DNA of 64,000 nt, taken from an uncultured Clostridia bacterium (GTDB lineage Bacteria > Bacillota > Clostridia > Christensenellales > CAG-917). The stretch covers positions 5,648 through 69,647 of the forward strand of contig CASECZ010000005.1 in assembly GCA_949286725.1 (NCBI GenBank). Reading direction: 5' to 3'. Positions 1 through 64,000 of the stretch are shown one piece after another (position 1 is the stretch's first letter; the number at the start of each line of letters is the position of its first letter). The position numbers and the translations under genes are program-made. The notes beneath the pieces are model-generated. The model was not told the origin of the DNA, did not search any database, and saw only the letters and a program-made list of their open reading frames with translations.

Positions 1-147
1 CCCGGCTTTGGCGTTAAAAGATAATTGATTTTTGGTGTTTATTTTGTATAGTTGCCGCGTGCATCTCTTTTCTGTGTCAAGTAGAAGTCCGACAACTGCG
101 GGACGCAAACTTCGGTATTGACTATGATGCCTGCAACACCTTTGATA

Positions 148-185
148 CAAAAATAACAGAGCCGCGGGTTCAAACGCGACTCTGT
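148..185 (-). terminator. Intrinsic terminator downstream of tRNA-Ser
   Basis: Imperfect GC-rich hairpin at 157-185 (arms cagagccgcg / cgcgactctg). On the minus strand it is followed by a T-rich run (reverse complement of 148-156). Confidence 0.45.
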
Positions 186-186
186 C

Positions 187-275
187 TGGCGGAAGCGGAG
201 GGATTCGAACCCCCGTGGGCTTGCACCCAAACGGTTTTCAAGACCGCCTCGTTATGACCGCTTCGATACGCTTCC
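187..275 (-). tRNA. tRNA-Ser (anticodon UGA), long variable arm, CCA encoded
   Basis: Reverse complement reads GGAAGCG...GGTCTTGAAAACC...GGGGGTTCGAATCCCTCCGCTTCCGCCA. Acceptor stem GGAAGCG/CGCTTCC, anticodon loop CTTGAAA, canonical T-loop. Confidence 0.9.
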
Positions 276-421
276 GTTTTGCGAATGGTACGGGGTTGGT
301 GCGCGCAACTGCGTCGAGTGCGGGACAAAAACTCCGTCGCTTTGCACGATACATTATAGCAATCGGGCATAAAAGTGTCAACAAAGGCGGCGACAAGTAT
401 GCTTTCGGCGGCGGAAATTTG

Positions 422-450
422 TTGACAAGGCGGGCGGCGGCAAATATAAT
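422..450 (+). promoter_or_regulatory. Sigma-A-type promoter for the NSS transporter gene
   Basis: TTGACA (422-427), 17-nt spacer, TATAAT (445-450). Confidence 0.5.
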
Positions 451-510
451 CTTAAAACGAAGGCTGAGCCTATCATTATACATATTCGCGCGCAGGCGCG
501 AGAGAGGAGT

Positions 511-538
511 GCTTCCGTTTTCGGAAGCGTGATTTTTT
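511..538 (+). promoter_or_regulatory. Terminator-like hairpin plus T-run directly upstream of the start codon (possible leader attenuator)
   Basis: GCTTCCG-tttt-CGGAAGC hairpin (511-528), then GTGATTTTTT ending 1 nt before the ATG at 539. Confidence 0.3.
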
Positions 539-1918
539 ATGAGTGACAAGTTGATGACAAGCGGTCAGCATACGTCGAGGAGCAGGCTCGGACGTTTCGG
601 GTTCCTTATGGCGGCGATAGGGTCGGCGGTGGGACTCGGGAACATCTGGCGTTTCCCGTACCTTGCAGGACAGCAGGGCGGGGCGATTTTCCTTATTGCT
701 TACGTCATTATGGTTGTGCTGATAGGCTTCTCGCTCATGATAGCCGAGTTTGCAATCGGTCGTCACGCGGCGAGCAACGTCATCGACGCATACGGCGCGT
801 ACAAGCGCAAATGGGGTGCGGTCGGCGTAATAAGCTGCATCGTATCTTTTATCATCGTATCTTATTACGGTGTTATAGGCGGTTGGATAATGCGCTATGC
901 CGCGGGATACTTCGACGGCGGCAGTTTTGTGGCTAGCGGCGACTATTCGTCCGTATTCTCGTCGTTCATAGGCAACTCGTGGCAACCCGTTTTGTGTCTT
1001 ATAGTGTTTATGGCGGTGTGCCTTGTCATAATCCTGTTGGGCGTCAACAAGGGCATAGAGCGCATCAACAAAGTGCTTATGCCTGCGCTGTTCGTCATGC
1101 TGGTATTCGTGATGATAGTTTCGCTCACCATGGACGGCGCGGTGGAAGGTGTCAAGTTCTTCATCGTCCCCAATGCGGACAGAATCGACGCGTCCGGCGG
1201 CGTGATAGGGATATTCCTGGCGGCGTTGGGGCAGGCGTTTTACTCGCTGTCCATAGGGCTCGGAATAGGCACGACGTACGGCAGTTATGCTGGCAAGGAT
1301 ATAAGCCTTACGCGCAACACGGTTCTGATTTGCGTATCGGACACGCTGGTCGCCATGATAGCGGGCTTTGCGATACTTCCCGCGGTGTTCGCCGCGGGCG
1401 AAACTCCCACCGTCGGTGCGGGGTTGGTGTTCGTGACGTTGCCCGCCGTGTTTCACTCCTTGCCGTCCGTGCTCGGCAGCATAGTCGGCGTGGTATTCTT
1501 CCTGCTGGTGCTGTTTGCCGCGATAACCTCGGCAATCGCGTTGATTGAGGTCAACGTGGCGGTCATATCCGAGAAGTTCGGTATCAAACGCAGATGGGCG
1601 GCAATAGGCGTTGTGACCGCGGCGACGCTGTTCGGCGTCATCGTGTCGCTGTCGCAGGGCGGCAGAATAGGCGGGCTCGACCTGCTTGACATATTCGACA
1701 AGTTCTCCAACACGTTCCTGCTTCCTCTCGTGGGTATATGCACCTGCATATACGTCGGTTACGTATGGAAACCGCAGAACGCCATCGAGGAACTCACCGC
1801 GCACTCCGTCGACGGCAAATTCCGCCTCGGCAAAGTCTGGTCTTTCAACATCCGCTATATCTGTCCGTTGCTCATAGCCGTACTGTTCGTATACGGCATA
1901 GTCGACACCTTTATCTGA
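539..1918 (+). CDS. Sodium-dependent transporter, neurotransmitter:sodium symporter (NSS/SNF) family
   Basis: 459-aa ORF. N-terminal AIGSAVGLGNIWRFPYLAGQQGGAIFL motif typical of the NSS family; polytopic hydrophobic profile. Confidence 0.9.
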   Translation: MSDKLMTSGQHTSRSRLGRFGFLMAAIGSAVGLGNIWRFPYLAGQQGGAIFLIAYVIMVVLIGFSLMIAEFAIGRHAASNVIDAYGAYKRKWGAVGVISCIVSFIIVSYYGVIGGWIMRYAAGYFDGGSFVASGDYSSVFSSFIGNSWQPVLCLIVFMAVCLVIILLGVNKGIERINKVLMPALFVMLVFVMIVSLTMDGAVEGVKFFIVPNADRIDASGGVIGIFLAALGQAFYSLSIGLGIGTTYGSYAGKDISLTRNTVLICVSDTLVAMIAGFAILPAVFAAGETPTVGAGLVFVTLPAVFHSLPSVLGSIVGVVFFLLVLFAAITSAIALIEVNVAVISEKFGIKRRWAAIGVVTAATLFGVIVSLSQGGRIGGLDLLDIFDKFSNTFLLPLVGICTCIYVGYVWKPQNAIEELTAHSVDGKFRLGKVWSFNIRYICPLLIAVLFVYGIVDTFI

Positions 1919-2010
1919 CAACGGCAACGACGGCGGCGCAGAAGCCGCACACGAAACAAGACGCCCGCCCGCGTACGTCGGGTCGGGGCACTCGCAAACA
2001 GGAGGCAAAT

Positions 2011-2301
2011 ATGGTCAAACACATCGTATGTTACAAGTTCGCCGCTCCGTCGCAGGAACTCTTCGACGAAACCGCAAGAGTGATGAAATCCATGGTGGGC
2101 AGAGTGCCCGAAGTGAAAAGTCTGGAAGTCGGCTTCGACAAACTGCACACTCCGCGCAGTTTCGATATGGTGCTGGAAGTGGTGCTCGACAGCTTCGACG
2201 CGCTGGATTCCTATCAGCGCAACGAGTATCACGTGAGCGTCGTCAAAAAGCACATGCACTCCGTGGTGGAGAAGAGCGTGTCCGTGGACTACGAGTTCTG
2301 A
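2011..2301 (+). CDS. Dabb (stress-responsive alpha/beta-barrel) domain protein
   Basis: MVKHIVCYKF...VDYEF, about 96 aa. GGAGG RBS 5-10 nt upstream of the ATG at 2011. The upstream part of ORF 1738-2301 is Arg-rich and non-coding in appearance. Confidence 0.8.
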   Translation: MVKHIVCYKFAAPSQELFDETARVMKSMVGRVPEVKSLEVGFDKLHTPRSFDMVLEVVLDSFDALDSYQRNEYHVSVVKKHMHSVVEKSVSVDYEF

Positions 2302-2344
2302 CAACGCGCCGAAAGACAGAAAAGAAGAGAAAACGAATGCAACG

Positions 2345-2372
2345 AAAAACGGCGTCTTGTGACGCCGTTTTA
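2345..2372. terminator. Bidirectional intrinsic terminator between convergent genes
   Basis: AAAAACGGCGTC-ttgt-GACGCCGTTTT, with an A-run and a T-run on either side. Confidence 0.6.
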
Positions 2373-2453
2373 ATATTCCGTGATGATGTCGTTTCGTTTA
2401 CAGAAGGCGGTTTTGCGACCGAACGGACGGTTTATCCGCACAAAAGCAGGGGT

Positions 2454-3431
2454 TTATGCTCCGCTTGATACGGTGAAGCCGTTGCCTTTGACCTCGCGCG
2501 CCTTGGTGATGAAGGTAAAGGCGTTGGGGTCGCATTCCTGAATGATGCGCTTGACGACGTTGATTTGTTTCTTTCTCACGACGCACACAAGCACCTTGTG
2601 GTCATAGCCCGTATAATAACCGACGCCGTCCATGAGAGTGACGCCGCGGTGGAGTTCCTCGATGATTTTTTCGGCGATTTTCTCGTGCTCGTCGGATATG
2701 ACGTTGAACACCAGAGAGGACTGCATGCCGGACTGGATGACGTCGGCGACCTGCGACGTTGCAAGCAAGGACAGGAAGGAGTAAAGTATGGGCGAAAGCA
2801 CCGCGGTGATGATTGCGTTGGCACCCGCGTTGAAATCCAGCCCGATGAAGCCCAGACCGCCGGAGGCGACGACGATTACGCAGTCGCACATGAATATCAG
2901 CCATTGCACGTCGGAGATGGGGTTCTTGGCGTAAATCAGTTTGCCGATGACGTCCGTGCCGCCGAGGGAGGTGTTGTAACGCAACATGAGACCGAGGCTT
3001 ATGCCCGCGCCCGCACCGCCTGCGAGTGCTGCGAGCAGCATATATCCGCTTTCGGAGTTGGAGGCGACGTACTGCGGAAAGTCCACAAGGCTGAATATAC
3101 CCATGAACAGCGAATATATCGATACGCAGTAGAAGGTGTTGAAGGCGAACTTCTTGTCAAGCACTATAAACGCGGCGATGAACAGAGGAATGTTCATGAC
3201 CATACCCGTGACTGCGGGGTTGAACACGGTGTCGGCGAGATGCTCGTTGAAGGGGAGAACCGCGTTGTAGAGCAGAGAGGAAAGACCGTTTATGCCGCCG
3301 GGTGCGAAGCCGTTGGGGACGATAAACACGTAAGTCGCCAGCGCCCTGATGAAGGCGAGAATCGTGATGAACACGAAAAATTTTATCGTGCGAAGAACGG
3401 TTTTGGGAGAGGGCTTTTTGAATTTTGTCAT
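2454..3431 (-). CDS. YitT-family membrane protein (DUF2179 C-terminal domain)
   Basis: IVPNGFAPGGINGLSSLLY motif and multiple TM segments. Start moved to the internal MTKFKK (M37 of ORF 2454-3539). Confidence 0.8.
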   Translation of the reverse strand: MTKFKKPSPKTVLRTIKFFVFITILAFIRALATYVFIVPNGFAPGGINGLSSLLYNAVLPFNEHLADTVFNPAVTGMVMNIPLFIAAFIVLDKKFAFNTFYCVSIYSLFMGIFSLVDFPQYVASNSESGYMLLAALAGGAGAGISLGLMLRYNTSLGGTDVIGKLIYAKNPISDVQWLIFMCDCVIVVASGGLGFIGLDFNAGANAIITAVLSPILYSFLSLLATSQVADVIQSGMQSSLVFNVISDEHEKIAEKIIEELHRGVTLMDGVGYYTGYDHKVLVCVVRKKQINVVKRIIQECDPNAFTFITKAREVKGNGFTVSSGA

Positions 3432-3653
3432 TTTAGTAACCGTTTGCGAGCCTGTCCTCAGGCTCGGATACCGACCATTCGGTGTGCCTGTATATATTTT
3501 GTTTCCGATAGAAATAAATACTACTTTACTCGCTCGCAAGTCAAGGGAAAACGGGCTGAGATTTCATATTCTTTTCGGGAAGGGAAGCATATCCGCACAT
3601 TACCCCGATTTTGTAGCAATATCGCCCCGCGATTTTGACGGAAGGGACGGGAA

Positions 3654-3681
3654 TAAAAAAACAGCCCACCTAAGTGGGCTG
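3654..3681 (-). terminator. Intrinsic terminator of the GH3 gene
   Basis: CAGCCCAC-ttag-GTGGGCTG hairpin followed by TTTTTTT on the minus strand, 5 nt after the stop codon. Confidence 0.6.
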
Positions 3682-3685
3682 AATT

Positions 3686-6169
3686 TTATTTCTTTTTCTT
3701 CATGTTGAGTTTGTAACTGTAAGAGTCAAGCACTTTGTCCTTGCGGAAGCCTCTGCAGAAGTGAGCGAATCCGCCGCGCTTGCCGTTGCACATATCGACG
3801 ATACCCTCCACGCTTTCGGAGGAGAGTATGCCGCCCGTGAAGCCCATGAAGGAACGCAGGGGCATATATGCCACGGTGTTGACGACCATATCCCTGTTTT
3901 CGGAGTGACCCGCGACGAGTTTGGTGCCGAAGGAGATGAACCCGAGCAGCAGACGACCCACGGGCGACACGGCAACGTCGCCGAGAGAGCAGTTGCAGTC
4001 GAACTCGCCTTTCGCGTAGGGCTTGTTCTCCATAACGGACGCACCGTAGAGTGCCGCGAACTGTTCGATGGGAATGGTGCGTTTCTGTTCGTTGGTTTCG
4101 GTGAGGTCGTAGTAGTAGGGGGCGGAAGTGCGGTAGTCGGGGATGGGCGCGCCGGGGTTTGCCGACGTGACGTCAACCGACGCGTCGAGACGGATATCCG
4201 CGCTGGACGCTCCGACCAGAATGCGGAACTCGCCGCTTTCGATGTGCCAGTCTTTGATGAGCACGTTGTAGTATGCAAACGCGCGGGAGTCGAGCGTGAC
4301 GGAGACTTCTTTTTCCTCTCCGGGCGCGAGCTTCACTTTGGCGAAGCCTTTGAGTTCCTTGACGGGACGGAAGATGGAGGACTTCACGTCGCTGACGTAA
4401 ACCTGTGCGACTTCCGCACCGGCAACCTTGCCCGTGTTGCGGATTTTGAAACTCACGACGAGGTCCTCGCCTTCTTTGATTGCGGAAGAGGAGAGTTTGA
4501 GGTCGGAGTATTCGAACGTGGTGTAGGACAGACCGAACCCGAAGGGGTACATGACGGGTTTGTGCGCCGCCTCGAAATAGCGGTAGCCGACGTAAATGCT
4601 TTCGCGGTACTGGACGGAGCGCGGTCCCATCGGGAAGTAACGCGCGACGATGTTGTCGCCGTTGTTGAAGGGGAAGGTCTCCGCGAGTTTGCCGGAAGGA
4701 TTGACTTTGCCGTAAACGAGGTCGTAGGTCGCCTTGCCGACTGCCTGACCGCCGAGGTACATATTGAGGATGGCTTTCGCGTGAGGTTCGACGTTGCCGA
4801 GGGCGACGGGAGACCCGCAGGAGAGCACGACGACGATGTTGGGGTTGACCTTGGCGATTTCCTCGATGAGGATGTAGTGTGCGTCGGGCATGTTCATGTG
4901 CTTGCGGTCGAAGCCTTCGGACTCGTACTGCGGAGTGAGACCGATGAACAGCAGGACGACGTCCTTGCCCTTTGCGGTCTCGACCGCCTTCTTGACGAGA
5001 GAAGGACTGTAACCGTCACCTTTGAAGGTGTAGCCGTCGGCGTATTCGTACTTCTGACCCGCAGCATCCATGGCTTGCAGGAAAGAGGTCGTTCTGACGG
5101 GGTGGATGTGGCTGGAACCCGAACCCTGATAGCGGGGTCTCTTCGCCAGTGCGCCGATGACGGCGACGGACTGAGAGGAAGAGAGGGGCAGCACGGAGTC
5201 CTCGTTTTTGAGGAGGACGGCACTTTGGGAAGCGATTTTCGCGCAGAGCGCGTCGTGATCGTCGAAATCGAACTTGACGTTGCGTTTGTCGCGGGCTTTG
5301 CACTCGAAGGCGAACTTGATCATGCGCAGCGCGACTTTGTCGAGGTCGGCTTCGTCGAGGACGCCGTCCTTGACCGCTTTGACGATGACTTTGTCGTTTG
5401 CGCCGTTGTTGCCGGGCATTTCGAGGTCGAGCCCCGCGCGTATGCCTTCGATGCGGTTGTTGACCGCGCCCCAGTCGCTCATCACGATGCCCTTGAAGCC
5501 CCACTCGTTGCGAAGGACGTCGGTGAGCATGCGCTTGTTGTCGGAGAGGTAGGTACCGTTGAGGCGGTTGTAAGCGCACATCACCGTCGAAGGCTGTTCG
5601 GTCTTGACGATGTGTTCGAACGCGGGGAGATATATTTCGCGCAGAGCACGTTCGTCGATGATGCTGTCGATGCTCATGCGCAGGTATTCCTGGTTGTTGG
5701 CGCAGAAGTGTTTGAGCGAGACGCCCACGCCGTTTTTCTGAACTCCGTGCACCCACGCCGCGCCCATTCTGCCGGCGACGAAAGGATCTTCGGAGAAGTA
5801 CTCGAAGTTTCTTCCGCAAAGGGGGCTGCGCTTGATGTTGACGCCGGGACCGAGGACGGTCGTGACGCCGAGTCCGTGCGCCTCGTTCGCGATGGCTTCA
5901 CCCATTTCTTCGAGCAGGGAAGGATCCCAGGAACTCGCCGTCGATACGGCGGGAGGGAAACACGTTGCGGGGTAGGAGTCTTTCATGACGTTGGTGGTCA
6001 TGCTTTCCATTTCCCTGCGCAGTCCGTGAGGGCCGTCCGTCATGCAGACGGAAGGAATGTCGCCGTTTTCGATGGGGACGGTCTTCCAGAAAGTGAGACC
6101 GGAACATAATGCGGCTTTCTCTTCGAGAGACAGATTTTTCAAGATAGCGGTGTAATCCCGTTCTTCCAT
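3686..6169 (-). CDS. Glycoside hydrolase family 3 beta-glucosidase (BglX-like) with C-terminal extension
   Basis: MEERDYTAILKNLSLEEKAALCSG..., GFKGIVMSDWGA and FGFGLSYTTFEY motifs. GGAGGT RBS before M20 of ORF 3686-6226. Confidence 0.9.
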   Translation of the reverse strand: MEERDYTAILKNLSLEEKAALCSGLTFWKTVPIENGDIPSVCMTDGPHGLRREMESMTTNVMKDSYPATCFPPAVSTASSWDPSLLEEMGEAIANEAHGLGVTTVLGPGVNIKRSPLCGRNFEYFSEDPFVAGRMGAAWVHGVQKNGVGVSLKHFCANNQEYLRMSIDSIIDERALREIYLPAFEHIVKTEQPSTVMCAYNRLNGTYLSDNKRMLTDVLRNEWGFKGIVMSDWGAVNNRIEGIRAGLDLEMPGNNGANDKVIVKAVKDGVLDEADLDKVALRMIKFAFECKARDKRNVKFDFDDHDALCAKIASQSAVLLKNEDSVLPLSSSQSVAVIGALAKRPRYQGSGSSHIHPVRTTSFLQAMDAAGQKYEYADGYTFKGDGYSPSLVKKAVETAKGKDVVLLFIGLTPQYESEGFDRKHMNMPDAHYILIEEIAKVNPNIVVVLSCGSPVALGNVEPHAKAILNMYLGGQAVGKATYDLVYGKVNPSGKLAETFPFNNGDNIVARYFPMGPRSVQYRESIYVGYRYFEAAHKPVMYPFGFGLSYTTFEYSDLKLSSSAIKEGEDLVVSFKIRNTGKVAGAEVAQVYVSDVKSSIFRPVKELKGFAKVKLAPGEEKEVSVTLDSRAFAYYNVLIKDWHIESGEFRILVGASSADIRLDASVDVTSANPGAPIPDYRTSAPYYYDLTETNEQKRTIPIEQFAALYGASVMENKPYAKGEFDCNCSLGDVAVSPVGRLLLGFISFGTKLVAGHSENRDMVVNTVAYMPLRSFMGFTGGILSSESVEGIVDMCNGKRGGFAHFCRGFRKDKVLDSYSYKLNMKKKK

Positions 6170-6426
6170 ATGTACCTCCGTGGCTGTGGGACAGGCGTGC
6201 GCATACGTGCGTGCAGAAGTCCACATACATATTCATATTAACATCAAAAACGGGCGCAGGCAACACTTTTGTTTCAAAAAATGCGCTTTTCGTTATGTTA
6301 AGGCATATGTAAAAGCCTCTTTGTACGACCGAGAACTTCAAAAAGTTGCATCGCGGCTCAAAAACGTATAAAATCAGTGTAACCGCGACAGGGTTCGGTC
6401 GTATATTAAACGAACAAGGGAAGGCA

Positions 6427-6900
6427 ATGAAAAAAGAAGCACTCGAAAATCTTTTCAGAAAGTACTACAACGAGGCAAAGCTCTACGTTGTCACTCTCTG
6501 TCACGATTTATCCCTTGCCGAAGACATCGTGTCGGACTCCTTCTACAAGGCGTTCACGAAAATCGACGAGGAAAAAGAGAGCTTCAAGTTCTGGTTGTTC
6601 AAGGTGTGCCGCAACGCGTATTTCGACCATCTTAAAAAGACGAAGCGCCTTTCGGAACTCGACGACAACCTGGGACGCGACGACGACCTTGCCGCGCGGG
6701 TCATAAAAAACGAGGAGTATCAGTCTCTTTACCGCGCAATATCCCTGCTGAAACCGAACTACCGCGAAATCATTTTGCTCTATTATTTCGACGAACTGTC
6801 CGTCTCGGAAATCGCCGGGATAACGGACCAGACGGTGGAAAACGTAAAAGTGCAGATGTATCGGGCGAGAATGAAACTGAAAGATATATTGGAGGACTGA
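6427..6900 (+). CDS. RNA polymerase sigma-70 family factor, ECF-type
   Basis: About 157 aa. Region 2 (DIVSDSFYKAF...FKFWLFKVCRNAYFDHLKK) and region 4 (LYYFDELSVSEIAGITDQTVENVKVQMYRARMKLK). Start at M28 of ORF 6346-6900. Confidence 0.85.
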   Translation: MKKEALENLFRKYYNEAKLYVVTLCHDLSLAEDIVSDSFYKAFTKIDEEKESFKFWLFKVCRNAYFDHLKKTKRLSELDDNLGRDDDLAARVIKNEEYQSLYRAISLLKPNYREIILLYYFDELSVSEIAGITDQTVENVKVQMYRARMKLKDILED

Positions 6901-6901
6901 T

Positions 6902-7525
6902 ATGAATTACGAAGAAGCGTTCAGACACTACAAAGAGGGCACTGCGAACGAAGAGGAAAAGGCGTTCGTGCAGGACGAAATCGCAAAGGCGAAAGCCCTT
7001 TCCACGCTGCTCGACGACGAGGCTCTCGCCGTCAAACCCGCTCCCATCAAGGAGGCGGACGCCAAAGAAGTGCGTGAAGCCAAACAGCAGTTCGTCTGGA
7101 AAAAGGTTCTCGTCAGCATGGTGACCTTCCTCGTGCTTATGGTGATACTCGGTGCCGTGCTGGGCGGAGTATTCGGCGCCGCGGCGGCGTACGGACGCAA
7201 CCTCGCCACCGTATCGGTCGACGAAGCGAGAATAATCGCCGAAGCGTACGCTTTCGACCAGGCGACGAAGAACGGTTACACCACCACCGTGAACGGCAAA
7301 CCCTACACCGTTCTGTTCCCTTCCGACGGCAAACTCATTGCGGAACCCGTCAACGACGTCGACGAGAAGTTCAACTTCGAGACCAACCTCGTGGACAGTT
7401 ATTACGTCTACCGCATCGAAGTCGAAGGCTACGACCTCGTCAACCGTTACGAGTGGGAATACGAAATAGACGTCAATTCCAGAACGGGAACGTGCACCGT
7501 CCACAAAGTGGAACTGGACAGATAA
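6902..7525 (+). CDS. Putative anti-sigma factor / single-pass membrane protein with PepSY-like C-terminal domain
   Basis: Starts 1 nt after the sigma factor stop. One TM segment (VLVSMVTFLVLMVILGAVLGGVFGAAAAY). C-terminus YEIDVNSRTGTCTVHKVELD resembles PepSY. Confidence 0.45.
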   Translation: MNYEEAFRHYKEGTANEEEKAFVQDEIAKAKALSTLLDDEALAVKPAPIKEADAKEVREAKQQFVWKKVLVSMVTFLVLMVILGAVLGGVFGAAAAYGRNLATVSVDEARIIAEAYAFDQATKNGYTTTVNGKPYTVLFPSDGKLIAEPVNDVDEKFNFETNLVDSYYVYRIEVEGYDLVNRYEWEYEIDVNSRTGTCTVHKVELDR

Positions 7526-7564
7526 CGACAATCGGCTACGTACGAATTTCTCCTTATCGTGCGG

Positions 7565-7597
7565 GAAACCCGACCTTGCGAGGTCGGGTTTCTTTTT
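7565..7597 (+). terminator. Intrinsic terminator of the sigma/anti-sigma operon
   Basis: GAAACCCGACC-ttgcga-GGTCGGGTTTC followed by TTTTT. Confidence 0.65.
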
Positions 7598-7659
7598 CAA
7601 GATCAGGTTATCCGTGAGTTCGGATTGCGGTTGAATTCGGTTGTGGCGCAGACCGCATT

Positions 7660-8376
7660 TCAGGCTTCCGTCACAACGCGTGCGATGTGTTTCAGGGTGG
7701 TGCTCATAGGCGCGGAAAGCGACACGTTTTTGAGCAGTATTTCGCAGGGACGTTCGCGTATTATCGCGGATATGAGATTGAGTTCCGGTTTGTCAAACAG
7801 GTCGATGACCTCGACGGGTTGTTTTTGCGTGAGATTAACAAGCGCGTCGGGCGTCAACGACAGCCTGCTTTTCGCCCCGTCCGTGCCCGTGATGAAGGAG
7901 GCGACGTCGTATATGTCTCCGCCCGTGCCCGAGCCTATCAGACGGGTTGCCAGAGCAGCCATTTCCTCCCAGTTTTCAATGAGCGGACGCAACCTGAAAT
8001 TGAGAATTCCGTCCAGCGTGTAGTCCGTGGTTTCGGACAGAACGCGGCGAATGATGTTGTTTTCGTATTCGCGGTCGAAGTGCACCAAAGAGGAGATTAA
8101 CGCGCAATTTGCGTGGTTCAACTCCATATTTCGCAAATTGTCGAGAAAAAAACGCAGTTTCATAAAGACGAGCATAACCGTTTGCAAAACGTCTTCGACC
8201 TGCGGTTCCACCTCTTCGCGGAGCTCGCAAATAGACGCGAGATAAACGAAAAATCTGTCCTTGCTTTCCTCCACCGCGTACGACAGATGTCTTATGTTTT
8301 TCAGTTTTCCGAGTATGAATTCTATCTCTTTGTCGAAACCCTTATCCAGACTTATGACGTTAGACCACATAGACAC
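7660..8376 (-). CDS. Hypothetical protein, probably sporulation protein YtxC-like
   Basis: 238 aa. Size, and the LDGILNFRLRPLIENW segment, resemble my recollection of the YtxC family. This is a memory-based assignment only. Confidence 0.45.
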   Translation of the reverse strand: MSMWSNVISLDKGFDKEIEFILGKLKNIRHLSYAVEESKDRFFVYLASICELREEVEPQVEDVLQTVMLVFMKLRFFLDNLRNMELNHANCALISSLVHFDREYENNIIRRVLSETTDYTLDGILNFRLRPLIENWEEMAALATRLIGSGTGGDIYDVASFITGTDGAKSRLSLTPDALVNLTQKQPVEVIDLFDKPELNLISAIIRERPCEILLKNVSLSAPMSTTLKHIARVVTEA

Positions 8377-8433
8377 CTCGGCTATATTCTATGCAATTCG
8401 GCAAAAATAATTAAGGACAAGCCGAAATTGAGA

Positions 8434-8462
8434 CAAAGAAAAAGCACCGCATTTGCGGTGCT
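8434..8462 (-). terminator. Intrinsic terminator downstream of serA
   Basis: AGCACCGC-aaat-GCGGTGCT hairpin followed by TTTTTCTTTG on the minus strand. Confidence 0.55.
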
Positions 8463-8541
8463 CTTCGGATGTGAATTTCAGTTGCGGATTTTGCGGGACG
8501 TATCGCGTGTCGGCGTCCCTTTCCGACCTTTTCGGAACGGT

Positions 8542-9636
8542 TCAGCGGATTTCGCGCACGCGGATAATTCCGTCCGCGTTCAAAGCCGCGACGTCGACGG
8601 GAGCGTCGCTGTCGATGATGGTGTAGGTGTAGCCCTTCGCCGTTGCGGACACGCCTTCGACGCCGAGCACCGTGCCTTCCTTGGCGATGACCGTCACTCT
8701 GTGCGCGCATTTCGTTTCGACTTTGAGGTTGGGCAGGTTGACTGAGTTGACGACGTTGCCGTTTTCGATGTAATCTTTTAGTTCGTTCGCCGCCATGACG
8801 GCGCAGTTGTCCTCTGCCTCTTCCGTGGAGGCTCCGAGGTGGGGCACCGCGATTATGCCGTCGCAGTCGTTGACTTCGGCGGTGGGGAAGTCGGCAACGT
8901 ACTTGTGAACCTTGCCGCTTGCGAGAGCCGCTTTGACGTCGTCGACGACGACCAGTTCGCCCCTTGCCGCGTTGATGATGACGACGCCGTCTTTCATTGC
9001 GGCAAGCGAGGCCGCATTTATCATGCCGCGCGTTTCGTCCGTTGCGGGCATATGCAGGGTGACGAAATCAGCTGCGGCGCAGGCTGCGTCCGCGTTGTCG
9101 AAAACCGTTACGAAAGGAATTTCCGCTTTGGCGGCTTGGGAGAGGTAAGGGTCGTAGCCCACGACTTCCATTCCGAGGGCGTTTGCGGCAACGGCGACTT
9201 TTCTGCCGATTGCGCCGAGACCCAGTACGCACAGCGTTTTGCCGAGGATTTCGTGTCCGACAAACTGCTTTTTGCCCTTTTCGACCTGTTTTGCCACGTC
9301 GTCGCCTTTGAGCGAGCGCGCCCAGACTATGCCTTCGACGAGGTTGCGTGCTGCGAGCATGAGTTCGCATATCACCATCTCTTTGACGGCGTTGGCGTTC
9401 GCACCGGGAGTGTTGAACACCACGATGCCTTGTTTTGCATAGTCGGCGTGGGGGATGTTGTTGACGCCCGCGCCCGCTCTTGCCACTGCCAGCAGAGAAG
9501 AGGGCACCGCGTATTCTGCCATATTCGCGCTTCTGACGAGAATGCCTGCGGGGGAGGCGCTTTCGTCGGTGAGATTGTATCCTTCGAGAATTTTGTCCGC
9601 GAGGGGAGATATAGCGTTGAGTTTGAGAATGTCCAT
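8542..9636 (-). CDS. serA: D-3-phosphoglycerate dehydrogenase / D-isomer 2-hydroxyacid dehydrogenase
   Basis: 364 aa. NAD-binding GLGAIGRKVA motif and D-2-hydroxyacid dehydrogenase signature. Lies directly downstream of serC. Confidence 0.8.
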   Translation of the reverse strand: MDILKLNAISPLADKILEGYNLTDESASPAGILVRSANMAEYAVPSSLLAVARAGAGVNNIPHADYAKQGIVVFNTPGANANAVKEMVICELMLAARNLVEGIVWARSLKGDDVAKQVEKGKKQFVGHEILGKTLCVLGLGAIGRKVAVAANALGMEVVGYDPYLSQAAKAEIPFVTVFDNADAACAAADFVTLHMPATDETRGMINAASLAAMKDGVVIINAARGELVVVDDVKAALASGKVHKYVADFPTAEVNDCDGIIAVPHLGASTEEAEDNCAVMAANELKDYIENGNVVNSVNLPNLKVETKCAHRVTVIAKEGTVLGVEGVSATAKGYTYTIIDSDAPVDVAALNADGIIRVREIR

Positions 9637-9706
9637 AATCTTTCCTTTTTGCGTTATATTTTTTCACCCGCGGGTTGTGCCGCGGGTGAATGACGTCGTA
9701 TGACGG

Positions 9707-10780
9707 TTATTTGTTTTCCGTTTCGAACTTCTTCATGAAGTCGATGAGGGCTTTGACGCCTTCGACGGGCATTGCGTTGTATATCGACGCGCGCATACCG
9801 CCCGCAAGACGGTGTCCTTTCAGGGACACGAGACCCGCAGCTTCGGCTTCCTTGATGAATTTTGCGTCCAGTTCGGCAGAGGGCGACACGAAAGGCACGT
9901 TCATTATCGACCTGTCCTCGGGGTTGACCTTGTTGGTGTAGAAGGAGGAGTTGTCGATGAAATCGTAGAGCATCGCCGCCTTTTCGCGGTTGATTTTCTC
10001 CATCGCGGGGACACCGCCCATTTTTTTGAGGTAACGCATGTTGAGCATCATTATGTAGATGGGCCAGCAGGGAGGAGTGTTGTAAAGGCTGTTGTCCTTT
10101 GCCTGCGTGGAGTATTTGAGCATAGTGGGGCAGATTGCCATTTCGTTGCCGAGCAGGTCCTTCTTGACGATGACGAGCGTAACGCCTGCGGGAGCAAGGT
10201 TTTTCTGGGCGCCTGCGTAAATCAGCGCGTACTTGTTGACGTCCGCCACTTCGCTCATGATGCAGGAGGACATATCGGACACCAGAGGCGCGCCGCAGTC
10301 GGGGGTGTAATGCCACTTGGTGCCGAAAATGGTATTGTTTTCGGTGATGTGGACATAATCGATGTCGTCTCTGAAATCCTTGCGGGTGACTTTGGGAATG
10401 TAGGTATAACCCGCGTCCTCGGAGGAGGCTACAAGGCGAATATCGCCGTATTTACAGGCTTCTTTATAGGCTTTTTTGGAGAAGTTGCCCGTGACCACGT
10501 AATCCGCACGACCTTTTTTGAGCAGGTTGAGCGGGACGGCTTCGAACTGAGTGGACGCGCCGCCCTGGACGAGCAATACGTCGTAGGTGTCGTCGATGTT
10601 CATCAACTCGCGCACGAGGGAGATGCATTCGTTGTGAATGGGCTCGTACACCTTGCCGCGATGGCTGAGTTCCATGACGCTCATGCCGCTGCCTTCGTAA
10701 TCGGTGATCTGTTTTCCGGCTTCTTGCAGGACTTCCAAGGGGAGCATGCTGGGACCGGCAGAGAAATTGTAAACTCGCAT
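9707..10780 (-). CDS. serC: Phosphoserine aminotransferase
   Basis: MRVYNFSAGPSMLPLEVLQEA N-terminus, 357 aa, typical SerC length and motifs. Confidence 0.92.
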   Translation of the reverse strand: MRVYNFSAGPSMLPLEVLQEAGKQITDYEGSGMSVMELSHRGKVYEPIHNECISLVRELMNIDDTYDVLLVQGGASTQFEAVPLNLLKKGRADYVVTGNFSKKAYKEACKYGDIRLVASSEDAGYTYIPKVTRKDFRDDIDYVHITENNTIFGTKWHYTPDCGAPLVSDMSSCIMSEVADVNKYALIYAGAQKNLAPAGVTLVIVKKDLLGNEMAICPTMLKYSTQAKDNSLYNTPPCWPIYIMMLNMRYLKKMGGVPAMEKINREKAAMLYDFIDNSSFYTNKVNPEDRSIMNVPFVSPSAELDAKFIKEAEAAGLVSLKGHRLAGGMRASIYNAMPVEGVKALIDFMKKFETENK

Positions 10781-10824
10781 AACGCCTCCTTAAACGGTTA
10801 AACCGTTGAAATAATACAGGTGAA

Positions 10825-10853
10825 ATTATACAACTTTGCTCGGACAATGTAAA
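10825..10853 (-). promoter_or_regulatory. Candidate promoter for serC-serA
   Basis: On the minus strand: TTTACA, 17-nt spacer, TATAAT. Confidence 0.4.
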
Positions 10854-10909
10854 GAATTTGACTTCCAAAAATGTGCTTGCGTCAAATTATTTTTTGCGCG
10901 CGCATAGAG

Positions 10910-10938
10910 TTGATTATTCCCGTGTTATTTTGTATAAT
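10910..10938 (+). promoter_or_regulatory. Candidate promoter for rnj
   Basis: TTGATT, 17-nt spacer ending in TG, TATAAT. Confidence 0.5.
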
Positions 10939-11000
10939 ATGACTTAATTGCAGACAACATCAAGAAGGAAAACGGGGCAGGACGTCCCGAAAGGAGTATT

Positions 11001-12632
11001 ATGGCAAAATCGGTTAGAGTCGTGTTTTTGGGCGGCGTGGGCGAAATCGGCAAGAATATGACCGCGCTGGAATACGGCGACGATATCCTCATCGTTGACT
11101 GCGGCGTGGAGTTCCCGCGCGAGGACAGCCCCGGTATCGACGCAATTCTGCCCGACATAACTTACATCAAAGAAAACATCGAAAAGGTTCGCGGCATCGT
11201 GCTGACGCACGGCCACGAGGACCATATCGGCGCAATTCCTTATTATGCGGAGGAACTCAACGTGCCCGTTTACGGCACCGCGCTGACGCTCGGTATGCTC
11301 GAAAGAAAGCTGTCCGACCGCGGTATCAAAGCAAAACTCGTCCGCGTGAAAGAGGGCGACACCGTGTCGCTCGGCTGCTTTGCGGTGGAGTTCATCAAAG
11401 TGGCGCACTCTATGGCAGGCGCCTGTGCGCTGTCGATTACAACGCCGCTCGGTGTTATCTTCGTCACGGGCGACTTCAAAATCGACAACACCCCCATCGA
11501 CGGCAAGAAAACCAATCTTCAACGTATAGCCGAAATCGGCGCAAAGGGCGTTATGCTTATGCTGGGCGAGTCCACCAACGTGGAGCGCAAAGGCTCGTCC
11601 ACTTCCGAAATGGTCGTGGGGCAGGGACTGGAAAGCATTTTCGTAGCCAACGCGGACAAGCGTATCGTCGTGGCGTGTTTCGCTTCGTCCAACTACCGCG
11701 TGCAACAGGTTCTCCGCCTTGCGGAGAAGTACGGCAGGAAAGTCATACTCGCCGGCAGAAGCATGAAAGGTATAGTAGAGGTGGCATCTCGCGTGGGCGA
11801 ACTGGACATTCCCAAAGGGATTATCGTTGACGGAATGGGCAAACTTCCGCCCGAAAAGGTGGTCGTCATCGCAACGGGCTCGCAGGGCGAACCCACCAGC
11901 GCGCTCAACAGGATGAGCCGCGGCGATTTCAACAAGGTTTCGATAGGTCCCGACGACGTGGTCGTGCTTTCGTCCACGCCCATACCCGGCAACGAAAAAT
12001 CCGTCTACGACGTCATAAACAATCTCTTCCGCAAGGGTGCGAACGTCATATACGAAGCGATGAACGAAGTTCACGTTTCCGGTCACGCATACGAAGAGGA
12101 ACTCAAAATCATGCTTTCGCTCGTGCGGCCCAAGTTCTTCATTCCCGTGCACGGCGAATACCGTCACCAGTTCAAGCACGCCGAAATCGCAAAGACGCTC
12201 GGCATACGCGAGAGCAACATAGTCATTCCGAACATCGGCGAGGTTTACGGCGTCAACGCCAACAGCCTCAAACAGCATTCCAACGTGACGGCGGGCAACG
12301 TGTACGTCGACGGCGTCGTGCTTGAAGACGGCAACGCGGTCATCTCCGACCGCCGCAGTCTCGCGGAGTACGGAATGTTGCTGGTTCTCGCGTCCGTCGA
12401 CCTCGAAAAGGGCATTCTTGCGGGCGACTGCGACGTGATAGCGAGAGGTTTCAACCTCACCGACGAAATCGAGCAGGAAATCGCGTCCACCGTGCGCGAC
12501 ACGGTAAACGGCGCCGATTTCGACGAAAATTCTTTGAACGAACTGGCACGTGCGGTCAAAAAAGCCGTGCGCAAACTGTTCTACCGCGACAGACAATTCC
12601 CGATTATCATACCCATAATCGTGGAGGACTGA
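11001..12632 (+). CDS. rnj: Ribonuclease J
   Basis: 543 aa. VRVVFLGGVGEIGKNMTALEY and metallo-beta-lactamase motif THGHEDHIGAIPY; beta-CASP architecture. Confidence 0.92.
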   Translation: MAKSVRVVFLGGVGEIGKNMTALEYGDDILIVDCGVEFPREDSPGIDAILPDITYIKENIEKVRGIVLTHGHEDHIGAIPYYAEELNVPVYGTALTLGMLERKLSDRGIKAKLVRVKEGDTVSLGCFAVEFIKVAHSMAGACALSITTPLGVIFVTGDFKIDNTPIDGKKTNLQRIAEIGAKGVMLMLGESTNVERKGSSTSEMVVGQGLESIFVANADKRIVVACFASSNYRVQQVLRLAEKYGRKVILAGRSMKGIVEVASRVGELDIPKGIIVDGMGKLPPEKVVVIATGSQGEPTSALNRMSRGDFNKVSIGPDDVVVLSSTPIPGNEKSVYDVINNLFRKGANVIYEAMNEVHVSGHAYEEELKIMLSLVRPKFFIPVHGEYRHQFKHAEIAKTLGIRESNIVIPNIGEVYGVNANSLKQHSNVTAGNVYVDGVVLEDGNAVISDRRSLAEYGMLLVLASVDLEKGILAGDCDVIARGFNLTDEIEQEIASTVRDTVNGADFDENSLNELARAVKKAVRKLFYRDRQFPIIIPIIVED

Positions 12633-12648
12633 CCTCGGGGAGGTTGCA

Positions 12649-13746
12649 ATGGAAAGAAAACCCGTCATTCTTATTCTGACTTCGACGGACGAGTACGGCG
12701 ACGTTTCGGAGCGCATTGCCGACGCCGTTCGCTCTCTGGGCACGCACAACGCGGTTGTGGTGAATCAGACGCGCTACGACGGTTACGTGCGCAACAGCGC
12801 GTTTTACAGATGGCTGCGGAAGTATCTGTCCAAATATCCCGTCAAGGCAGAAAAAATAAAAACGCGACTTTCGGGGCTGAGCAGACGTTCCGACAAGGTG
12901 CGCGGCAGAAGCCGACGCATTGCCAATGCCGTCAAACGCTATAATCCCGAATTCGTGCTGACGGTCACGCCTTACGCGCTTGCCGCGCTTGCCGACGCCC
13001 GTGCCAAAATCGGCACGGACTGCAAGACCGTGCACGTCATCAATGCGTTCACTTACGACAAACACGATTTCCCCGCCGACGTCGCGGAAGGGTACATAGT
13101 CGAGAACTCCGACGTCAAGGACGCTCTCGTCGAGGCGGGCGCGGACGCGCGTCACACCATGGTCATGGGGTTGCCGTATCGCGTGCGCACGCTGACGGCG
13201 GACGAACGCGCGGTGCAGAGAGAGGCGAAAAGCCTGCCGCAAAGCCCCACGGTTTTTCTCAACGCGACCGAGGCGGAAAATGCCGAGGAACTGCTTGCGT
13301 TGCTCATCGACCAGGGCAAACTGATAAACACGGTGTGTTACGCCGACACGACCAAACTCATGGCAAAACTCCGCCGTCGCGCAGACGTCGCGTCAGAGCG
13401 CAACAGCGTGGCGATAATATCGCGTCGGGAACAGATAGACGAATTTCTGTCCGTCAGCGACGTTGTCATCACTCATTACGACCCGTCCGTCATATACAAG
13501 AGCATGCAACTGGGCAAACCCGTCATCGCCTTTTCCGATTTCGAGAGGGGCAAACGCGACCTCGAATATTTGCGGGAGCGCGGACTAATAAAATGCGCGG
13601 ACAAGAGCATCGACACGGTCGGGTTGCTGTACGATTTTCTGCAAGCGGACACCGCGGCGCAGTACGCCGAACGCGAACTCGCGCGCACGCAGATGTATTC
13701 CGTCGAGAACCTCGCAAACTATCTCACCGCGCCGGAATTGAATTGA
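12649..13746 (+). CDS. Divergent UgtP/MGDG-synthase-like (GT28-type) glycosyltransferase-fold protein
   Basis: 365 aa. Its overall layout resembles UgtP (N-terminal PVILILTS... strand; C-terminal ...ITHYDPSVIYKSMQLGKPVIA). The Gly-rich N-terminal motif is not conserved. Confidence 0.35.
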   Translation: MERKPVILILTSTDEYGDVSERIADAVRSLGTHNAVVVNQTRYDGYVRNSAFYRWLRKYLSKYPVKAEKIKTRLSGLSRRSDKVRGRSRRIANAVKRYNPEFVLTVTPYALAALADARAKIGTDCKTVHVINAFTYDKHDFPADVAEGYIVENSDVKDALVEAGADARHTMVMGLPYRVRTLTADERAVQREAKSLPQSPTVFLNATEAENAEELLALLIDQGKLINTVCYADTTKLMAKLRRRADVASERNSVAIISRREQIDEFLSVSDVVITHYDPSVIYKSMQLGKPVIAFSDFERGKRDLEYLRERGLIKCADKSIDTVGLLYDFLQADTAAQYAERELARTQMYSVENLANYLTAPELN

Positions 13747-13755
13747 AGGTACGTT

Positions 13756-15036
13756 ATGCCCGAAATAATTTCACTGGGAAAACTCGCAAAGAAACAAGGG
13801 TTCAGACTCGGCGACGACGTTGTGTCGCTGGGTGGCTACGAGATGAGGGACGTCCTCGACTATCTCTATTTCGACAACGAGGAGAAGTTCGACGCCGAGG
13901 TAATCCGCGACGGCAAAAAACACACCGTCAAAGTGCGTAAAGCCGCAAAAGACAGCCTCGGGCTCGAATTCGCCTGCGAGATGAAACCCATGCATTGCCG
14001 CAACAAGTGCGTGTTCTGTTTCGTCGACCAGCTGCCGAAAGGACTGCGCGACACCCTGTACGTCAAGGACGACGACTACCGTTACAGTTTCATAAGCGGC
14101 TGTTACGTGACGCTGACCAACCTGACGGACGCCGACATCGACAGAATAATCAGATTGAAGCTTTCGCCCATATACATATCCGTGCACGCCTTTACGGACG
14201 ACGTGCGCAGACGCCTCGTCACCAACCCCGCGACGGACAAACTCATCGACCGTATGCGCAGGCTGGGAGAGATCGGAATACGCATGCACACGCAACTCGT
14301 CGTCGTCCCAGAAATCAACGACGGGGAGGAACTGGAAAAGAGCATCCGCGGTTTGCGGTCGGTGCAGGGCGTGGAGACCGTCGCCGTCGTTCCCGTGGGG
14401 CTTACCGAACACAGGGAAGGACTGGCGCAAATCCGAATGTGCACGCGCGACGAAGCACTGGCAACCGTTCGCGCGGTGGAAAAACTCAATGCCGAGTTCG
14501 GCGGTTTCTGTTGGTGCTCGGACGAGTATTACGTCAAGGCGGGGCTCAATCCGAGAGAGTATTCCTACTACGGGGATTTCGAGCAGATAGAAAACGGAGT
14601 GGGACTGTTCGCGGAGTTCTACGACAACGTCGACTACTCGCTGTCGGAGGCGCCCGCAATCGACCTCGGCAAGAAAATCGGCTTTGTGACGGGCGTTGAT
14701 TTCGCGCCCTTCCTGCGCGAGAAGGTAAAGGACGTAGACGCCAAAATAGGCACTTCAAGCACCGTTTTCGGCATAGTAAACAACTTTTTCGGCAAAACAA
14801 TCACGGTTGCGGGGTTGGTCACCGCGGGCGACATAATGCGACAGGTCGACGCAAAAGGGCTTGACGCAATCGTCATTCCCGACAATATGCTCAAAGAATT
14901 CGGCAACGTGTTTTTGGACAACGTGACCGTGGACGAGGTTTCCTCGAAGCTGGGTGTTCCCGTCATCGTCGTGCCGCACAACGGCGCGGATTTTACGGGG
15001 GTCATCGTCAACCATTTTACAGGAGAGGGATTATGA
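13756..15036 (+). CDS. DUF512 domain protein (PDZ plus radical-SAM-like)
   Basis: CRNKCVFCFVDQLPKGLRDTLYVKDDDYRYSF motif. Shows the conserved position immediately upstream of der. Confidence 0.8.
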   Translation: MPEIISLGKLAKKQGFRLGDDVVSLGGYEMRDVLDYLYFDNEEKFDAEVIRDGKKHTVKVRKAAKDSLGLEFACEMKPMHCRNKCVFCFVDQLPKGLRDTLYVKDDDYRYSFISGCYVTLTNLTDADIDRIIRLKLSPIYISVHAFTDDVRRRLVTNPATDKLIDRMRRLGEIGIRMHTQLVVVPEINDGEELEKSIRGLRSVQGVETVAVVPVGLTEHREGLAQIRMCTRDEALATVRAVEKLNAEFGGFCWCSDEYYVKAGLNPREYSYYGDFEQIENGVGLFAEFYDNVDYSLSEAPAIDLGKKIGFVTGVDFAPFLREKVKDVDAKIGTSSTVFGIVNNFFGKTITVAGLVTAGDIMRQVDAKGLDAIVIPDNMLKEFGNVFLDNVTVDEVSSKLGVPVIVVPHNGADFTGVIVNHFTGEGL

Positions 15037-16346
15037 ACAAGCCTCTGATAGCCATAGTAGGCCGACCCAACGTCGGCAAATCCACTCTGTTCAATCGCCT
15101 TGCGGGCGAGCGCATTTCCATTGTCGAGGACACGCCCGGCGTGACGCGCGACAGGGTGTACGCCGATTGCGAGTGGTGCGGACACGCTTTCACTCTGATC
15201 GACACGGGCGGTCTTGAACTCAAAAGCGACGACGAGATGTGGGTGCATATCCGCGCCCAGGTCGAACTTGCGATAGACGCATCCGACGCCATAATCTACG
15301 TCGTGGACGGCAAAACGGGGCTCACTCTCGACGACGAGGCGATAACGGCTTATCTGCGCAAGGCGAAGGTGCCCGTACTGCTTGCCGTCAACAAAATCGA
15401 CAACAACGAACTGCACGAAACGTATCAGTTCTTCTCCCTCGGTTTCGGCGAGCCTTACGCCGTTTCCGCGGCGCAGGGCAAGGGTCTCGGCGACCTGCTC
15501 GACGCGGTCGTCGCCGCAGTTCCCGCCGTGTCGCCCGAAGAGGAGGAGGACGTCATCAAAATCGCCATAGTAGGCAAACCCAACGCGGGCAAGAGTTCCA
15601 TCGTCAACAGGTTGCTCGGTTACGAGCGCGTTATCGTCAGCAACATCGCGGGCACGACGCGCGACGCCATCGACACCGAACTTACGGTAGGCGGAGACCG
15701 TTACGTGCTCATCGACACCGCGGGCATTCGCAAACGCAAGAGCATAGGCGAGGACCTGGAACGGTACAGCGTGATGCGCAGTTTTCTCGCCGTGCGCCGT
15801 GCCGACGTCGCCGTCATCGTATGCGACGCCGCGGAAGGTATGACGGAGCAGGACGTCCGCATTGCGGGATACGTGCACGAGCAGGGCAAGCCCTCGGTCA
15901 TAGTGATGAACAAGTGGGACCTTGTCGACAAGGACAGTTACACGGTGGAGAAGTTCGACAAACGCCTCAAAGAGGACTTGAAGTTTATGGACTATTTCAA
16001 ACCGTTGTATATTTCCGCGCTCACGGGCAAGCGCGCGGACGCGATATTGCCCGCGTGCCGTACGGTGCTCGCCAACAGCCGCAGAAGGATATCAACGGGA
16101 TTGCTCAACGAGGTTTTGCAGGACGCAATCCGCATAAGCGAGCCTCCCTCCAAGATGGGCAGACGGCTCAAAATTTTCTATATAACCGAAGTCGCGGTTT
16201 CGCCTCCGACCTTCGTGCTGAAAGTCAACGAACCCGAACTTATGCATTTCAGTTACAAGCGTTATATCGAGAACGCATTGAGGCGCAGTTTCGATTTCGG
16301 CGGAACGCCCATAAGAATAAACGTGAGGAAAAACAGCGAAGAATGA
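15033..16346 (+). CDS. der: Ribosome-associated GTPase Der (EngA)
   Basis: Two G domains (GRPNVGKST and GKPNAGKSS) plus a KH-like C-terminus; 437 aa. Confidence 0.93.
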   Translation: MNKPLIAIVGRPNVGKSTLFNRLAGERISIVEDTPGVTRDRVYADCEWCGHAFTLIDTGGLELKSDDEMWVHIRAQVELAIDASDAIIYVVDGKTGLTLDDEAITAYLRKAKVPVLLAVNKIDNNELHETYQFFSLGFGEPYAVSAAQGKGLGDLLDAVVAAVPAVSPEEEEDVIKIAIVGKPNAGKSSIVNRLLGYERVIVSNIAGTTRDAIDTELTVGGDRYVLIDTAGIRKRKSIGEDLERYSVMRSFLAVRRADVAVIVCDAAEGMTEQDVRIAGYVHEQGKPSVIVMNKWDLVDKDSYTVEKFDKRLKEDLKFMDYFKPLYISALTGKRADAILPACRTVLANSRRRISTGLLNEVLQDAIRISEPPSKMGRRLKIFYITEVAVSPPTFVLKVNEPELMHFSYKRYIENALRRSFDFGGTPIRINVRKNSEE

Positions 16347-16454
16347 CGCAAATTGCCGCTTGCGTTCCGCACGGAAGTGTGCTAACATTGTGGAATAATT
16401 CGCAATCATACCGTCCGCGGCAGGCGCGGGTCGGATTACGGATAAGGAGAATGT

Positions 16455-17732
16455 ATGGATTATAAGTCTTTTTCCGAAAAGGAACTCAAAGCGTTGCTCG
16501 GCGAAGAGCAGAAAATGTTTGCCAAATACGTAAAGGCGGGCAGAAACGTCGATATGACAAGAGGCAGACCTTCCAAGGAGCAACTCGAAGTCGCAATGCC
16601 CATGCTTCGTGACGCGGGCAACTACGCCTACGCGGCGGAGGACGGCGACGCCAGAAACTACGGCGCACTCGGCGGCACCAAGGCGTGCAAGGCTCTGTTT
16701 GCCGAACTCTTCGGCGTCAGACCCGAGGAAGTTTACGTCGGCGACGGCAGCAGCCTCGACCTCATGTACACGCTCGTTCATTTCGCGAAACAGTTCGGTG
16801 TGCTCGGCGGCACTCCCTGGAACAACCTCAAAAAGGTCAAGTTCATCTGTCCCGCTCCCGGTTACGACCGTCACTTCTCCATCTGCCAGCAGTTCGGCAT
16901 CGAGATGATAACCGTCAACATGAAAGCCGACGGTCCCGACATGGACGTCATCGAAGCGCTGGTGCGTGAGGACGACAGTATAAAGGGTATATGGTGCGTG
17001 CCCAAGTACTCCAATCCCACAGGCATAACTTTCTCCGACGAAGTGGTGGAGCGTATGGCTACCATGCCCACGGCGGCAAGCGATTTCCGCATTTTCTGGG
17101 ACAATGCCTATATGGTACACGACCTCTACGACGAGGGCGACACGCTCAAAAACATCTTCGACGTGGCGCGCAAAGCGGGCACGATGAACCGCATTTATTC
17201 CTTTGCGTCCACTTCCAAAATCACGTTTGCGGGCAGCGGTATTTCCGCAATCGCGGCGTCGGAAGAGAACATAAAGGACATCCTGCGTCTTATGTTCTTC
17301 AAGTGCATAAACGCCAACAAAGTCAATCAGATTATGCACGTCAATTTCCTCAAGAACGCAGAGAATATAAAGAAGATAATGGCACAGCACGCCGCGCTTC
17401 TGCGTCCCAAGTTCGAACTCTTCGACAAGAAGTTCACCGAGGCGTTCGGCGGCGACGAATTCGTGCACTGGTCCAAGCCCCGCGGAGGCTACTTCATTTC
17501 CGTCGACGTAAAGTCCTGCGCAAAGCGCATAGTGGAAATAGCGGCGAGCGCGGGCGTCAAGTTCACCGCGGCGGGCGCGACCTTCCCTTATAAACTCGAC
17601 GACCTCAACAGCAATATCCGCGTTGCGCCGTCCGTGCCTTCTCTCGAAGAAATGGAGTTCGCAATCGACGTCATGATTTCCGCAATCCGTCAGGCGCGTA
17701 TGGAACTCGTTCTCAAAAAGATATACGGCTGA
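16455..17732 (+). CDS. PLP-dependent aminotransferase, fold type I (aspartate-aminotransferase-like)
   Basis: 425 aa. KYSNPTG, a STSKITFAGSGIS (Lys-containing) segment, and GRPSKEQL near the N-terminus. Confidence 0.7.
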   Translation: MDYKSFSEKELKALLGEEQKMFAKYVKAGRNVDMTRGRPSKEQLEVAMPMLRDAGNYAYAAEDGDARNYGALGGTKACKALFAELFGVRPEEVYVGDGSSLDLMYTLVHFAKQFGVLGGTPWNNLKKVKFICPAPGYDRHFSICQQFGIEMITVNMKADGPDMDVIEALVREDDSIKGIWCVPKYSNPTGITFSDEVVERMATMPTAASDFRIFWDNAYMVHDLYDEGDTLKNIFDVARKAGTMNRIYSFASTSKITFAGSGISAIAASEENIKDILRLMFFKCINANKVNQIMHVNFLKNAENIKKIMAQHAALLRPKFELFDKKFTEAFGGDEFVHWSKPRGGYFISVDVKSCAKRIVEIAASAGVKFTAAGATFPYKLDDLNSNIRVAPSVPSLEEMEFAIDVMISAIRQARMELVLKKIYG

Positions 17733-17776
17733 TATCCGCTGCCGCAAAGCGCGGCAACACGACAAACGACTTTCGG

Positions 17777-17807
17777 CAAGCTCTCGGCAACGGGAGCTTG
17801 TTTTTTT
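17777..17807 (+). terminator. Intrinsic terminator after the aminotransferase gene
   Basis: CAAGCTC-N10-GAGCTTG followed by TTTTTTT. Confidence 0.6.
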
Positions 17808-17835
17808 CGGTTTTCGCCCCGAAAAAGCAAATCCG

Positions 17836-17864
17836 TCATATTTCACCGCTCCCGCACATAAAGT
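17836..17864 (+). promoter_or_regulatory. Sigma-E-type (mother-cell) promoter candidate for spoIVA
   Basis: TCATATT, 14-nt spacer, CATAAAGT, compared with the Bacillus sigma-E consensus (kmATATT, N14, CATACAnT). Lies 28 nt upstream of the spoIVA ATG. Confidence 0.45.
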
Positions 17865-17891
17865 TTAGCAAACCGCAAGTGGAGGAGTTTT

Positions 17892-19370
17892 ATGGATAAA
17901 TTTGACCTTTATCGTGACATTGCTACCCGAACGGGAGGGGATGTGTATGTAGGCGTCGTGGGTCCCGTCAGAACGGGGAAATCGACGATTATCAAACAGA
18001 TTATGGAGAAGCTGGTCGTCGAGGGCATCGAGAATAAGGACGTCCGCGCGCGTGCCGTGGACGAAATTCCGCAATCCGCCGACGGCAAAACCATAATGAC
18101 GACTCAGCCCAAGTTCGTGCCGTCCGACGCGGCAAGGGTGGTGTTTTCGGACAATCTTGCCGTGAATATGCGGCTCATCGACTGTGTGGGGTATATGGTC
18201 GACGGCGCGCTCGGCGGCGAAGAGGACGGCAAGGAACGCATGGTGCGCACGCCGTGGTCGGATGAGGAGATGCCTTTTTCCGAGGCGGCGGAGACGGGCA
18301 CCGAGAAAGTCATCAAGGAGCACAGCACAATCGCGCTCGCGGTGACGACGGACGGCTCTTTCACCAACATACCGCGCAAGGATTACGAGCCCGCCGAGGA
18401 GAGGGTAATCGAGGAACTGAAACGCACGGGCAAACCCTTTTCCATCGTGCTCAACACGGTCGACCCCGCAGCGGACAGCGCGTACGCGCTCAAAGCCGAA
18501 CTGGAAGAGAAGTACGACGCGCCCGTGACCGTAGTCAACGCGCTTAACATGACTGAGAGCGACATTTCCGCCATAATGGAAAACATTTTGCTGGAATTCG
18601 GCGTCAAACTGGTGGACTTCGAGCTGCCGCGCTGGATACAGGCGCTCACTCCCGACGACGACGTCGTGCGCGAAATCGTGGCGGCGGTGCGTGCGATGGG
18701 CGACAAAATCGACAAGATGAAAGACTACACGCTGGTCGACGAGTTTTTCGAGGACAAGGAGTTCTGGAAAACCCCGTCCAAAGTGGAACTCGATGCGGGC
18801 AAGGGCAGAATTCAAGTTGCCGTCGAGCCGAAAGACGACGTGTTCTTCAAGGTCGCGAGCAAAGAGTGCGACATGGAAATCGCCGACGATTTCGCTCTGC
18901 TTTCGCACCTCAAACAGCTTGCGCACGCAAGAAAGAAGACGGCAAAACTGCTCGACGCCATGGAGCAGGTGGACAGACTGGGTTACGGTATCGTGTTGCC
19001 CACAATGGAGGAAATGGTGCTGGAAGAGCCCGAAATCATACGGCAGGGTCAGCAGTACGGACTGCGGCTGAAAGCCAGTGCGCCGTCACTGCACATAATG
19101 AAAGTGGACGTCGAGACCGAGGTCAGACCCATAGTGGGCAGCGAACAGCAGAGTGCCGACCTCGTCAACGGTATGCTTGCCGATTTCGAGAACGACAAGC
19201 AGGCGATATGGGACACAAACATCTTCGGACGTTCGCTGTCGTCGCTGGTCGCGGACGGCATCAACAACAAACTCGTCAACGTGCCCGCCGACGCGGAAAT
19301 GAAACTGAAAAAGACCCTCGGGCGCATCGTCAACGAGGGCAAGGGCGGAGTCATCTGTATTCTCCTCTGA
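17892..19370 (+). CDS. spoIVA: Stage IV sporulation protein A
   Basis: MDKFDLYRDIATRTGGDVYVGVVGPVRTGKSTIIK (Walker A); 492 aa, full-length SpoIVA layout. Confidence 0.93.
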   Translation: MDKFDLYRDIATRTGGDVYVGVVGPVRTGKSTIIKQIMEKLVVEGIENKDVRARAVDEIPQSADGKTIMTTQPKFVPSDAARVVFSDNLAVNMRLIDCVGYMVDGALGGEEDGKERMVRTPWSDEEMPFSEAAETGTEKVIKEHSTIALAVTTDGSFTNIPRKDYEPAEERVIEELKRTGKPFSIVLNTVDPAADSAYALKAELEEKYDAPVTVVNALNMTESDISAIMENILLEFGVKLVDFELPRWIQALTPDDDVVREIVAAVRAMGDKIDKMKDYTLVDEFFEDKEFWKTPSKVELDAGKGRIQVAVEPKDDVFFKVASKECDMEIADDFALLSHLKQLAHARKKTAKLLDAMEQVDRLGYGIVLPTMEEMVLEEPEIIRQGQQYGLRLKASAPSLHIMKVDVETEVRPIVGSEQQSADLVNGMLADFENDKQAIWDTNIFGRSLSSLVADGINNKLVNVPADAEMKLKKTLGRIVNEGKGGVICILL

Positions 19371-19409
19371 TATCCGAAAGGAAACGGCGCGCCGCAGGCG
19401 CGGGGAAAG

Positions 19410-19435
19410 TCGGTCGTCCGCGGACGGCCGATTTT
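19410..19435 (+). terminator. Intrinsic terminator after spoIVA
   Basis: TCGGTCGTC-cgcg-GACGGCCGA followed by TTTT. Confidence 0.5.
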
Positions 19436-19561
19436 CCCGTTAAGCGTTTATTTTGCGGTTTATTCGCATTTTTTGCGGCATAAACGCGGTTCAGCGTTTG
19501 CTTTTGGCATAGGCGTATGATATAATTTTCACAACGAATTCACGGAGGTGCCGAAGGCACA

Positions 19562-19831
19562 ATGAAAGCCATCGTTTCCGTTATCGGCAGAGACCGCACG
19601 GGTATAATCGCAAAGGTCGCAACCAAACTCTTCGAGATGGACATCAACATCGAGGACATCTCCCAGACCGTTATGCAGAACACCTACTTCACGATGATTA
19701 TGATGATTTCCTTAAAGGACGGCATAACCGTCGGCGAAGTCAACGACGCTTTGCAGTCTGTCGCCGCGGAACTCGGCGTGGAAATCAGGGTTCAGCACGA
19801 GGACGTTTTCAACTCGATGCACAGAATTTAG
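19562..19831 (+). CDS. ACT domain protein, UPF0237 family
   Basis: MKAIVSVIGRDRTGIIAKVATKLFEMDINIEDISQT; 89 aa. Paired with a UPF0210 gene as in many Firmicutes. Confidence 0.85.
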   Translation: MKAIVSVIGRDRTGIIAKVATKLFEMDINIEDISQTVMQNTYFTMIMMISLKDGITVGEVNDALQSVAAELGVEIRVQHEDVFNSMHRI

Positions 19832-19840
19832 GCGGTATCT

Positions 19841-21190
19841 ATGCTCAATCGCAAAGAAATAATCCAGACCATCAGCATGATAAAAGACCAGCATCTCGAC
19901 ATTCGCACCGTCACGATGCACGTCAGTCTTTTTGATTGCGTTTCCGAGGACGCCGACAGAACGGCGGAGAAGGTGCGCGCGAAGTTGCTCGACAAGGCGG
20001 GCAACCTCAAATCCGTTGCCGACAAAATTCAGGCGAAATACGGCATTCCCATCGTCAACAAACGTCTGTCCGTCAGTCCCGTCAGTCTCATCGGCGCGGC
20101 AAGCGGCGGCTATGTCAAAATCGCGCTGGCGATGGACGACGCCGCAAAGAAAACGGGCGTCGATTTCATCGGCGGTTATACCGCGCTCGTCCAGAAGTCG
20201 ATGACCCCGCAGGAAAAGGAGTTCATACGCACCATACCCGAAGTGCTCGCGTCCACCGACCGCGTGTGCGCCAGCGTCAACGTGGGTTCGACGCGTGCGG
20301 GCATAAATATGGACGCCGTCAGGCTGATGGGCGAGGTCGTCAAAGAGACCGCACGCCTGACCGCCGATGCCGACAGCATCGGTTGCGCGAAACTCGTCGT
20401 GTTCGCAAACGCCGTCGAGGACAACCCTTTTATGGCGGGTTCGTTCAACGGAGTTAGCGAGGGCGACTGCGTCATCAACGTGGGCATCTCGGGTCCCGGC
20501 GTCGTCAAAGCCGCGATAGAGCAGATACGCGGCGCAAGTTGCGACGTGTTGTCCGAAACCATAAAGGACACCGCCTTCAAAATCACCCGTATGGGCGAGT
20601 TGGTAGGCAGAGAAGCCGCGCGCGACCTCGGAGCCGAGTTCGGCATCGTCGACCTTTCTCTCGCTCCCACCCCGATACGCAACGACAGCGTGGGCGAGGT
20701 GTTGCGCGAAATGGGCCTCTCCGACGTCGGCGCTCACGGCACGACAGCGTGCCTTGCAATGCTCAACGACGCGGTCAAGAAGGGCGGCACGATGGCAAGT
20801 TCGCACGTGGGCGGACTGTCGGGTGCGTTCATTCCCGTCAGCGAGGACGTCGGCATGATTGAAGCGGTGCGCGCGGGTGCGCTGTCGCTCGACAAGCTCG
20901 AAGCCATGACGTCGGTTTGCAGCGTCGGTCTCGATATGATTGCAATCCCCGGCGACACGGACGCCACCACGATTTCGGCAATAATCGCCGACGAGGCGGC
21001 AATCGGCGTCATCAACGGCAAGACGACTGCCGTCAGGGTCATTCCCGTGTACGGCAAAAACGAGGGCGAAGTCAGCTTCGGAGGGTTGCTCGGCTATGCT
21101 CCGATAATGCAGGTCGGCAAGGGTCGCGCGGACGCGTTCATAAGCCGCGGCGGACGGATACCCGCACCGATACACAGTTACAAAAATTGA
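19841..21190 (+). CDS. UPF0210 (PFL-like, DUF711) family protein
   Basis: 449 aa. The N-terminus ([20 protein letters not shown]...[18 protein letters not shown]) is typical of UPF0210. Confidence 0.88.
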
Positions 21191-21258
21191 CAAAACAGCG
21201 GTTTATACCGCTGTTTTGCATATTATAAGTCCGCATTCGGACGTTCAAAGGGGGAAAT

Positions 21259-24195
21259 ATGGATGTTTTCGAGGATTTGAAACTGCTGCGCTGTCCCGTG
21301 GACACTTTGCGCATTTTTCACTTGAAAAAACAGGTTTACAAGACCGTAGGCAAACTGAAAGTCACCTGCGCGCCTTCCGACGAACCCGTGCCTTACGAGC
21401 AGCGCGAGCAGGGGCAGAAGCCCTTGCACCGCGGCGAAAAATGGGCGGGTATGTTCGGGTGCGCGTGGTTCCGTTTTACGGGTGACGTTCCGCCCGCCGT
21501 CCGCGGCAAGAAACTGTATGCCGTCCTCGACGTGTTCGGCGAAGGACTTGTCACGGGGGAAGGCAACGACGCACAACGCGGACTGTCGCACGTGTTCAAC
21601 ATCGGCGGCGTCGCGGAGTTCTTCAATCCTCCGATAGGCAAGACGGTATTCCCTTTGCCCGACGGTACCGACAAGGTGGACTTGTGGGTGGATTGCGGGT
21701 TCAACGGTCTTTTCGGCAAAGAGATTTTCAGCGGCAGACTTAAAAGGGCTGACCTCGCCGTGCGCGACGAGGCGGCGTATGCGTTCTATTTCGATTATCT
21801 CGCCGCGGCGTTTTTGAAAGTCGTGTATTCGGGCGAACGGAAGCGCAAACTGTCCGCGGCTATGGACAAGGCGTATTATGCGTACACGCGCGGCAAGTGC
21901 GATGTGGCGCGCAAAATCATAGCGGAGTTTCTTTCCGCGCCTTCCGACAGCGACCTCACCGTCACCGCGGTGGGGCACTCGCACCTCGACCTCGCGTGGC
22001 TGTGGCCTCTGCGCGAAACCAAGCGCAAAGCCGCACGCACGGTTGCCACGGCAACGGCAAACCTCGCAAGCTTTCCCGCATACGTTTACGGCGCGAGCCA
22101 GCCGCAGGAGTTCGCGTGGCTCAAAGAGAGATATCCCGCGCTTTACGACAGAGTGAAAAAGTATGTTGCCGAAGGGCGTTTCGAGTTGCAGGGCGGCATG
22201 TGGTGCGAATGCGACACCAACATCACGGGAGGCGAATCGCTCATACGTCAGTTCCTGTACGGCACGGAGTTCTGGAAAGAGGAGTTCGGCAAAGAGGTCA
22301 ACAACTGCTGGTTGCCCGACGTGTTCGGTTACACCGCCGCGCTTCCGCAGATTATCGCGGGGAGCGGACTGAAATATTTTATGACGCAGAAAATCAGCTG
22401 GAACGAACACAACGATTTCCCGCTGGAAACTTTTGTGTGGAAGGGGCTGTCCGGCGACGGAGTGCTGGTGCACCTGCTTCCCGCAAACACATACAACAGC
22501 TCGGGCGCGGCTCCCTCGCTTGCCGAACTTTACCGCAACCACAGAAAGAAGGACAAGATATCCGACGAGGCTCTTATGCTGTTCGGCGCGGGCGACGGCG
22601 GCGGCGGCCCCTGCGAAGCCAACATAGAACTGATTTCCCGTTATGCCGACACTGCGGGACTGCCCAGAATAAAGTTCGGACGTGCGGGGGATTTCTTCGA
22701 AAGGCTGGATGTCAATCGCGACAAATACCCCGTACACAAAGGCGAACTTTATCTCGAAAAACATCAGGGCACATACACCACGCAGAGCAACAACAAGAAG
22801 TTCAACCGCAAATGCGAGTACGCTTTGCACACCCTGGAAGCTTTGGGCGCGATTGCCGAACGCAAAGGGTACGCCTTCCCGCGCGACGAGGTCGCCGCGA
22901 TATGGAAGGAACTCATGCTTTATCAGTTCCACGACATACTGCCGGGCTCGGCAATCGGGCGCGTCTACAAGGAGACCGACGAGGCGTACGCGCGGCTGTC
23001 GAAGAGGATAGAGGAGCTCACGCAAAAGATGCTCGGATACCTTGCCGACGGCGCATCGCGCGACGTGTATTTCAATCCCGCGCCCTATCCGCGCAAAGAG
23101 TATTTCAAAAAGGACGGCAGGTGGTATTCCTACCGTGCGGAGGCTTATGCGTTCGGCACGGCGACGCCCCTCGAAGGCACGGTTGCCGAAGTTTCGGCAG
23201 AGGGCAACGTCATTGAAAACGACGTCTTGAAAGTCGTGTTCGCAAAGAACGGGCAGATAGCGTCGCTTGTGGATAAAAAGACGGGAAAAGAGTTTAACAG
23301 CGACTATTTGAACAGATTAAGTGTCTATAATGACAAAAAACTGATGTACAACGCGTGGGATATCGACATCAATTACACCAAGCGCAAGCCCTCTTGGTTC
23401 AGACCCGTTTCGACGCGCGCCTACGTCGACGGTGCGGCGGCGGTAATGGAGACGGAGTACGTCTTCGGCAAGTCGTCGTTGCGTCAGCGCGCCGTGCTCG
23501 CGGCGGGCAAGCCTTACGTGGAATTCGAGACGGAAGTCGATTGGCACGAGACCCACAAAATGCTGCGGGCGGAGTTCGTCCCCACCGTGTTTTCGGACAG
23601 GGTCAAATGCGACATTCAGTTCGGCAACATCGAGCGTTCCACACGCACGGACAACAAAATCGACTGGGCACAGTTCGAGGTGTGCGCGCACAAGTATGTC
23701 GACGTTTCCGACGGCGGTTTCGGTTGCGCCGTGATGTCGGACTGCAAGTACGGCTATCGCGTAAAGGACGGACTAATCAGCCTGAACCTTCTGCGTTCTC
23801 CCGTTTATCCGGACAAACAAGCAGACCGCGGCAAGCACGTTTTCAGATACGCTTTCTACCCCCACACGGGCGATTGCTTCGGAGCGGAAGTGCCCGAAAA
23901 GGCATATCTTTTCAACCTGCTTCCCGTGCGTGCGGACGGTTGTTCCCCTTGCGCTTCGGCAGTAAGTTCCGACGCACGCAACGTAATCGTGGAAACAATC
24001 AAACCCTCGCACGACGGCAAGGGTACGGTTGTGCGTTTGTACGAGAACGAGGGCAAGACAACGGACGCGGAAATAAAAACCGACTTCGCTTTCGGGAAAG
24101 TGTATGAAACAGACCTTATGGAACACAATCCGACCGAATGCGGTCTGCACCTGTCCTTCGCCCCGTACGAAATCAAAACGCTGTATTTCGTCTGA
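21259..24195 (+). CDS. Glycoside hydrolase family 38 alpha-mannosidase
   Basis: 978 aa. HSHLDLAWLWPLRETKRK metal-site motif and QFHDILPGS motif. Confidence 0.9.
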   Translation: MDVFEDLKLLRCPVDTLRIFHLKKQVYKTVGKLKVTCAPSDEPVPYEQREQGQKPLHRGEKWAGMFGCAWFRFTGDVPPAVRGKKLYAVLDVFGEGLVTGEGNDAQRGLSHVFNIGGVAEFFNPPIGKTVFPLPDGTDKVDLWVDCGFNGLFGKEIFSGRLKRADLAVRDEAAYAFYFDYLAAAFLKVVYSGERKRKLSAAMDKAYYAYTRGKCDVARKIIAEFLSAPSDSDLTVTAVGHSHLDLAWLWPLRETKRKAARTVATATANLASFPAYVYGASQPQEFAWLKERYPALYDRVKKYVAEGRFELQGGMWCECDTNITGGESLIRQFLYGTEFWKEEFGKEVNNCWLPDVFGYTAALPQIIAGSGLKYFMTQKISWNEHNDFPLETFVWKGLSGDGVLVHLLPANTYNSSGAAPSLAELYRNHRKKDKISDEALMLFGAGDGGGGPCEANIELISRYADTAGLPRIKFGRAGDFFERLDVNRDKYPVHKGELYLEKHQGTYTTQSNNKKFNRKCEYALHTLEALGAIAERKGYAFPRDEVAAIWKELMLYQFHDILPGSAIGRVYKETDEAYARLSKRIEELTQKMLGYLADGASRDVYFNPAPYPRKEYFKKDGRWYSYRAEAYAFGTATPLEGTVAEVSAEGNVIENDVLKVVFAKNGQIASLVDKKTGKEFNSDYLNRLSVYNDKKLMYNAWDIDINYTKRKPSWFRPVSTRAYVDGAAAVMETEYVFGKSSLRQRAVLAAGKPYVEFETEVDWHETHKMLRAEFVPTVFSDRVKCDIQFGNIERSTRTDNKIDWAQFEVCAHKYVDVSDGGFGCAVMSDCKYGYRVKDGLISLNLLRSPVYPDKQADRGKHVFRYAFYPHTGDCFGAEVPEKAYLFNLLPVRADGCSPCASAVSSDARNVIVETIKPSHDGKGTVVRLYENEGKTTDAEIKTDFAFGKVYETDLMEHNPTECGLHLSFAPYEIKTLYFV

Positions 24196-24265
24196 CAGCG
24201 CGTCCGCGCCTGCACAGACTGCACAAGACGATTGCAAAATTCTTCGGCTTGCTTCGGCGAGAAAT

Positions 24266-24296
24266 AAAAAGAGCGGAACGACGTTCCGCTCTTTTT
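24266..24296. terminator. Bidirectional intrinsic terminator between convergent genes
   Basis: AAAAAGAGCGGAAC-gac-GTTCCGCTCTTTTT. Confidence 0.7.
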
Positions 24297-24313
24297 CATG
24301 ACGGCGGGTGCCG

Positions 24314-26083
24314 TCAGTCTTTCTTGTCCTCGTCGACGACGTTGCTTTCGGTTGCGGTTTCGTCTTCGATTATCTCTTCGGTTGCCGTTTCGGTTTTATC
24401 CTCGGCGGGTGCGTTTTCCGCGGTGTCGTCCGTCACGGAAGGGGTCGTTTCGTCCTCGGAAAGAGCGGTGTTTTCAACTACGTCGTTCCCCACGTTTGCC
24501 TCGGCGGACTGCGCTTCCGCATTTGCGGCGGCTTCTGCGAGCAGCGCGTTTCTTCTCACGTCGTTTTCGGCGCGGATTTCAGCCAGTTTGGCGTCCGTGA
24601 TTTCGTACCTGTGCATAGGAATTGCCTGCAATATACAGCCGATTGCGGGTACGATGGTTATCAGTATGAACATCATCAGCGTGATGTCGGGGTATTCCGC
24701 CGCGAAATTCAGGTAGAATGTTTCGCCGCTGTCCGACGCCGCTTTGATTTGCGCGCTCAACTTGTCGATGACGGGGGTGTAACTCACGATGCCGAGCAGC
24801 AGGTTGGAGATTAGAATCGCTATGCCGGACGAAAGTTTGGAGTTGAACGTAAGTCCGCTGAAAAAGATACCGTCGTTTCGTCTGCCTTCTTTCCATTCTA
24901 TATAGTCCACGCTGTCGGCAATCATAACGGGTTGCAACGCCATGGTGAATCCGCTGAAAAATCCGTACAACGCAAGCATCAGTATCATAAGAGCCAGATA
25001 CCCCGGTTCGTGGAGAAGCGTCAGATTCCGGAAGGCGGCAAAGAACATCACGAGCATGGGAATCGCGCTGAGATACGACGTCCAGAGGTACAGCCGCTTT
25101 TTGGTGAATTTCTTGCCCATCGCTGGCGTAATGACCATCGACAACAGGTAGCCGACCATAAACGGCGCGCCGAGATAGACAATCCACCAGCCCTCGTTGC
25201 CGTCGCCCATAACCCATTTGCAGAAGTACATGCCTGCGGTCAGCAACAGGGTTTTCGTGCAACCGAGAATACCCGATATGAACACGCGCACAAACGGCGT
25301 GTTGGACTTTACGGTTTTGACGATGTCTTTGACTTTCGGCGACTGGGTGGTCGGCAAATCGACGCGTTCACGCACGAACGGGAACGTCACCTTGAACAAT
25401 ATCATTCCTATGACGACGATAATAAGCGTTGTGAATAGATAGCCTTGTTCTTGCGAAAAATATCCGCTGCTGTTGGCGAGCCCTTCGTTTGCGAATATGC
25501 CTAGGTCGATACTGCCGATAAAGTTTTTCATCGGAGCGTACAGCGCGGTCACGACTGCGCCGACGTTGCCAACGACGCGCGCCGCGGATATGAGCTTGGT
25601 GCGCTTGCCTTCGTCGGGCACCATACGTGAGGGCAGACTCCAGAGCGGAATGTCGCACAAAGTATAAATAGGCGACCATAGGAAATATATCATAACGAGA
25701 TACGTTATTTTCGCGCCCATAGGCCAGTCCGAAATCGGCATAAACAACAGAAGCGTTATGACCGCAACCGGAACGGGCATATATTTGAGATACGGTCGGC
25801 ACTTGCCCCAGCGTGATCGGGTGCGCTCCATTATGACGCCCATCACGGGGTCGTTGAGTGCGTCCCAAACACGGCAGGCGGTGAGAATGACACCGACGAC
25901 GGCAATGTCGATCATGACGACGTCGGTGTAGAATACCGACAACGCCGCGCCGATGATGTTGTAAATCATGTTCTGTCCGAGCATACCCACGAGGAAGGCT
26001 ACGCCTTCGCGTCGAGAGTAATCGCCCATCTGTTTTTCCGCCGTGGGAAAAGACCAGGTCAAAGCCCGTTTGATAAAGCCCAT
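24314..26083 (-). CDS. Glycoside-pentoside-hexuronide (GPH) family sugar:cation symporter with acidic C-terminal tail
   Basis: 589 aa. Contains VWDALNDPVMGVIMERTRSRWGKCRPYL, a GPH signature region, and 12 predicted TM segments. The last roughly 100 aa are Glu/Asp/Thr/Ala-rich. Confidence 0.85.
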   Translation of the reverse strand: MGFIKRALTWSFPTAEKQMGDYSRREGVAFLVGMLGQNMIYNIIGAALSVFYTDVVMIDIAVVGVILTACRVWDALNDPVMGVIMERTRSRWGKCRPYLKYMPVPVAVITLLLFMPISDWPMGAKITYLVMIYFLWSPIYTLCDIPLWSLPSRMVPDEGKRTKLISAARVVGNVGAVVTALYAPMKNFIGSIDLGIFANEGLANSSGYFSQEQGYLFTTLIIVVIGMILFKVTFPFVRERVDLPTTQSPKVKDIVKTVKSNTPFVRVFISGILGCTKTLLLTAGMYFCKWVMGDGNEGWWIVYLGAPFMVGYLLSMVITPAMGKKFTKKRLYLWTSYLSAIPMLVMFFAAFRNLTLLHEPGYLALMILMLALYGFFSGFTMALQPVMIADSVDYIEWKEGRRNDGIFFSGLTFNSKLSSGIAILISNLLLGIVSYTPVIDKLSAQIKAASDSGETFYLNFAAEYPDITLMMFILITIVPAIGCILQAIPMHRYEITDAKLAEIRAENDVRRNALLAEAAANAEAQSAEANVGNDVVENTALSEDETTPSVTDDTAENAPAEDKTETATEEIIEDETATESNVVDEDKKD

Positions 26084-26118
26084 GTTTTCCTCCCCTTATC
26101 TTTCAGTCGGTTGACCGA

Positions 26119-27192
26119 CTATTGTTTACTCGGCAGACATTCTATCGCGACGAGGTTGCCTTCGATTTCGAACTTGCCCTCCGCCGCATACGGTAAAAAG
26201 AAATAATCGCCCTTTTTCACTTCGCGTCGGTATCCGTCGCCCGTAACGGCTCCGTTGCCTTCCACCACAGCCCACACGCAGGGCGCGTACGACATAATGA
26301 CTTTTCCGCCCGAAAGAGTGTATCTTTTTTCGGCGAAGCAGGGCGTGTCGTCGTAACTTATCAGGCTCTCGATCAGAACTCCGTTGTCGCAAAACAGGGT
26401 TCTGGGTTGCATTTTGCACTCGTCAACCGCCTTTTTGCCGAATTTTTCGACGTCGAATACGCTCATCGCCACGTCGCGCGGCAACCCCAGATATTTTTCC
26501 TGTTCAGTCACGCGAGACTCTCCGCACCAGTTCTCGATCTGAATCGTGAAGTCGGTCGGTTCCTGAACTTCCAGTATTGTGCACCCTGCGCCTATCGCGT
26601 GTATAAGCCCCGCATTGATGAGGTACACGTCGCCGACTTCGGCTTTTACGGGAGTTATCAGTTCGGTGAGAATATCCCTCTCGTCCAGACTGCGGTCGGC
26701 GTATTCTTTGAGTGTGTCGAGGTCTATGCGGTCCTTGAAACCGAAATACAGTTTTGCGTTTTCGTCGCGCGTGGCAAGCACCAGCCAGGCTTCCGTCTTG
26801 CCGTAAGGACTGCCGAAGTTCTTTGCCGAAAACTCTTTCGTCGGGTGAACCTGGACGGGCAGACGTATAGCGCTGTCGAGATACTTGACCAGACAGTCGT
26901 ATTTCCTGCCGCCCAGCATTTTGTCCTTTTCGGCTTCGAGAAGGTCGTCGAGATATAATTCTCCTTCCTCCGTCACCGACACGCCGTCGCGCTCGCCGAA
27001 ATACACGGGATTGATAGCCTTTACTTTGCTTGCAATCCACTCCTCGGGGAAGTTGTTGTCGCCTTCGCCGCTTCCCGTGAGCCTGCGCAATCCGTCGCCG
27101 CCCACGTAGTTTCTGAATACGCGGTTGGGTTTGAAGAATACAGGCGCGCCGCAGTCGGGTGCGCCGGATATTTTCATCGCGTCATCTTTCAT
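26119..27192 (-). CDS. manA: Mannose-6-phosphate isomerase, class I
   Basis: QVHPTKEF and GKTEAWLVL zinc-site motifs. Start at MKDD with a GGAG RBS, overlapping the upstream fructokinase stop (ATGAAAGATGA). Confidence 0.8.
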   Translation of the reverse strand: MKDDAMKISGAPDCGAPVFFKPNRVFRNYVGGDGLRRLTGSGEGDNNFPEEWIASKVKAINPVYFGERDGVSVTEEGELYLDDLLEAEKDKMLGGRKYDCLVKYLDSAIRLPVQVHPTKEFSAKNFGSPYGKTEAWLVLATRDENAKLYFGFKDRIDLDTLKEYADRSLDERDILTELITPVKAEVGDVYLINAGLIHAIGAGCTILEVQEPTDFTIQIENWCGESRVTEQEKYLGLPRDVAMSVFDVEKFGKKAVDECKMQPRTLFCDNGVLIESLISYDDTPCFAEKRYTLSGGKVIMSYAPCVWAVVEGNGAVTGDGYRREVKKGDYFFLPYAAEGKFEIEGNLVAIECLPSKQ

Positions 27193-28126
27193 CGAAGTTC
27201 TCCGTCTCGGCAAGGGTGGGCATCGCCTCGGCACCGCCTTTCCTCGATATCACGAAAGCGCAGGCACGGGCGGCGAATTTCATCGCCTCGTCGATGTGGT
27301 TTATGTCGAGTGCGGCTTCGCCGCGCAGAAGTTTGTATATTATGCTGCCTATGAAACAGTCGCCCGCGCCCGTCGTGTCCACAACGGTTTTGCCCACGGC
27401 GGGATAGGTCAGCGACGTCAGCGAACGGTCGTAAACCGCCGAACCCTTTTCTCCTTTCGTGACAAAGACGAGTTTTGCGCGCGGGGCTTTGTCGAAGAGC
27501 GCGGCTACGCCCTGTACTTCGCAACAGCACCCCGTGACGAAACCCAGCTCGTCGTCGGTGACTTTCACAAAATCCACATACGGCAGAAAATCGTCTATCG
27601 CGGCGCGCAACCTGTCGGCGTCCTTCCAGAGATTGAGCCTTACGTTGACGTCGAAACTGACGAGAGTGCCGTGTTTCAAAGCGTATCCGAGCGCGCGTTC
27701 GTGCGCGTGTTTGGTGGGCGACTCCATCAGCGAGACGGAACAGAAATGCAGCACGTCGTCCTTTTCGAATATGCTTTCGTCCACCTCTTCGGGGTACAGG
27801 TTGGCATCTGCGGGATTGTCGCGGAAAAAGAAGAAGTCGCGGTCCCCGTTTTCGTACAGGTCGACCGCGGCAAGTCCCGTTTTGTATCGTCCGTCAACCA
27901 CCGTGTAAGCGGTGTTTACATTGTTTTTGCGAAGTTGGTCAAGCAGATATTTGCCGAAAACATCGTCGGAAAGTTTCCCGAGATAGTACGCCTCGCCGCC
28001 GAGTTTTGCCACCGCCGCGCATACGTTGGCGGGCGCTCCGCCTGCCTTCGCGGTGTAGGTCAACGATTTTGGTGCGGAAGGCAACAGGTCGATGATGCAA
28101 TCGCCCATACAAACGAGTTTGCTCAT
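27182..28126 (-). CDS. PfkB-family fructokinase / sugar kinase
   Basis: MSKLVCMGDCIIDLLP..., GGAPANV and DTTGAGDCF motifs. GAGGAG RBS before M17 of ORF 27182-28174. Confidence 0.85.
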   Translation of the reverse strand: MSKLVCMGDCIIDLLPSAPKSLTYTAKAGGAPANVCAAVAKLGGEAYYLGKLSDDVFGKYLLDQLRKNNVNTAYTVVDGRYKTGLAAVDLYENGDRDFFFFRDNPADANLYPEEVDESIFEKDDVLHFCSVSLMESPTKHAHERALGYALKHGTLVSFDVNVRLNLWKDADRLRAAIDDFLPYVDFVKVTDDELGFVTGCCCEVQGVAALFDKAPRAKLVFVTKGEKGSAVYDRSLTSLTYPAVGKTVVDTTGAGDCFIGSIIYKLLRGEAALDINHIDEAMKFAARACAFVISRKGGAEAMPTLAETENFDER

Positions 28127-28391
28127 AAATCTCCTCACACGCCGCGCGCATCGTACAACGCGCGCGCCGTACAAAATAACCCTTGAAAACAGTATATATC
28201 ATGAAAAAGTCCATTTCAAGCCGCAATTTTCGATTTTTCCCGTCGATATTCCCGCATTTGCTTGTGTCGGAGCACCATATGTGCTAACATAACCGCTGAA
28301 AACTGCCACCGGGTAGGTATGCCGAGCATACGTTGACGCGTCGTTAGGTCTTTGAAGACGCGCTCTGCGGTGCTTTTTTTATGGAGTACGA

Positions 28392-29114
28392 ATGAAAGCG
28401 TTGAAAACCGTCGTCAATTATTTCTCGAAATTCGAATTGCTTTTGTGGTGCGCTTCCGTCGTGCTCATCGTGGTGTCTTTCTGCGTTTTCGACAGGCAGA
28501 ATTACATAGCCTTTTCTGCCTCGCTTATCGGCGTTACGTCACTTATCCTTTGCGCGAAAGGCAACCCGCTCGGACAGGTGCTGATGGTCGTTTTCAGCGT
28601 TCTGTACGGCATTATTTCCTACAATTCGGCGTACTACGGCGAAATGATAACCTATCTCGGAATGAGCGCTCCGATGGCGATATTCGCACTTTTCGCATGG
28701 CTTCGCAACCCCTACAAAAATCGACGCTCCGAAGTCAGAGTCAACCGCCTCAAATGGCGCGAAATCGTCTTTGCGCTGTTGCTCACCGCAGGTGTCACGG
28801 TGGCGTTTTACTACATTCTGAGAGAACTCGGAACCGCAAACCTTCTCACCAGCACCGTTTCGGTCGCAACAAGCTTCTTTGCTGTGTATCTTACATTCAG
28901 ACGTTGCGCCTATTTTCCGCTTGCATATGCCGCCAACGACCTTGTGCTCATCGTCCTCTGGTCAATGGCAACCCACGGCGACAAATCGTATGTGTCGGTG
29001 ATAATATGTTTCGTCGTATTTCTTGTCAACGACCTGTATGGCTTTTTCAACTGGTTGCGCATGCAGAAACGCCAAAAAGAGCAGGACGCCGAACTCCCGC
29101 CCGAAAACGAATAA
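28392..29114 (+). CDS. pnuC: Nicotinamide riboside transporter PnuC family
   Basis: 240 aa, 7-8 TM segments. The ...LCAKGNPLGQVLMVVFSVLYGIISY... and C-terminal FFNWLRM regions are typical of PnuC. Confidence 0.8.
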   Translation: MKALKTVVNYFSKFELLLWCASVVLIVVSFCVFDRQNYIAFSASLIGVTSLILCAKGNPLGQVLMVVFSVLYGIISYNSAYYGEMITYLGMSAPMAIFALFAWLRNPYKNRRSEVRVNRLKWREIVFALLLTAGVTVAFYYILRELGTANLLTSTVSVATSFFAVYLTFRRCAYFPLAYAANDLVLIVLWSMATHGDKSYVSVIICFVVFLVNDLYGFFNWLRMQKRQKEQDAELPPENE

Positions 29115-29264
29115 AACTGGGTTTTGCTCATCTCAAATCAAGTAGAGCAGAGCGGTACGAATACAGATGTTTGCTTTTTGTCCGCTTTGTAGTGCCCGTG
29201 TTTTCGATTGTCGGATTATCAATAATCCACAAATCGTCACCATCTGCAGTAAACTTGTCAGGAA

Positions 29265-29317
29265 AAAGAAAAAGAGCACTTGACGTGCTCTTTTTCTGGT
29301 GACCCACCGGAGATTCG
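29265..29317 (-). repeat. Displaced copy of the tRNA-Lys(UUU) 3' end (C56 to CCA, 29297-29317) plus its terminator hairpin (29265-29296)
   Basis: 53/53 identical to 29468-29520. Confidence 0.9.
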
Positions 29318-29467
29318 TAGGAAGTCCAACCGGACTTCCGTAATAGCGAATTGCGTGCATCTGTTGGCGCAACTTGCTTTGCGCCGCACGCAATCAGCGT
29401 CAGTCCGGACTTGTCCGGAGTTCTCTCCGAAGGAGTGCTTACTGCGTAAGCAAATCTCCGTCGGAAT
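29318..29467 (-). other. ORF-less insertion carrying a conserved hairpin module (E-motif); candidate structured RNA or miniature insertion element
   Basis: Lies between the two 53-bp repeats. Positions 29338-29403 are 65/66 identical (in inverted orientation) to 31208-31273. Four hairpins; no credible ORF. Confidence 0.5.
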
Positions 29468-29499
29468 AAAGAAAAAGAGCACTTGACGTGCTCTTTTTC
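29468..29499 (-). terminator. Terminator hairpin of the five-tRNA operon (also the proximal half of the 53-bp repeat)
   Basis: GAAAAAGAGCAC-gtcaa-GTGCTCTTTTTC directly after CCA; symmetric A and T runs. Confidence 0.65.
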
Positions 29500-29575
29500 T
29501 GGTGACCCACCGGAGATTCGAACTCCGGACCATCGCATTAAAAGTGCGGTGCTCTACCTGCTGAGCTAGTGAGTC
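29500..29575 (-). tRNA. tRNA-Lys (anticodon UUU)
   Basis: GACTCAC...CGCACTTTTAATGCG...CGGAGTTCGAATCTCCGGTGGGTCACCA; cloverleaf fits, CCA encoded. Confidence 0.92.
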
Positions 29576-29580
29576 ATTTC

Positions 29581-29655
29581 TGGCAGGGGTAGCTGGATTC
29601 GAACCAACGAATGCCAGAATCAAAATCTGGTGCCTTACCGCTTGGCGATACCCCT
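29581..29655 (-). tRNA. tRNA-Gln (anticodon UUG)
   Basis: AGGGGTATCGCCAAGCGGTAAGGCACCAGATTTTGATTCTGG...GGTTCGAATCCAGCTACCCCTGCCA. Confidence 0.92.
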
Positions 29656-29687
29656 TTGACTCGGTAAGACCGAGATTTGAGTCAATG

Positions 29688-29765
29688 TGGGGTGAGTAGT
29701 GGGATTCGAACCCACGGCCTTCAGGGCCACAACCTGACGCGCTAACCAACTGCGCTATACCCACC
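29688..29765 (-). tRNA. tRNA-His (anticodon GUG) with encoded G-1
   Basis: GGTGGGTATAGCGCAGTTGGTTAGCGCGTCAGGTTGTGGCCCTGA...GGGTTCGAATCCCACTACTCACCCCA. Confidence 0.92.
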
Positions 29766-29769
29766 ATAA

Positions 29770-29846
29770 TGGCGAGCCAGAAGAGATTCGAACTCCCGAC
29801 ACACGGCTTAGAAGGCCGTTGCTCTATCCTGCTGAGCTACTGGCTC
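29770..29846 (-). tRNA. tRNA-Arg (anticodon UCU)
   Basis: GAGCCAGTAGCTCAGCAGGATAGAGCAACGGCCTTCTAAGCCG...GGGAGTTCGAATCTCTTCTGGCTCGCCA. Confidence 0.92.
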
Positions 29847-29851
29847 AAAGT

Positions 29852-29925
29852 TGGAGCGGGTGATGGGAATCGGACCCACGCGACCAGCTTGGAAGGCTGG
29901 TATTCTACCATTGAACTACACCCGC
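29852..29925 (-). tRNA. tRNA-Gly (anticodon UCC), T-loop TCCGATT (C at position 55)
   Basis: GCGGGTGTAGTTCAATGGTAGAATACCAGCCTTCCAAGCTGG...GTGGGTCCGATTCCCATCACCCGCTCCA. Confidence 0.85.
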
Positions 29926-29970
29926 ACGTGTTCCGAGCGCACACCATAAGGCTATTTTCGATGCTTGAAG

Positions 29971-29999
29971 ATTTTACCATACTAAAATGCGCTTGTCAA
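29971..29999 (-). promoter_or_regulatory. Promoter of the Gly-Arg-His-Gln-Lys tRNA operon
   Basis: On the minus strand: TTGACA, 17-nt spacer, TAAAAT, about 45 nt upstream of tRNA-Gly. Confidence 0.55.
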
Positions 30000-30487
30000 C
30001 GATTTTGACATCTTATGACGCAAAGAAAAATGCACGACAGCACTCATTAATAACTATTCGAAGATTTGAAGAAAGAATTTGATTTGTATGGAGGTATCGA
30101 TAAAGTTTTACAACACGATAAGTGTTATATTTTGTCTTACAATCTGCAATGTAAAACACGATACGTGTATATAATATTTTTTTACATAATAATATCCCTT
30201 CCGATAGCGCCGTTTTACTGTCATATCGGCAAATTTAACACACGAAACGTATTTTATATATTTGTGGTATTCTGCCATTACGCATCGACAAACCTGATTA
30301 GACAGGGCGGCTGTAAGACTCCATATGAGATTCGACTGTGAGCATCTTGCTTTCCGAATTTAGGTGCCATTGAAATTTTGATAGAAAATCGTAGAATTAA
30401 CTGATAATACACAACAAAAAAACGGGGAATCTTAAATTGTACGTTTTGGCGTGCCGAAACAACATAAAAAAGTCTATACAGCAGATA
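30000..30487. other. AT-rich non-coding island between the two tRNA clusters
   Basis: By eye, individual 60-nt lines are about 25-35% GC, against about 55-60% in the flanks. Only a TTG-initiated 91-aa ORF of low-complexity composition is present. Confidence 0.6.
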
Positions 30488-30500
30488 ACGCGCAAATAAC

Positions 30501-30532
30501 CTCTGCGCAAATGGTGCAGCCGAAGGGACTTG
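30501..30532 (-). repeat. Displaced copy of the tRNA-Leu(UAG) 3' end (C56 to CCA) plus part of its terminator
   Basis: 32/32 identical to 30698-30729. The adjacent terminator arm is degenerate. Confidence 0.9.
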
Positions 30533-30697
30533 CTCCGCTTGGCTTGTCACCTTACACACGCACTGCACAGGATGACACACACACTCGCACTCCTTTCCGT
30601 TGCCCGCGCTATCACGCCTGGGCGGGGCAACAATTCTTATGGATTGTTGCCTTTTCCGCCCGTTCAAGTCCCGTATAATGAATAATGCGCAGAGAGT
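30533..30697 (-). other. ORF-less insertion behind tRNA-Leu (different sequence family from the Lys inserts)
   Basis: Bounded by the 32-bp repeats. Contains a long hairpin GGGCGG-aaaa-GGCAACAAT...ATTGTTGCC-CCGCCC, a GT-rich tract, and an inverted 11-nt copy of the tRNA T-arm. Confidence 0.5.
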
Positions 30698-30708
30698 CTC
30701 TGCGCAAA

Positions 30709-30791
30709 TGGTGCAGCCGAAGGGACTTGAACCCATACGGTTTCCCACCGGAACCTAAATCCGGCGCGTCTGCCAATTTCGCCACGGCTGC
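30709..30791 (-). tRNA. tRNA-Leu (anticodon UAG)
   Basis: GCAGCCGTGGCGAAATTGGCAGACGCGCCGGATTTAGGTTCCGG...ATGGGTTCAAGTCCCTTCGGCTGCACCA; long variable arm. Confidence 0.88.
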
Positions 30792-30916
30792 AAGCCACTT
30801 TATTATATCATAATCGCCCAAGATGTAAAGCAAAAGCCCTCTGCCACGGAAAATTGCACAATTAGCGAAAAATCTCTTGCTTTTTTTACAATAGTTTGTT
30901 ATATTAGTACTCGCTC

Positions 30917-30991
30917 GCGGGAGTGACTCAGTGGTAGAGTGTCACCTTGCCAAGGTGAAAGTCGCGGGTCCGAATCCCGTCTCCCGCTCCA
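30917..30991 (+). tRNA. tRNA-Gly (anticodon GCC), T-loop TCCGAAT (C at position 55)
   Basis: GCGGGAGTGACTCAGTGGTAGAGTGTCACCTTGCCAAGGTGAAAGTCGCGGGTCCGAATCCCGTCTCCCGCTCCA. Confidence 0.88.
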
Positions 30992-31040
30992 TTCCAAAGT
31001 TAGCGACGATGACCGCAAATTGCGTATTCGTCGCGAAAAT

Positions 31041-31116
31041 GCGCCCTTAGCTCAGCTGGTAGAGCAACTGACTCTTAATCAGTGGGTCCCGGGTTCGAAT
31101 CCCTGAGGGCGCACCA
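31041..31116 (+). tRNA. tRNA-Lys (anticodon CUU)
   Basis: GCGCCCTTAGCTCAGCTGGTAGAGCAACTGACTCTTAATCAGTGGGTCCCGGGTTCGAATCCCTGAGGGCGCACCA. Has one C50:U64 mismatch in the T-stem. Confidence 0.85.
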
Positions 31117-31224
31117 AAAACACCGCTAAATGCGGTGTTATTCTTTTGCCCGAAGGGATTTATATTTCCAATATCCGCCTTATGGCGGAGAACCCGGGCA
31201 CACCCGGCTGACGCTGATTGCGTG
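31096..31224 (+). repeat. First copy of the 200-bp-period repeat. Contents: tRNA-Lys(CUU) C56 to CCA, terminator, spacer, and the 5' part of the E-motif
   Basis: Aligns to 31296-31426. 96/98 identical over the first 98 nt, then a swapped hairpin, then an identical CTGACGCTGATTGCGTG. Confidence 0.9.
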
Positions 31225-31295
31225 CGGCGCAAAGCGAGTTGCGCCAACAGATGCACGCAATTCGCTATTACGGCAGCCGCTGGGCTTGCTGCCTA
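31175..31295 (+). other. Complete E-motif copy (hp0, AGAAC, hp1, 66-nt core, hp3, TA) ending at the displaced tRNA-Lys(CUU) 3' fragment
   Basis: Core 31208-31273 is 65/66 identical to the reverse complement of 29338-29403. The flanking hairpins are compensatory variants of those at 29318-29435. Confidence 0.5.
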
Positions 31296-31426
31296 CGAAT
31301 CCCTGAGGGCGCACCAAAAACACCGCTAAATGCGGTGTTTTTCTTTTGCCCGAAGGGATTTATATTTCCAATATCCGCCTCATGGCGGAGAACTCCGGAC
31401 AAGTCCGGACTGACGCTGATTGCGTG
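31296..31426 (+). repeat. Second, truncated repeat unit. Contents: displaced tRNA 3' fragment 31296-31316, terminator, spacer, hp0, hp1, first 17 nt of the core
   Basis: Similarity to the full unit stops after GATTGCGTG at 31426. Its hp1 is the TCCGGAcaagTCCGGA variant seen at the Lys(UUU) locus. Confidence 0.85.
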
Positions 31427-31538
31427 AGCGCTAACGGAAAAGCTGCTGACAAACCGATATAACAGGATTTCGTTGAAATAAAACGCGTGGTTAGAATAGT
31501 GAAATACGGCTTATTTTTACCGATTGGTGTTGAAATGT

Positions 31539-32414
31539 TCAGCGTTCGGAAGAGGACATTGCCTGATATTCCGAAGGGGTAAGCCCTGTGACCTGTTTGA
31601 ATTTGCGTATGAAATACGCGGGGTCGTCGTAGCCGACTTCCGCGGCGACGGCTTGTATTTTGATGCTGCGGTTTTGGAGCAGTTCTTTTGCTTTGCTTAT
31701 TCGCATTGAGAGTATATACTGCGACAACGTGGTTTTCATTGTCTGGCTGAACAGTCTGGAAAAATAGGTCGGGCTCACCATACACAGCGCCGCGAGTTCG
31801 TGTATCGTGATTTGCGACTTGTAATGTTGTTCGATATAGCGCAGGGCGGGTTGCAATTTGTTGTAATTGCTCGCGGTTTTCGTCGAATGGTCTTCGAGTT
31901 CCAGCAGAATGCCGAAATGATTGATGTAATCCGCAAGTTTTGAAACGAGTTTGGACATTTCCAAAAAGCGTTCTTCCTCGACTTGCGGCATATTGTCATA
32001 TATTTTTTTGAGTTCGGGGTGGTTTTCGAGGGAAATGGGTGCGTAGATATAGTCCAGCTTGTCATCGGAAATGTTCGAACGGGTGGACCCGCCGCAGATT
32101 GCACCGATGTGTTCCCCCTTATAAAAGAGAGGCACAGAAAAATCTATAAGTCCGTAAGCGCACTTGTAGTAGTGGGTTTTGCCTCGGCGGGCCGCTTCGA
32201 AGGATGCGTGACTTGCCGCCGCAAGGCAAGCCGTGCGGATTGCGGGGTCCTGGCGCGCGCACTTGCAGAAAATGGCGTCGTTGCAGGGGTAGATGATGAT
32301 GTTGCCGAGCGTATCCAACACGCACAGATTCATCCCCGTTGCCTTTGCAACGGAGTCCAGAGTCAATGTAAGCTTGTCCAGCGATACTATCTCTTCGAGT
32401 CTGTGTGAAGTCAT
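31539..32414 (-). CDS. AraC-family transcriptional regulator with N-terminal PocR sensory domain
   Basis: 291 aa. PocR-like N-terminus (CKCARQDPAIRTAC...YYKCAYGLIDFSVPLFYKGEHIGAICGG) and a C-terminal AraC HTH (ITIHELAALCMVSPTYFSRLFSQ...GYDDPAYFIRKFKQVTG). Confidence 0.85.
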   Translation of the reverse strand: MTSHRLEEIVSLDKLTLTLDSVAKATGMNLCVLDTLGNIIIYPCNDAIFCKCARQDPAIRTACLAAASHASFEAARRGKTHYYKCAYGLIDFSVPLFYKGEHIGAICGGSTRSNISDDKLDYIYAPISLENHPELKKIYDNMPQVEEERFLEMSKLVSKLADYINHFGILLELEDHSTKTASNYNKLQPALRYIEQHYKSQITIHELAALCMVSPTYFSRLFSQTMKTTLSQYILSMRISKAKELLQNRSIKIQAVAAEVGYDDPAYFIRKFKQVTGLTPSEYQAMSSSER

Positions 32415-32458
32415 TTTGTTCCTACAGATTTTTCAATTTGTTTTAATAAAATCAGCCA

Positions 32459-32514
32459 TTTGTCAATATTGTACAACAAAATAGTACAATATGTCTGCAT
32501 TTTTGTCAATTGTA
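32459..32514. promoter_or_regulatory. Direct and inverted repeats in the divergent intergenic region (candidate AraC-family operator)
   Basis: TTTGTCAATATTGTA (32459-32473) and TTTGTCAATTGTA (32502-32514). Inverted repeat ATTGTAC (32468-32474) / GTACAAT (32484-32490). Confidence 0.35.
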
Positions 32515-32654
32515 ACCTTCGTTTGCTTAAAGTATCATGAAATCAGAGCACGAAGAGCAAGAAGCGCATGGCTTCTGTCGGAAATGGGACGTCGGCGTAG
32601 GGAAAAAGGAGGTCTTGTCAAGCCGTGTTCCGAAAAACAAAAAGGAGTGAAGTT

Positions 32655-34670
32655 ATGGACTATATTAAAAAAGGTTTTGTGGATTATGTTGCGAAGCACA
32701 AAGTCGCCGTAATCTTTTTGATTGTATGTCTTGTCGTAATCTTCCTCAGCAGTTTTGCCGCATCCGCCGTTCAGACCGACGGCTGGTCCGTGGAGGTTAC
32801 GGACTTGCGCGATGTGGAAAACGAAGGTACGAAGATTATAACGACGGTTGACGAAAACGACGTTGTTACGGAAAAAGAAGTGGCAATCGAAGGTAAAGTC
32901 GTCAGCGGAATATTGTTCGTTCCCGAAAAAGCCAGTGCGGAAAATCCGCTTCCCGGCATTGTTCTTACGCACGGCTACCTCAACAACCGCGAAATGCAGT
33001 TGCAGAACGCAATCGAACTCGCACGCCGCGGTTTTGTTGTCGTGACGATCGACCGCGAGGGTCACGGCAATTACGAAAATACGGGTTCCACCAACGCAAT
33101 GATGGCGACGAGCGGTATGTACGACGCCGTCAAATACCTGTACAACCTCGATTACGTAGACAAAACGAAAATCGGCATTTCCGGTCATTCGATGGGCGGC
33201 TATACAACGGCGAGCGTTCTTATGCAGGACGCAGCAAACGGGTACAATCTCGTTGCCGCCGGTTTAATGCAGGCGTGGAGTACGTTTATGGGCGCAGGTG
33301 CGAACGTAGACGTGGGCTTCCTCAAAGCCTATGACGACGAATTCTTCTTTACTACAAAAGAAAACGGCGGAACGATTTCCAGAGAATTCATGAGCACGAC
33401 GACCGCGAAAACCTTTGTGGGTAACGCCACGATGGAAGGTGCGGTGCAGAGCGGTACCATTTACGTGGGAGGCACTCCCGTGGAAACGGTGGGCGGACAG
33501 GCGGTTGACGGCACGTTCAGAGTTATCTATGAAATCCCCGGCGTTCACCCTCAAAACCATTGTTCGGTCGAAGGCGCCGAGGCTGTCGTAAACTTCTTCT
33601 ACAACTCGTTCGGAACTCCGTCCGGATATGAATATATCGAAGAAACCAGTCAGACGTGGTGGGTCAAGGAGATGTTCTCTCTCATCGGACTGATTGCATT
33701 CTTCGCACTTCTGTTCCCGTTGGTCAGCTTGCTGCTTACGGTTCCGTTCTTCCGTTCGCTTGCAGTCGGCAAACAGGAAACCAACGAAAACGGCGAACTC
33801 GTCTGGGTCGGCAACGCACCCGTGGAGCCCAAGCCCCTCAAAGGCGTGAGAAAGAATCTGACGTACTGGCTCGGAGCAATCGGCATAATGCTGTTCAGCG
33901 GCTTCGTAATTCAGAGCGTATGCACGGAGTACGGCGGCAAGTGGTTCCCCAACACGCAACTTTACCCGCAGGATACCACCAACTGGGTCGCGATGTGGGC
34001 AGTCGTGGTGGCGTTGTTCTCGCTTGCGGTGATACTGTTCTTCTGGGTTGTCAACAAAGCGGCGAACCGCATCAAATATCACGAAGACGCACCTTTGTAT
34101 GATGACAATCCGTTTGCGGCAGGCAAGATACCCACAGGTCTGGCGGGGTTGGCAAAAACCTTCCTGCTGGCAATGGTGACGGTGTTCATAATGTTCCTGA
34201 TACTGTTCGTCAACTGGTCCTGCTGGACTGTGGACTTCCGTATCTGGACGTTCGCCGTCAAGGTATTCGACGTTGGAGTCATGTTGCCCACAATGGTGAG
34301 ATACGCAGTATTCTTCGGCATCTTCTTCACCGTCAGCGCGCTCTTCAACGAGAACTACCGCGCAAAGAACCTTCCCGAATGGGCGAGCATTCTCATCAAC
34401 GTATTCTTCAACATATTCGGTGTGTTGCTGGTCATAGCCATTCAGTACGGCGAATTCACGACGACGGGCGTGATGTGGCAACCCGATATGGCACTCGGCT
34501 ACATCGTACTCATCCCGATGGTGCCCATCCTCGCCATAGCAACCGTGATATCCAGAAGAATGACGGCAAAGACGGGCAATATGTGGCTCGGTGCATTCAT
34601 CAACACCATGTTGTTCACAATCATCACCTGCGCGAACACGGCATCCTCTTTCGCCTATGTGATGGGCTGA
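32655..34670 (+). CDS. Alpha/beta-hydrolase domain fused to a polytopic membrane domain
   Basis: Strong RBS AAAGGAG before the ATG at 32655. N-terminal TM segment, then a hydrolase core (VLTHGYLNNRE...GISGHSMGG), then about 8 predicted TM segments in the C-terminal 330 aa. Confidence 0.75.
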   Translation: MDYIKKGFVDYVAKHKVAVIFLIVCLVVIFLSSFAASAVQTDGWSVEVTDLRDVENEGTKIITTVDENDVVTEKEVAIEGKVVSGILFVPEKASAENPLPGIVLTHGYLNNREMQLQNAIELARRGFVVVTIDREGHGNYENTGSTNAMMATSGMYDAVKYLYNLDYVDKTKIGISGHSMGGYTTASVLMQDAANGYNLVAAGLMQAWSTFMGAGANVDVGFLKAYDDEFFFTTKENGGTISREFMSTTTAKTFVGNATMEGAVQSGTIYVGGTPVETVGGQAVDGTFRVIYEIPGVHPQNHCSVEGAEAVVNFFYNSFGTPSGYEYIEETSQTWWVKEMFSLIGLIAFFALLFPLVSLLLTVPFFRSLAVGKQETNENGELVWVGNAPVEPKPLKGVRKNLTYWLGAIGIMLFSGFVIQSVCTEYGGKWFPNTQLYPQDTTNWVAMWAVVVALFSLAVILFFWVVNKAANRIKYHEDAPLYDDNPFAAGKIPTGLAGLAKTFLLAMVTVFIMFLILFVNWSCWTVDFRIWTFAVKVFDVGVMLPTMVRYAVFFGIFFTVSALFNENYRAKNLPEWASILINVFFNIFGVLLVIAIQYGEFTTTGVMWQPDMALGYIVLIPMVPILAIATVISRRMTAKTGNMWLGAFINTMLFTIITCANTASSFAYVMG

Positions 34671-34758
34671 TAACAATCCTCTCGAAAAAGACGCCCCGAC
34701 CGGGGGCGTCTTTTTCATTGTCGCGGGATGCGGAATTTTCTAGGGTGCGGGCGTGCAA

Positions 34759-35223
34759 TCAGTGCACGGGAACGATTTTGGACACGACCTTGTCCTTTTC
34801 GATGACGGTGTATGCGTAGGACGGGGCAGTGAACCGCGACTGTCCCAACGAGCCGGGATTGACGAGGGTGACCCCGTCGTCTTTTATTATCTCGGGCAGG
34901 TGCGTATGACCGAAGAAAACGAGGGAGCAACCGAGTTCCTTGGCACGGCAGGAAAGAGGGAGCAGGTCCGTTTTTACGCGGTATGCGTCGCCGTGCGTGA
35001 GCAGGACGCGTACGCTTTCGATTTCGACCACGGTTTCATGCGGGAGGTCGATATAATCGCAGTTGCCTTTGACGGCGTAAAAGCCCTTGTGCGCGCTCAG
35101 TTCCCGAAGTCTCGCGGCACCGTCTCCGAGGAAAAAGACATAGTCGCTCTCCTCCGTAACGGGCATCAGAGAAGGGGGAAACGAGGACTCGTGAATATCC
35201 GAGAATGCAAATATCGTTTTCAT
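34759..35223 (-). CDS. YfcE/MJ0936-type metallophosphoesterase (YsnB-like)
   Basis: MKTIFAFSDIHES..., GDGAARL, GNCD, LLTHGD and FFGHTH motifs. Downstream of rdgB, as in Bacillus ysnA-ysnB. Confidence 0.85.
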   Translation of the reverse strand: MKTIFAFSDIHESSFPPSLMPVTEESDYVFFLGDGAARLRELSAHKGFYAVKGNCDYIDLPHETVVEIESVRVLLTHGDAYRVKTDLLPLSCRAKELGCSLVFFGHTHLPEIIKDDGVTLVNPGSLGQSRFTAPSYAYTVIEKDKVVSKIVPVH

Positions 35224-35255
35224 ACAATCGCAGGTTTACAAAAAAAAACGAAGCA

Positions 35256-35846
35256 TTAAACTTCGTTTTGTTGATTTTCGAGCAATTCGAGCATATTGCG
35301 CAGGGCGCGCCCTCTGTGGCTGACTGAGTTCTTCTCGTCGGGGTTTGCCTCGGCAAATGTCTTGCCTATTTCGTCGCAGAAAAACAGGGGGTCGTAGCCG
35401 AAACCGTTGTTGCCGCGCGGAGCGTCCAGAATGTGTCCTTCGACGCGTCCTTCGGCGGTCAGTTCCTTGCCGTCGGGGTAGCTCAGCGCGATGACGGAAC
35501 AGAAGTGTGCCGTGCGGTCTTTGCCTTGCAGATTTTTGACGAGCAGGGCGTTGTTTTTGGCGTCGTCGTGTTCCTCGCCCGCATAGCGCGCGGAGTAAAC
35601 GCCGGGTGCGCCGTCCAGCGCGTCGACCATAAGTCCGCTGTCGTCGGCGAGTGCGGGAATCCCCGCAATATCGCGTATGGTGCGCGCCTTTATGAGCGCG
35701 TTTTCGGTGAGGGTGCTTCCCGTTTCGGCGATGTCGATTTCTATGCCGAGGTCTTCGAGAGAGTACATCGCGTCGAAATGTCCTCCCAGTACCGCGCGTA
35801 TTTCTTTGAGTTTGTTTTTGTTGTTGGTGGCAATGGCTATTTTCAT
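35256..35846 (-). CDS. rdgB: dITP/XTP pyrophosphatase (RdgB/HAM1 family)
   Basis: MKIAIATNNKNKLKEIRAVL..., FGYDPLF and SHRGRAL motifs. Confidence 0.92.
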   Translation of the reverse strand: MKIAIATNNKNKLKEIRAVLGGHFDAMYSLEDLGIEIDIAETGSTLTENALIKARTIRDIAGIPALADDSGLMVDALDGAPGVYSARYAGEEHDDAKNNALLVKNLQGKDRTAHFCSVIALSYPDGKELTAEGRVEGHILDAPRGNNGFGYDPLFFCDEIGKTFAEANPDEKNSVSHRGRALRNMLELLENQQNEV

Positions 35847-37565
35847 TTACGCCTCGATGAGACTCTTCGTGTTATCCTTGGACCTCTTGGAGAAACTGCG
35901 CACGGATTTGGCGACGTTGACGAAGTGGTCGGCTATTCTCTCGCTGTCGGAGACGAAGGAGGTGAACAGCACGCCGCTGTCGGGAGTGCAAAGTCCTTGG
36001 TCGAGTCTGGTGATGTGGTTTGCGGTGATTTGTTCGGAGTAGGCGTCGATTGCGTCCTCCGTGTCGTATATGTTGCCCAGCAGCGTCAGGTCGTTGTCGC
36101 TGTATTCGAGCATGACGCTTTCGGCAAGTGCGTCGATTTTGGACTTTATTTCCTTGATTTCGCTTATGGCATCCTGCGAGAACGTGTCGTTGGAACTCTG
36201 CATTTTCTGCGCGTATTCCATTATGTTTTCGGCGTAGTCGCCTATGCGTTCGAGGTCGCTGACGGTGTGATACACGGTGGACAGAAACACGTTGTCGGCG
36301 GCGTTTACGTCGGCTTTGGAGAGTTTGACGTTGAAGCGCACGATTTCGCGGTTGAGGAAGTTGAGTTCCTCTTCGTTGCGAACGAAAGTATCCTTGTCCG
36401 CGAAGTCGAGGGTGCAGAGCATATTGGCGGCGCAGTCGAAGTTGTAGAGCGCGATTTCCGCCATATTAAGCACTTCCTTGCGCATCTGCGCCACCGCGAT
36501 AGGCGGAGTGGAAAGGAAGTGTTCTTCTAGATAAATGAGTTTGGGGGCGTCGGGGTCGGGCTTCTTCTTGCGCTCGGGCAATATCTTCGTGACCAGTTTC
36601 ACCAACAAGTTGGTGAACGGAAGAATTATTATGACCGTGATGACATTGAAGAAGGTGTGGAACATTGCGAGTTGCGTGGACGGCACGTTGGGGAACATTT
36701 TCTGGAACAGAGAACCGAAAGTGACCGCGCCGTGCGACGCTTCGCGCATAATGACGCCGGCAATCATGAACAGTATGACGCCCGAAATGTTGAAAATAAG
36801 GTGGATGAGAGCGGTGCGTTTCGCGTTGGTGGAACTGCCTATGCCCGCGATGACGGCGACGACGCACGAGCCTATGTTGCTGCCCATCGTGAGGTAGATG
36901 CCCTGGTCGAGGGAAATCAGCCCCGAAAACACCATCGTGATTGCGATGCCCGTCATGACGGAGGAACTCTGGATAACCGCGGTGAGCACCGCGCCTATTA
37001 TGACGAGGAGCAGGGGATTTGATATCGCGGCGAGGAACGCCTGAACACCGAGGCTTTCCTCTTCGGTGAATATCGCCATTGCCGAACTCATCATATCGAG
37101 TGCGACGAAGATGAGTCCGAAGCCGAGCAGAATACCGCCCGATTTTCTGACGATGTCCTTTTTGGAGAACATCACCATGCATGCACCGATAAACGTAAAC
37201 GTGGAGAAGATGACGGTCGTGGAAATGGTTTCGCCGAGGGTGCCGAGTGCGACGATCTGACCCGTGATGGTGGTGCCGATGTTTGCGCCGAAAATTATGG
37301 TCGCCGCCTGCGGCAGAGTCATCAAAGAGGCGTTGACGAAGCCTATGACCATTACGCTGACCGCACCGGAACTCTGAATCGCCGCCGTTGTGACAGTGCC
37401 TATGCCCACGCCGAGCAGTTTGCTTTTGGAAGTTTTGGAGAACAGGGCTTTGAGCTTATTGCCGCTCACGGATTCCAAGTTGGAACTGAGAAACTTGGTG
37501 GCGATAAGAAAGACGCCTATACCGGCGAGCAGAGAAAGTATTGCGGAAATGATAAGTACAGCCAT
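35847..37565 (-). CDS. Na/Pi cotransporter family protein with PhoU-like C-terminal domain
   Basis: Two NptA repeats (GANIGTTITGQ and GSNIGSCVVA) and C-terminal PhoU-type helices. Start at M42 of ORF 35847-37688. The RBS is weak, so the start is uncertain. Confidence 0.8.
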   Translation of the reverse strand: MAVLIISAILSLLAGIGVFLIATKFLSSNLESVSGNKLKALFSKTSKSKLLGVGIGTVTTAAIQSSGAVSVMVIGFVNASLMTLPQAATIIFGANIGTTITGQIVALGTLGETISTTVIFSTFTFIGACMVMFSKKDIVRKSGGILLGFGLIFVALDMMSSAMAIFTEEESLGVQAFLAAISNPLLLVIIGAVLTAVIQSSSVMTGIAITMVFSGLISLDQGIYLTMGSNIGSCVVAVIAGIGSSTNAKRTALIHLIFNISGVILFMIAGVIMREASHGAVTFGSLFQKMFPNVPSTQLAMFHTFFNVITVIIILPFTNLLVKLVTKILPERKKKPDPDAPKLIYLEEHFLSTPPIAVAQMRKEVLNMAEIALYNFDCAANMLCTLDFADKDTFVRNEEELNFLNREIVRFNVKLSKADVNAADNVFLSTVYHTVSDLERIGDYAENIMEYAQKMQSSNDTFSQDAISEIKEIKSKIDALAESVMLEYSDNDLTLLGNIYDTEDAIDAYSEQITANHITRLDQGLCTPDSGVLFTSFVSDSERIADHFVNVAKSVRSFSKRSKDNTKSLIEA

Positions 37566-37742
37566 AGTTTTCGCTAGTGAACCCTCTCCAAAAAGAGCGT
37601 GAAACCGTCCGAGCGCAACGCGCGTCCGATGTGCACTGCAATTTATTATAAAGATTTGCAACGGAATTGTAAACGATTTGAACCACATTGCGAGAAGTTG
37701 TCATTGCAATGTAAAAAAGAAAATCCTTGCGTCAAAAGGAGG

Positions 37743-38966
37743 TCAACGCTTGAAAGGCAGGAAATCGTCGTCCTCGTGGAGGTTGGTCGCGAGGTCGTTT
37801 TGGAGCATAAGCCCGCGCTTTACGGATTTATATCCGTATTTGTCGCGGATTTTGTCTATGCTGCGTTCGAGTTTGTCCTCGCGGTCGTCGTCATCGTCGA
37901 ATATGGACAGTTGAGTCACGTTGTTGTCCGAAAGGCGTATCGCCGCCACGCTGACGGCGCGCAACGGCGCGGGGAACTGATGCAATTTGTCGAGAAGTCT
38001 GACGGCGGCTTCGGCTATGTCCGCCGCGTTGGAAGTCGGGCGGGGAAGCGCGCATTGCACGGACTTGTGGCTGAGCGACGCTTCGCGCACGGAAAGTCCG
38101 ATACCTCCCGCGGACAGATTGAAACGGCGCAGTCGTACCGCCACGAGTTCGGCAAGCGCGTATATGACCATGCGCGCCTCTTCCTTTGTGGTCATATCCC
38201 GCGGCGTGGTCGTGCCGTGACTCACGCTTTTCGGAATGCGGGTGGCGTAGTAGAGCGCGACTTCGTCGTTGTTCACGCCCCTCGCCGCATCGGACATCTT
38301 GTCGGCGATTATGCCGAAATGTTCGCGCAGCATTCCTCTGTCGGCGGCGGCGAGTTGCTCAATGGTGCGGATATTCAGTTTTTCCAGTTTCTGCGCCGTT
38401 TTTTTGCCTATCATTATGAGTTCGGCAGGGGACATTTTGCCTATTTTTTGCATATAGTCCGCGCGGTCCAGCACAACGGTCGCGTCGGGCTTTTTGAGGT
38501 CGCTTCCGAGTTTTGCGAGTACTTTGGTGAAGGATACGCCGACGGAAATCGTCAGTCCCGTGCGTTCCTTTACCGTTTCGCGGATTTTGTCGGCAATCTC
38601 CTTGCCGCTGCCGAAAAGTCCGAGCGACTCCGTGACGTCGAGCCAGCATTCGTCCAGTCCGAAACTCTCCACGCGGTCGGTGAATTCGGTGTATATGGAA
38701 AACACCTGTTTGCTGTACCGCACGTATTCGTCGTAGTGAGGGGGAACGAAAACGATGGACGGACATTTCTGCCGCGAAATCCAGATTGCCTCGCCCGTTG
38801 TGACGCCCGCTTCCTTTGCAGGCATGTTCTTCGCCAGCACTATGCCGTGACGCACTTCGGGATTTCCGCATACGGCAAGCGGCAACCCGTCGTATTCGGG
38901 GTGCATCTTCTGTTCCACCGACGCGTAAAAATTATTCAGGTCGCAGTGCAGTATGGTTCTGTCCAT
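37743..38966 (-). CDS. dinB: DNA polymerase IV (Y-family)
   Basis: MDRTILHCDLNNFYASVEQ... and the SIDECWLDVT-like motif GLDECWLDVT. 407 aa, internal to ORF 37743-40043. Confidence 0.9.
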   Translation of the reverse strand: MDRTILHCDLNNFYASVEQKMHPEYDGLPLAVCGNPEVRHGIVLAKNMPAKEAGVTTGEAIWISRQKCPSIVFVPPHYDEYVRYSKQVFSIYTEFTDRVESFGLDECWLDVTESLGLFGSGKEIADKIRETVKERTGLTISVGVSFTKVLAKLGSDLKKPDATVVLDRADYMQKIGKMSPAELIMIGKKTAQKLEKLNIRTIEQLAAADRGMLREHFGIIADKMSDAARGVNNDEVALYYATRIPKSVSHGTTTPRDMTTKEEARMVIYALAELVAVRLRRFNLSAGGIGLSVREASLSHKSVQCALPRPTSNAADIAEAAVRLLDKLHQFPAPLRAVSVAAIRLSDNNVTQLSIFDDDDDREDKLERSIDKIRDKYGYKSVKRGLMLQNDLATNLHEDDDFLPFKR

Positions 38967-38988
38967 AAAGATATTATAACAAATAATG

Positions 38989-39017
38989 TTGCAAATCAAA
39001 GCGCAAAGAAGTATAAT
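38989..39017 (+). promoter_or_regulatory. Promoter candidate for galE-mcsA-mcsB-clpC
   Basis: TTGCAA, 17-nt spacer, TATAAT. Confidence 0.5.
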
Positions 39018-39080
39018 CATAAAAAAAATATTACGCGTATGCGCGCCCGTCGCGGCGCGTGGCGTAAAAGGAGCGAAACT

Positions 39081-40067
39081 ATGATTTTGGTCACCGGCGG
39101 AGCAGGTTACATAGGCTCTCATACCGTCAGAGAACTCCGTGAAAGAGGCATGGACGTCGTCGTGTACGACAATCTCGTGACGGGTCACATCGAAGCCGTC
39201 GGCGACGCGCCTTTCGTCAAAGGCGACATCTTCGACAAAGACTTGCTCGTCAGCACTTTCCGCAAATACGGGGTGGACTCCGTCATTCATTTCGCCGCAT
39301 ATTCCCTCGTCGGCGAAAGCATGACCAACCCCGCGAAATACTACCGCAACAACGTGGCGGGTACGCTCTCGCTGCTTGACGCAATGCTCGAAGCGGGCGT
39401 CAAATATCTCGTCTTTTCGTCCTCGGCGGCGACTTACGGCGACACGGGTGACGGGCTTATCACGGAGGACAGTCCCCAGCGTCCGACCAGCGTCTACGGA
39501 CAGACCAAGCTGATGATGGAACAGTTCATGAGCGACTACGACAAGGCGTACGGAATGAAGTACGTCGCCCTGCGTTATTTCAACGCGGCGGGCGCGCACC
39601 GCGACGGCGACATCGGCGAGGCGCACAACCCCGAAAGTCACCTCATTCCCATCATACTGCAAGCCGCTCTCGGAAAGCGCGACCACATCGGCATTTTCGG
39701 CGACGACTATCCCACCCGCGACGGCACGTGCATCAGGGACTATATCCACATCACCGACCTCGCGGACGCGCATATCCGCGCGCTGGATTACCTCAAAAAC
39801 GGCGGCAAATCCACCTACTACAACCTCGGCAACGGCAACGGATTTTCCGTCAAGGAGGTCATCGAAACCGCGCGCAAGGTCACGGGGCTCGACATCAAGA
39901 GCGTGGTCGAGGGCAGACGTGCGGGCGACCCCGCGACGTTGGTGGCGTCCAGCGACAAAATCAAACGCGAACTCGGCTGGAAACCCCGCTACGACAGCCT
40001 CGAAGAAATCGTGGCGTCCGCGTGGAAGTGGCACAGCACCCACCCCGACGGGTTCAAGAAGAGCTGA
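39081..40067 (+). CDS. galE: UDP-glucose 4-epimerase
   Basis: MILVTGGAGYIGSHTVREL and YGQTKLMMEQ (YxxxK); 328 aa. AAGGAG RBS. Confidence 0.92.
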   Translation: MILVTGGAGYIGSHTVRELRERGMDVVVYDNLVTGHIEAVGDAPFVKGDIFDKDLLVSTFRKYGVDSVIHFAAYSLVGESMTNPAKYYRNNVAGTLSLLDAMLEAGVKYLVFSSSAATYGDTGDGLITEDSPQRPTSVYGQTKLMMEQFMSDYDKAYGMKYVALRYFNAAGAHRDGDIGEAHNPESHLIPIILQAALGKRDHIGIFGDDYPTRDGTCIRDYIHITDLADAHIRALDYLKNGGKSTYYNLGNGNGFSVKEVIETARKVTGLDIKSVVEGRRAGDPATLVASSDKIKRELGWKPRYDSLEEIVASAWKWHSTHPDGFKKS

Positions 40068-40069
40068 CT

Positions 40070-40408
40070 ATGCTTTGCGACCTGTGCGGCAAAAAGACCG
40101 CCACGCTGGTGGACAGAACGGTCGTAAATAACGGCATTGCCGAATACCGCTTTTGCGAGGACTGCTACAAGGCGATAATGAAGTCGGGCAGGACGGCGTT
40201 CGACGTTATGCAGGAAGTGCTTGCCCGCAAGGGCAAGGAGTGTCCCGTGTGCGGCACGACGGCGGAGGATTTCCGCAGTTCGTTTATGTTCGGTTGTCCC
40301 GAGTGTTACCGCAATATGCGCGACATCGCCGTCGCGGCGGCGGAAGCCACCCAGAACGCCTCCGTCCATATAGGAAAGAGACGCAAGGGAGGACGCGATG
40401 GACAATAA
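40070..40408 (+). CDS. mcsA: McsA-like zinc-finger protein (protein arginine kinase activator), short form
   Basis: 112 aa with four CxxC pairs (C4/C7, C29/C32, C58/C61, C76/C79). Immediately upstream of, and overlapping, mcsB. No UVR-type C-terminal segment is evident. Confidence 0.65.
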   Translation: MLCDLCGKKTATLVDRTVVNNGIAEYRFCEDCYKAIMKSGRTAFDVMQEVLARKGKECPVCGTTAEDFRSSFMFGCPECYRNMRDIAVAAAEATQNASVHIGKRRKGGRDGQ

Positions 40409-41426
40409 GGAAACCTACGAACTGACGCGGTTCAACGTCATATCCTCGCGCATCAGACTTGCACGCAACATAGAGGGACTGCCGTTTCCGAACTGCAAGA
40501 GCGCAAGCGTGAACAGAGGCAAATTCCTCGCCTTCATGAAGGGCGCGGAAAACGCCGCGAAAGGGCTGTTCGACTACAACTTCTTCTTTATGAAGAACCT
40601 GAACGCCACGGAGAAGCTGGCAATGGTGGAAAGGCATCTTATATCGCCCGCTTTGCAGAACAACTCCGCGACGGGAGCGGTCATTCTGGAAAAGACGGAA
40701 GGTATGTCGGTTATGCTCAACGAGGAGGACCATGTGCGCGAACAGTGCGTGCAGGAGGGGTTCAATCTTCCGCTTGCGTACAAGCGCGTCAGCCGCTACG
40801 ACGACAGGCTGATGGATGAATTGCCCGTCGCATACGACGACAGACTGGGCTTTCTGACCGCGTGTCCGACCAATCTCGGCACGGGAATGAGAGCGTCGAC
40901 GATGCTGTTTCTGCCCGCGCTGAAACTGGCGGGAGCCATCGAAACCGCGCTGTCGAAGTTCGTCAACGACTACGGTCTTACCGTGCGCGGCGTGTACGGC
41001 GAAGGCAGCAGCGCGCTGGGCGATATGTATCAACTCTCCAACACCCGCACCCTCGGCGAGACGGAGGAGAACATAATCGAAATTATGGAACGGGCGACCG
41101 TGGAAATGTGCCTCCACGAGAGCCGCGCGAGGGAGAAACTGGCACACAAAAGCGGCGCCGAACTTTACGACAAAGTGTGTCGCAGTTACGGGGTTCTGCT
41201 CAACGCGTACATGCTCACGTCAGCGGAACTGATGACTTTGATATCGGACGTAAAACTCGGCGTAATACTCAACATTCTGCCGCTTAAAGATACAAAACCG
41301 CTTGATAAACTGCTTGTTTTGTGTTCTGCGGCAAATCTTACACTGGCTACCAAGGGTTGTGCTCCCGCGCAACGCGACATCGTGCGGGCGCAACTTGTGA
41401 AGGGCATCTTAAAGGAGACAAAATGA
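40398..41426 (+). CDS. mcsB: Protein arginine kinase (ATP:guanido phosphotransferase)
   Basis: SSRIRLARNIEGLPFP, NEEDHVREQ and CPTNLGTGMRAS motifs. Confidence 0.9.
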   Translation: MDNKETYELTRFNVISSRIRLARNIEGLPFPNCKSASVNRGKFLAFMKGAENAAKGLFDYNFFFMKNLNATEKLAMVERHLISPALQNNSATGAVILEKTEGMSVMLNEEDHVREQCVQEGFNLPLAYKRVSRYDDRLMDELPVAYDDRLGFLTACPTNLGTGMRASTMLFLPALKLAGAIETALSKFVNDYGLTVRGVYGEGSSALGDMYQLSNTRTLGETEENIIEIMERATVEMCLHESRAREKLAHKSGAELYDKVCRSYGVLLNAYMLTSAELMTLISDVKLGVILNILPLKDTKPLDKLLVLCSAANLTLATKGCAPAQRDIVRAQLVKGILKETK

Positions 41427-43981
41427 ACTTTTCCGAAAACTACAAAGCCGCCCTCGACAAGGCGGTCGGGCTCGCCGCAAGAACGGGCGGGCTCGTTTGT
41501 ACGGAACACCTGCTTTACGGACTTGTCGCACAGAAAGGGTGTCTTGCTCAACAGATACTTTTGCAGTACGGCGTGGGCGAAAGCGAGGTGCTTACGCTTT
41601 TCAACATAGGAGACCCCGTGGGCGGGGTGTCCGTTTCGACGCGCGCTCAGCGCGCAATCGACCTCTCGCAGGTCGTGGCACAGAAGGTGCAGGCGGGACA
41701 GATAAACACCGAACATCTGCTTTACGCCCTTGCAGAGGACAAGACTTCTGTTGCGGCGGGTGTGCTGACGCGCAGATGGGGCATCGACCTCAACGTGTTG
41801 CAGACCAAACTCGCGCAGGCAATGACGGGACAAACCCAGACCAAGGAAAGACACGTCTACGACCTCAACGACCTCATCGACGGCATATTCGGCGAATTTT
41901 TCAATCCCTCGTTGCAACAGCAGTCGGGTGCGTCAAGACAATCCGCACAGCAACCCGAATTCTACCCCTACGGCGGAATGAGAAATCAGGACGAGCCGCC
42001 GCGCGCAAAACGCAGCGAAGGCGGTCTGTCGGAGGAACTGGCGCAGTTCGGCACCGACCTTACGCAGAAGGCAAGGGACGGCAAACTCGACCCCGTCATC
42101 GGCAGAGGAAAGGAAATAGAAAGGATAATACAAATTCTTTGTCGTCGCACCAAAAACAACCCCGTGCTGATTGGCGAACCGGGCGTCGGCAAATCCGCCA
42201 TAGTGGACGGGCTTGCGCAGGCAATCGTCAAAGGGCAGGTGCCCGACATACTGCGCGGCAAAATCGTGTTCTCGCTGGACATCACGTCTATGGTTGCGGG
42301 CACGCGCTATCGCGGCGATTTCGAAGAAAGACTGAAAAAGGCAATCGACGGCATAAAGAGCGCGGGCAACATAATCCTGTTTATAGACGAAATTCACACC
42401 ATACTCGGCACGGGCTCGACGGGAGAGGGCGGTCTCGATGTCGCCAACGTGCTGAAACCCATGCTTGCCCGCGGCGAATTGCAGACAATCGGCGCGACTA
42501 CAATCGAGGAGTACAGGAAGTATTTCGAGAAGGACGCCGCACTCGAACGCCGTTTCCAGCCCATTATGGTGGAACAGCCGTCCGTGTCCGACACGATAGA
42601 AATTCTGCAAGGGCTGAAAGAGAAGTACGAGCAGCACCACAAGGTGGAAATCACCGACGAGGCGATATCCTCGGCGGCAATCCTTTCCGACCGTTACATC
42701 ACGGACAGGTTCCTGCCCGACAAGGCAATCGACCTCATCGACGAGGCGGCGAGCCGCAAGAAGATACTCAACTTCACGACGCCTCCCGAAATCCGCAAAA
42801 TCGAGGAGAAAATCAAGGAAGTCGAGCTCAACAAGTCCGAGGCGGCGCGTCACGAGCAGTACGAGCGCGCGGACAAACTCAAACAGGAGCGCGACAACCT
42901 CGTCGAGCAGAAAGAGAAACTCGAAGCCGAATGGAAGAACAAGAGCAAGGACGTCAAACTCAGCATAGGCGAGGAGGACATCGCGGACATCGTGTCCGAC
43001 TGGACGGGCATACCCGTGCGCAAAATCACGGAAGGCGAGAGCGAGAAACTGCAACATCTCGAAGAAATCCTGCATAAGCGCGTCATCGGTCAGGACGAGG
43101 CGGTCGTTGCCGTCGCAAAGGCAATCAAGCGCGCCCGCGCAGGGCTCAAAGACCCCAAACGTCCCATCGGGTCGTTCATCTTCCTCGGTCCCACGGGCGT
43201 GGGCAAAACCGAACTCGCGAAAGCGCTTGCCGAGGCTATGTTCGGCGACGAAAACCTGCTCATCCGCGTGGATATGTCCGAGTATATGGAGAAACACAAC
43301 GTATCCAAACTGATAGGCTCCGCGCCGGGTTACGTCGGTTACGACGAGGGAGGGCAACTCACCGAAAAGGTGCGCAGAAAGCCCTATTCCGTCGTCCTGT
43401 TCGACGAAGTCGAAAAGGCGCACCCCGAAGTGTTCAACATACTGTTGCAAATCCTCGAAGACGGTCGTCTTACGGACAGTCACGGCAGAGTGGTCAGTTT
43501 TAAGAACACCATTGTCATCATGACGTCCAACATCGGCGCGTCCGAAATCGCGGCGGCGAAAGCGCCTCTCGGTTTCGGCACGGGTGCAAGCAAGGAAGAA
43601 GCCGCATACGAGAATATGAAGGAGCGCCAGATGCAAGCCCTCAAAGAGGCGATGAAACCCGAACTCATCAACCGTATCGATGAGATAATCTTCTTCCACC
43701 GCCTTACAAAAGACGACATCGAAAAGATTTCCGCCATTATGTTCGCGTCGCTTTCCAAACGTTTGGAAGAGCGCGACATCAGCGTTACCATCACGCAGGC
43801 GGCAAAGGATTACATTGTGTCGCAGGGTTACAACGAAGAGTACGGCGCAAGACCGTTGCGTCGCACGATACAGCGCCTCGTCGAGGACAAACTCAGCGAA
43901 ATGCTGCTTTCGGGCGAAATAGGGTCGGGTGACAAGGTCAACATCGATTTTGCGGACGGAGCCCTTACCTTCAAAAAATAA
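41423..43981 (+). CDS. clpC: ATP-dependent Clp protease ATP-binding subunit ClpC
   Basis: Clp_N repeats and two AAA+ modules ([11 protein letters not shown] and [12 protein letters not shown]). Start at MNFSENYK with an AAGGAG RBS, internal to ORF 41321-43981. Confidence 0.92.
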
Positions 43982-44026
43982 AACACAAACCGCCGCCGCA
44001 ATCTGCGGCGACGCACCGTCGAATTT

Positions 44027-44056
44027 AAAAACGCCCGTTGTTAAACGGGCGTTTTT
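44027..44056 (+). terminator. Intrinsic terminator after clpC
   Basis: AACGCCCGTT-gtta-AACGGGCGTT followed by TTT. Confidence 0.7.
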
Positions 44057-44171
44057 CCGTTGTTGCGCGTATCTTTCGGCGAATGCGGCGGGGTAATAGC
44101 GTGCTTATTCGTTTGCCTTGTTCGCGCGCGTGTGCTAGAATATAGTTCGTTCGGGAAATTGAATATCACTC

Positions 44172-44200
44172 TTGAATACGCCGATGAATTTTGATATAAT
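44172..44200 (+). promoter_or_regulatory. Promoter candidate for hpf
   Basis: TTGAAT, 17-nt spacer, TATAAT, 28 nt upstream of the ATG. Confidence 0.5.
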
Positions 44201-44228
44201 GTAATTACCAAAATTCGGAGGCACAACT

Positions 44229-44561
44229 ATGAAAATCGAAATCTTCGGAAAAGACTACAACGTCAGCGATTCGCTCAAAGCAATCACCGAAAAGAAGTGC
44301 GCCAAACTCGACAAGTATTTCCACGACGACGAAGACGCGGTTGCAAAATTCGTCGTTACGCTGGAAGGCGGAACCTACACCACGGATATGACCGTCGTCT
44401 ACCGCAGTCAATCCTACCGTGCAGAGGCGTCCTCTCCGTCTCCGTTCGACAACATCGACGAAGTGATACCGAGATTGCTCGGGCAAATCCGCAAACAGAA
44501 GGACATCTGGGGCAAGACCAAGAAAGGCTCCGAGAACGTCTACGAAGAAGCCGAAACCTGA
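44229..44561 (+). CDS. hpf: Ribosome hibernation factor (short HPF/RaiA family)
   Basis: MKIEIFGKDYNVSDSLKAITEKKCAKLDKYF...; 110 aa. Confidence 0.85.
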   Translation: MKIEIFGKDYNVSDSLKAITEKKCAKLDKYFHDDEDAVAKFVVTLEGGTYTTDMTVVYRSQSYRAEASSPSPFDNIDEVIPRLLGQIRKQKDIWGKTKKGSENVYEEAET

Positions 44562-44575
44562 TGAGGTGACGTTTT

Positions 44576-45367
44576 ATGAAAGTCGGCATATCGACCGCAA
44601 CGTTTTTTTCAAAAGTATTGACCGAGGACTCGTTCTCGGTCATTAAACGCTGCGGCGGAGATTGCGCCGAAGTCTTTTTGACGACCTATTCGGAATACGA
44701 GCCCGCTTTCGGCGACTTGCTTTGCGAGCGCCGCGACGGGCTCGAAGTCTATTCCGTACATTCGCTCAACACACAGTTCGAGCCGCAGCTTTTCAATTCC
44801 GCCGAACGTACGCGCAACGACGCCGAGGAGTTCTTCCGCAAGGTGCTGGCGATTGCGCGCAAACTCGGCGCGAAGTGTTATACTTTTCACGGCGGTACGC
44901 GTCTTAAAAAGACCTCGTTCGTTTCTCCCGAAAAGGTGGGGAAGCGTATGAGGGAACTGGGCGACATCGCACTCGAATACGGCGTGACGCTGTGTTTCGA
45001 AAACGTACACTGGGCGGCTTTCAATTCGCCCGAATTCTTTACGGAGGCAAAGGAGTATTGTCCCAACGTCGGGGCGGTGCTCGACATAAAACAGGCGCGT
45101 CAGAGCGGCCGCGACTGGCGGGAGTATCTCGACGTCATGGGCGACAGACTGCGCAACGTCCACATTTCCGACTGCGATGCGGCGGGAAACATAGCAATGA
45201 CGGGCAAAGGCGTTTTCCCCTTTGGGAAACTGGTTGCCGAACTCAAAACCCGCGGTTACGGCGGGCCGCTCATCATCGAACAATACGCGGGCGACTATAC
45301 TTCCTTTGACGAGGTCGCCGACGGCGTGAAATATATAAAAAACATTATCGGAGGCTTGTATGCTTAA
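44576..45367 (+). CDS. Sugar phosphate isomerase/epimerase (xylose-isomerase-like TIM barrel)
   Basis: 263 aa. The FENVHW, VLDIKQA and HISD segments are typical of AP-endonuclease-2/TIM-barrel family proteins. Confidence 0.7.
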   Translation: MKVGISTATFFSKVLTEDSFSVIKRCGGDCAEVFLTTYSEYEPAFGDLLCERRDGLEVYSVHSLNTQFEPQLFNSAERTRNDAEEFFRKVLAIARKLGAKCYTFHGGTRLKKTSFVSPEKVGKRMRELGDIALEYGVTLCFENVHWAAFNSPEFFTEAKEYCPNVGAVLDIKQARQSGRDWREYLDVMGDRLRNVHISDCDAAGNIAMTGKGVFPFGKLVAELKTRGYGGPLIIEQYAGDYTSFDEVADGVKYIKNIIGGLYA

Positions 45368-46748
45368 ATTCGATTTCAACAATATGACAGAGAAATTCAT
45401 AGGCTCGGAAGGTTTCACCGACGCCGAACTCGCAGCCCTCGCGCCCGAAGCGCGCAAAGCGCACGAAGCGTTCGGCAAAATGCGCGGCACGGGTATGACC
45501 GCCTGGGCGGATCTGCCTTACAATCAGGACGCAATAGCCGACGACATCATCGCAACGGCGGCGGAAGTCAGAAAGAATTTCGATAATTTCGTCGTGCTGG
45601 GTATCGGCGGCAGCGCGCTCGGTCCCATTGCCGTGTTCACCGCGCTGTGCCATTTCCGTTACAACGACCTGCCCGCCGGTAAACGCGGCGTCAAGTTCTT
45701 TGTCGAGGACAACGTAGACCCCGAAAGAATGGCGGCGCTCCTCGACGTAATCGACGTGAAACGCACTATGTTCAACGTCATCACAAAAAGCGGCGCGACC
45801 AGCGAAACGATGAGCCAGTATCTCATCATTTCCGACATTCTCAAAAAAGCCGTGGGCAAGGACTGGAACAAGCACATCATCGCCACCACGTCCGAAAGCA
45901 AAGGCAACCTCATCAAACTTGCCAAGAAAGAGGGCTTCAAAACCTTTTACATTCCCGACGGCGTCGGCGGACGTTTCTCCGAACTGTGTCCCGTGGGTCT
46001 GCTTCCCGCCGCGGTGCTCGGCATCGACATCAAGGGGTTGCTCAAAGGTGCCGCCGATATGGACAAGGCGTGCGCCGACGGCGATATGTTCCGCAACTCC
46101 GCGCTTATGGCGGCGGCTTTGCAGTACGGCGCGATGAAGAAGGGCAAGAACGTTTCCGTTATGATGCCTTACGCCGATTCCCTCAAATTTATGGCGGACT
46201 GGTATTGCCAGTTGTGGGGCGAAAGCCTCGGCAAGGCGGTAGACCTCGACGGCAAAGTCGTCAATGCGGGTCAGACCCCCGTCAAAGCGCTCGGCGTGAC
46301 CGACCAGCACTCCCAGGTTCAGCTTTACACCGAAGGTCCCTTCGACAAGGTCATCACCATAATCGGCGTCGAGAAGTTCCGCACCGACGTTACCATTGCG
46401 GACGGAGCGGAGGAGTTCCCCGACGTCAATTTCCTGTGCGGTCACACGATGGGCGAACTCATCAACACCGAACGCGTCGCCACCGAATACGCGCTTACGC
46501 GTTCCAAGCATATGAACAACACCGTTCTGTTGCCCGAAGTCAACGCCGAAACGGTGGGGCAATTGCTCATGTTCTTCCAGTTGCAGACGGCATATTGCGG
46601 AGCTATGCTCAATATCGACACTTTCAATCAGCCCGGTGTCGAAGAAGGCAAGAACGCGACTTACGCGCTGTTCGAACGCAAGGGTTACGAGGCAAAGAAA
46701 GCCGAACTCGACGCCGCACCCAAGAAAGAGGCGGCATACATCATCTGA
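45360..46748 (+). CDS. pgi: Glucose-6-phosphate isomerase
   Basis: 462 aa. VVLGIGGSALGP, TKSGATSET and GGRFSELC motifs. Confidence 0.92.
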   Translation: MLKFDFNNMTEKFIGSEGFTDAELAALAPEARKAHEAFGKMRGTGMTAWADLPYNQDAIADDIIATAAEVRKNFDNFVVLGIGGSALGPIAVFTALCHFRYNDLPAGKRGVKFFVEDNVDPERMAALLDVIDVKRTMFNVITKSGATSETMSQYLIISDILKKAVGKDWNKHIIATTSESKGNLIKLAKKEGFKTFYIPDGVGGRFSELCPVGLLPAAVLGIDIKGLLKGAADMDKACADGDMFRNSALMAAALQYGAMKKGKNVSVMMPYADSLKFMADWYCQLWGESLGKAVDLDGKVVNAGQTPVKALGVTDQHSQVQLYTEGPFDKVITIIGVEKFRTDVTIADGAEEFPDVNFLCGHTMGELINTERVATEYALTRSKHMNNTVLLPEVNAETVGQLLMFFQLQTAYCGAMLNIDTFNQPGVEEGKNATYALFERKGYEAKKAELDAAPKKEAAYII

Positions 46749-46801
46749 CGGTTTACCTGCGGGGCGGCGGCGATATCCGCCGCTTCCGACGAAGGAGAAA
46801 T

Positions 46802-47380
46802 ATGTACACTTTTTACGCGCTGTTGAACAGAATGAAACTCATTCAGCGGTGGAGCCTTATGCGCTCGACCACCAAAGAGGACCTGATGCAGCACGCCGCG
46901 CACGTGGCGATAATAGGGCAGGCGCTGGGCATAATCCGCAACACCTATTACGGCGGCAACGTCAACACGGACAAAATCGCCGCGCTCGCGCTCTATCACG
47001 ACACGGCGGAAGTGGTGAGCGGCGACCTGCCCACGCCCATTAAGTACTACGGACCCAAAATCAAGAGTGCGTACAGCGAAATCGAAAGGGTCATCAACCA
47101 AAAGCTTCTCAAATCGCTTCCCGCCGAAATGTCCGACAAATACGCCGAATACATTCAGCCCGACGAAACGACGGAGGAGTACAAGCTGATGAAAATCGCC
47201 GACAAACTGTCGGCGTACATCAAGTGCATAGACGAGAGATTTTCCGGCAACCAGGAATTCGACGCGGCGTACAACCGTCTGAAAAAACAGTTGGACGGAA
47301 TGACGGAAGAGTATCCGGAACTCAAATTCTTCCTCGACAATTTCGCGGAAGGGTACGGGCAGTCGCTGGACATTCTGTGA
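46802..47380 (+). CDS. HD-domain 5'-deoxynucleotidase (YfbR-like)
   Basis: LNRMKLIQRWSLMRSTTKEDLMQHAAHVAI...LYHDTAEVVSGDLPTP. Internal start within ORF 45986-47380. Confidence 0.8.
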   Translation: MYTFYALLNRMKLIQRWSLMRSTTKEDLMQHAAHVAIIGQALGIIRNTYYGGNVNTDKIAALALYHDTAEVVSGDLPTPIKYYGPKIKSAYSEIERVINQKLLKSLPAEMSDKYAEYIQPDETTEEYKLMKIADKLSAYIKCIDERFSGNQEFDAAYNRLKKQLDGMTEEYPELKFFLDNFAEGYGQSLDIL

Positions 47381-47381
47381 T

Positions 47382-48446
47382 ATGTTGCGGTTCGTCGGCG
47401 TCACCAAACAATACCTTTACGGCGCGCGACTGTTCGGCGCGCTCGACCTCACCGTTGCGGACGGCGAGATAATCGCCGTATACGGCGACGAAGGCGCGGG
47501 CAAGACCTCCTTCCTCAAAACCGCGGCAGGCGCGGAAGAGTGCGAGGGCGAAGTGCTCCTCGACGGCAAGAAGGTCGGCGGCAGAACCGACGACGTGATA
47601 ATGGTGTTCGAAGACGGAGCCGTTTTCAAATGGCGCACCGCGTTCGACAATCTCGCGTATCCTCTGAAACTGCGCGGCACGGACAAGGTTGAGATTGCCT
47701 CTCGCGTGCTTGCGGCGGCGGAAAAGACGGGTATAGGCGGCGTTTGCCTGAACCTGCGCGCACGTTCGCTCAGCGCGGCGGAAAGGCGCAGGATGTCGCT
47801 TGCCCGACTGTTCCTGCGCGACGCGAAACTGCTTGTCATAGACGAACCCACGGCAGGGCTTTCCCGAAAGGAAGCGGAGAGCCTGTGGTCGGACGTTGCG
47901 CCCTTGCTCAAAGAGAAAGCGGCGCAGGGCGTGACCGTGATATATTCCACCTCGTCGCGTGAAGAGGCACTCTCGATATGCGACAGGTTAGTGGTATTGC
48001 ATAACGGCGAAGTCAAGCAGATAGCCTCCGTGCCCGAAATCCTGCGCGACCCCGAGAACGTGTGGGCGGCGCAAGCGGTGGACGGAAATTACAATTACGA
48101 AAAATGCCTTTTATCCGACGAAAACGGCGCGTTAAACATCGTTTTCCGCAACGGGAAACGGATTTCCGCCGAGGTGTTCCGCGGCAAAATCGCGGAAGGT
48201 TACGTCGGCAAAGAGGTGTTGTGCGGGTGGTATCCGACAAAGAGCGCGACGGCGTGCGGAAGCGCGCGCGAAGGGTTTTCGGAGCGCGTCGTCTATTCCG
48301 TCGCAGACCGTTACGGGCGTACGCTGACCACGAAAAGCGGGTTGCGCACGCGCAGCGACGCCGACGCGGAAACCGCGGACGCATACCCCTGCGAGGACGG
48401 GTTCGCGCTGTTCGACGCGACCAACGAAAACAGCATAACGAAATGA
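47382..48446 (+). CDS. MalK/UgpC-like ABC ATPase with degenerate signature and H-loop, no adjacent permease
   Basis: Walker A GDEGAGKTS and Walker B LLVIDEPTAGL are present. The signature reads LSAAERRR (instead of LSGGQ). The H-loop region reads YSTSSREEA, with no His. A TOBE-like C-terminus is present. Confidence 0.7.
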   Translation: MLRFVGVTKQYLYGARLFGALDLTVADGEIIAVYGDEGAGKTSFLKTAAGAEECEGEVLLDGKKVGGRTDDVIMVFEDGAVFKWRTAFDNLAYPLKLRGTDKVEIASRVLAAAEKTGIGGVCLNLRARSLSAAERRRMSLARLFLRDAKLLVIDEPTAGLSRKEAESLWSDVAPLLKEKAAQGVTVIYSTSSREEALSICDRLVVLHNGEVKQIASVPEILRDPENVWAAQAVDGNYNYEKCLLSDENGALNIVFRNGKRISAEVFRGKIAEGYVGKEVLCGWYPTKSATACGSAREGFSERVVYSVADRYGRTLTTKSGLRTRSDADAETADAYPCEDGFALFDATNENSITK

Positions 48447-48456
48447 GGTGCCTGCG

Positions 48457-48954
48457 ATGGTGATTTTGGGTATAGACCCCGGTCTTGCGACTATGGGCTA
48501 CGGCGTCATCGAGGCGGAGAGAGGCAATTTCTCCGTCGTGGATTACGGCGTCGTCACCACGCCCAAGGATCTGACTTTGCCGCAGAGGCTGGTCAGGATC
48601 GAGGAAGGCGTGCGTGCACTCATCGAGAAGTTCAGACCGCAGAACGTCGCCGTCGAGGAACTCTTCTTTTCAAAGAACATAACCAACGGAATCATGGTTG
48701 CCGAGGCACGCGGGGTAATACTGCTCACCGCCAACAAACTCGTGGGCGACGAAGTGTTCGAGTACACGCCCAATCAGATCAAGCAGGCGATCACGGGTTA
48801 CGGCGGCGCGGACAAGATGCAGATGCAGCTTATGGTGCAGGCGCTCCTGCGGCTCAAAAAAGTACCTCGTCCCGACGACGCGGCGGACGCACTTGCAGTC
48901 GCGCTGTGCCACGGTCAGACGAGCAGGCTCGCCACCGAGTTCCGCGTAAGATAG
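48457..48954 (+). CDS. ruvC: Crossover junction endodeoxyribonuclease RuvC
   Basis: MVILGIDPGLATMGYGVIE...; GAGGTG RBS 7 nt upstream of the ATG at 48457. Confidence 0.9.
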   Translation: MVILGIDPGLATMGYGVIEAERGNFSVVDYGVVTTPKDLTLPQRLVRIEEGVRALIEKFRPQNVAVEELFFSKNITNGIMVAEARGVILLTANKLVGDEVFEYTPNQIKQAITGYGGADKMQMQLMVQALLRLKKVPRPDDAADALAVALCHGQTSRLATEFRVR

Positions 48955-48993
48955 CAAAGCAACAGGGATTACGGGGCGACCCGAGAGGTAAAT

Positions 48994-49581
48994 ATGTATA
49001 ATTATATCAAAGGCAAAGTCGTCGAAGTCGGGCTTGACAAACTCGTGCTCGAAAACAACGGCATAGGTTACGAACTGGGCGTCAGCGGCAACACGCTCGC
49101 CGACGTTTCCGCCGCTATGGGCGCGGAGATGAAAGTGTTTACCTACCTTTACGTGCGCGAGGACACCTTTGCGCTGTACGGGTTTTCGCGCGCGGAGGAA
49201 AAGACGCTGTTTATGCGCCTTATCGAGATAAGCGGCATAGGTCCCAAACTCGCTATGCAGATACTCGGCGGGTACGACCTCGCGACGCTTACGGTGGCAA
49301 TCGCCACGGGCGACGTTAAGACGCTTTCCAAAATCAAGGGGTTGGGAAAGAAGACGGCGGAGCTCATCGTACTCAATCTGCGCGAGCAGCTCGCCGACGA
49401 AATGTCCGACGTAAGCACGGACATCGGCGGGGCAATGGACGCCGACCTGTCGGACGCCATATTCGCGTTGGTGTCGCTCGGCGTGAGCAACACCGAGGCG
49501 GTGCGCGCCGTACAGACCGCGGCAAAGACGGCGAGCGGAGTGGAAAACATCATAGCCGCAGCTCTCAAACTCATAGGCTGA
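48994..49581 (+). CDS. ruvA: Holliday junction helicase subunit RuvA
   Basis: [12 protein letters not shown]...[16 protein letters not shown] (HhH motifs). Confidence 0.92.
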
Positions 49582-49636
49582 AAGCCGTTGCAATCGAAAT
49601 AACGTTTCGCGGCAGTTTGTCCGCGACAGGAACAAT

Positions 49637-50683
49637 ATGGACGACGAAAGAATTGTAAGCAGTCTTACCCTCGAAGAAGACGACGCCGAGAGCACGTTGC
49701 GCCCTCGGTGTATGGCGGATTACGTAGGACAGGACAAAATCAAAAAGAACCTCGAAGTTTACATCTCCGCGGCAAAGGCGCGCGGCGAGGCGCTCGACCA
49801 CGTTTTGTTGTACGGTCCTCCCGGGCTCGGCAAAACCACGCTTGCGCACGTGATAGCCAACGAACTCGGCGCGCAGATACGCGTGACGTCGGGTCCTGCA
49901 ATCGAACGCGCCGCCGACCTTGCGGCAATCCTGACCAACCTCGAAAAAGGCGACATTCTTTTCATCGACGAGATACACCGCCTCAACCGCAACATAGAAG
50001 AAGTGCTTTATCCCGCAATGGAAGACTTTTCGCTGGATTTCGTATCCGGCAAAGGCCCTATGGCAAGAAGCATACGTCTTCCGCTCAAAAAATTCACGCT
50101 GATAGGCGCGACGACGAGAGCGGGTATGCTGTCCAGTCCTTTGCGCGACCGTTTCGGAATGCTTATGCGCCTCGAAATGTATTCTCCCGCGGAGATAGCG
50201 CGCATAGTGCGCCGCTCGTCGGGAATACTCGGCATAGACATTGCCGCAAACGCCGCGGAAGAGATTGCGCGCCGCAGCAGGGGTACTCCGCGCGTTGCGA
50301 ACAGACTTCTGCGCCGTGTGCGCGATTTCGCGCAGGTCGAGGGGTTGGAAGTCATCGACACCGAGGTTACGCGCAAGGCTCTCCGACTTATGGACGTGGA
50401 CGAACTCGGGCTGGACGTCGTTGACAGAACGGTGCTCGAAGCCATAATCGACAAGTTCGGCGGCGGACCCGTCGGACTCGATACGCTTGCCGCCGCAACG
50501 GGCGAAGAGGCAAGCACCATAGAGGACGTGGTGGAACCCTTCCTCATTCAGTTGGGATTTATCGGCAGAACCCCGCGCGGCAGAGTGTGCACGGCAAACG
50601 CCTACAAGCACCTCGGCAGAGCGGTGCCGCAGCCCAAAGGCGTCATTCAGACCAGCTTATTCGACGACGAGGACAACGCTTGA
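49637..50683 (+). CDS. ruvB: Holliday junction helicase subunit RuvB
   Basis: [27 protein letters not shown] and DEIHRL motifs. Confidence 0.95.
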
Positions 50684-51714
50684 TGGAAGGACTGAAAACG
50701 CACGACTATTATTACGACCTGCCCGAGGAACTGATCGCGCAAACGCCCGTCGAACCCCGCGACGCAAGCAGGCTTCTGGTTTACGACAGGAAAGCGGACG
50801 CAATCACGCACGCGCATTTTCGCGACTTGCCCGACTTTTTGAGGGAGGGCGATTTGCTGGTCATCAACAACACGCGCGTCATACCCGCGCGCATTTTCGG
50901 CACAATCGAGGGCAAACAGACGGTGTTCGAACTGTTGCTTCTGAAACGTATCGACTATACGCACTGGGAAACCATAATGCGCCCCGCCCGCAAAGCGAGG
51001 CTCAACAGCGTCATCAAAATCAGTGACGAACTGACCGCCGTTGTGGAAAAAATCGACGATTACGGCGCGCGGACGGTAAGGTTCGAATTCGACGGCGTTT
51101 TCGAGGACATTCTCGACAGAGTGGGCAATATGCCTCTGCCGCCTTATATCCACGAAAAACTCGCCGACAAGGAAAGATATCAGACCGTTTACAGCCGCGT
51201 CGACGGCTCTGCCGCCGCTCCCACGGCGGGCTTGCATTTCACTCCCGAACTTATGGACAAGGTTCGCGCAAAGGGCGCGGAATTCGCCGAAGTGCTGTTG
51301 CATATAGGGCTGGGCACTTTTCGTCCTGTCAAAGCCGAAAATATTCTCGACCACGAAATGCACTCGGAATATTACGAAATCGACGAGGCAACGGCGGAGA
51401 AAATCAACGCAGCAAAACGCGAGGGCAGAAGGGTCATCGCGGTTGGCACGACTTCGGTGCGCGTTCTTGAAACCGTGGCGGACGAAAACGGGTTTGTCAA
51501 AGCGGCGAGAGGGGACACAAAGATATTCATTTATCCGACCTACAAGTTCAAATGCGTGGACGCGCTGATAACGAATTTTCACCTGCCCGAGTCCACTCTC
51601 ATAATGTTGGTGTCGGCTTTTGCAGGGCGTGAAAACACACTTAAAGTGTACGAAACGGCAGTTAAAGAGCGTTATCGGTTCTTTTCTTTCGGTGACAGCT
51701 GCTTTTTCTGCTGA
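50683..51714 (+). CDS. queA: S-adenosylmethionine:tRNA ribosyltransferase-isomerase
   Basis: [33 protein letters not shown]. The start overlaps the ruvB stop (TGATG). Confidence 0.92.
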   Translation: MEGLKTHDYYYDLPEELIAQTPVEPRDASRLLVYDRKADAITHAHFRDLPDFLREGDLLVINNTRVIPARIFGTIEGKQTVFELLLLKRIDYTHWETIMRPARKARLNSVIKISDELTAVVEKIDDYGARTVRFEFDGVFEDILDRVGNMPLPPYIHEKLADKERYQTVYSRVDGSAAAPTAGLHFTPELMDKVRAKGAEFAEVLLHIGLGTFRPVKAENILDHEMHSEYYEIDEATAEKINAAKREGRRVIAVGTTSVRVLETVADENGFVKAARGDTKIFIYPTYKFKCVDALITNFHLPESTLIMLVSAFAGRENTLKVYETAVKERYRFFSFGDSCFFC

Positions 51715-52839
<1,125 letters not shown>

Positions 52840-52961
52840 AATTGAAAAGTCGTTTGAAATCAGTTGATTTTATCAACAATTTATGTATAATGTCTTTGTA
52901 AACAAACAATAAATGCGCGCTCTGTTGCGGACAGCACGTCGGCGCGAACAAGGAGATAATA

Positions 52962-53480
52962 ATGTTCAATTCCCTTTTGGCAGCCTGGAACCAGTCTTAC
53001 ACGATGTACATCATCATCGCGGTCGTGCTGGTACTTATGATAGTGCTCACCATCATTCCCCAAAAGAAACGTCAGAAACAGCAACAGGAAATGATGAACA
53101 GCCTCGCCGTCGGCACCAAGATTATGACCATCGGCAGAATGGTCGGCAAGATTACGCAAATCAACGCCGATAACACTCTCATCGTCAACGTCGGCACCGA
53201 GAACAGCCCCACGCTCATCGTCATCGACAGAAACGCGGTCGGTCTTGTGCTCGAAAACGTAGCCGCACCCGCTCCCGCTCCTGCCGCCGAACCCGTGGTG
53301 GAAGACGCTCCCGCCGCACCCGAGGCCAAGGAAGAAGTCTTTGCCGCAGAAGAGAAACCCGCCGAGCCCGCAGCAGAGGAAATCAACGCGGAAGAAATTT
53401 CCGCAGACGATGCTCCCGCGGCAGAGGAAGCTTCCGCAGAGGAAGTCAAACCCGCAGGCAAGAAGAAATCCAAAAAGTAA
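52962..53480 (+). CDS. yajC: Preprotein translocase subunit YajC with a long Ala/Pro/Glu-rich C-terminal extension
   Basis: TM segment followed by PQKKRQKQQQEMMNSLAVGTKIMTIGRMVGKI, then about 80 aa of low-complexity sequence. Confidence 0.85.
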   Translation: MFNSLLAAWNQSYTMYIIIAVVLVLMIVLTIIPQKKRQKQQQEMMNSLAVGTKIMTIGRMVGKITQINADNTLIVNVGTENSPTLIVIDRNAVGLVLENVAAPAPAPAAEPVVEDAPAAPEAKEEVFAAEEKPAEPAAEEINAEEISADDAPAAEEASAEEVKPAGKKKSKK

Positions 53481-53493
53481 TTCACGGATAACG

Positions 53494-53523
53494 AACAACC
53501 GCCCTTTGGGCGGTTGTTTTTTT
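53494..53523 (+). terminator. Intrinsic terminator after yajC
   Basis: AACAACCGCCC-ttt-GGGCGGTTGTT followed by TTTTT. Confidence 0.7.
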
Positions 53524-53552
53524 ATGTCGCGACAGTCGGGGAAGGGCGGCGG

Positions 53553-53945
53553 TCAAGCCGTCTTTCTGACGCGTACGTTGACGGCGATTATTCCCGCCAC
53601 AGTGCCTGCGATAACGGTTGTGATGAGGTCGACGTAATTGAAATTCGCGCTCTTGAAGCCGTCCGCAACCGCGAACACGAACATACACAGCAACATATAG
53701 AGCAGACCCGTCAGCGCGCCTTTTGCCGCTCCGTTCGACGGGGTTTTGAAACCGAGCAGAACTCCCGCCACCAGCGACAACGCCTTTATGACGTAGTTGC
53801 CTATCGTGATGGACGTGTCGTCCAGCGAAGCCCAGCGGACGATGAGGGCGAGTATCAGCACCCCTATCAGCGATATCAACAGCGCGATCAGCGCGGCGCG
53901 GAGCACGTCCGCACCGCTTTTTTTCAACGTATCGGAGTTTTTCAT
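53553..53945 (-). CDS. Small membrane protein, TIGR04086/YrzE-like
   Basis: 130 aa starting at MKNSDTLKK, with 4 predicted TM segments. Only the 3' third of the 652-aa ORF 53553-55511 is credible; the rest is antisense to secD. Confidence 0.6.
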   Translation of the reverse strand: MKNSDTLKKSGADVLRAALIALLISLIGVLILALIVRWASLDDTSITIGNYVIKALSLVAGVLLGFKTPSNGAAKGALTGLLYMLLCMFVFAVADGFKSANFNYVDLITTVIAGTVAGIIAVNVRVRKTA

Positions 53946-54137
53946 ACTAAAAAATATTACGTCCCGCGGCTCGTTATGACGGAATAATGAAAAAGCGGGC
54001 AAAATCGGGCTATAAAGTTGACGAATATGTCTATTATAGTTATAATATACAAAGTCATCGTGCGCGACGCCCTCGCGCGGGCGCACTGACTGACGGCAAA
54101 ACCATTTTCGTGCGTGAAAGCGCAGGAGTAAATCATC

Positions 54138-55484
54138 GTGAACTTGAAGAAATCTATTGTGATTTTGTCTATCGTTGCCGTGTTCATCATTCTGATGACG
54201 GTATTTGCGGTGGTGTCTTTCCCCATCGCCGACACCGTCTACGACTACACGGGCTACGCAAAGACAATCAAACTCGGTCTCGATATGTCGGGCGGCGTTT
54301 CGGCAGTGTTCAACGTCACCGACGACGGTCTGGGCGACCTCGAAACCAGAGTGGACGGCACGGTAATCGCTTTGCAGGAATTGCTTGTGTCCAAAGGGTA
54401 CACCGAATCTTCCGTTACCAAGACCAACAACGGCGACAACTTCGCCATTCGCGTCGAAGTCCCCGACGTGGACGACCCCGAAGCGGTGCTCGACCTCATC
54501 GGACGTCCCGCCAAGTTGGAGTTCAGGGGTGAGGATTCCGCCACCGCGGAAGCCGCAATCGTCGGCAGCAAGCACCTCGAATCCGCATTCGTGACCACGG
54601 ACACCAATGGCAAGTTCGCTGTCGGTCTGAGATTCAACGAAGCCGGTGCCGAAGCGTTCAAGCAACTGACCACCGATTATCTCAACAAGACCGTTTATAT
54701 CTACATCAACGGCGAGAAATATACCGAAGTCAACGTGCAGAGCGTCATCGCGGACGGCAACGCCATAATCACGAGCGGCACGCAAGGCTACACTTACGAC
54801 GAGGCGAAAGACTTCGCAACCCGTTTGCAGTCCGGTGCTTTCGGCGTCGAACTCAAAGTGTCCGAAGTCCGCAACATTTCTCCCACGCTCGGTGAAGACG
54901 CCGTCAAATGGGCACTCGTCGCAGGTGCAATCGGCGTCGCGCTCATCTTCATCTTCATGGGCATCATGTACAGAGGTCTCGGCCTTGCCGCCGACATCGC
55001 GCTGTGCGTCTACATCGTGTTGTTGCTCTGGTTCTGCGCCGTTCTGCCTTGGGTTCAGCTCACGCTCCCCGGCATCGCGGGCATCCTGCTGTCGATAGGT
55101 ATGGCAGTCGACGCCAACATCGTCATTTTCGAGAGAATCCGCGACGAATACAAGCACAGTTCCAAGCCCATTCCTTCCGCAATCAAGGTCGGCTTCAAGC
55201 GTTCCACCGCGGCAATCATCGACGGCAACGTGACGACCATCATCGGCGCGATCGTACTGTGGGTCATCGGCTCCGCGTCCGTCGTCGGTTTTGCGGTCAC
55301 GCTGTTCATCGGTATCATTCTTTCGATGTTCACGTCGCTTGTCATCACCAGGCTGATAATCAAGTGCTTCCTGCCCATCAACAGCACCAGCGCGAAGTTC
55401 TACGGGCTCAAACGCTCCGAGAACGACAAAGAAATTCCGGATTTCATCAAGCATTCCGATACTGCCGACGAGGGGGTAAAGTAA
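54138..55484 (+). CDS. secD: Protein translocase subunit SecD
   Basis: GTG start with an AGGAG RBS. GLDMSGG... and the C-terminal six-TM block with GILLSIGMAVDANIVIFERIRDE. Confidence 0.9.
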   Translation: MNLKKSIVILSIVAVFIILMTVFAVVSFPIADTVYDYTGYAKTIKLGLDMSGGVSAVFNVTDDGLGDLETRVDGTVIALQELLVSKGYTESSVTKTNNGDNFAIRVEVPDVDDPEAVLDLIGRPAKLEFRGEDSATAEAAIVGSKHLESAFVTTDTNGKFAVGLRFNEAGAEAFKQLTTDYLNKTVYIYINGEKYTEVNVQSVIADGNAIITSGTQGYTYDEAKDFATRLQSGAFGVELKVSEVRNISPTLGEDAVKWALVAGAIGVALIFIFMGIMYRGLGLAADIALCVYIVLLLWFCAVLPWVQLTLPGIAGILLSIGMAVDANIVIFERIRDEYKHSSKPIPSAIKVGFKRSTAAIIDGNVTTIIGAIVLWVIGSASVVGFAVTLFIGIILSMFTSLVITRLIIKCFLPINSTSAKFYGLKRSENDKEIPDFIKHSDTADEGVK

Positions 55485-55485
55485 T

Positions 55486-56733
55486 ATGAAAAACACAGGC
55501 AACTTCCTCAACGCATATCAGAACTTCAAAGTCAGCAAAATCAAGGCGTTCACATTTGCGCTGCCTGCGCTCATCGTGGTCATCGCACTTTGCGTGATCA
55601 TCGGCATCGGCGCAACCACGGGCGACTACGCCAACGGCGTCAACATCGGCATTGACTTCCAGGGCGGCACGATGCTGACCGTTACTCTCGGCGACGAACT
55701 CATCAACAACTACGACGAGAACGTCAATAAAATCGTCGACGCAATCGAAAACTGCAAGGACGCCAACGGAAACAGCGTCACCGTAAGTTACATTCAGAAA
55801 CTGTTCGAACCCGGCGCGACGAGCGACCCCGAAGCCGCCGTCACCTTCCGTTACAAGAACGTGTCCGACGACGACACCGTCATCAACGAACTTAACGAGA
55901 AGATAATCGCCGCGGTCGACGCGCTGTATCCCGACATCGTCAACGACGAGGTCAACTTCATCACCTACGAGTCCATCGGCGCGACCGCCGCACAGGATCT
56001 GCTGTCCAAAGCGGGTATAGCGGTTGCGGTGTCCACCGTGCTCATCCTCATCTACATCGTGTTCAGATTTACGCCCGTAAGCGCGTTTGCCGCAGTGCTC
56101 GCGCTGTTGCACGACGTAATCCTCACCTTCGCACTGACCGTCATCTGTCGCGTCCAGATCAACACCTCTTTCGTGGCGGCGATAATCACGATCATAGCGT
56201 ACTCCATCAACAACACGATTATCATCTTCGACCGCTGCCGCGAATACATCAAACCGCTCAAAGGTCAGAAGAACATCGATTACGACGCCATCGGCGACAC
56301 CTCCGTGCGCGAGAATATGCGACGCAGTATATTCACGACCGCAACCACAATGATAACGGTCGTGTTCCTCGCCATTCTCGGCAGCGAGTCCATACGCGAA
56401 TTCTGCGTGCCAATCATTCTCGGTTTGCTTGCAGGCGTATATTCCTCCGTGTTCCTTGCCACGCCTATGTGGGCGGCTTTCAGCAGAACGCAGGATAAGA
56501 TCATGGCAAAACACCGCGCAGGCGTGGCTTACGCCTCCGCGTCCAAATCCGCCGCGGTTGCCGACGAGGACGGCGAGATAATGTTCCCCGATACGCGCGC
56601 AACGGACGACGATGACGACGACACCTTCGAACCGCAGAAGGAAGTCAAGGTGAAGCCCAAGAACAACGCAAAGCCGAAGGGCAAGCCGATATACAAGTAT
56701 TCCAAGAAGAATACGACGTTCAAGAAAAAGTAA
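55486..56733 (+). CDS. secF: Protein translocase subunit SecF with charged C-terminal extension
   Basis: GIDFQGGT..., LLHDVILTFAL and YSINNTIIIFDRCRE. The last roughly 90 aa are Asp- and Lys-rich. Confidence 0.9.
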   Translation: MKNTGNFLNAYQNFKVSKIKAFTFALPALIVVIALCVIIGIGATTGDYANGVNIGIDFQGGTMLTVTLGDELINNYDENVNKIVDAIENCKDANGNSVTVSYIQKLFEPGATSDPEAAVTFRYKNVSDDDTVINELNEKIIAAVDALYPDIVNDEVNFITYESIGATAAQDLLSKAGIAVAVSTVLILIYIVFRFTPVSAFAAVLALLHDVILTFALTVICRVQINTSFVAAIITIIAYSINNTIIIFDRCREYIKPLKGQKNIDYDAIGDTSVRENMRRSIFTTATTMITVVFLAILGSESIREFCVPIILGLLAGVYSSVFLATPMWAAFSRTQDKIMAKHRAGVAYASASKSAAVADEDGEIMFPDTRATDDDDDDTFEPQKEVKVKPKNNAKPKGKPIYKYSKKNTTFKKK

Positions 56734-56809
56734 ACTTAATAACGCCTCCCGAACGGAGGCGTTATTGCATAAACGGCGGCGGGTTGCGCCGTCGGCAAGA
56801 GGAGAAGAC

Positions 56810-59071
56810 ATGTCACTTCAAAAAGACGTCGGCAAGAGAAGTCAGGGAGGAAAGAGCATTTCCCCCGTTTTCGCGCGGCTGCTTGCGAACAGGGGCATTT
56901 CTCCCGAAGAGGTGTCCGCATTCCTCAATCCGTCGCTCGACAATCTCTCATCGCCTTACGACATCTACGGTCTGAAAGAGGCGGCTGACAGGCTTCGTCG
57001 CGCGGTCGCGCACAAGGAGAAAATCCTGATTTTCGGCGACTACGACTGCGACGGCATATGTGCAATCGCAATTCTCATGCTCGCACTAAAAGGCAGGGCG
57101 GACGCGGCATATTTCATTCCCAACCGTCTTACGGACGGTTACGGTATGAACGTGGAACTGCTGCGCAACATAGTTGCTCACCGCCGTCCCGACCTCGTCG
57201 TGACCGTCGACTGCGGCATAACGTCTGTGGAAGAGGTTGCGTTTTTGAAGAGCCAGGGCATCGACGTCGTCGTAACCGACCACCACGAACCGCAGGAGCA
57301 GGTGCCCGATTGCATAATCGCGGACGCCAAAATGGACAAGAAAGGGTTTTACGACCTGTGCGGTGCGGGAGTTGCGCTCAAACTGGTGCAGGCTCTCTTC
57401 GGCGACGAATACAAAGAGTATCTCGACATCTGCGCGATTGCGACAATAGCCGACGTGGTGCCGCTCGTCAAGGACAACAGGATTATCGCCTATTACGGAC
57501 TGCGCAAGTGCACGGAAAGTCCGCGCCGCGGGATAAAACTGCTCGCGGGGACGGAAAAGCCGACTTCGCAGGACGTGATGTTCCGAATTGCACCGAGAAT
57601 AAATGCCGCGGGCAGGTTGGGTTCGGCAATGAAAGCCGTGGATTTGTTCCTGGACGAGGACTATTTTCTGCTCAAATCGCTGGCGGAGGAGCTGGAACGC
57701 GACAATACGCGCCGTCAGCAGATTTGCGAACAGGTTGTGCGCGAGGCAGAAAAAGCGTTGCGCGGCATAGATTTCCTCAAAACGCGCATCATCGTTCTGC
57801 ACAACGCCGAATGGGAGGCGGGAGTGCTCGGTATAGCCGCGGCGAGACTGGTGGAGGAATTCAAGTGTCCCGCAATTCTGTTTTCGGGTGACGGCGACGA
57901 GTACAAAGGTTCCGCACGCTCCGTGAAGTCCGTGAACATTTTCGAAGTGCTTTCCCGCCACGCGGGGATGTTCACCACCTTCGGCGGGCACTCCCAAGCC
58001 GCGGGTGTCGGCATAAAAGCGGAGAATTTCGAGGCGTTCCGCAAAGCAATTGTCGAGGACGTGGCGGCAAACTACGCCGCGACCGACTTCCTTCCCGTCG
58101 AGAGTTACGACCTGCAACTGGACGGCAAGCAGGACTTCCTTGCGCTTGCAAAGGAACTGGAATTGTTGGAACCCACGGGTTACGGCAACCCGAAACCCGA
58201 GTTTCTCCTCGTCGAAGACGGGCTGAAATTCGAGCGCGTGGGGTTCGGGCCTCACGTCAAGTGCGTGAAAGGCGACCTCGAACTTATGGGATTTTCGCGC
58301 TATACGTCGCTTGTCGGAACGACGCGCGGCAGTACGGCGGTCGGCTTTTCGCTGGGCGTGAACGTGTTTCAGAACAGAGTTTACGCGCAGGGCATATTGC
58401 GCGACGTGACGGTAAAACGCGTGCAGGTCGGCGACGACGAGGCGCGCAGAATGTGTTTGCACCAACTTTCGTGCGAGGGAATTTGCAATCTTGCGCCCAT
58501 AACTTGCGATTGCGCGAGCGAATACGCGCGCATACCGTTCGGGACTGCGTTCGTCGTGTTCACGCAAGCGGAATACGAAAGACTGATACGCGACGTCGAA
58601 GGCACGCAGGCGTTGCCCGTATTCGTGGGGACGCAAAAGTGGCTCAACCCGCAGACCTGCGTTGTGTTTGCCCCGTCGGAGCACTTCGATTTCGGTTATT
58701 TTACGCGCGTCGTGATTGCGGGCAGGGCGCTTACGGAAGGTTATCTCGCCACGCTTGCGGGCAGTACGGAGTGCCTCGACCTGTACGGCGAAACGCCTTG
58801 TGCACCCCGTCTTTCGGACGACGAAATCCGCGCCGCGTTTATGGCGTTCGACGCTGTTGCGCGCAAAAAGGAGAGAGCCGCATCCCCCGCCGCGCTTGCC
58901 GTTCTCGTCAGGCAAAAGTCGGGTTTGAATGCGGAAAAATACGAAATTTCGCGGCGTATATTGACGGATTTGGGATTGATTTCCGTTTCCGACAGGGGTA
59001 TTATTACTGTATGCAGAAACAAGACCGACCTCGGTCTTTCCGCAGTATATCGCAACGTGAGGATCAAATGA
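56810..59071 (+). CDS. recJ: Single-stranded-DNA-specific exonuclease RecJ
   Basis: DHH motifs (IFGDYDCDGICA, VTVDCGI, VVTDHHEP) and DHHA1 (GGHSQAAG). Start at MSLQKD with a GAGGAG RBS. Confidence 0.9.
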   Translation: MSLQKDVGKRSQGGKSISPVFARLLANRGISPEEVSAFLNPSLDNLSSPYDIYGLKEAADRLRRAVAHKEKILIFGDYDCDGICAIAILMLALKGRADAAYFIPNRLTDGYGMNVELLRNIVAHRRPDLVVTVDCGITSVEEVAFLKSQGIDVVVTDHHEPQEQVPDCIIADAKMDKKGFYDLCGAGVALKLVQALFGDEYKEYLDICAIATIADVVPLVKDNRIIAYYGLRKCTESPRRGIKLLAGTEKPTSQDVMFRIAPRINAAGRLGSAMKAVDLFLDEDYFLLKSLAEELERDNTRRQQICEQVVREAEKALRGIDFLKTRIIVLHNAEWEAGVLGIAAARLVEEFKCPAILFSGDGDEYKGSARSVKSVNIFEVLSRHAGMFTTFGGHSQAAGVGIKAENFEAFRKAIVEDVAANYAATDFLPVESYDLQLDGKQDFLALAKELELLEPTGYGNPKPEFLLVEDGLKFERVGFGPHVKCVKGDLELMGFSRYTSLVGTTRGSTAVGFSLGVNVFQNRVYAQGILRDVTVKRVQVGDDEARRMCLHQLSCEGICNLAPITCDCASEYARIPFGTAFVVFTQAEYERLIRDVEGTQALPVFVGTQKWLNPQTCVVFAPSEHFDFGYFTRVVIAGRALTEGYLATLAGSTECLDLYGETPCAPRLSDDEIRAAFMAFDAVARKKERAASPAALAVLVRQKSGLNAEKYEISRRILTDLGLISVSDRGIITVCRNKTDLGLSAVYRNVRIK

Positions 59072-61200
59072 ACGAATTGCTCGTCAAATTACGCAAGGCT
59101 TATCCCGACCGTTACGCCGAGATAAAAAAAGCCTACGAATTCGCAAAGGCCGCCCACGAGGGGCAAAAGCGCAGTTCGGGTGAAGACTATTTCATTCACC
59201 CGTGCGCCGTCGTGGAAATTCTTGCGGATTTCGGGTTTGACAGTTCCACGGTCATCGCCGCGTTCCTGCACGACGTGCTCGAAGACACGTCCGTCACGCC
59301 GGAACAACTCGCCGCGGAATTCGGGCAGGAAATTCTCGAACTCGTCGAGGGCGTCACGAAACTCGACAAACTGCAATTCACCAACCGCGAAGAGGCGCAG
59401 GCGGAGAACTTCCGCAAGTTCTTCATGGCACTTGCGAAGGACCTGCGCGTCATCATCGTGAAACTTGCCGACCGCCTTCACAACATGCGGTCGCTCAAAT
59501 ACCTTCCCCCCGAAAAACAACAGTATATAGCGCGCGAAACGCTGGATATTTACGCGCCGCTTGCGGGCAGACTGGGAATATCCTTCTTCAAATGCGAGCT
59601 CGAAGACCTCGCAATGATGTACCTGTACCCCGACGAGTACAAGTACATAACGGAGTGCATAAGCAAAAAGCGCGGGGAAAGGCAGGAACTTCTCGACGGA
59701 ATAATGGCCCAGATCAGGGACAAGATGGCCGAACTGGACATCAAAGGCGAGGTCAACGGCAGACCGAAACACTTTTATTCCGTCTACAAGAAGATGCACC
59801 AGTTGCACATCGACGTCGACCAGATTTACGACCTGCTCGCCGTGCGTATCATAGTGGACAGCATAAAGGACTGCTATACGATGCTCGGCGAAGTGCACAC
59901 GATGTGGAAGCCCATTCCCGGCAGGTTCAAGGACTATATTGCAATGCCGAAAGCAAACAACTATCAGTCCTTGCACACGACGGTCGTTGCCGACGGCGAG
60001 ACGTTCGAGATACAGATACGCACCTACGAAATGCACCGCATCGCCGAATACGGCATAGCCGCGCACTGGAAATACAAAGAGGGCACGACGGGCGTCGATA
60101 CCGACCTCGACAACAAGGTCAGGTGGCTGCGCGAAGTCATGGACGCCGAAAAGGACGTCGGCGGCGCGAAGGAGTTTATGGACGCCATCAAAATCAACGT
60201 CTTCGACGACGAGGTGTTCGTGTTCACTCCCAAGGGCGACGTGTACGACCTTCCCGTGGGGTCCACGCCCGTGGACCTTGCCTACAAAATCCACTCGGCA
60301 ATCGGCAACAAGTGCACGGGCGCGAAGATAAACCGCAAAATCGTGCCGCTGTCCACCAAGTTGCAGACGGGCGATATAGTGGAAATTCTGACCGCCAACG
60401 GCAAAGGACCCAGCCTCGACTGGCTGAAATTCGTGAGGACTTCGTCCGCGCGCTCGCGCATACGACAATATTTTAAGAAAGAACAGCGCGAAGAGAACGT
60501 GCGCCGCGGCAAGGAAATGCTTGAAAAGGAAGCCCGCCGACGCGGTTACAATCTGGGCGACCTCATGCAGTTGGGGGCGTTGGACGGCATTTTGCAGAGG
60601 CTGTCGGTGTCGAACGAAGAGGATTTGTACGCCAACGTCGGTTTCGGCGGCATAAGCACCAATCAGGTGCTTTCGAAACTGGTCGAAGCCTTCCGCAAAC
60701 AGAACCCCGACGAGCACATCGAAGTCACGTTAGGGGAGAACCAGGGCGAACACAGACCGCGCTCGAAGAGCGGCGTCCTCATTAACGGCAACGCGAACTT
60801 CACGGTCAGAATGGCGCATTGCTGCACGCCCGTCCCAGGCGACGAAATCATAGGCTACATCTCCCGCGGCAGAGGGGTGTCCGTCCACCGCAAGGACTGT
60901 CCCAACATCAAGTCGATGGAACCCGAACGTCTCATCGAAGCGGTATGGGATACGGGCGGCGACGAAAACTTCAACGTGACGTTGTACATCACGGCGGAAA
61001 ACTCGGGCGGAATGCTTGCCGGCATCACGGCGTATATCGCGGCGGCGAAGATGCCGATTACGGGCGCGAACGTCAAGGTCGACAGCAAGGAACACATAGC
61101 CGACATAACGATAAGCGTGCTTATCAAGAACGTGGACGACCTCGAAGACCTGGTCAAGAAGATAAAGAGCATTCACGGCGTCATCGACGTACGCAGATGA
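59068..61200 (+). CDS. relA: Bifunctional (p)ppGpp synthetase/hydrolase (RelA/SpoT homologue)
   Basis: HD domain (AHEGQKRSSGEDYFIHP...LHDVLEDT), synthetase domain (YQSLHTTV), TGS and ACT domains. The start overlaps the recJ stop. Confidence 0.93.
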   Translation: MNELLVKLRKAYPDRYAEIKKAYEFAKAAHEGQKRSSGEDYFIHPCAVVEILADFGFDSSTVIAAFLHDVLEDTSVTPEQLAAEFGQEILELVEGVTKLDKLQFTNREEAQAENFRKFFMALAKDLRVIIVKLADRLHNMRSLKYLPPEKQQYIARETLDIYAPLAGRLGISFFKCELEDLAMMYLYPDEYKYITECISKKRGERQELLDGIMAQIRDKMAELDIKGEVNGRPKHFYSVYKKMHQLHIDVDQIYDLLAVRIIVDSIKDCYTMLGEVHTMWKPIPGRFKDYIAMPKANNYQSLHTTVVADGETFEIQIRTYEMHRIAEYGIAAHWKYKEGTTGVDTDLDNKVRWLREVMDAEKDVGGAKEFMDAIKINVFDDEVFVFTPKGDVYDLPVGSTPVDLAYKIHSAIGNKCTGAKINRKIVPLSTKLQTGDIVEILTANGKGPSLDWLKFVRTSSARSRIRQYFKKEQREENVRRGKEMLEKEARRRGYNLGDLMQLGALDGILQRLSVSNEEDLYANVGFGGISTNQVLSKLVEAFRKQNPDEHIEVTLGENQGEHRPRSKSGVLINGNANFTVRMAHCCTPVPGDEIIGYISRGRGVSVHRKDCPNIKSMEPERLIEAVWDTGGDENFNVTLYITAENSGGMLAGITAYIAAAKMPITGANVKVDSKEHIADITISVLIKNVDDLEDLVKKIKSIHGVIDVRR

Positions 61201-61255
61201 CAAAGTGCACGTTAAACGTGCAAAAACGACGGAAAAACGTCGTTTTCGGCGAAAT

Positions 61256-61873
61256 ATGAAGATAATTACTTTTTACACGACCGAACTTGAAACCAACACG
61301 TATCTCGTCCTGAACGGGGCGGAGGCTTTCGTGGTGGACGCGGGCGGACGCGCCGACGAGATTGCGCGTTACGCCGAAAAGGAGGGCGCGAAAATCGTCG
61401 CCGTTCTGCTTACGCACGCGCACTACGACCACATCGGCGGCGTTGCCGAACTGCAACGCGGAGGCGCGTTGGTGATTATGCACGAGGACGATTTCCCGTT
61501 GGTCGGCTCCTACAAGAACCTCGCGTTCTATACGGGCGTCAAGGTGGAAAAGTTCGTGCCCGACATCACGGTCAGAGGCGGGGAGACGCTCTCCGTCGCG
61601 GGTATGGACGTAAAGGTCATTCACACCCCCGGGCACACTGCGGGCAGCGTGTGCTACGTCGTCGGCGACTGCATTTTCACGGGGGATACCGTATTCGAAC
61701 TTTCCTACGGGCGCACGGACTTTCCTACGGGCAGTTTCGCCGCGCTGAAAAACAGCATAATCAACAAGCTGTTCACGCTGAAAGGCGACTATACGCTTTA
61801 TACGGGTCACGGCAATCCCACCACGCTGGACTTCGAAAGAAAGAACAATCCCATTCTGTCGGACAAAGACTGA
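61256..61873 (+). CDS. MBL-fold metallo-hydrolase (glyoxalase II-like)
   Basis: MKIITFYTTELETNTYLV...LLTHAHYDHIGG...TPGHTAGS. Confidence 0.85.
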   Translation: MKIITFYTTELETNTYLVLNGAEAFVVDAGGRADEIARYAEKEGAKIVAVLLTHAHYDHIGGVAELQRGGALVIMHEDDFPLVGSYKNLAFYTGVKVEKFVPDITVRGGETLSVAGMDVKVIHTPGHTAGSVCYVVGDCIFTGDTVFELSYGRTDFPTGSFAALKNSIINKLFTLKGDYTLYTGHGNPTTLDFERKNNPILSDKD

Positions 61874-61885
61874 CATTCGACGCAG

Positions 61886-63280
61886 ATGATAAGTTTTTCC
61901 TGTACAAACGAGAACTACGCAAACGACCTTATGGAACTCGTCCGCGCATTCGAACAGCGCACGGATGAGAACCTTTCGTTGGACGTGGAGTATTCCGTGC
62001 GTGACGGGGAAATGGTCGTAAAACTGACATCTAACCGATTCGATTGCTTTTCCAAGTACTACCGATATCACTTTTCGGCGGCGGACGAAACCGAGAAAAA
62101 ACGTCTGGAAAAACGCTATCTCAAAATGGCAATCTACGGCACGCTCGTGTTTTTGACGGGGGTCACTTTGCCGTACGGTTGCCTGACGGGCATACGTCCC
62201 ACCAAACTCTATGCCGAACTCGGCGAGGATGCTCACAGAATGTTCGCGGAGGATTTTTCGGTGTCGCCCGAAAAGGTCGCGCTAATCGAAAAGACGGTGG
62301 AAACGCAGAAAGGACTGCGAAACGAGTCGGAAAACGACTGTGACTTTTTCGTGTTTATTCCTTTTTGTCCCACGAAATGCGCGTACTGTTCTTTTGTTTC
62401 TTTGCCCATCGACAGGCAACGCAAACTTCTGCAACCTTACACCGACTGCCTCGTGCGGGAAATCAGGTATCTGCGTTCGGTCATCGACAAGCAGAAAAAG
62501 AAGGTGCGCAGCGTATATATCGGAGGCGGAACGCCTACGGCGTTGCCCGTGGCAATGCTGGACGCCGTACTCGCGGAGTGTCATTTCGACGTGCCCGAAT
62601 TCACGGTGGAAGCGGGCAGACCCGACACCATAACGCCCAAGGTGCTGAAATTGCTGGAAAGCCACGGGGTGACGCGCATATCCGTCAATCCGCAGACCTT
62701 CAACGACGCCACTCTGGCGCGGATAGGCAGGGCGCACACCACCGAGGACGTGATAAAGGCGTACAAACGCGCGAAAAAGCGGTTCGACGTCAATATGGAC
62801 CTCATCGCAATGCTGCCCGAGGAGAGCGTGGAGGATTTCGCACGGTCGGTGGACAAGGCGGTGGAATTGTCGCCCGCCGACATCACGGTGCACACGTTGT
62901 ATCTCAAACGCGGTTCCGCGCTCAAAAACGCGGGTTATCGCAACACCGACCACGCCGACGCCGAGCGTATGGTGGATTACGCCTTTGCCAAGCTGACGGA
63001 GGCGGGGTATAATCCGTACTATATGTACCGTCAGAAATACACCAGCGGCAACCTCGAAAACGTGGGGTACGCCAAGGCGGGGAAGGAGTGCATATACAAC
63101 ATCGACATAATGGAGGAGGACACCTCCGTTTTCGCGGCGGGTGCGGCGGCGATATCCAAGAAAGTGACACGCTCGATAAATCTCATCGAACGCAACGCGA
63201 ATTACAAGGAGCCGCTGGAATACGTCAAGCATTTCGACGAGGTTCTTGCAAGGCAGAAGGCGTTCTGGGAAGGCGAATGA
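61886..63280 (+). CDS. Radical SAM protein, HemN-family (HemZ-like coproporphyrinogen dehydrogenase homologue)
   Basis: CPTKCAYCSF cluster motif, YIGGGTPT. An N-terminal roughly 150-aa extension is typical of HemZ-type proteins. Confidence 0.75.
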   Translation: MISFSCTNENYANDLMELVRAFEQRTDENLSLDVEYSVRDGEMVVKLTSNRFDCFSKYYRYHFSAADETEKKRLEKRYLKMAIYGTLVFLTGVTLPYGCLTGIRPTKLYAELGEDAHRMFAEDFSVSPEKVALIEKTVETQKGLRNESENDCDFFVFIPFCPTKCAYCSFVSLPIDRQRKLLQPYTDCLVREIRYLRSVIDKQKKKVRSVYIGGGTPTALPVAMLDAVLAECHFDVPEFTVEAGRPDTITPKVLKLLESHGVTRISVNPQTFNDATLARIGRAHTTEDVIKAYKRAKKRFDVNMDLIAMLPEESVEDFARSVDKAVELSPADITVHTLYLKRGSALKNAGYRNTDHADAERMVDYAFAKLTEAGYNPYYMYRQKYTSGNLENVGYAKAGKECIYNIDIMEEDTSVFAAGAAAISKKVTRSINLIERNANYKEPLEYVKHFDEVLARQKAFWEGE

Positions 63281-63353
63281 CGGATGTTTTCCGACGGACG
63301 CCTTTTATGTTATTTATATATGAAAATTTACGGAAAATGGGACGTTAAATCAG

Positions 63354-63382
63354 TTTACATTCCGTTTTTTGTGTGATAATAT
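63354..63382 (+). promoter_or_regulatory. Promoter candidate for rpsO
   Basis: TTTACA, 17-nt spacer, TAATAT (with an upstream TGTG). Confidence 0.45.
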
Positions 63383-63472
63383 AGGCAATGTACTTCTTAC
63401 GAGGTTCGTCCGAAACTCCGTGGTCGGACTTGGTTTGAAGCGAATCTTTTATCCAACGAAGGAGGTTAAACA

Positions 63473-63736
63473 ATGGATAAAATTCAAAAACAGGAAATCA
63501 TCGCAAAGTACGGTCGCAAAGAGGGCGACACGGGTTCTCCCGAGGTTCAGATCGCGCTGCTCACCGGCAGAATTCAGGAGCTCACCGAGCATCTTAAAGT
63601 CCACAAGAAAGATCACCATTCCAGACGCGGTTTGCTTATGATGGTCGGTCAGAGAAGAAGCCTTCTCGACTACCTCAAAAAAACCGATATCGAGCGTTAT
63701 CGTGCTATCGTCGCCTCTCTGGGATTGAGAAAGTAA
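63473..63736 (+). CDS. rpsO: 30S ribosomal protein S15
   Basis: [54 protein letters not shown]. Confidence 0.97.
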
Positions 63737-63741
63737 AATTG

Positions 63742-63772
63742 TCGGGTGCGTTGTTTCCGCACCCGATTTTTT
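63742..63772 (+). terminator. Intrinsic terminator/attenuator between rpsO and pnp
   Basis: TCGGGTGCG-ttgtttc-CGCACCCGA followed by TTTTTT. Confidence 0.75.
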
Positions 63773-63811
63773 ATAAAACAGGATATGACGGAATATCCAG
63801 AAGGAGTTAAA

Positions 63812-64000
63812 ATGGAAAGAAAAATTTTCAAGACAACAATCGGCGGCAGAGAAGTTACCGTTGAAATCGGCGCTTACTGCGGTCAGGCAAACGGCAGCTG
63901 TATCGTCCGTTGCGGCGACACCGTCGTCATGGTCAACGCCACTATGGCAAAAGAACCCCGCGAAGGAATGGATTACTTCCCCCTGAGCGTGGATTTCGAA
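63812..64000 (+). CDS. pnp: Polyribonucleotide nucleotidyltransferase (PNPase), 5' partial
   Basis: My own translation from the ATG at 63812 gives MERKIFKTTIGGREVTVEIGAYCGQANGSCIVRCGDTVVMVNATMAKEPREGMDYFPLSVDFE. GGAG RBS. The gene runs off the window. Confidence 0.9.
   Translation, partial: MERKIFKTTIGGREVTVEIGAYCGQANGSCIVRCGDTVVMVNATMAKEPREGMDYFPLSVDFE

Follow-up and report, generated by a model that had tools for sequence, protein, structure and literature searches.

In a stretch of 64,000 nucleotides of DNA from an uncultured Clostridia bacterium (the window), the genes for tRNA-Lys(UUU), tRNA-Leu(UAG) and tRNA-Lys(CUU) were each found to be followed by a unit of about 200 bp, which starts with the 3′ part of the tRNA and is followed by a displaced copy of that part. 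It is quite possible, though at somewhat less than even chance, that these units are ORF-less, tRNA-restoring integrative mini-elements that are moved in trans and accrete in tandem; with similar reserve, we suggest that each module may be specific for the 3′ end of one particular tRNA gene. If the units are miniature integrating elements, they would be a kind without earlier description. The tRNA genes, located with ARAGORN and Rfam, are all intact:

29500-29575, minus strand, tRNA-Lys(UUU), the final gene of a Gly-Arg-His-Gln-Lys operon
30709-30791, minus strand, tRNA-Leu(UAG)
31041-31116, plus strand, tRNA-Lys(CUU)

Direct repeats were observed at 29257-29317/29460-29520 for Lys-UUU (61 nt at 95%, 53 exact, spacing 203), at 30485-30532/30682-30729 for Leu (48 nt at 90%, 32 exact, spacing 197) and at 31096-31198/31296-31398 for Lys-CUU (103 nt at 96%, spacing 200), the last with a second pair at 31203-31224/31405-31426 (offset 202). 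C56 of the T-loop is the first exactly repeated position at each of the three loci (29520, 30729 and 31096); from there the repeat spans CCA and the terminator hairpin, and at Lys-UUU the proximal copy takes in the 3′ part of the tRNA from C56 (29520). These data bore out the first-pass annotation, which had described three tRNAs each with a displaced 3′ copy downstream (periods 203, 197 and 200 bp), a repeat start at C56 and an intact tRNA followed downstream by a C56-CCA fragment and terminator. Its description of the repeat as C56-CCA plus the tRNA's own terminator held for those parts but fell short in extent, as the similarity extends further into the unit; at Lys-CUU, since an older and incomplete unit forms the downstream copy, about 130 nt are alike. 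Those ORFs that overlap the inserts all extend over tRNA genes too and are spurious, and no integrase, transposase or reverse transcriptase was detected in Pfam scans of 40 window ORFs; the loci were thus ORF-less and, as far as these 40 ORFs are concerned, integrase-free, as had been proposed. No Rfam family was matched by the units.

The Lys-UUU unit and its distal region were resolved into the following parts:

29318-29520, minus strand, Lys-UUU unit, 203 nt, from direct repeats and strain comparison
29470-29500, minus strand, bidirectional terminator hairpin carried by the unit, proximal copy (AGAAAAAGAGCAC GTCAA GTGCTCTTTTTCT)
29451-29465, minus strand, inverted copy A (TCCGA CGGAGATTTG)
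29424-29451, minus strand, small hairpins P2 (GCTTAC gca GTAAGC) and P3 (CTCC ttc GGAG)
29404-29423, minus strand, inverted copy B (GAACTCCGGAC), exact inverse of tRNA positions 46-56
29346-29403, minus strand, CUGAC junction and long P5/P6 helix (inverted repeat I1)
29318-29339, minus strand, subterminal hairpin P7 (GGAAGTCC ggtt GGACTTCC) and terminal TA
29249-29317, minus strand, distal region of three adjoining features
29297-29317, minus strand, displaced tRNA-Lys(UUU) fragment C56-CCA
29267-29297, minus strand, distal terminator copy
29249-29264, minus strand, degenerate remnant of a unit start, 16 nt

Read in the orientation of the tRNA, the order is C56-CCA, terminator, inverted T-arm, hairpins with core, and the end TA, directly upstream of the displaced fragment. 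Inverted copy A is complementary to tRNA positions 56-65 and 67-70, with the tRNA or the displaced fragment as alternative pairing partners. P2 and P3 split the inverted T-arm copy, copy B overlaps hairpin P4 (TCCGGA caag TCCGGA), and the CUGAC junction with P5/P6 constitutes a core that is 95% conserved and common with the Lys-CUU unit. The other two loci were composed as follows:

30533-30729, minus strand, Leu unit, 197 nt, from direct repeats
30686-30706, minus strand, Leu terminator
30662-30672, minus strand, inverted copy of tRNA-Leu positions 53-63 (GGGACTTGAAC)
30620-30661, minus strand, Leu hairpin, 42 nt
30512-30532, minus strand, displaced tRNA-Leu fragment C56-CCA
30485-30532, minus strand, the displaced tRNA-Leu fragment with a diverged distal terminator copy
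31096-31295, plus strand, Lys-CUU unit 1, 200 nt, from C56-CCA to terminal TA
31119-31139, plus strand, unit 1 terminator
31148-31161, plus strand, unit 1 inverted copy A (GCCCGAAGGGATTT)
31162-31188, plus strand, two unit 1 hairpins
31190-31198, plus strand, unit 1 inverted copy B (GAACCCGGG)
31194-31207, plus strand, unit 1 hairpin P4
31213-31265, plus strand, unit 1 core P5/P6
31272-31293, plus strand, unit 1 P7
31296-31426, plus strand, Lys-CUU unit 2, incomplete (inverted repeat I5)

The Leu unit, made up of C56-CCA, terminator, inverted copy, the 42-nt hairpin and a poorly structured rest, was found in every strain seen and was absent in the sister species. Lys-CUU unit 2 runs from the displaced C56-CCA through terminator, inverted copy A, hairpins and P4 to CTGACGCTGATTGCGTG, after which the family likeness ends; over its final 39 nt it matches the Lys-UUU unit at 100% identity (repeat I5). 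The 71 nt that set unit 1 apart from unit 2 supply one strand of a helix that has its partner in the repeat, which indicates that unit 2 is a truncated unit and not native flank. An ortholog of this remnant is present against the same flank in Ca. Limadaptatus, another genus, so that part of the structure is old and vertically inherited; this is evidence that part of the Lys-CUU array probably predates a genus split.

Both Lys inserts contain a common 74-nt core with 95% identity and, as judged from their sequences, are homologous, whereas the two diverge in the tRNA-derived parts and in hairpins P2-P4 and P7; compensatory changes were present at 11 of 56 predicted pairs. When five unit types were compared (the three window units, that of L110 and that of Ca. 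Limadaptatus), an inverted copy of the unit's own tRNA T-arm was found 10-16 nt past the terminator in every unit, with exact inverted runs of 7-11 nt (shuffle frequencies 36, 139, 1 and 3 in 5000). The tRNA part and inverted copy form a forked palindrome of 80-105 nt capped by the terminator hairpin (z-scores -3.8 to -9.2), in which NCCA stays unpaired at every locus, and the whole integrated Lys-UUU unit folds with z = -11.95. Every segment derived from a tRNA, whether direct or inverted, matches the tRNA at its own locus. The common core, the inverted T-arm copy with its palindrome and the age of part of the Lys-CUU array had escaped the first-pass annotation. SNPs within the species fall on paired positions at about the rate expected by chance, and no sign of purifying selection was seen on the integrated copies.

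Strains were found to differ by discrete alleles that break exactly at the repeat boundary: Lys-UUU has 0, 1 or 2 units and Lys-CUU 0.65 or 1.65, unit 1 of the latter being missing from L015/L107 and L102. Precise empty sites, which the first-pass annotation had advised looking for, and tandem copies were thus found in relatives. In L016 the tandem Lys-UUU copies are 3 SNPs apart and the tRNA-proximal one is the window allele; in L007 and L011 a clustered change distinguishes proximal and distal terminator loops; and in the L015/L101 allele, which is without terminator, the tRNA CCA is joined straight to position 29249. Equivalent arrays were observed behind tRNA-Lys(UUU) in two related Christensenellales lineages, with 179-nt and 183-nt units (the latter in 1-4 copies), and Ca. 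Limadaptatus strains have 1-4 units with distinct variants, in the order a-b-a-c in L137. Together with the homologous Lys inserts, these arrays support the earlier proposal of a recurrent process. A fixed T-loop crossover was not established, the case being weakened by repeats that start at C56 in the window and at A59 and ~G65 in the related families.

In the reading that we prefer, each module is built from a replacement tRNA 3′ part (T-loop to CCA), which leaves the tRNA intact, a bidirectional terminator of its own, the T-arm and acceptor strand of that tRNA in inverted copy, and about 75-105 nt more of hairpin-rich sequence. Entry would take place by site-specific recombination at the 3′ third of the tRNA, and we infer that the enzyme would act in trans: a recombinase encoded elsewhere, by analogy a tRNA-targeting tyrosine recombinase, or alternatively a single-strand (HUH-type) enzyme. 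The palindrome might be the recombination site, and units might go through a cycle of excision and integration. The newest unit would adjoin the tRNA, with older ones pushed downstream and truncated by deletion, and homologous recombination between repeats would cause copy number to drift. One report describes genomic islands in tRNA genes that regenerate the tRNA and leave the displaced 3′ fragment at the far end (PMC4383910), and another places attB of phage Ms6 in the T-loop (PMC1762012). The unit junctions follow the same logic as the islands, with the tRNA regenerated and the displaced fragment at the far end, which supports the mini-element reading. It is further favoured by the discrete strain alleles, by a core common to units at two different tRNA genes, by the architecture that the five unit types have in common, by the Ca. 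Limadaptatus arrays and by the unrelatedness of the units to the integrase-bearing elements seen at these tRNAs. That the terminator travels with the unit is supported by the terminator-less allele, by the unrelated terminators behind tRNA-Lys(UUU) in three lineages and by an integrase element that has a terminator of its own.

Several observations count against mini-elements. No recombinase was present among the 40 window ORFs scanned or adjoined any unit in ~1.3 Mb of related loci; a search for an autonomous relative with the core gave chance matches only in viral contigs, JGI metagenomes and GTDB representative genomes; and no unit matches were obtained in phage or plasmid collections. The earlier suggestion that a tyrosine integrase of the T-loop class mobilises the units in trans was not established, no such enzyme having been found. 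RecA-type recombination between 50-130-bp repeats can also yield every polymorphism seen, so copy-number polymorphism does not establish active mobility, and the C56, A59 and ~G65 starts are unlike the product of one fixed crossover. Furthermore, the 39-nt tract identical at the two Lys loci means that ectopic gene conversion could explain the core without transposition. The old unit 2 remnant on the same flank in another genus and the lack of any sign of purifying selection on integrated copies also weigh against this reading.

A mis-joining or collapse of repeats around tRNA genes during assembly is hardly credible: many related-species contigs do end just past the tRNA cluster and some scaffolds have N gaps inside arrays, but the same junctions and discrete 0/1/2-unit alleles were seen again in over 15 assemblies made independently from different samples, among them a two-copy allele whose copies are distinguished by SNPs. 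The units are also very unlikely to be scars left by the deletion of ordinary, integrase-carrying prophages or islands formerly at these tRNAs. Such a history is suggested by the fact that these tRNAs are hot spots, with a tyrosine-integrase element in tRNA-Lys(CUU) (~9 kb where one contig holds both ends) and a large-serine-recombinase prophage in tRNA-Lys(UUU) in other strains, and by the sister species, in which the Lys-CUU element family has left a true scar. However, these elements cross over elsewhere, identity beginning for one in the anticodon loop (window position 31072) and the junction of the other lying between AGTTCGAATAACTCCTTGT and GTGGGTCACCA at the T-stem/acceptor boundary, and nhmmer found no copies of the unit core in them. 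Given the different crossover sites and the absence of any common sequence, the units are not scars of these elements and are independent of them; the first-pass annotation had named such scars as what would refute its reading, and the outcome is in its favour. The Lys-CUU integrase element brings its own terminator, and its arm has TTGATGTCAA-type repeats instead of an inverted T-arm. Both Lys units have one and the same part order and no residue of coding sequence, an outcome that independent deletions would not give.

Local structural evolution without a mobile element is a more serious rival, though we consider it unlikely. Intramolecular template switching (quasipalindrome 'correction') would have lengthened the terminator palindrome, and so would have created and would keep refreshing the inverted T-arm copy; direct duplications bounded in the palindromic T-loop (TTCGAA) would arise by template switching, unit number would change by unequal crossing-over, and similar cores would result from ectopic gene conversion. 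Local copying needs no co-evolution for direct and inverted segments to match the local tRNA, and the plain head-to-tail arrays of 1-4 copies, the a-b-a-c order suggestive of unequal exchange, the identical 39-nt tract with divergent flanks, the unit-2-like remnant kept on the same flank across genera and the failure to find a recombinase all fit. But a gap lies between the terminator stem and the inverted copy: every locus skips NCCA and 5-12 nt, unlike a simple palindrome extension. The terminator-less allele, the unrelated tRNA-Lys(UUU) terminators, the clustered differences in tandem copies and paired repeat copies, and the truncated nature of Lys-CUU unit 2 also speak against it, and the tRNA-Leu T-loop is non-palindromic, yet the boundary is still C56. 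Less probable again is that the tRNA 3′ trailer forms a functional structured RNA or a cis-acting hairpin, duplicated incidentally, with transcription by read-through or from a start that escaped recognition; its closing helix would imitate the acceptor/T stem with NCCA free, perhaps borrowing tRNA end-processing enzymes, or the unit would pair with the tRNA T-arm in read-through precursors. The very strong folds (RNA z-scores -6.5 and -5.4, besides that of the whole unit), hairpins that survive full sequence replacement (Lys versus Lys units, window versus Ca. Limadaptatus remnants), closing-helix mismatches that are G-U wobbles on the tRNA-sense strand, the unpaired NCCA, and conservation of terminator, inverted copy, P4 and CUGAC across genera at Lys-CUU favour this. 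On the other side, each unit starts just past an intrinsic terminator and none has a promoter-like site, antisense strands fold nearly as well, the Leu and L110 units fold no better than shuffles (z = -1.6 and -0.5), none of 42 predicted pairs shows compensatory change in eight Ca. Limadaptatus units, some strains are without units, SNPs break pairs, and Rfam holds no matching family.

Among known systems, CIMEs are cis-mobilisable, att-flanked, integrase-less derivatives of ICEs or IMEs described in streptococci; they are kilobase-sized and can be recognised as derivatives of a co-resident ICE or IME. The units share with them att-like flanking repeats, the lack of a recombinase and a presumed enzyme in trans, but are an order of magnitude smaller, highly palindromic and without known parent element. 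In integron cassettes (attC) and CTX-phi attP(+), recombination sites arise from folding one DNA strand; most cassettes contain an ORF, and CTX-phi relies on XerCD at dif. As in these sites, the palindromic fold of the units is conserved while the sequence varies, the repeat boundary lies at the stem base and wobble pairs are specific to one strand; like cassettes, the units are small and form tandem arrays with the newest presumed beside the entry site. They differ from integrons in having no IntI or attI and a T-loop GTTCGAA that misfits the GTTRRRY core, and no sign of a single-stranded intermediate was seen for the units.

For IS91, ~170 bp of ends (89 + 82 bp) are enough for transposition in trans, and members of its family have subterminal palindromes, pass through a single-stranded circular intermediate and target GTTC/CTTG (PMC13181058). 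The units resemble an IS91 mini-IS in that the T-loop contains GTTC and P7 lies 2 nt from the unit end. Unlike the units, HUH transposons (IS91 family, IS200/IS605, mini-IS, PATE) make no target duplication and carry no target sequence; the IS91 target on the active strand reads GAAC/CAAG, which would put the insertion between positions 52 and 53 and not between 55 and 56 as in the unit, and no HUH transposase for the units was seen. From islands and prophages in tRNA genes the units are set apart by a length of ~200 bp instead of kilobases, by having no integrase or other ORF, by the inverted copy of the target's T-arm that gives a long palindrome, by a cognate integrase that was not found and by a repeat start that varies (C56, A59, ~G65). 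Nevertheless, such islands (tyrosine integrases of the T-loop class, e.g. mycobacteriophage Ms6, and Islander-type elements) likewise regenerate the tRNA 3′ part, leave a displaced 3′ fragment at the far end, bring their own terminator and stack successive elements in tandem at one tRNA, and in the T-loop class the repeat begins in the T-loop, as it does in the window units.

Nine tRNA genes were found in the window, with ARAGORN and Rfam concordant, and three of them are followed by gene-less modules of about 200 bp, here called units. A first-pass annotation, made from the sequence alone, had described three direct repeats that start at T-loop position C56, and all three were recovered by a repeat finder. 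The features are as follows (window positions).

29500-29575, minus strand: tRNA-Lys(UUU), ARAGORN and Rfam
30709-30791, minus strand: tRNA-Leu(UAG), ARAGORN and Rfam
31041-31116, plus strand: tRNA-Lys(CUU), ARAGORN and Rfam
29257-29317 and 29460-29520: Lys-UUU direct repeat, 53 exact bases, spacing 203, repeat finder
30485-30532 and 30682-30729: Leu direct repeat, 32 exact bases, spacing 197, repeat finder
31096-31198 and 31296-31398: Lys-CUU direct repeat, 96% identity, spacing 200, repeat finder
31203-31224 and 31405-31426: continuation of the Lys-CUU repeat, repeat finder

The exact block at all three loci extends from C56 to include CCA and the terminator hairpin, and the hallmark of an island-type insertion is present at each, namely a regenerated tRNA gene with a displaced 3′ tRNA fragment at the far end. 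No ORF lies inside the units of 197-203 bp. A scan of 40 window ORFs gave no recombinase, no Phage_integrase match and no HUH transposase; the window codes for housekeeping functions (SpoIVA, EngA, RuvABC, QueA, Tgt, SecDF, RecJ and sugar metabolism).

Over 15 assemblies contain this locus at 98.5% identity or above, as look-ups with the flanking PnuC and PocR/AraC proteins showed (homologous loci carry L-numbers). The empty sites that the first-pass annotation had proposed to seek in relatives were found, with precise boundaries, at Lys-UUU, Lys-CUU and Leu. The Lys-UUU unit is precisely absent, one repeat copy remaining, from L008, L010, L012-L014 and L100; it is single in the window, L007, L009 and L011; and L016 carries two tandem units, 3 SNPs apart, the tRNA-proximal one matching the window allele exactly. 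In L015 and L101, the CCA of tRNA-Lys(UUU) is joined straight to window position 29249, with both the terminator and a 16-nt remnant missing, and in L007 and L011 a clustered loop change separates the two Lys-UUU terminator copies. The first Lys-CUU unit is missing from L015/L107 and L102. The Leu unit occurs in all strains seen and is absent from the sister species L110, where tRNA-Leu is followed by a single unrelated terminator. Two smaller losses were seen at tRNA genes, one of 60 nt in L100 (window 29599-29658, most of tRNA-Gln(UUG)) and one of 28 nt in L108 (window 30889-30916, immediately upstream of tRNA-Gly(GCC)). Each has the look of assembly collapse or of a recombination event between tRNA segments that resemble one another.

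The Lys-UUU and Lys-CUU inserts have the same orientation relative to their own tRNA and have in common a 74-nt core at 95% identity, while 31388-31426, in the second and incomplete Lys-CUU unit, matches the Lys-UUU insert at 100% identity over 39 nt. Both inserts were predicted to fold far better than shuffled sequences (RNA z-scores of -6.5 and -5.4), and into a common structure: a closing helix, two small hairpins, a GAGAAC junction, hairpin P4, a CUGAC junction, the long P5/P6 helix, a UAUUAC junction and the subterminal hairpin P7 followed by 'UA' and the displaced tRNA fragment. Between the two inserts, compensatory two-sided changes were counted at 11 of the 56 consensus pairs, in what are effectively two lineages. 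The antisense strands fold nearly equally well, and no promoter-like site was seen within the units. When Rfam was run at permissive E-values on the window locus and one array of Ca. Limadaptatus, only tRNAs scored above threshold, every other match staying below half of its gathering score.

Every unit also carries, 10-16 nt past its terminator, an inverted copy of the T-arm of its cognate tRNA. The segments copied, in tRNA positions, are as follows.

Lys-UUU unit: 58-65, and exactly 46-56
Lys-CUU unit: 58-64, and 48-56
Leu unit: 53-63

Complementary runs of such length at that place arose in 36, 139 and 1 of 5000 shuffles for Lys-UUU, Lys-CUU and Leu, respectively. Together with the T-arm and acceptor strand of the tRNA, the inverted copy forms a forked palindrome of 80-105 nt that has the terminator hairpin as its cap and leaves NCCA unpaired; the whole integrated Lys-UUU unit reaches a fold z-score of -11.95. 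The inverted 46-56 segment and a direct copy of tRNA positions 46-52 together make hairpin P4. Where these helices depart from Watson-Crick pairing, they have G-T/G-U wobbles on the tRNA-sense strand. Outside the palindrome, the Leu and L110 units fold no better than shuffles.

By the names that its Ham1 homologues carry, the organism belongs to the Christensenellales, and units were also found in related lineages. The sister species L110, whose PnuC is 76% identical, has at least 2.5 units of 179 nt behind tRNA-Lys(UUU). Each begins with A59-CCA and continues with a different terminator, the inverted T-arm GAGATTCGAAC (positions 53-63) and about 100 nt more. In Ca. Limadaptatus stercorigallinarum and close relatives (L131-L143), the same tRNA is followed by 1, 2, 3 or 4 tandem 183-nt units depending on the strain; these arrays hold several unit variants, each with a near-complete inverted copy of tRNA positions 49-71, and among eight of the units none of the 42 predicted pairs had a compensatory change. 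GCA_036306345.1, a genome close to Ca. Limadaptatus, has the same Ham1 protein (P0267) and agrees in synteny. The repeat does not start at the same place in every family: the first position is C56 for the window units, A59 for those of L110 and about G65 for those of Ca. Limadaptatus. GAGAAC followed by a T-stem-derived GC hairpin recurs in the unit families; CTGATTGCG is common to the window and Ca. Limadaptatus types, and GGGGTTCGGCGGCT and the right end GCATAT to the L110 and Ca. Limadaptatus types.

A remnant homologous to the second Lys-CUU unit of the window was detected beside tRNA-Leu(UAG) in L143 (nhmmer E = 0.06). Compared with that unit, it has the same terminator type, AGGGATT, a different hairpin, P4 in the form CCCGGG acacat CCCGG, and CTGACGC, and it abuts the window's flank (..CAAACCGAT..GTTGAAATAAA), which is the 3′ end of a DUF4097-like gene. 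The incomplete unit is therefore older than the divergence of these genera. The terminators and units do recombine, both within themselves and with one another.

Some neighbouring features were recorded at the same loci. Relative to its flanks, the block of Leu, Gly(GCC) and Lys(CUU) tRNA genes is inverted between L143:13560-14060 and window 30700-31140, and in L143 one 27-nt terminator stands in inverted orientation behind both outer tRNAs, tRNA-Leu and tRNA-Lys(CUU), which suggests that the inversion took place by recombination between terminators. Between the second Lys-CUU unit and the PocR/AraC gene, window 31427-31540 is probably a gene remnant: it is similar to the 3′ end of a DUF4097-family gene, of which Ca. 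Limadaptatus has an intact copy at the corresponding position (L143:14132-14644). Paired palindromes of the TACAACACGATAAGTGT / TAAAACACGATACGTGT type occupy an AT-rich spacer adjoining the tRNA operon (window 30100-30170); they are kept in the sister species (L110:6800-6865) and may be operator sites of a regulator.

Two kinds of recombinase-bearing element use the same tRNA genes. A tyrosine-integrase element sits in tRNA-Lys(CUU) in L007:6640-8036, L010:6280-7429, L102:5877-7100 and L104, and measures about 9 kb in L010/L102, the sole strain with both ends on one contig. Its block of identity begins at 31072, within the anticodon loop (window 31072-31130), and it has its own terminator, different from that of the units, and TTGATGTCAA-type arm repeats; with repeat start, terminator and arm repeats all different, it was rejected as a parent of the units. 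A degraded, integrase-less remnant of this element family lies behind tRNA-Lys(CUU) in the sister species (L110:6345-6900, and L111). At L010:6280-6330, the D-arm region of tRNA-Lys(CUU) adjoining the integrated element has a 19-nt tandem duplication (TAGCTCAGCTGGTAGAGCA twice), which may be a true disruption or else a mistake in assembly.

The second element is a prophage that encodes a large serine recombinase. It adjoins tRNA-Lys(UUU) in L011:5100-6507 and L128:1121-2594, with its junction AGTTCGAATAACTCCTTGT|GTGGGTCACCA at the boundary of T-stem and acceptor. It was found beside chromosomes with and without the unit (L011 and L128), and was rejected as parent or mobiliser on account of its other junction, its unit-independent occurrence and an end that has no likeness to the core. 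In an 89% relative (L129:2615-4081), the stretch that follows the recombinase gene resembles an attP palindrome with the tRNA acceptor end reversed. In the Ca. Limadaptatus strains L131, L135 and L138 (about 12930-14591), the first unit is followed by GGTGGGTCAC and then by a different island with HTH, SecB-like and Gp49/HigB-like genes, which is another element using the tRNA-Lys(UUU) acceptor end.

Further copies were sought in sequence collections. The Lys-type core gave only chance matches, by inspection or BLAST, in three scans of viral contigs, and again only chance matches with the pattern TGATTGCGTG..CACGCAATT in JGI metagenomes; the same was true of a junction-motif pattern in GTDB representative genomes. 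BLASTN against phage and plasmid collections returned no match. The family may be absent from the scanned collections, or the motifs may have been too specific. Profiles of the Lys-type and Ca. Limadaptatus-type units, run with nhmmer over all 1.28 Mb fetched, gave no further copies except the L143 remnant. Three look-ups with PnuC homologues as anchors to distant relatives yielded no tRNA cluster, because synteny is lost below about 75% identity.

Other identities for the units were also tried. Ribozyme, group I/II intron, T-box and retron readings had no motif support and no Rfam match, and the unit ends in A, not G. A primer-binding site fails since the repeat runs beyond CCA into the terminator, and the copy is therefore made at the DNA level and not from mature tRNA. 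A guide RNA of TnpB/Cas12-like scaffold and 21-nt guide was not supported: every fold pairs the first 10 nucleotides of the supposed guide, and no nuclease gene turned up.

We tentatively favour, at somewhat less than even confidence, the reading that the units are a family of gene-less modules entering the 3′ third of a specific tRNA gene and accumulating in tandem. An incoming unit would bring the 3′ part of the tRNA and a terminator, so that the newest unit would adjoin the tRNA and older ones would build up behind it. The variable repeat lengths (53, 48 and about 130 nt) would follow, since the 'repeat' would be the tRNA part plus a surviving piece of the previous unit. We go no higher because no enzyme or autonomous relative was found, because the repeat start varies by family, because gene conversion between loci is evident, and because homologous recombination between the repeats could make all of the polymorphisms. 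Purely local recombination, by template switching at the terminator palindrome and unequal crossing-over, is the rival to be taken most seriously, and it accounts naturally for every tRNA-derived piece matching the local tRNA; it accounts poorly, however, for the terminator-less allele, for unrelated terminators behind the same tRNA in three lineages, for the skipped NCCA and for a helix P5 completed by 71 non-repeated nucleotides, and we regard it as rather unlikely.

A functional trailer RNA or hairpin appears less probable again. It would explain why structure is kept through sequence replacement and why the wobbles fall on the sense strand, but transcription signals and broad covariation were not seen. 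That the inserts are scars of ordinary prophages, the outcome against which the first-pass annotation had staked its reading, is very improbable and largely excluded: neither recombinase-bearing element contains the core (nhmmer), and the elements at these tRNAs are unrelated to the units and have different crossover points, which means that the inserts did not arise as scars of those two. An assembly artefact is the least credible of all and likewise largely excluded, because the repeats were found again in many independent assemblies.

A more specific version of mobility, which we consider a long shot, is that an integron-like or CTX-like system exists in Clostridia and that the units are its cassettes, with a folded single strand as the site. 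On a single strand, the inverted copy would pair with the direct tRNA pieces 46-52 (in P4) and 56-71 (in the long palindrome), and the fold would rebuild a double-stranded imitation of the T-arm recombination site, from which the rest of the unit would emerge exactly at the insertion point. A T-arm-specific recombinase would next swap a single strand between unit and tRNA gene, integration being completed by replication; the T-loop would be the entry site, where units would pile up cassette-like.

Whatever their origin, the units break short-read assemblies at tRNA clusters and could pass wrongly for island boundaries in tools that rely on displaced tRNA fragments. If they are mobile, tRNA-site recombination can be parasitised by minimal DNA, and the tRNA-matched inverted copy offers a hypothesis for site recognition, possibly as a folded single strand. 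If local recombination is the true cause, they are an unusually clear natural case of palindrome-driven tandem amplification at tRNA terminators.

tRNA genes are classic landing sites for islands and prophages, and to our knowledge every described island or prophage at such a site carries its own integrase. Under the favoured reading, the units follow the logic of tRNA-integrating islands (PMC4383910), for which an attB site in the T-loop is known (PMC1762012), but cut down to about 200 bp and with no recombinase. An attP core would be expected to have inverted core-type sites on either side of a 6-8-bp overlap at the crossover. By inspection, the sequence to the left of the distal repeat, made of the P7 3′ strand and TA, is unlike the T-stem 5′ strand, and the T-arm-like inverted copy lies about 55 bp off, on the other side. 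For a CIME, an integrase-less and att-flanked derivative of an ICE or IME, an autonomous relative would be expected at the same att site, whereas the elements at these tRNAs use other crossovers and have no sequence in common with the units.

Integron attC and CTX-phi attP(+) form recombination sites by folding; no folded-single-strand recognition of this sort is known to us from Firmicutes. By analogy, the fold made by the inverted copy would resemble these sites and might also suit hairpin-recognising HUH enzymes; in detail, neither model fits. An integron cassette would have a folded R''-L''/L'-R' site with a GTTRRRY core, and intI and attI close by. The units have a folded palindrome, but their core is GTTCGAA or GTTCAAG, and the scan of 40 window ORFs gave no tyrosine recombinase. 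A derivative of the IS91 or IS200-IS605 families would be expected to lie beside a fixed tetra- or pentanucleotide, with no duplication and with subterminal hairpins at both ends. All three loci have GTTC before the repeat, and P7 is subterminal; a direct repeat of 21 nt or more is nevertheless present. IS91 needs no more than 89 and 82 bp of its ends to transpose, inserts at GTTC/CTTG targets and passes through a single-stranded circle (PMC13181058), and the geometry of the units is at odds with its active strand (PMC13181058). MITEs, finally, have terminal inverted repeats and a short target-site duplication of fixed length, whereas the units have variable repeats of 32-130 nt and an inverted repeat that is internal, formed by the tRNA part and the copy after the terminator, and not at both ends. 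Were the units mobile, such tRNA-regenerating, terminator-bearing and tandem-stacking modules of about 200 bp would be the integrative-element counterpart of MITEs.

Follow-up and report, generated by a model that had tools for sequence, protein, structure and literature searches.

Transfer RNA genes are the textbook integration targets of phages and genomic islands, yet to our knowledge the smallest elements found there have hardly been studied. According to the consulted parts of PMC7563491, the closest described counterparts, the CIMEs and microCIMEs of Streptococcus salivarius, are cis-mobilizable, decayed remnants of ICEs or IMEs that retain their att sites; microCIMEs are gene-less and 130-220 bp long, and the most decayed integrated elements lie farthest from the target gene. 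In the window, the whole stretch of 64,000 nucleotides analysed from an uncultured Clostridia bacterium, three tRNA genes, Lys(UUU), Leu(UAG) and Lys(CUU), each carry a small gene-less insert of about 140-150 nt 3' of the terminator. As with the microCIMEs in those parts of the source, direct repeats from the target 3' end flank the inserts, and the inserts occur in tandem with and distal to other elements (L107, L105); there is no functional element in the window. Empty alleles at the present loci hold one repeat copy. The inserts differ in that their targets are tRNA T-loops in uncultured Clostridia, that exact seeds here recovered no parent ICE, IME or phage whose ends match theirs, and that they carry an antisense T-arm and compensatory hairpins. 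The consulted parts of PMC7563491 do not mention these two features, and an inverted T-arm copy is thus, as far as those parts go, a feature not described for streptococcal microCIMEs.

Each locus runs in the order tRNA, terminator, insert, duplicate tRNA 3' end from C56 and second terminator (Table 1). Within a unit of 197-203 nt at the window loci, a terminator is followed by an arm antisense to the tRNA 3' half (ARM), a tight loop, the sense T-stem 5' strand (LEFT), a BODY, the sense tail from the T-loop (RIGHT) and again a terminator. The direct repeats measure 61, 103 and 48 nt at the window loci, all start at tRNA position 56 and run on through CCA and the terminator; in related species the repeat starts at A59 or T60 in the T-loop, or, in the species sp4, at C62 just past it. 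All open reading frames that cross the inserts were found to be spurious, and the inserts hold no genes.

Table 1. Features of the three insert-bearing tRNA loci, in window coordinates
Locus	Feature	Position	Strand	Basis or remark
Lys(UUU)	tRNA-Lys(UUU), intact gene	29500..29575	-	ARAGORN; Rfam tRNA 65.6 bits
Lys(UUU)	Proximal intrinsic terminator, apex of long quasi-palindrome	29468..29499	-	Sequence; identical to scored distal terminator; within direct repeat D2
Lys(UUU)	Antisense arm block 1, minus strand CCGACGGAGATT	29453..29464	-	Contains the segment of the earlier note
Lys(UUU)	29-nt arm interruption, two small hairpins P1a and P1b	29424..29452	-	
Lys(UUU)	Antisense arm block 2, GAACTCCGGAC	29413..29423	-	Reverse complement of tRNA 47-57
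Lys(UUU)	Insert core, nested inverted repeats with TTGCG motif	29335..29408	-	95% identical to 31203-31276 (repeat I1)
Lys(UUU)	Hairpin P4, directly before displaced tail	29320..29339	-	Compensatory changes vs Lys(CUU) copy
Lys(UUU)	Displaced duplicate of tRNA-Lys(UUU) 3' end, C56 to CCA	29297..29317	-	Repeat D2; missing in empty-site strains
Lys(UUU)	Distal terminator, sole copy in empty-site strains	29267..29296	-	Terminator scoring; strain comparison
Leu(UAG)	tRNA-Leu(UAG)	30709..30791	-	ARAGORN; Rfam
Leu(UAG)	Proximal terminator of tRNA-Leu	30686..30708	-	Terminator scoring
Leu(UAG)	Antisense arm GGGACTTGAAC	30662..30672	-	Reverse complement of tRNA-Leu 53-63; Watson-Crick only, p = 0, 500 shuffles
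Leu(UAG)	Insert body, sequence unrelated to Lys inserts	30533..30661	-	nhmmer: self only
Leu(UAG)	Displaced duplicate of tRNA-Leu 3' end, C56 to CCA	30512..30532	-	Repeat D4
Leu(UAG)	Distal degenerate terminator copy	30490..30511	-	Repeat D4, 90% identity
Lys(CUU)	tRNA-Lys(CUU)	31041..31116	+	ARAGORN; Rfam
Lys(CUU)	Proximal terminator of tRNA-Lys(CUU)	31117..31143	+	Terminator scoring
Lys(CUU)	Antisense arm block 1, GCCCGAAGGGATT	31148..31160	+	Inverted repeat I9
Lys(CUU)	29-nt arm interruption	31161..31189	+	T-loop position same as in Lys(UUU) insert
Lys(CUU)	Antisense arm block 2, GAACCCGGG	31190..31198	+	Reverse complement of tRNA 49-57
Lys(CUU)	Core common to Lys(UUU) insert	31203..31276	+	Repeat I1
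Lys(CUU)	Hairpin P4	31272..31293	+	Compensatory-change comparison
Lys(CUU)	Displaced duplicate of tRNA-Lys(CUU) 3' end	31296..31316	+	Repeat D1
Lys(CUU)	Second terminator copy	31317..31343	+	Sequence; repeats
Lys(CUU)	Older copy X', cut off at 3' side	31344..31426	+	Keeps arm, interruption, P2 and 17 nt of core

The earlier note had described, beyond each terminator, a short segment complementary to the cognate tRNA, and this complementarity was found to be real and to vary with the tRNA. At Lys(UUU), AATCTCCG (29453-29460) is complementary to CGGAGATT in the tRNA (29511-29518) and in the displaced tail (29308-29315); at Lys(CUU), AGGGATT (31154-31160 and 31354-31360) is complementary to AATCCCT (31098-31104 and 31298-31304); and at Leu(UAG), GTTCAAGTCCC (30662-30672) is complementary to GGGACTTGAAC (30722-30732), with just 8 nt matching the displaced copy (30525-30532). 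Pairing resumes beyond a 2x2 mismatch at each Lys locus, with CC in Lys(UUU) and GCCC in Lys(CUU). The segment is not a stand-alone motif of 7-11 nt, however, but forms the 3' arm of an inverted repeat that derives from the tRNA, with the 3' half of the tRNA copied around the terminator; the antisense copy of the cognate T-arm region with which the inserts start is longer than the 7-11 nt first noticed. In both Lys inserts this copy spans tRNA positions 47-70 and is split by 29 nt: CCGACGGAGATT is the reverse complement of tRNA-Lys(UUU) 58-69 with GA replacing AC, and GCCCGAAGGGATT that of tRNA-Lys(CUU) 58-70 with GA replacing TC. The alignment score of arm block 2 at Lys(UUU) was reached by none of 300 shuffles, and this block is followed by a sense copy of tRNA 47-53 (GTCCGGA, 29404-29410), with which it forms hairpin P2. 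The arms of the Leu insert and of the Lys(UUU) insert of the species sp2 (L154) correspond to tRNA 53-63 in reverse complement, and therefore match the intact tRNA, over 11 nt, better than the displaced tail (8 nt in Leu, 5 nt in sp2).

The complementarity is far beyond chance. Antisense matches reach 8-11 nt at the insert-bearing tRNAs; within 200 nt downstream of insert-free tRNAs, at window and related-species loci, the longest is 0-7 nt, with matches of 9-10 nt that reach a neighbouring insert set apart. Matches of 5-7 nt were found for 15 tRNAs in unrelated loci (same-species loci removed), and likewise in three classical E. coli attL sites and one real prophage attL, none of which has an antisense arm. 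Counting Watson-Crick pairs only, 500 shuffles gave p <=0.002 for Lys(UUU) and Leu, and 0.016 for Lys(CUU).

Four related species of uncultured Clostridia show the same layout, and the arm is present at Lys(UUU), Lys(CUU), Leu, Gly and His tRNAs across five species; its recurrence in non-homologous inserts suggests that the arm is tied to a process and not to one RNA family. Within one homologous family the arm follows the tRNA, with GAACTCC/GGAGTTC in sp3 and GAACCCC/GGGGTTC in sp4, and a related architecture lies 3' of tRNA-Lys(UUU) even in species in which identity of the flanking enzyme is no more than 57-66%. A candidate homology between the sp5 Gly insert and the Lys core (GCGTAAAGCAAGATTGC vs GCGCAAAGCAAGTTGCG) was unsupported by MAFFT and nhmmer, and a candidate small protein in sp3, with a Shine-Dalgarno sequence, an ATG and 61 codons through tail and terminator, was rejected on finding that its start is ATT in L195. 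Synteny followed via two NMN-transporter (PnuC) homologues, P0008 and P0113, revealed no conserved gene order.

Near-identical strains differ in whether they carry an insert, and inserts form tandem arrays. The Lys(UUU) insert is missing in 6 and present in 4 strain contigs with an identical flanking protein, and many independent indel alleles were seen in its region by strain comparison. The L097 and L100 allele combines a standard proximal terminator with a variant distal one, a difference that fits an element bringing its own terminator copy and weakens simple target-site duplication at this locus. The full Lys(CUU) copy is missing in strains L111 and L105; X' is the sole Lys(CUU) copy in L111, and a copy matching X' adjoins AraC in a sister species. 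Arrays at Lys(CUU), in sp2 and in sp3 end with a truncated, more diverged distal copy, and simple tandem duplication was rejected for the Lys(CUU) array, whose distal copy diverges inside the core and not at the end. In other strains the same tRNAs host tyrosine-integrase and serine-recombinase prophages. Strain L107 shows the order tRNA, prophage, insert and truncated insert, and L105 is similar; the array ends and the L107 order agree with the published placement of the most decayed elements. The Lys(CUU) insert start weakly resembles a prophage P' arm.

Two structures had also been predicted, a long-range helix closing an RNA of about 165 nt and pairing with the upstream T-arm in read-through transcripts. 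The closing-helix model is supported in part: the helix does appear in the minimum-energy fold of 29297-29467 on the minus strand (z = -6.5), but it is not conserved, the arm of the sp3 family X3 pairing with 63-71 and 49-56, and the insert alone folds equally well on the opposite strand. The read-through pairing is reproduced: with the upstream T-arm added, the predicted fold pairs tRNA 47-69 with the insert. An independent RNA of about 165 nt is unproven, because no promoter-like site was found in any insert and terminators flank the inserts. In a search of Rfam 15 at E <= 1 over 28500-32500, tRNA models alone matched, and others lay far below their gathering scores.

Constraint on pairing is visible in the substitutions. 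Arm transitions stand at 12:0 for keeping G·U or G·T pairing on the tRNA-sense strand, a bias by which pairing of the single-stranded tRNA-sense form seems, judging from sequence, to be under constraint; the bias fits RNA and DNA equally well. Eight compensatory pairs were counted between the two Lys copies, hairpins P1, P2 and P4 change in sequence and keep their pairing, and one further G·U pair of the shared core is kept in both copies. The sense strand is more stable than the opposite strand by 4-18 kcal/mol in 3 of 5 families; the difference is about 1 kcal/mol in Leu and none in sp2.

The polymorphism, the tandem arrays and the T-loop repeat boundaries point to an origin in DNA recombination. 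The earlier note had left this possibility aside. With the anatomy, the polymorphism, the tracking of the tRNA by the arm and the strand-specific pairing constraint in hand as observations, it is tentatively proposed, as the best of the readings considered, that the inserts may be gene-less integration cassettes, microCIME-like and targeted to the T-loop, with an arm that belongs to a folded attachment-site structure. A unit would enter through recombination inside the T-loop and supply a replacement tRNA 3' end and terminator, with the tRNA remaining intact and the original 3' end pushed downstream as a direct repeat. Repeated entry would build tandem arrays with the oldest, decaying copy farthest from the tRNA, and recombination between repeats could excise units precisely. 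In the single-stranded tRNA-sense strand, the ARM would pair with the T-arm to either side of the crossover point and rebuild a duplex attachment site, in the way of integron attC sites and CTX phage attP. The proposal draws on the T-loop repeat starts, the precise empty sites, the status of these tRNA genes as integration hot spots, the decayed distal array copies, the 12:0 bias, the gene-less size match to microCIMEs and the lack of a promoter-like site in the inserts. Against it, the arm is no known att property, the four attL controls being without one, and persistence across diverged species is unexpected for junk.

No recombinase adjoins the inserts, and tblastn found no window homologue of three recombinases from neighbouring strains; the sequence immediately left of the crossover in the would-be attP shows no inverted core-type site. 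A full-length parent element with insert-like ends was not found in genome, metagenome and viral collections by exact seeds, which cannot detect diverged relatives. The Lys core seed gave 92 chance matches in the viral collection, none of them extended, and a second viral seed gave 0; a gapped Lys core pattern gave 0 matches in GTDB representatives, a Lys core 18-mer gave 31 chance matches, and a 19-mer gave 9 chance matches in JGI metagenomes. Seeds from the Leu, sp2 and sp3 inserts had 0 matches in viral contigs, and BLAST of the Lys(UUU) unit against phages returned no match. Furthermore, the polymorphism may represent loss only, since deletion between the repeats gives the same empty sites, and current mobility is for this reason not demonstrated.

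A role in RNA is possible as well, if rather unlikely, with the inserts transcribed by read-through of the tRNA terminator or within a tRNA operon. The arm might then pair with the displaced tail and LEFT and close a structured RNA, or it might invade the upstream T-arm, and the resulting long hairpin would target read-through transcripts for cleavage and act as an insulator in the manner of the phage lambda sib/tI hairpin. The transitions that keep G·U on the transcribed strand at 12:0, the extra core G·U pair, the maintained pairing of P1, P2 and P4 despite sequence differences and the persistence of the architecture across diverged species all agree with such roles, and the minimum-energy folds hold both proposed structures. 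The sp5 Gly insert lies within a tRNA operon without a preceding terminator and must therefore be transcribed. A strong terminator precedes most inserts, however, and neither a promoter-like site nor an Rfam family was found for them; no single RNA family exists, because the Leu, Gly and His bodies are unrelated to the Lys bodies. The paired part of the tail varies by family, and displaced tails decay in distal copies. An RNA role alone also leaves the T-loop boundaries, the arrays and the empty sites unexplained. If the arm does act in RNA, this would give inserted DNA a new means of coping with read-through from strong tRNA promoters.

It is improbable that the units form an undescribed class of tRNA-targeting mini-elements, in which the antisense T-arm co-evolves with the tRNA and serves as a target-recognition guide or splint, pairing with the T-loop flanks in RNA or ssDNA while an enzyme in trans performs insertion and excision by a logic like that of IS200/IS605 guides or IS110 bridge RNAs; base pairing, and not protein recognition alone, would then determine the target and perhaps excision as well. 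The tRNA-matched variable segments do alternate with a constant GA dinucleotide and a GAGAAC motif (Lys, sp3), and in four unrelated inserts the arm, antisense to 53-63 (53-62 in His), stops at the complement of G53. Moreover, the arm spans the crossover point and so matches the uninterrupted target, and it pairs LEFT and RIGHT so that BODY loops out at the T-loop. Yet a candidate enzyme was not found near the inserts, known guide-using elements make no direct repeats of 50-60 nt, gene conversion within the palindrome could equally keep the arm matched, and only about 7 families are available to judge from. It is likewise improbable that the units are non-functional by-products of fold-back priming and template switching at palindromic terminators during replication or repair, a process that would copy the tRNA 3' end in inverted orientation around the terminator and would also produce tandem duplications locally. 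Internal-loop sides equal or nearly so (29 vs 29 nt in Lys(CUU), 13 vs 13 in sp2, 12 vs 11 in Lys(UUU)), a nearly unbroken arm in sp3, an sp4 arm that runs into the antisense of the terminator's first half and the many independent indel alleles would all fit this origin; the 74-nt core that is 95% identical at two different tRNAs would not, nor would the shared arm end at the complement of G53 in four unrelated inserts, the sharp contrast of perfect T-loop complementarity with random acceptor-side sequence, the 12:0 bias or the compensatory changes in hairpins.

Should the arm be part of an attachment site, as in the proposed integration cassettes, recombination at tRNA sites could use a folded single strand in the manner of integrons and CTX phage, and a minimal cis-acting unit of about 200 nt would be defined. 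For annotation, the units account for stray tRNA 3' fragments, spurious open reading frames and contig breaks, the contexts meant being tRNA clusters in assemblies of gut Clostridia.

Among known systems, IS91, Helitron, casposon, group II intron, Tn7-like and retroviral primer-binding-site elements fail on repeat length, ends or genes. A retron ncRNA is a structured RNA closed by terminal inverted repeats, with a reverse transcriptase gene next to it; terminal pairing is present in the insert fold, and the annotated neighbours at about 21-40 kb are housekeeping genes. IS200/IS605 ends carry a guide sequence 5' of a subterminal hairpin. The inserts resemble them in having a short element-borne, target-pairing segment beside a hairpin, in single-strand and strand-specific logic, and in precise excision, but IS200/IS605 guides are 4-5 nt long and the insertions occur without a direct repeat, whereas the inserts, also in contrast to the miniature PATE forms with their short target motifs and subterminal hairpins, are flanked by direct repeats of 48-103 nt; no TnpA, TnpB or IscB lies near the inserts, and no Rfam match of HEARO or omega-RNA type was found. 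The sib/tI element of phage lambda is a retroregulation hairpin. It is similar as an extended hairpin with a terminator beside an attachment site, formable only in read-through transcripts, and different in that the inserts have no int gene to regulate and a lower stem of tRNA sequence.

Reiter et al. in 1989 and Williams in 2002 are said to have described tyrosine-integrase attP/attB sites that use the T-loop sublocation of tRNA genes. The inserts share with such sites an identity block from the T-loop to the tRNA 3' end, restoration of the tRNA by the element, and tRNA genes as integration hot spots. They differ in that they are without an integrase gene and without the inverted core-type binding sites that flank the crossover in such an attP, the identity block extends through the terminator, the core has a complementary arm at a distance of 45-60 nt, and the sequence left of the tail, e.g. 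GGACTTCCTA/CGAAT, is not an inverted T-stem 3' strand. Integron attC and CTX phage attP(+) are folded single-strand attachment sites. The inserts depart from attC in lacking the R''/R' consensus (RYYYAAC/GTTRRRY), GTTCGAA and GTTCAAG misfitting GTTRRRY, in having an inter-unit repeat of 50-100 nt and not the approximately 7 nt of integrons, and in a quasi-palindrome (I9) built from the tRNA 3' end and the terminator. No integron integrase was seen in the annotated neighbourhood, and a role of IntI or Xer is not indicated. In common with attC and CTX attP, the inserts have an imperfect palindrome of about 75-80 nt whose paired ends would rebuild a duplex recombination site, internal mismatches, strand-specific folding, and new units placed next to the primary site in arrays.

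The complementary segments that the earlier note had placed beside three tRNA genes were found correct in sequence and position on re-reading, and their partners are the T-loop and the T-stem 3' strand of tRNAs called by ARAGORN and Rfam (see table). Against the displaced copy at 30525-30532, the Leu(UAG) segment pairs over 8 nt only. The claim that the complement changes with the tRNA was confirmed. Antisense matches reach 8-11 nt at insert-bearing tRNAs versus 0-7 nt within 200 nt downstream of insert-less ones, a range from which 9-10 nt matches reaching into an adjoining insert were set apart. At control attL sites (three classical ones of E. coli, plus one of a genuine prophage in a sister strain) the longest match is 5-7 nt. 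For every insert the cognate tRNA is the best or equal-best Watson-Crick match, and the shuffle p, with Watson-Crick pairs only, is 0.016 for Lys(CUU) and at most 0.002 for the other two tRNAs. The antisense matches are beyond chance.

These segments are only part of a larger complementarity. Each Lys insert has a further antisense block 29 nt deeper, which matches tRNA positions 47/49-57 in reverse complement, so that the first ~75 nt of each insert is antisense to tRNA 47-70, except that a 29-nt hairpin stretch interrupts it at T-loop position 57/58. A conserved GA dinucleotide faces positions 65-67. Directly after this antisense T-arm copy (ARM) the T-stem 5' strand is repeated in sense orientation (LEFT), and the pair makes hairpin P2. 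A long quasi-palindrome results, with the terminator at its apex, the tRNA 3' end as one side and the arm as the other; at Lys(CUU) each side is 29 nt long and the complementarity is 79% (repeat I9 of the repeat scan).

All three loci of the window follow a common plan, in which the tRNA and its intrinsic terminator are followed by a ~140-150 nt insert, a repeat of the tRNA 3' end (T-loop C56 through CCA) and a second terminator, giving units of 203, 200 and 197 nt. Both Lys inserts have a common core with unlike flanks, while the Leu insert sequence has no relation to them; scans of large collections, with exact seeds only, found no relatives of the Lys core. The second copy at Lys(CUU) is truncated on its 3' side and more diverged, and it is probably older than the split from a sister species (flanking proteins ~85-90% identical), because the core copy adjoining an AraC-type regulator gene there lies at the matching position.

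Coordinates of the features in the window, in compared loci or contigs (L numbers) and in related uncultured Clostridia species (sp2-sp5)
Feature	Position or contig	Description
tRNA-Lys(UUU), ARAGORN and Rfam	window 29500-29575	minus strand
tRNA-Leu(UAG), ARAGORN and Rfam	window 30709-30791	minus strand
tRNA-Lys(CUU), ARAGORN and Rfam	window 31041-31116	plus strand
Lys(UUU) segment	window 29453-29460	AATCTCCG, pairs with CGGAGATT at 29511-29518 and 29308-29315
Lys(CUU) segment	window 31154-31160, 31354-31360	AGGGATT, pairs with AATCCCT at 31098-31104, 31298-31304
Leu(UAG) segment	window 30662-30672	GTTCAAGTCCC, pairs with GGGACTTGAAC at 30722-30732
Second antisense blocks	window 29413-29423 (plus strand); 31190-31198	GAACTCCGGAC; GAACCCGGG
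LEFT	window 29404-29410	GTCCGGA
Common Lys core	window 29335-29408, 31203-31276	74 nt, 95% identity
Truncated Lys(CUU) copy	window 31344-31426	
Core copy in sister species	L183 10765-10826	
Lys(UUU) alleles 1-2	L095/L104; L111	without terminator, two different junctions
Lys(UUU) allele 3	six contigs	terminator only, empty site
Lys(UUU) allele 4	window form	terminator, insert, tail, terminator
Lys(UUU) allele 5	L097, L100	window form with variant distal terminator
Lys(CUU) anticodon-loop prophage	L097 8700-10036; L099 6290-7429; L105 and L107 6900-7400	attR identity begins at CTCTTAATCAG
Remnant of that prophage's P' arm, sp2	L154 7345-7460	without integrase
Prophage at Lys(UUU) T-loop	L100 6866-8507	large serine recombinase
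Duplications within tRNA genes	L099 6290-6320; L111 ~4330-4460 (reverse strand)	e.g. CAGCTGGTAGAGCATAGCTCAGCTGGTAGAGC
sp2, Lys(UUU)	L154	arm GAGATTCGAAC, reverse complement of 53-63; tail copy from A59
sp3, Lys(UUU)	L193-L197, L205	arm ACCCGTCGGTGACGAGAACTCCG, near-complete reverse complement of 49-71; tail copy from T60
sp4, Lys(UUU)	L185, L187	arm, reverse complement of 49-76; tail copy from C62
sp5, Gly(UCC)	L204 (human gut)	arm GGGAATTGGAC, antisense to 53-63 apart from one G·T; tail copy decayed
sp5, His	L204 (human gut)	arm GGATTCGAAC; no tail copy identified
sp5 operon inserts	L204 4626-4805, 4965-5158	180-195 nt, anti-T-loop arms
ORF calls in sp3 units	L193/L194 5601-5938; L195 5540-5900	50-59 aa
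AT-rich stretch	window 29930-30480	~550 nt, non-coding
Palindromes in AT-rich stretch (repeat D9)	window 30109-30125, 30152-30168	ACACGATACGTGT type
Similar palindromes, sp2	L154 about 7790-7870	

Strains were compared at Lys(UUU) through metagenome contigs encoding identical flanking proteins, and five alleles were found. The terminator-less junctions, CACC joined to TTACTGCAG and CACCA joined to TGCAG (compared with window 29253-29500), each meet the tRNA at its 3' end, and the history is either a gain of the terminator module or two independent deletions of it. The allele with the variant distal terminator is more in line with an incoming unit that brings a tail and a terminator along than with a local target duplication. 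At Lys(CUU), L111 and L105 are without the full copy and keep the truncated one alone. Mobility is inferred from such presence and absence, a pattern that repeat-to-repeat deletion could also give. Prophages occupy the same tRNAs: in other strains a tyrosine-integrase prophage sits in the Lys(CUU) anticodon loop. It has a terminator of its own and recurring arm-type motifs, GATGTCAA, and a remnant of its P' arm follows tRNA-Lys(CUU) in sp2. The order tRNA-prophage-insert in L107 indicates that the small units were displaced outward. In one strain a large-serine-recombinase prophage abuts the Lys(UUU) T-loop and adjoins a degenerate tRNA tail (GTTCGAATAACTCCTTGTGTGGGTCACCA) upstream of the insert, its other end being off the contig; the recombinase ORF call extends through the insert since no stop codon intervenes. 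Short duplications within tRNA genes of some metagenome contigs look like assembly artefacts and mislead tRNA callers.

The same architecture was found in four more uncultured Clostridia species, reached by synteny via the adjoining Metallophos and NMN-transporter genes. Some five related species supply all of the added examples. At Lys(UUU), sp2 has an array of two to three units that ends in a truncated one, and sp3 has one to three per array with a sense GGAGTTC after the arm. The sp4 insert is homologous to that of sp3 (nhmmer E = 0.003), and the hairpin GAACCCC/GGGGTTC in sp4 versus GAACTCC/GGAGTTC in sp3 mirrors the T-stem difference between them. In sp5 both inserts lie within a tRNA operon, between Gly/Arg and between His/Gln. 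A promoter-like TTGCAA-N17-TAAGAT was seen by eye in the second, before tRNA-Gln. From this recurring plan a general unit follows: terminator, ARM, tight loop, LEFT, BODY, RIGHT (the displaced sense tail from the T-loop) and terminator. The ORFs predicted in sp3 units have a good Shine-Dalgarno and ATG and stay open through tail, terminator and arm; they are probably spurious, because strain L195 has ATT in place of the start codon. Separately, the AT-rich stretch between the two tRNA clusters contains repeated palindromes, with similar ones at the equivalent sp2 place, which look like putative operator sites of some regulator.

Folding predictions bear on both structures proposed in the earlier note. 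The Lys(UUU) insert alone shows no strand preference (-77.7 versus -77.4 kcal/mol, z = -6.5 each), but with the upstream T-arm added the tRNA-sense strand is favoured by 4-6 kcal/mol at the Lys loci and 18 kcal/mol in sp3; the difference is ~1 kcal/mol in Leu and none in sp2. The predicted fold joins tRNA 47-69 to the arm and leaves the terminator and hairpin P1 as branches. Pairing with the upstream T-arm thus agrees with the predicted fold and with the arm register, and the earlier interpretation is partly supported. The closing helix that the displaced tail would form lacks conservation, involving 8 nt in Leu, 5 nt in sp2 and other tail segments in sp3, and an independent 165-nt RNA is unproven. 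When each arm was scored against its perfect antisense sequence, 12/12 transitions were A-to-G or C-to-T, retaining G·U/G·T on the sense strand, with none of the opposite type and 16 transversions; independent events number ~7 of the 12 (p roughly 0.01). One consensus structure of 43 pairs fits both Lys copies, and 8 of its pairs, distributed over the closing helix and hairpins P1b, P2 and P4, are compensatory. Because of strand energies, transition bias and compensatory pairs, pairing of the single-stranded sense strand, as RNA or DNA alike, appears to be under constraint.

An RNA role via read-through or operon transcription would suit the wobble bias, the compensatory change in the hairpins and the position of the sp5 insert inside an operon. 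Such a role is nevertheless rather unlikely: no sigma-70-like promoter was found in any insert, bidirectional terminators flank the units, no single homologous family unites the inserts, and the DNA-level features would be left unexplained. A true guide or splint mechanism is improbable. Just as improbable is a pure by-product of replication or repair, which fits the symmetric loop lengths but is at odds with the shared core, the common G53 boundary and the transition bias.

Several features are those of site-specific integration at the T-loop site of the tRNA: the repeats are bounded in the T-loop, the tRNA is restored, empty sites are precise, tandem accretion leaves the oldest copy distal, and real prophages use the same site. 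Among objects already described, the microCIMEs of Streptococcus salivarius come closest; they are gene-less att-flanked remnants of integrative elements, 130-220 bp long and always the furthest elements from the target gene (PMC7563491). The inserts may tentatively be framed as microCIME-like, a frame that leaves their antisense arm unexplained: four classical attL controls lack the arm, and here it occurs in inserts whose bodies are unrelated. In four families its end falls exactly on the complement of G53; it straddles the crossover point, and its sequence follows the tRNA. ARM would pair with T-arm sequences on either side of the crossover and might so rebuild a duplex attachment-site copy in a folded single strand, by analogy with integron attC and CTX phage attP, in which a folded single strand rebuilds the duplex attachment site.

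Follow-up and report, generated by a model that had tools for sequence, protein, structure and literature searches.

What is the 66-nt sequence that recurs, almost letter for letter, behind the two tRNA-Lys genes of an uncultured Clostridia bacterium, and does it belong to a structured RNA? The sequence was pointed out in a 64,000-nt stretch of DNA (hereafter "the window") by a sequence-only reading, which named it the E-motif and proposed it as a candidate structured RNA. As that reading claimed, the reverse complement of positions 29338-29403 and the plus strand of 31208-31273 are identical at 65 of 66 nt, and the lone A/G mismatch of the two copies lies within the apical loop, AGC[A/G]AG. 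A 17-mer present three times and a 20-mer present twice in the window make up a count that was reached in none of 100 shuffles of the window. All parts that the reading named are present, but it overlooked a truncated third copy, which contains only the first 17 nt of the core (31410-31426). This fragment ends a 39-nt segment (31388-31426) that equals locus A exactly, from GAGAAC through the hairpin hp1 to core position 17, after which unrelated DNA begins. Each of the three copies within the 64-kb window lies behind a tRNA-Lys gene.

The core begins with CTGACGC, ends with GCTATTACGG, and is built around a 10-bp outer stem, GATTGCGTGC/GCACGCAATT. Its interior consists of the 7-bp stem GGCGCAA/TTGCGCC and the 7-nt bulge AACAGAT; the sequence of inner hairpin plus bulge is GGCGCAAAGCGAGTTGCGCCAACAGAT. 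In copy A, on the minus strand at 29338-29403, the inner loop is AGCAAG. Copy B1, on the plus strand at 31208-31273, is recognized both by its identity to copy A and by a covariance-model match. The fold drawn in the sequence-only reading (10-bp stem, inner stem and AACAGAT bulge) is the minimum-energy fold at both loci. That reading had also suggested building a covariance model from the copies. Such a model scores locus A at 130.6 bits (29312-29425) and locus B1 at 120.7 bits (31188-31301), but yields no further copies in any other locus examined. The impression that the sequence belongs to no named RNA family also held: an Rfam cmscan of 29000-31700 at E <= 10 returned only tRNAs and chance matches.

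Two simple origins for the core were considered and rejected. A degenerate pseudo-tRNA, in direct or inverted orientation, gives collinear short matches, but the scores are not above those of shuffles on either strand. A small protein is not a good explanation either: open frames cross the core, are unconserved beyond it and are without start signals. Only spurious reading frames traverse the interior of the unit described below (140-180 nt), and a search of core translations against 5.8 billion proteins led back to locus A in this species and to nothing else; one of the sequences retrieved was a deletion variant.

The E-motif forms the conserved hairpin core of a unit of approximately 200 nt. 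Such a unit is linked to the 3' end of both tRNA-Lys genes, which lie at the two ends of a cluster of eight tRNA genes extending from 29500 to 31116. At locus A the unit measures 203 nt, and at locus B 200 nt. This repeat unit, with its terminator and two further hairpins, was overlooked by the sequence-only reading. In the sense of the tRNA, the parts follow in the order 21-mer, terminator, I1, hpX, hp0, AGAAC, hp1, CTGACGC-core-GCTATTACGG, hp3, TA, 21-mer, terminator.

At locus A, all parts lie on the minus strand. The gene for tRNA-Lys(UUU) (29500-29575, detected by ARAGORN and Rfam) is the last of a Gly-Arg-His-Gln-Lys operon, and its last 21 nt, from C56 of the T-loop to CCA, constitute the first copy of the 21-mer, D1 (CGAATCTCCGGTGGGTCACCA, 29500-29520). 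Adjoining the gene is an intrinsic terminator with a 12-bp stem and a T-run (29471-29499). It is followed by I1, a partial inverted copy of the 3' part of the tRNA (CCGACGGAGATTTG, 29451-29464), by hpX (TGCTTAC-gca-GTAAGCA, 29436-29452), by hp0 (CTCC-ttc-GGAG, 29425-29435), and by the AGAAC linker with hp1 (TCCGGA-caag-TCCGGA, together 29404-29424). Beyond the core are hp3 (GGAAGTCC-ggtt-GGACTTCC, 29320-29339), an invariant TA (29318-29319), the second copy of the tRNA 21-mer, D2 (29297-29317), and the distal terminator, which is a second copy of the first (29268-29296).

Locus B repeats this order on the plus strand, behind tRNA-Lys(CUU) (31041-31116, ARAGORN), whose last 21 nt form its D1 (CGAATCCCTGAGGGCGCACCA, 31096-31116). 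The left part of unit B1 (31117-31207) holds the terminator (31119-31139), I1 (GCCCGAAGGGATTT, 31148-31161), hpX (31162-31174), hp0 (CCGCC-ttat-GGCGG, 31175-31188) with AGAAC directly after it, and hp1 (CCGGG-caca-CCCGG, 31194-31207). To the right of the core are hp3 (GGCAGC-N10-GCTGCC, 31272-31293), TA (31294-31295) and the D2 21-mer (31296-31316). Next to B1 lies a truncated second unit, B2 (31317-31426), with terminator, I1, hpX, hp0, GAGAAC, hp1 and core positions 1-17; past position 17 it runs into unrelated sequence, AGCGCTAACGG.... Thus, hp0, hp1, hp3, the AGAAC linker, the TA, the 21-mer and the terminator were each found as the sequence-only reading had written them.

Several of these parts are related to the adjacent tRNA. 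The start of the 21-mer is complementary to I1, and in the minimum-energy folds of A and B1 their pairing leaves ...ACCA single-stranded. At locus A, I1 is paired with the distal 21-mer and closes a string of hairpins; likewise, the units A and B1 and that of a related species (L137, below) all fold at minimum energy into an I1/distal 21-mer closing helix, five internal hairpins and a free CCA tail. The hairpin hp1 consists of two copies of the palindromic T-stem hexamer, TCCGGA or CCCGGG, that matches the local tRNA. Moreover, GAACTCCGGAC (29413-29423) matches, inverted, the 5' half of the tRNA-Lys(UUU) T-arm at 11/11 positions, with a score reached by none of 300 shuffles, and GAACCCGGG (31190-31198) is a 9/9 inverted copy of the tRNA-Lys(CUU) T-arm (p about 0.08 from shuffles). 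The earlier reading was right that hp1 is a hairpin, but overlooked that AGAAC and the 5' arm of hp1 are an inverted copy of the tRNA T-arm.

The whole unit folds far better than dinucleotide shuffles in the tRNA sense (z = -9.0 for A and -7.1 for B), as does the antisense strand (z = -9.2 and -5.7). In unit A, about 41 of 42 pairs in the hairpin stems, as counted in the sequence, are Watson-Crick. In four units, the tRNA-sense strand has 3, 4, 1 and 6 G-U pairs versus 1, 1, 0 and 1 in the antisense, and its fold is the more stable one in three of the four. Several hairpins have triloops (GCA, GTA, TTC and TTT). The terminators of the units are canonical intrinsic terminators, one of which separates the tRNA from each unit, and a search for a sigma-70-like promoter inside the units found none.

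Homologues were sought by scanning metagenomes for two copies of the tRNA-Lys 3' end located 160-190 nt apart. This anchored scan gave 12 loci, of which three (L137, the overlapping L133, and L138) contain E-motif homologues. L137 and L133 represent a congeneric species: across some 12 kb of flanking genes they match the window at approximately 80% of nucleotides, and in the tRNA cluster itself at 88%. A unit of 201 nt behind tRNA-Lys(UUU) in L137 agrees with those of the window in the order of its parts and in its minimum-energy architecture. Behind tRNA-Lys(CUU), the same species carries the right half of the core, hp3, TA, the 21-mer and a B-type terminator, fused to the remnant of an integrase. 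On the more distant contig L138, the central hairpin is shorter, and the inner hairpin and bulge have been replaced.

Comparison of these sequences reveals two kinds of conservation. No copy departs from the others in the linkers GAAC, CTGACGC, GCTATTACGG and CCTA|CGAAT, and L137 has the same inner hairpin, GGCGCAA-AGCGAG-TTGCGCC, and the same AACAGAT bulge as the window. Between these two, the outer stem has gone from GATTGCGTGC/GCACGCAATT to GTTTGCAATC/GATTGCAAAC, with four compensatory pairs. In an alignment of six sequences, 95% of cells pair, versus 25-41% when the partners are slid by 1-3 columns, and seven pairs, four of them in this outer stem, have changed on both sides, a number that none of 500 shuffles reached. 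The regions of hpX and hp0 have unrelated sequences in four variants, and the two hairpins are always there. The distal 21-mer is identical to the tRNA at 21 of 21 positions in every variant, although neighboring hairpins have been replaced.

These observations bear on the claim that the element is not a neutral scar, and they uphold it: homologues exist, helices are kept by compensatory changes, and linkers are invariant. The absence of homologues, or of covariation among them, had been named in advance as what would refute the proposal; the search was run and found homologues with compensatory changes. The claim that the flanking helices covary holds in so far as compensatory changes occur in the homologues, but the apparent covariation of hp1 tracks the local T-stem, as seen in GAACTCCGGAC versus GAACCCGGG. 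Since the difference in hp1 between the loci follows the T-stem of each tRNA, it is not independent evidence for a helix. Moreover, the Lys(UUU) and Lys(CUU) copies within each genome (the window and L137) share a species-specific stem and therefore evolve in concert. For this reason, the independent compensatory events are few: the outer stem contributes a single comparison between species, and hp3 adds some further events. With these limits, the element is a conserved structure, foldable in single-stranded form, inside a repeat unit linked to tRNA 3' ends, and we consider it very probable that it is a selected structured module of a unit of the type found with RtT RNA in E. coli, as described below.

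The sequence family seems narrow in the collections that we searched. In 185,579 species genomes (GTDB), the 17-mer had 79 exact matches, all of them chance. In IMG/VR, the 17-mer found chance matches only, and the 20-mer, the inner hairpin and the linker pattern found nothing; the three-linker pattern had no match over JGI metagenomes, and blastn against phages and plasmids produced chance matches only. In the sister species L106-L113, neither nhmmer nor blastn detected relatives of the E-motif, and the corresponding place in L106 is taken by a unit of another kind. L106 and L141/L143, which were reached via PnuC/metallophosphoesterase orthologues, carry other unit types. When related species were walked in this manner, synteny mostly ended, or contigs broke at the tRNA cluster.

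Within the species, the units come and go. About twenty conspecific contigs from one set of ENA assemblies were reached via two flanking proteins. Unit A could be assessed in 12 assemblies: four have it (the window included), seven lack it, and in one it is cut by a microhomology deletion that extends from the core to the distal terminator. The empty site consists of exactly the tRNA, the terminator and the flank, with a single copy of the 21-mer. Unit B1 is present in 10 assemblies and absent from one, and the truncated B2 was found in all assemblies that cover locus B. In one allele of A, a T>G substitution disrupts a pair of the 10-bp stem. In a short tract, the B2 of the window has several differences that set it apart from every other strain and make it agree with A or B1; this is a gene-conversion tract from one of them. 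What the sequence-only reading called inserts are better described as RtT-type units on the tRNA 3' end whose presence varies by strain. Their number changes by recombination between the tRNA-derived direct repeats, and copies within one genome are homogenized by gene conversion; concerted evolution, or recent copying inside the genome, explains why the two copies in the window are nearly identical. Homologous recombination between the repeats accounts for the precise presence or absence of units as well as site-specific excision does.

The closest known parallel lies in another phylum. Repeats of 178 bp behind the E. coli tyrT gene have been known for decades, and we know of no accepted function or origin for the RtT RNA. 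In the annotation of the tyrT-tyrV locus are the sRNA rttR, whose 3' end is the CCA of the tRNA-Tyr 3' copy, and tpr. The E. coli units, of 178 nt, close with the final 19 nt of tRNA-Tyr, a stretch that begins within the T-loop, and they contain an inverted copy of the T-stem/acceptor strand of the tRNA, GGGGAAGGAT. In the Rfam consensus (RF00391), this inverted copy pairs with the tRNA-Tyr 3' copy (GGGGAAGGAU with AUCCUUCCCC) and thereby encloses a domain of several hairpins, with CCACCA left as an unpaired tail. The rtT RNA is encoded by one repeat unit (PMC3318445), and its role is still unsettled (bioRxiv 10.1101/2024.07.17.603846).

The two systems correspond in plan. In both, units of about 180-200 nt lie behind the last tRNA gene of an operon and end in an exact copy of the tRNA 3' end from the T-loop (19 nt in E. 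coli, 21 nt here). In both, an inverted copy of T-stem and acceptor sequence closes a helix with the copy of the tRNA end and leaves a single-stranded ...CCA tail, hairpins occupy the inside of the unit, and the number of units is variable or fractional. They also differ. There is no sequence or covariance-model similarity: RF00391, with a gathering threshold of 45 bits, has no match here at E <= 10, whereas four E. coli RtT units used as a control scored 133-138 bits in the same cmscan. The tRNA is tRNA-Lys here and tRNA-Tyr in E. coli. Here, each copy of the tRNA end has an intrinsic terminator behind it, in contrast to E. coli, in which none is located between tRNA and unit. The internal hairpins are unrelated, and the Clostridia units have no tpr-like small ORF. 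The E-motif is thus a new sequence family on a known but obscure plan.

Other units, unrelated in sequence, share this plan. A 197-nt unit behind tRNA-Leu(UAG) in the window has an 11/11 inverted copy, GGGACTTGAAC; the L106 unit likewise has one of 11/11 (GAGATTCGAAC), and the L131 unit one of 16/16. An Eremiobacterota contig (L048) has a 159-nt unit of the same plan behind tRNA-Leu(CAG). In the L129-type family, the direct repeat is present, but a clear inverted copy is absent.

By analogy with E. coli, our tentative first choice, although we would not give it an even chance, is that the E-unit is expressed as an RtT-like RNA by read-through from the tRNA operon. RNA polymerase would read through the tRNA terminator and transcribe the unit on the tRNA-sense strand, and I1 would pair with the distal 21-mer to form an acceptor-like closing helix with an ...ACCA tail and the string of hairpins inside. 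The enzymes that process tRNA ends might then free a stable structured RNA with a tRNA-like 3' end, in which the invariant inner hairpin, bulge and linkers could serve as a contact surface for a protein or RNA partner. We rank this explanation first because the architecture matches an RNA that is made in E. coli, because conserved junctions with variable helices typify structured RNAs, because the tRNA-sense strand is richer in G-U pairs and is usually the more stable, and because an exact tRNA end with a terminator would define the 3' end.

Several features argue against an RNA, and the first three of them weaken the proposal of a structured RNA in the sequence-only reading. A strong terminator, which the units of E. 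coli lack, precedes every unit and no promoter lies inside; nearly all pairs in the stems are Watson-Crick; and the antisense folds nearly as well. Several loops have only three nucleotides, a size more characteristic of hairpins in DNA. The units are also dispensable, as seen in the absence of unit A from seven of 12 assemblies, the microhomology deletion and the stem-breaking T>G change. Finally, hp1 and I1 follow the local tRNA, which a recombination site would explain more directly.

This last point leads to the foremost rival, which we regard as possible but somewhat doubtful: the unit is a miniature att-flanked DNA element, either resembling a CIME (cis-mobilizable element) or an attP-only satellite, that is a remnant or parasite of integrative elements crossing over in the T-loop of tRNA genes (class II). 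The 21-mers would be attL and attR, and the terminator after each, of the sort that an integrative element must bring along, would keep the tRNA gene working. The hairpins and the T-stem half-site copies (I1 and hp1) would be recognized as DNA, possibly folded in single-stranded form, and a helper integrase would drive the gain, loss or co-mobilization of units. The direct repeats, which extend from the T-loop to CCA, correspond to the identity block of phage Ms6, which represents class II integration sites with identity from the T-loop to the tRNA 3' end (PMC1762012). The precise presence or absence of units in conspecific strains with identical flanks, and the occurrence of tandem and partial units, fit this explanation, as do the palindromic hexamers of hp1, which match the T-stem of the local tRNA.

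The locus is also a hot spot for such elements in other strains and species. In some strains, an 8-kb tyrosine-integrase element with a 45-nt att repeat occupies the anticodon loop of tRNA-Lys(CUU), and in another strain a serine-recombinase prophage cuts into tRNA-Lys(UUU). Decayed integrases are found as well: the remnant in L137 consists of the last 55 codons and is 91% identical to the integrase of the 8-kb element. The ends of that element are unrelated to the E-motif, and the terminator region of unit B resembles its attL arm (p about 0.05), which counts in favor of an att element. The L138 unit has on one side the end of a phage-like element, with a repeat that starts AGTTCGAAT, and on the other the C-terminal remnant of an integrase, an arrangement that follows the pattern of CIME accretion; accretion of elements at tRNA sites has been described for CIMEs (PMC5704250).

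CIMEs are decayed integrative elements that have retained attL and attR. The likeness of the units to CIMEs and Ms6 comprises attL/attR-like repeats from the T-loop to the tRNA 3' end, an interior with no recombinase or other integration or transfer genes, tandem arrangement with decayed elements, and polymorphism among strains. The units differ from CIMEs in that no related full-length element was found and in that the interior consists of covarying hairpins and not of arm-type repeats. A CIME is expected to be far larger than a gene-less unit of 200 bp. Neither a full-length element with the same ends nor a T-loop-specific integrase turned up in the GTDB 17-mer scan, IMG/VR, JGI metagenomes, phages or plasmids, and no integrase gene was found within about 10 kb on either side of the tRNA cluster. 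The hp3-CCTA|CGAAT junction, as read from the sequence, is without the dyad symmetry of tyrosine-recombinase core sites. Double-stranded arm sites need no hairpins; therefore, under this explanation the compensatory changes require a single-stranded DNA intermediate. The two species, which differ by 12-20%, share both occupied loci, which looks like vertical descent, and a DNA circle of 200 bp is a poor substrate for recombination.

A folded site would resemble integron attC sites or the folded attP of phage CTX, a likeness that we take to be a lead. There too, structure is kept while stems vary, short unpaired features are conserved, and tandem copies are possible; the helix of I1 and the 21-mer here rebuilds a duplex copy of the target. 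The units are nevertheless not attC sites: the foot of the helix, CGAATCTCC/GGAGATTTG, does not correspond to the R''/R' boxes (RYYYAAC/GTTRRRY), there is no integron integrase or attI, and the target is the tRNA T-loop. An IS200/IS605-type end (TTAC in GCTATTACGG) and a rolling-circle nick site (TATTAC) were rejected as mere resemblances that have no matching enzyme gene or boundary. Dispersed repeats (REP/BIME or MITE) share with the units that they are short, noncoding, hairpin-forming and multicopy. They were rejected since the copies here are not dispersed (only three in 64 kb, all behind tRNA-Lys) and have no terminal inverted repeats with short target duplications; instead, the repeats flanking each unit are 50-130 nt of tRNA end plus terminator. 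The RtT-like RNA and a mobile element are compatible, in that the unit may be a remnant of a mobile element that was later kept for its RNA.

It is quite unlikely, in our estimation, that the unit is a functionless by-product of replication or recombination errors at a hairpin-rich, highly transcribed tRNA end. Template switching or fold-back would build the direct and inverted copies, unequal recombination would alter their number, and the hairpins would be perfect because inverted duplication makes them. Such a process would suit the inverted copies of T-arm or variable arm that lie roughly mirror-symmetrically around the terminator in unrelated units (GGGACTTGAAC, GAGATTCGAAC, L131, L048 and RtT), the breakpoints in hairpin loops, the nearly all-Watson-Crick stems with both strands folding, and the decay of units through microhomology deletion. 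It does not suit the pattern of change, because uniform decay is not seen: no copy shows a change in the linkers, and the inner hairpin and bulge are the same in the window and L137, yet over this distance the outer stem changed compensatorily at four pairs and hpX and hp0 were replaced by other hairpins. Nor does it account for a distal 21-mer that always equals the tRNA at 21 of 21 positions, or for a core that has no significant similarity to tRNA on either strand.

Very unlikely is a double-stranded or cruciform signal of the host (protein sites, or extra terminators and insulation at the ends of strong tRNA operons that face convergent genes), since the location of units only at operon ends, where they add a bidirectional terminator, the palindromic hexamers of hp1 and the conserved sequence of inner hairpin and bulge are outweighed by most stems varying with their pairing kept, when sequence-specific sites should stay constant, by many strains having no unit and no compensating change, and by the extra terminator being a mere copy of the native one.

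A broader proposal would unite the E-units, the tRNA-Leu unit of the window, at least four other tRNA-Lys-linked metagenome families, the Eremiobacterota unit and RtT in one unrecognized, phylum-spanning class of cassette-like modules of about 160-200 nt at tRNA hairpin loops. Their direct and inverted copies of tRNA ends would fold into a duplex image, and they would spread via this folded site, as attC cassettes do, or act as RNAs that mimic the 3' end of uncharged tRNA. We consider this proposal conceivable but improbable as a whole.

What the E-motif means for the RtT family is that the RtT-type plan is a general class rather than an enterobacterial oddity, represented by unrelated sequences behind tRNA-Lys and tRNA-Leu in gut Clostridia and apparently in other phyla. 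Metagenome assemblies are interrupted by such units at tRNA clusters; the units are also wrongly annotated as proteins (P0121) and can be confused with the att sites of prophages. The isolated puzzle of RtT in E. coli thereby becomes a comparative problem, for which strains that differ by one unit provide natural one-unit knock-outs.

Units ending in a copied tRNA 3' end are not confined to tRNA-Lys genes. A third unit in the window lies behind tRNA-Leu(UAG) (30512-30729, minus strand). It has a period of 197 nt and is unrelated in sequence to the E-units, the hairpin repeat units located 3' of the tRNA-Lys genes. Its duplicated segment consists of the last 21 nt of the tRNA plus the terminator, with the 21-nt stretches at 30709-30729 and 30512-30532. 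An inverted T-arm copy, GGGACTTGAAC, matches at 11/11 positions (30662-30672), and a long hairpin, GGGCGG...CCGCCC, is also present. All conspecific contigs that reach this unit are free of differences within it.

Behind tRNA-Lys(UUU) genes in metagenomes, we found at least four more families, mutually unrelated, whose units are approximately 180 to 240 nt long. Units of this kind occur in the metagenome loci L127, L129, L130, L134 and L136, in L131, in the sister species (L106, 8000-8282), and in the comparison contigs L141 (7700-8038) and L143 (8000-8606). Most include both direct and inverted tRNA-end pieces, some are arranged in tandems of two or three, and contigs frequently break at them. 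Also, a 159-nt unit follows tRNA-Leu(CAG) in an Eremiobacterota genome (L048, 3094-3340). There, the repeated segment is the last 38 nt, starting in the variable-arm loop, and the tRNA is followed by a copy of this arm in inverted orientation (GGTGTTGCCACC).

The tRNA-Lys genes also carry integrated elements. In some strains, the anticodon loop of tRNA-Lys(CUU) is the site of a tyrosine-integrase element of approximately 8 kb (L089, 12733-14036; L098, 11100-20100; and L101), which has a 45-nt att repeat beginning CTTAATCAGTGGG and GATGTCAA repeats in its arms. In two related species, the sister species (L106, 7345-7460) and a congeneric species (L137, 2443-2695), this site holds decayed remnants. 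In another strain, L092, a prophage (10866-13142) encoding a LexA-like repressor and a large serine recombinase has inserted into tRNA-Lys(UUU), within the 3' strand of the acceptor. The insertion lies upstream of unit A, the E-unit behind that gene, and the recombinase gene call extends through the E-unit.

Two gene calls at unit A are spurious. The 169-aa reading frame P0121 (window 29258-29767, minus strand) spans tRNA-His, tRNA-Gln, tRNA-Lys and unit A, and is listed as a protein in NCBI and ENA. The 175-aa P0122, likewise spurious, comes from a deletion variant.

Two strain assemblies have unusual tRNA-Lys(CUU) alleles (L091, 6280-6330; L096, 11298-11372). One exhibits a 21-nt duplication inside the gene, in the D-arm region, and the other a 75-nt variant that ARAGORN calls as tRNA-Leu(taa). 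Either could be a true variant or have arisen in assembly.

At a larger scale, the two tRNA operons do not follow one another in the same order in the window, L106 and L137. Moreover, the Gly-Arg-His-Gln-Lys operon has opposite orientations in L141 (8039-8463) and L144 (7902-8325) beside the same flanking protein, a pattern suggestive of inversion polymorphism at this cluster.

Exchange between unit copies is also indicated. In B2, the truncated second unit behind tRNA-Lys(CUU), the window differs from every other strain (L086-L105) at several sites within one short tract (31348-31409): T>C in the loop of the first hairpin, hpX, CCTTAC>CCTCAT, and GGTGAAC-CCGG>GGAGAACTCCGG. Because the window-specific sequence agrees with that of B1, the preceding unit, or of unit A, this comparison identifies B2 as carrying a gene-conversion tract between unit copies.
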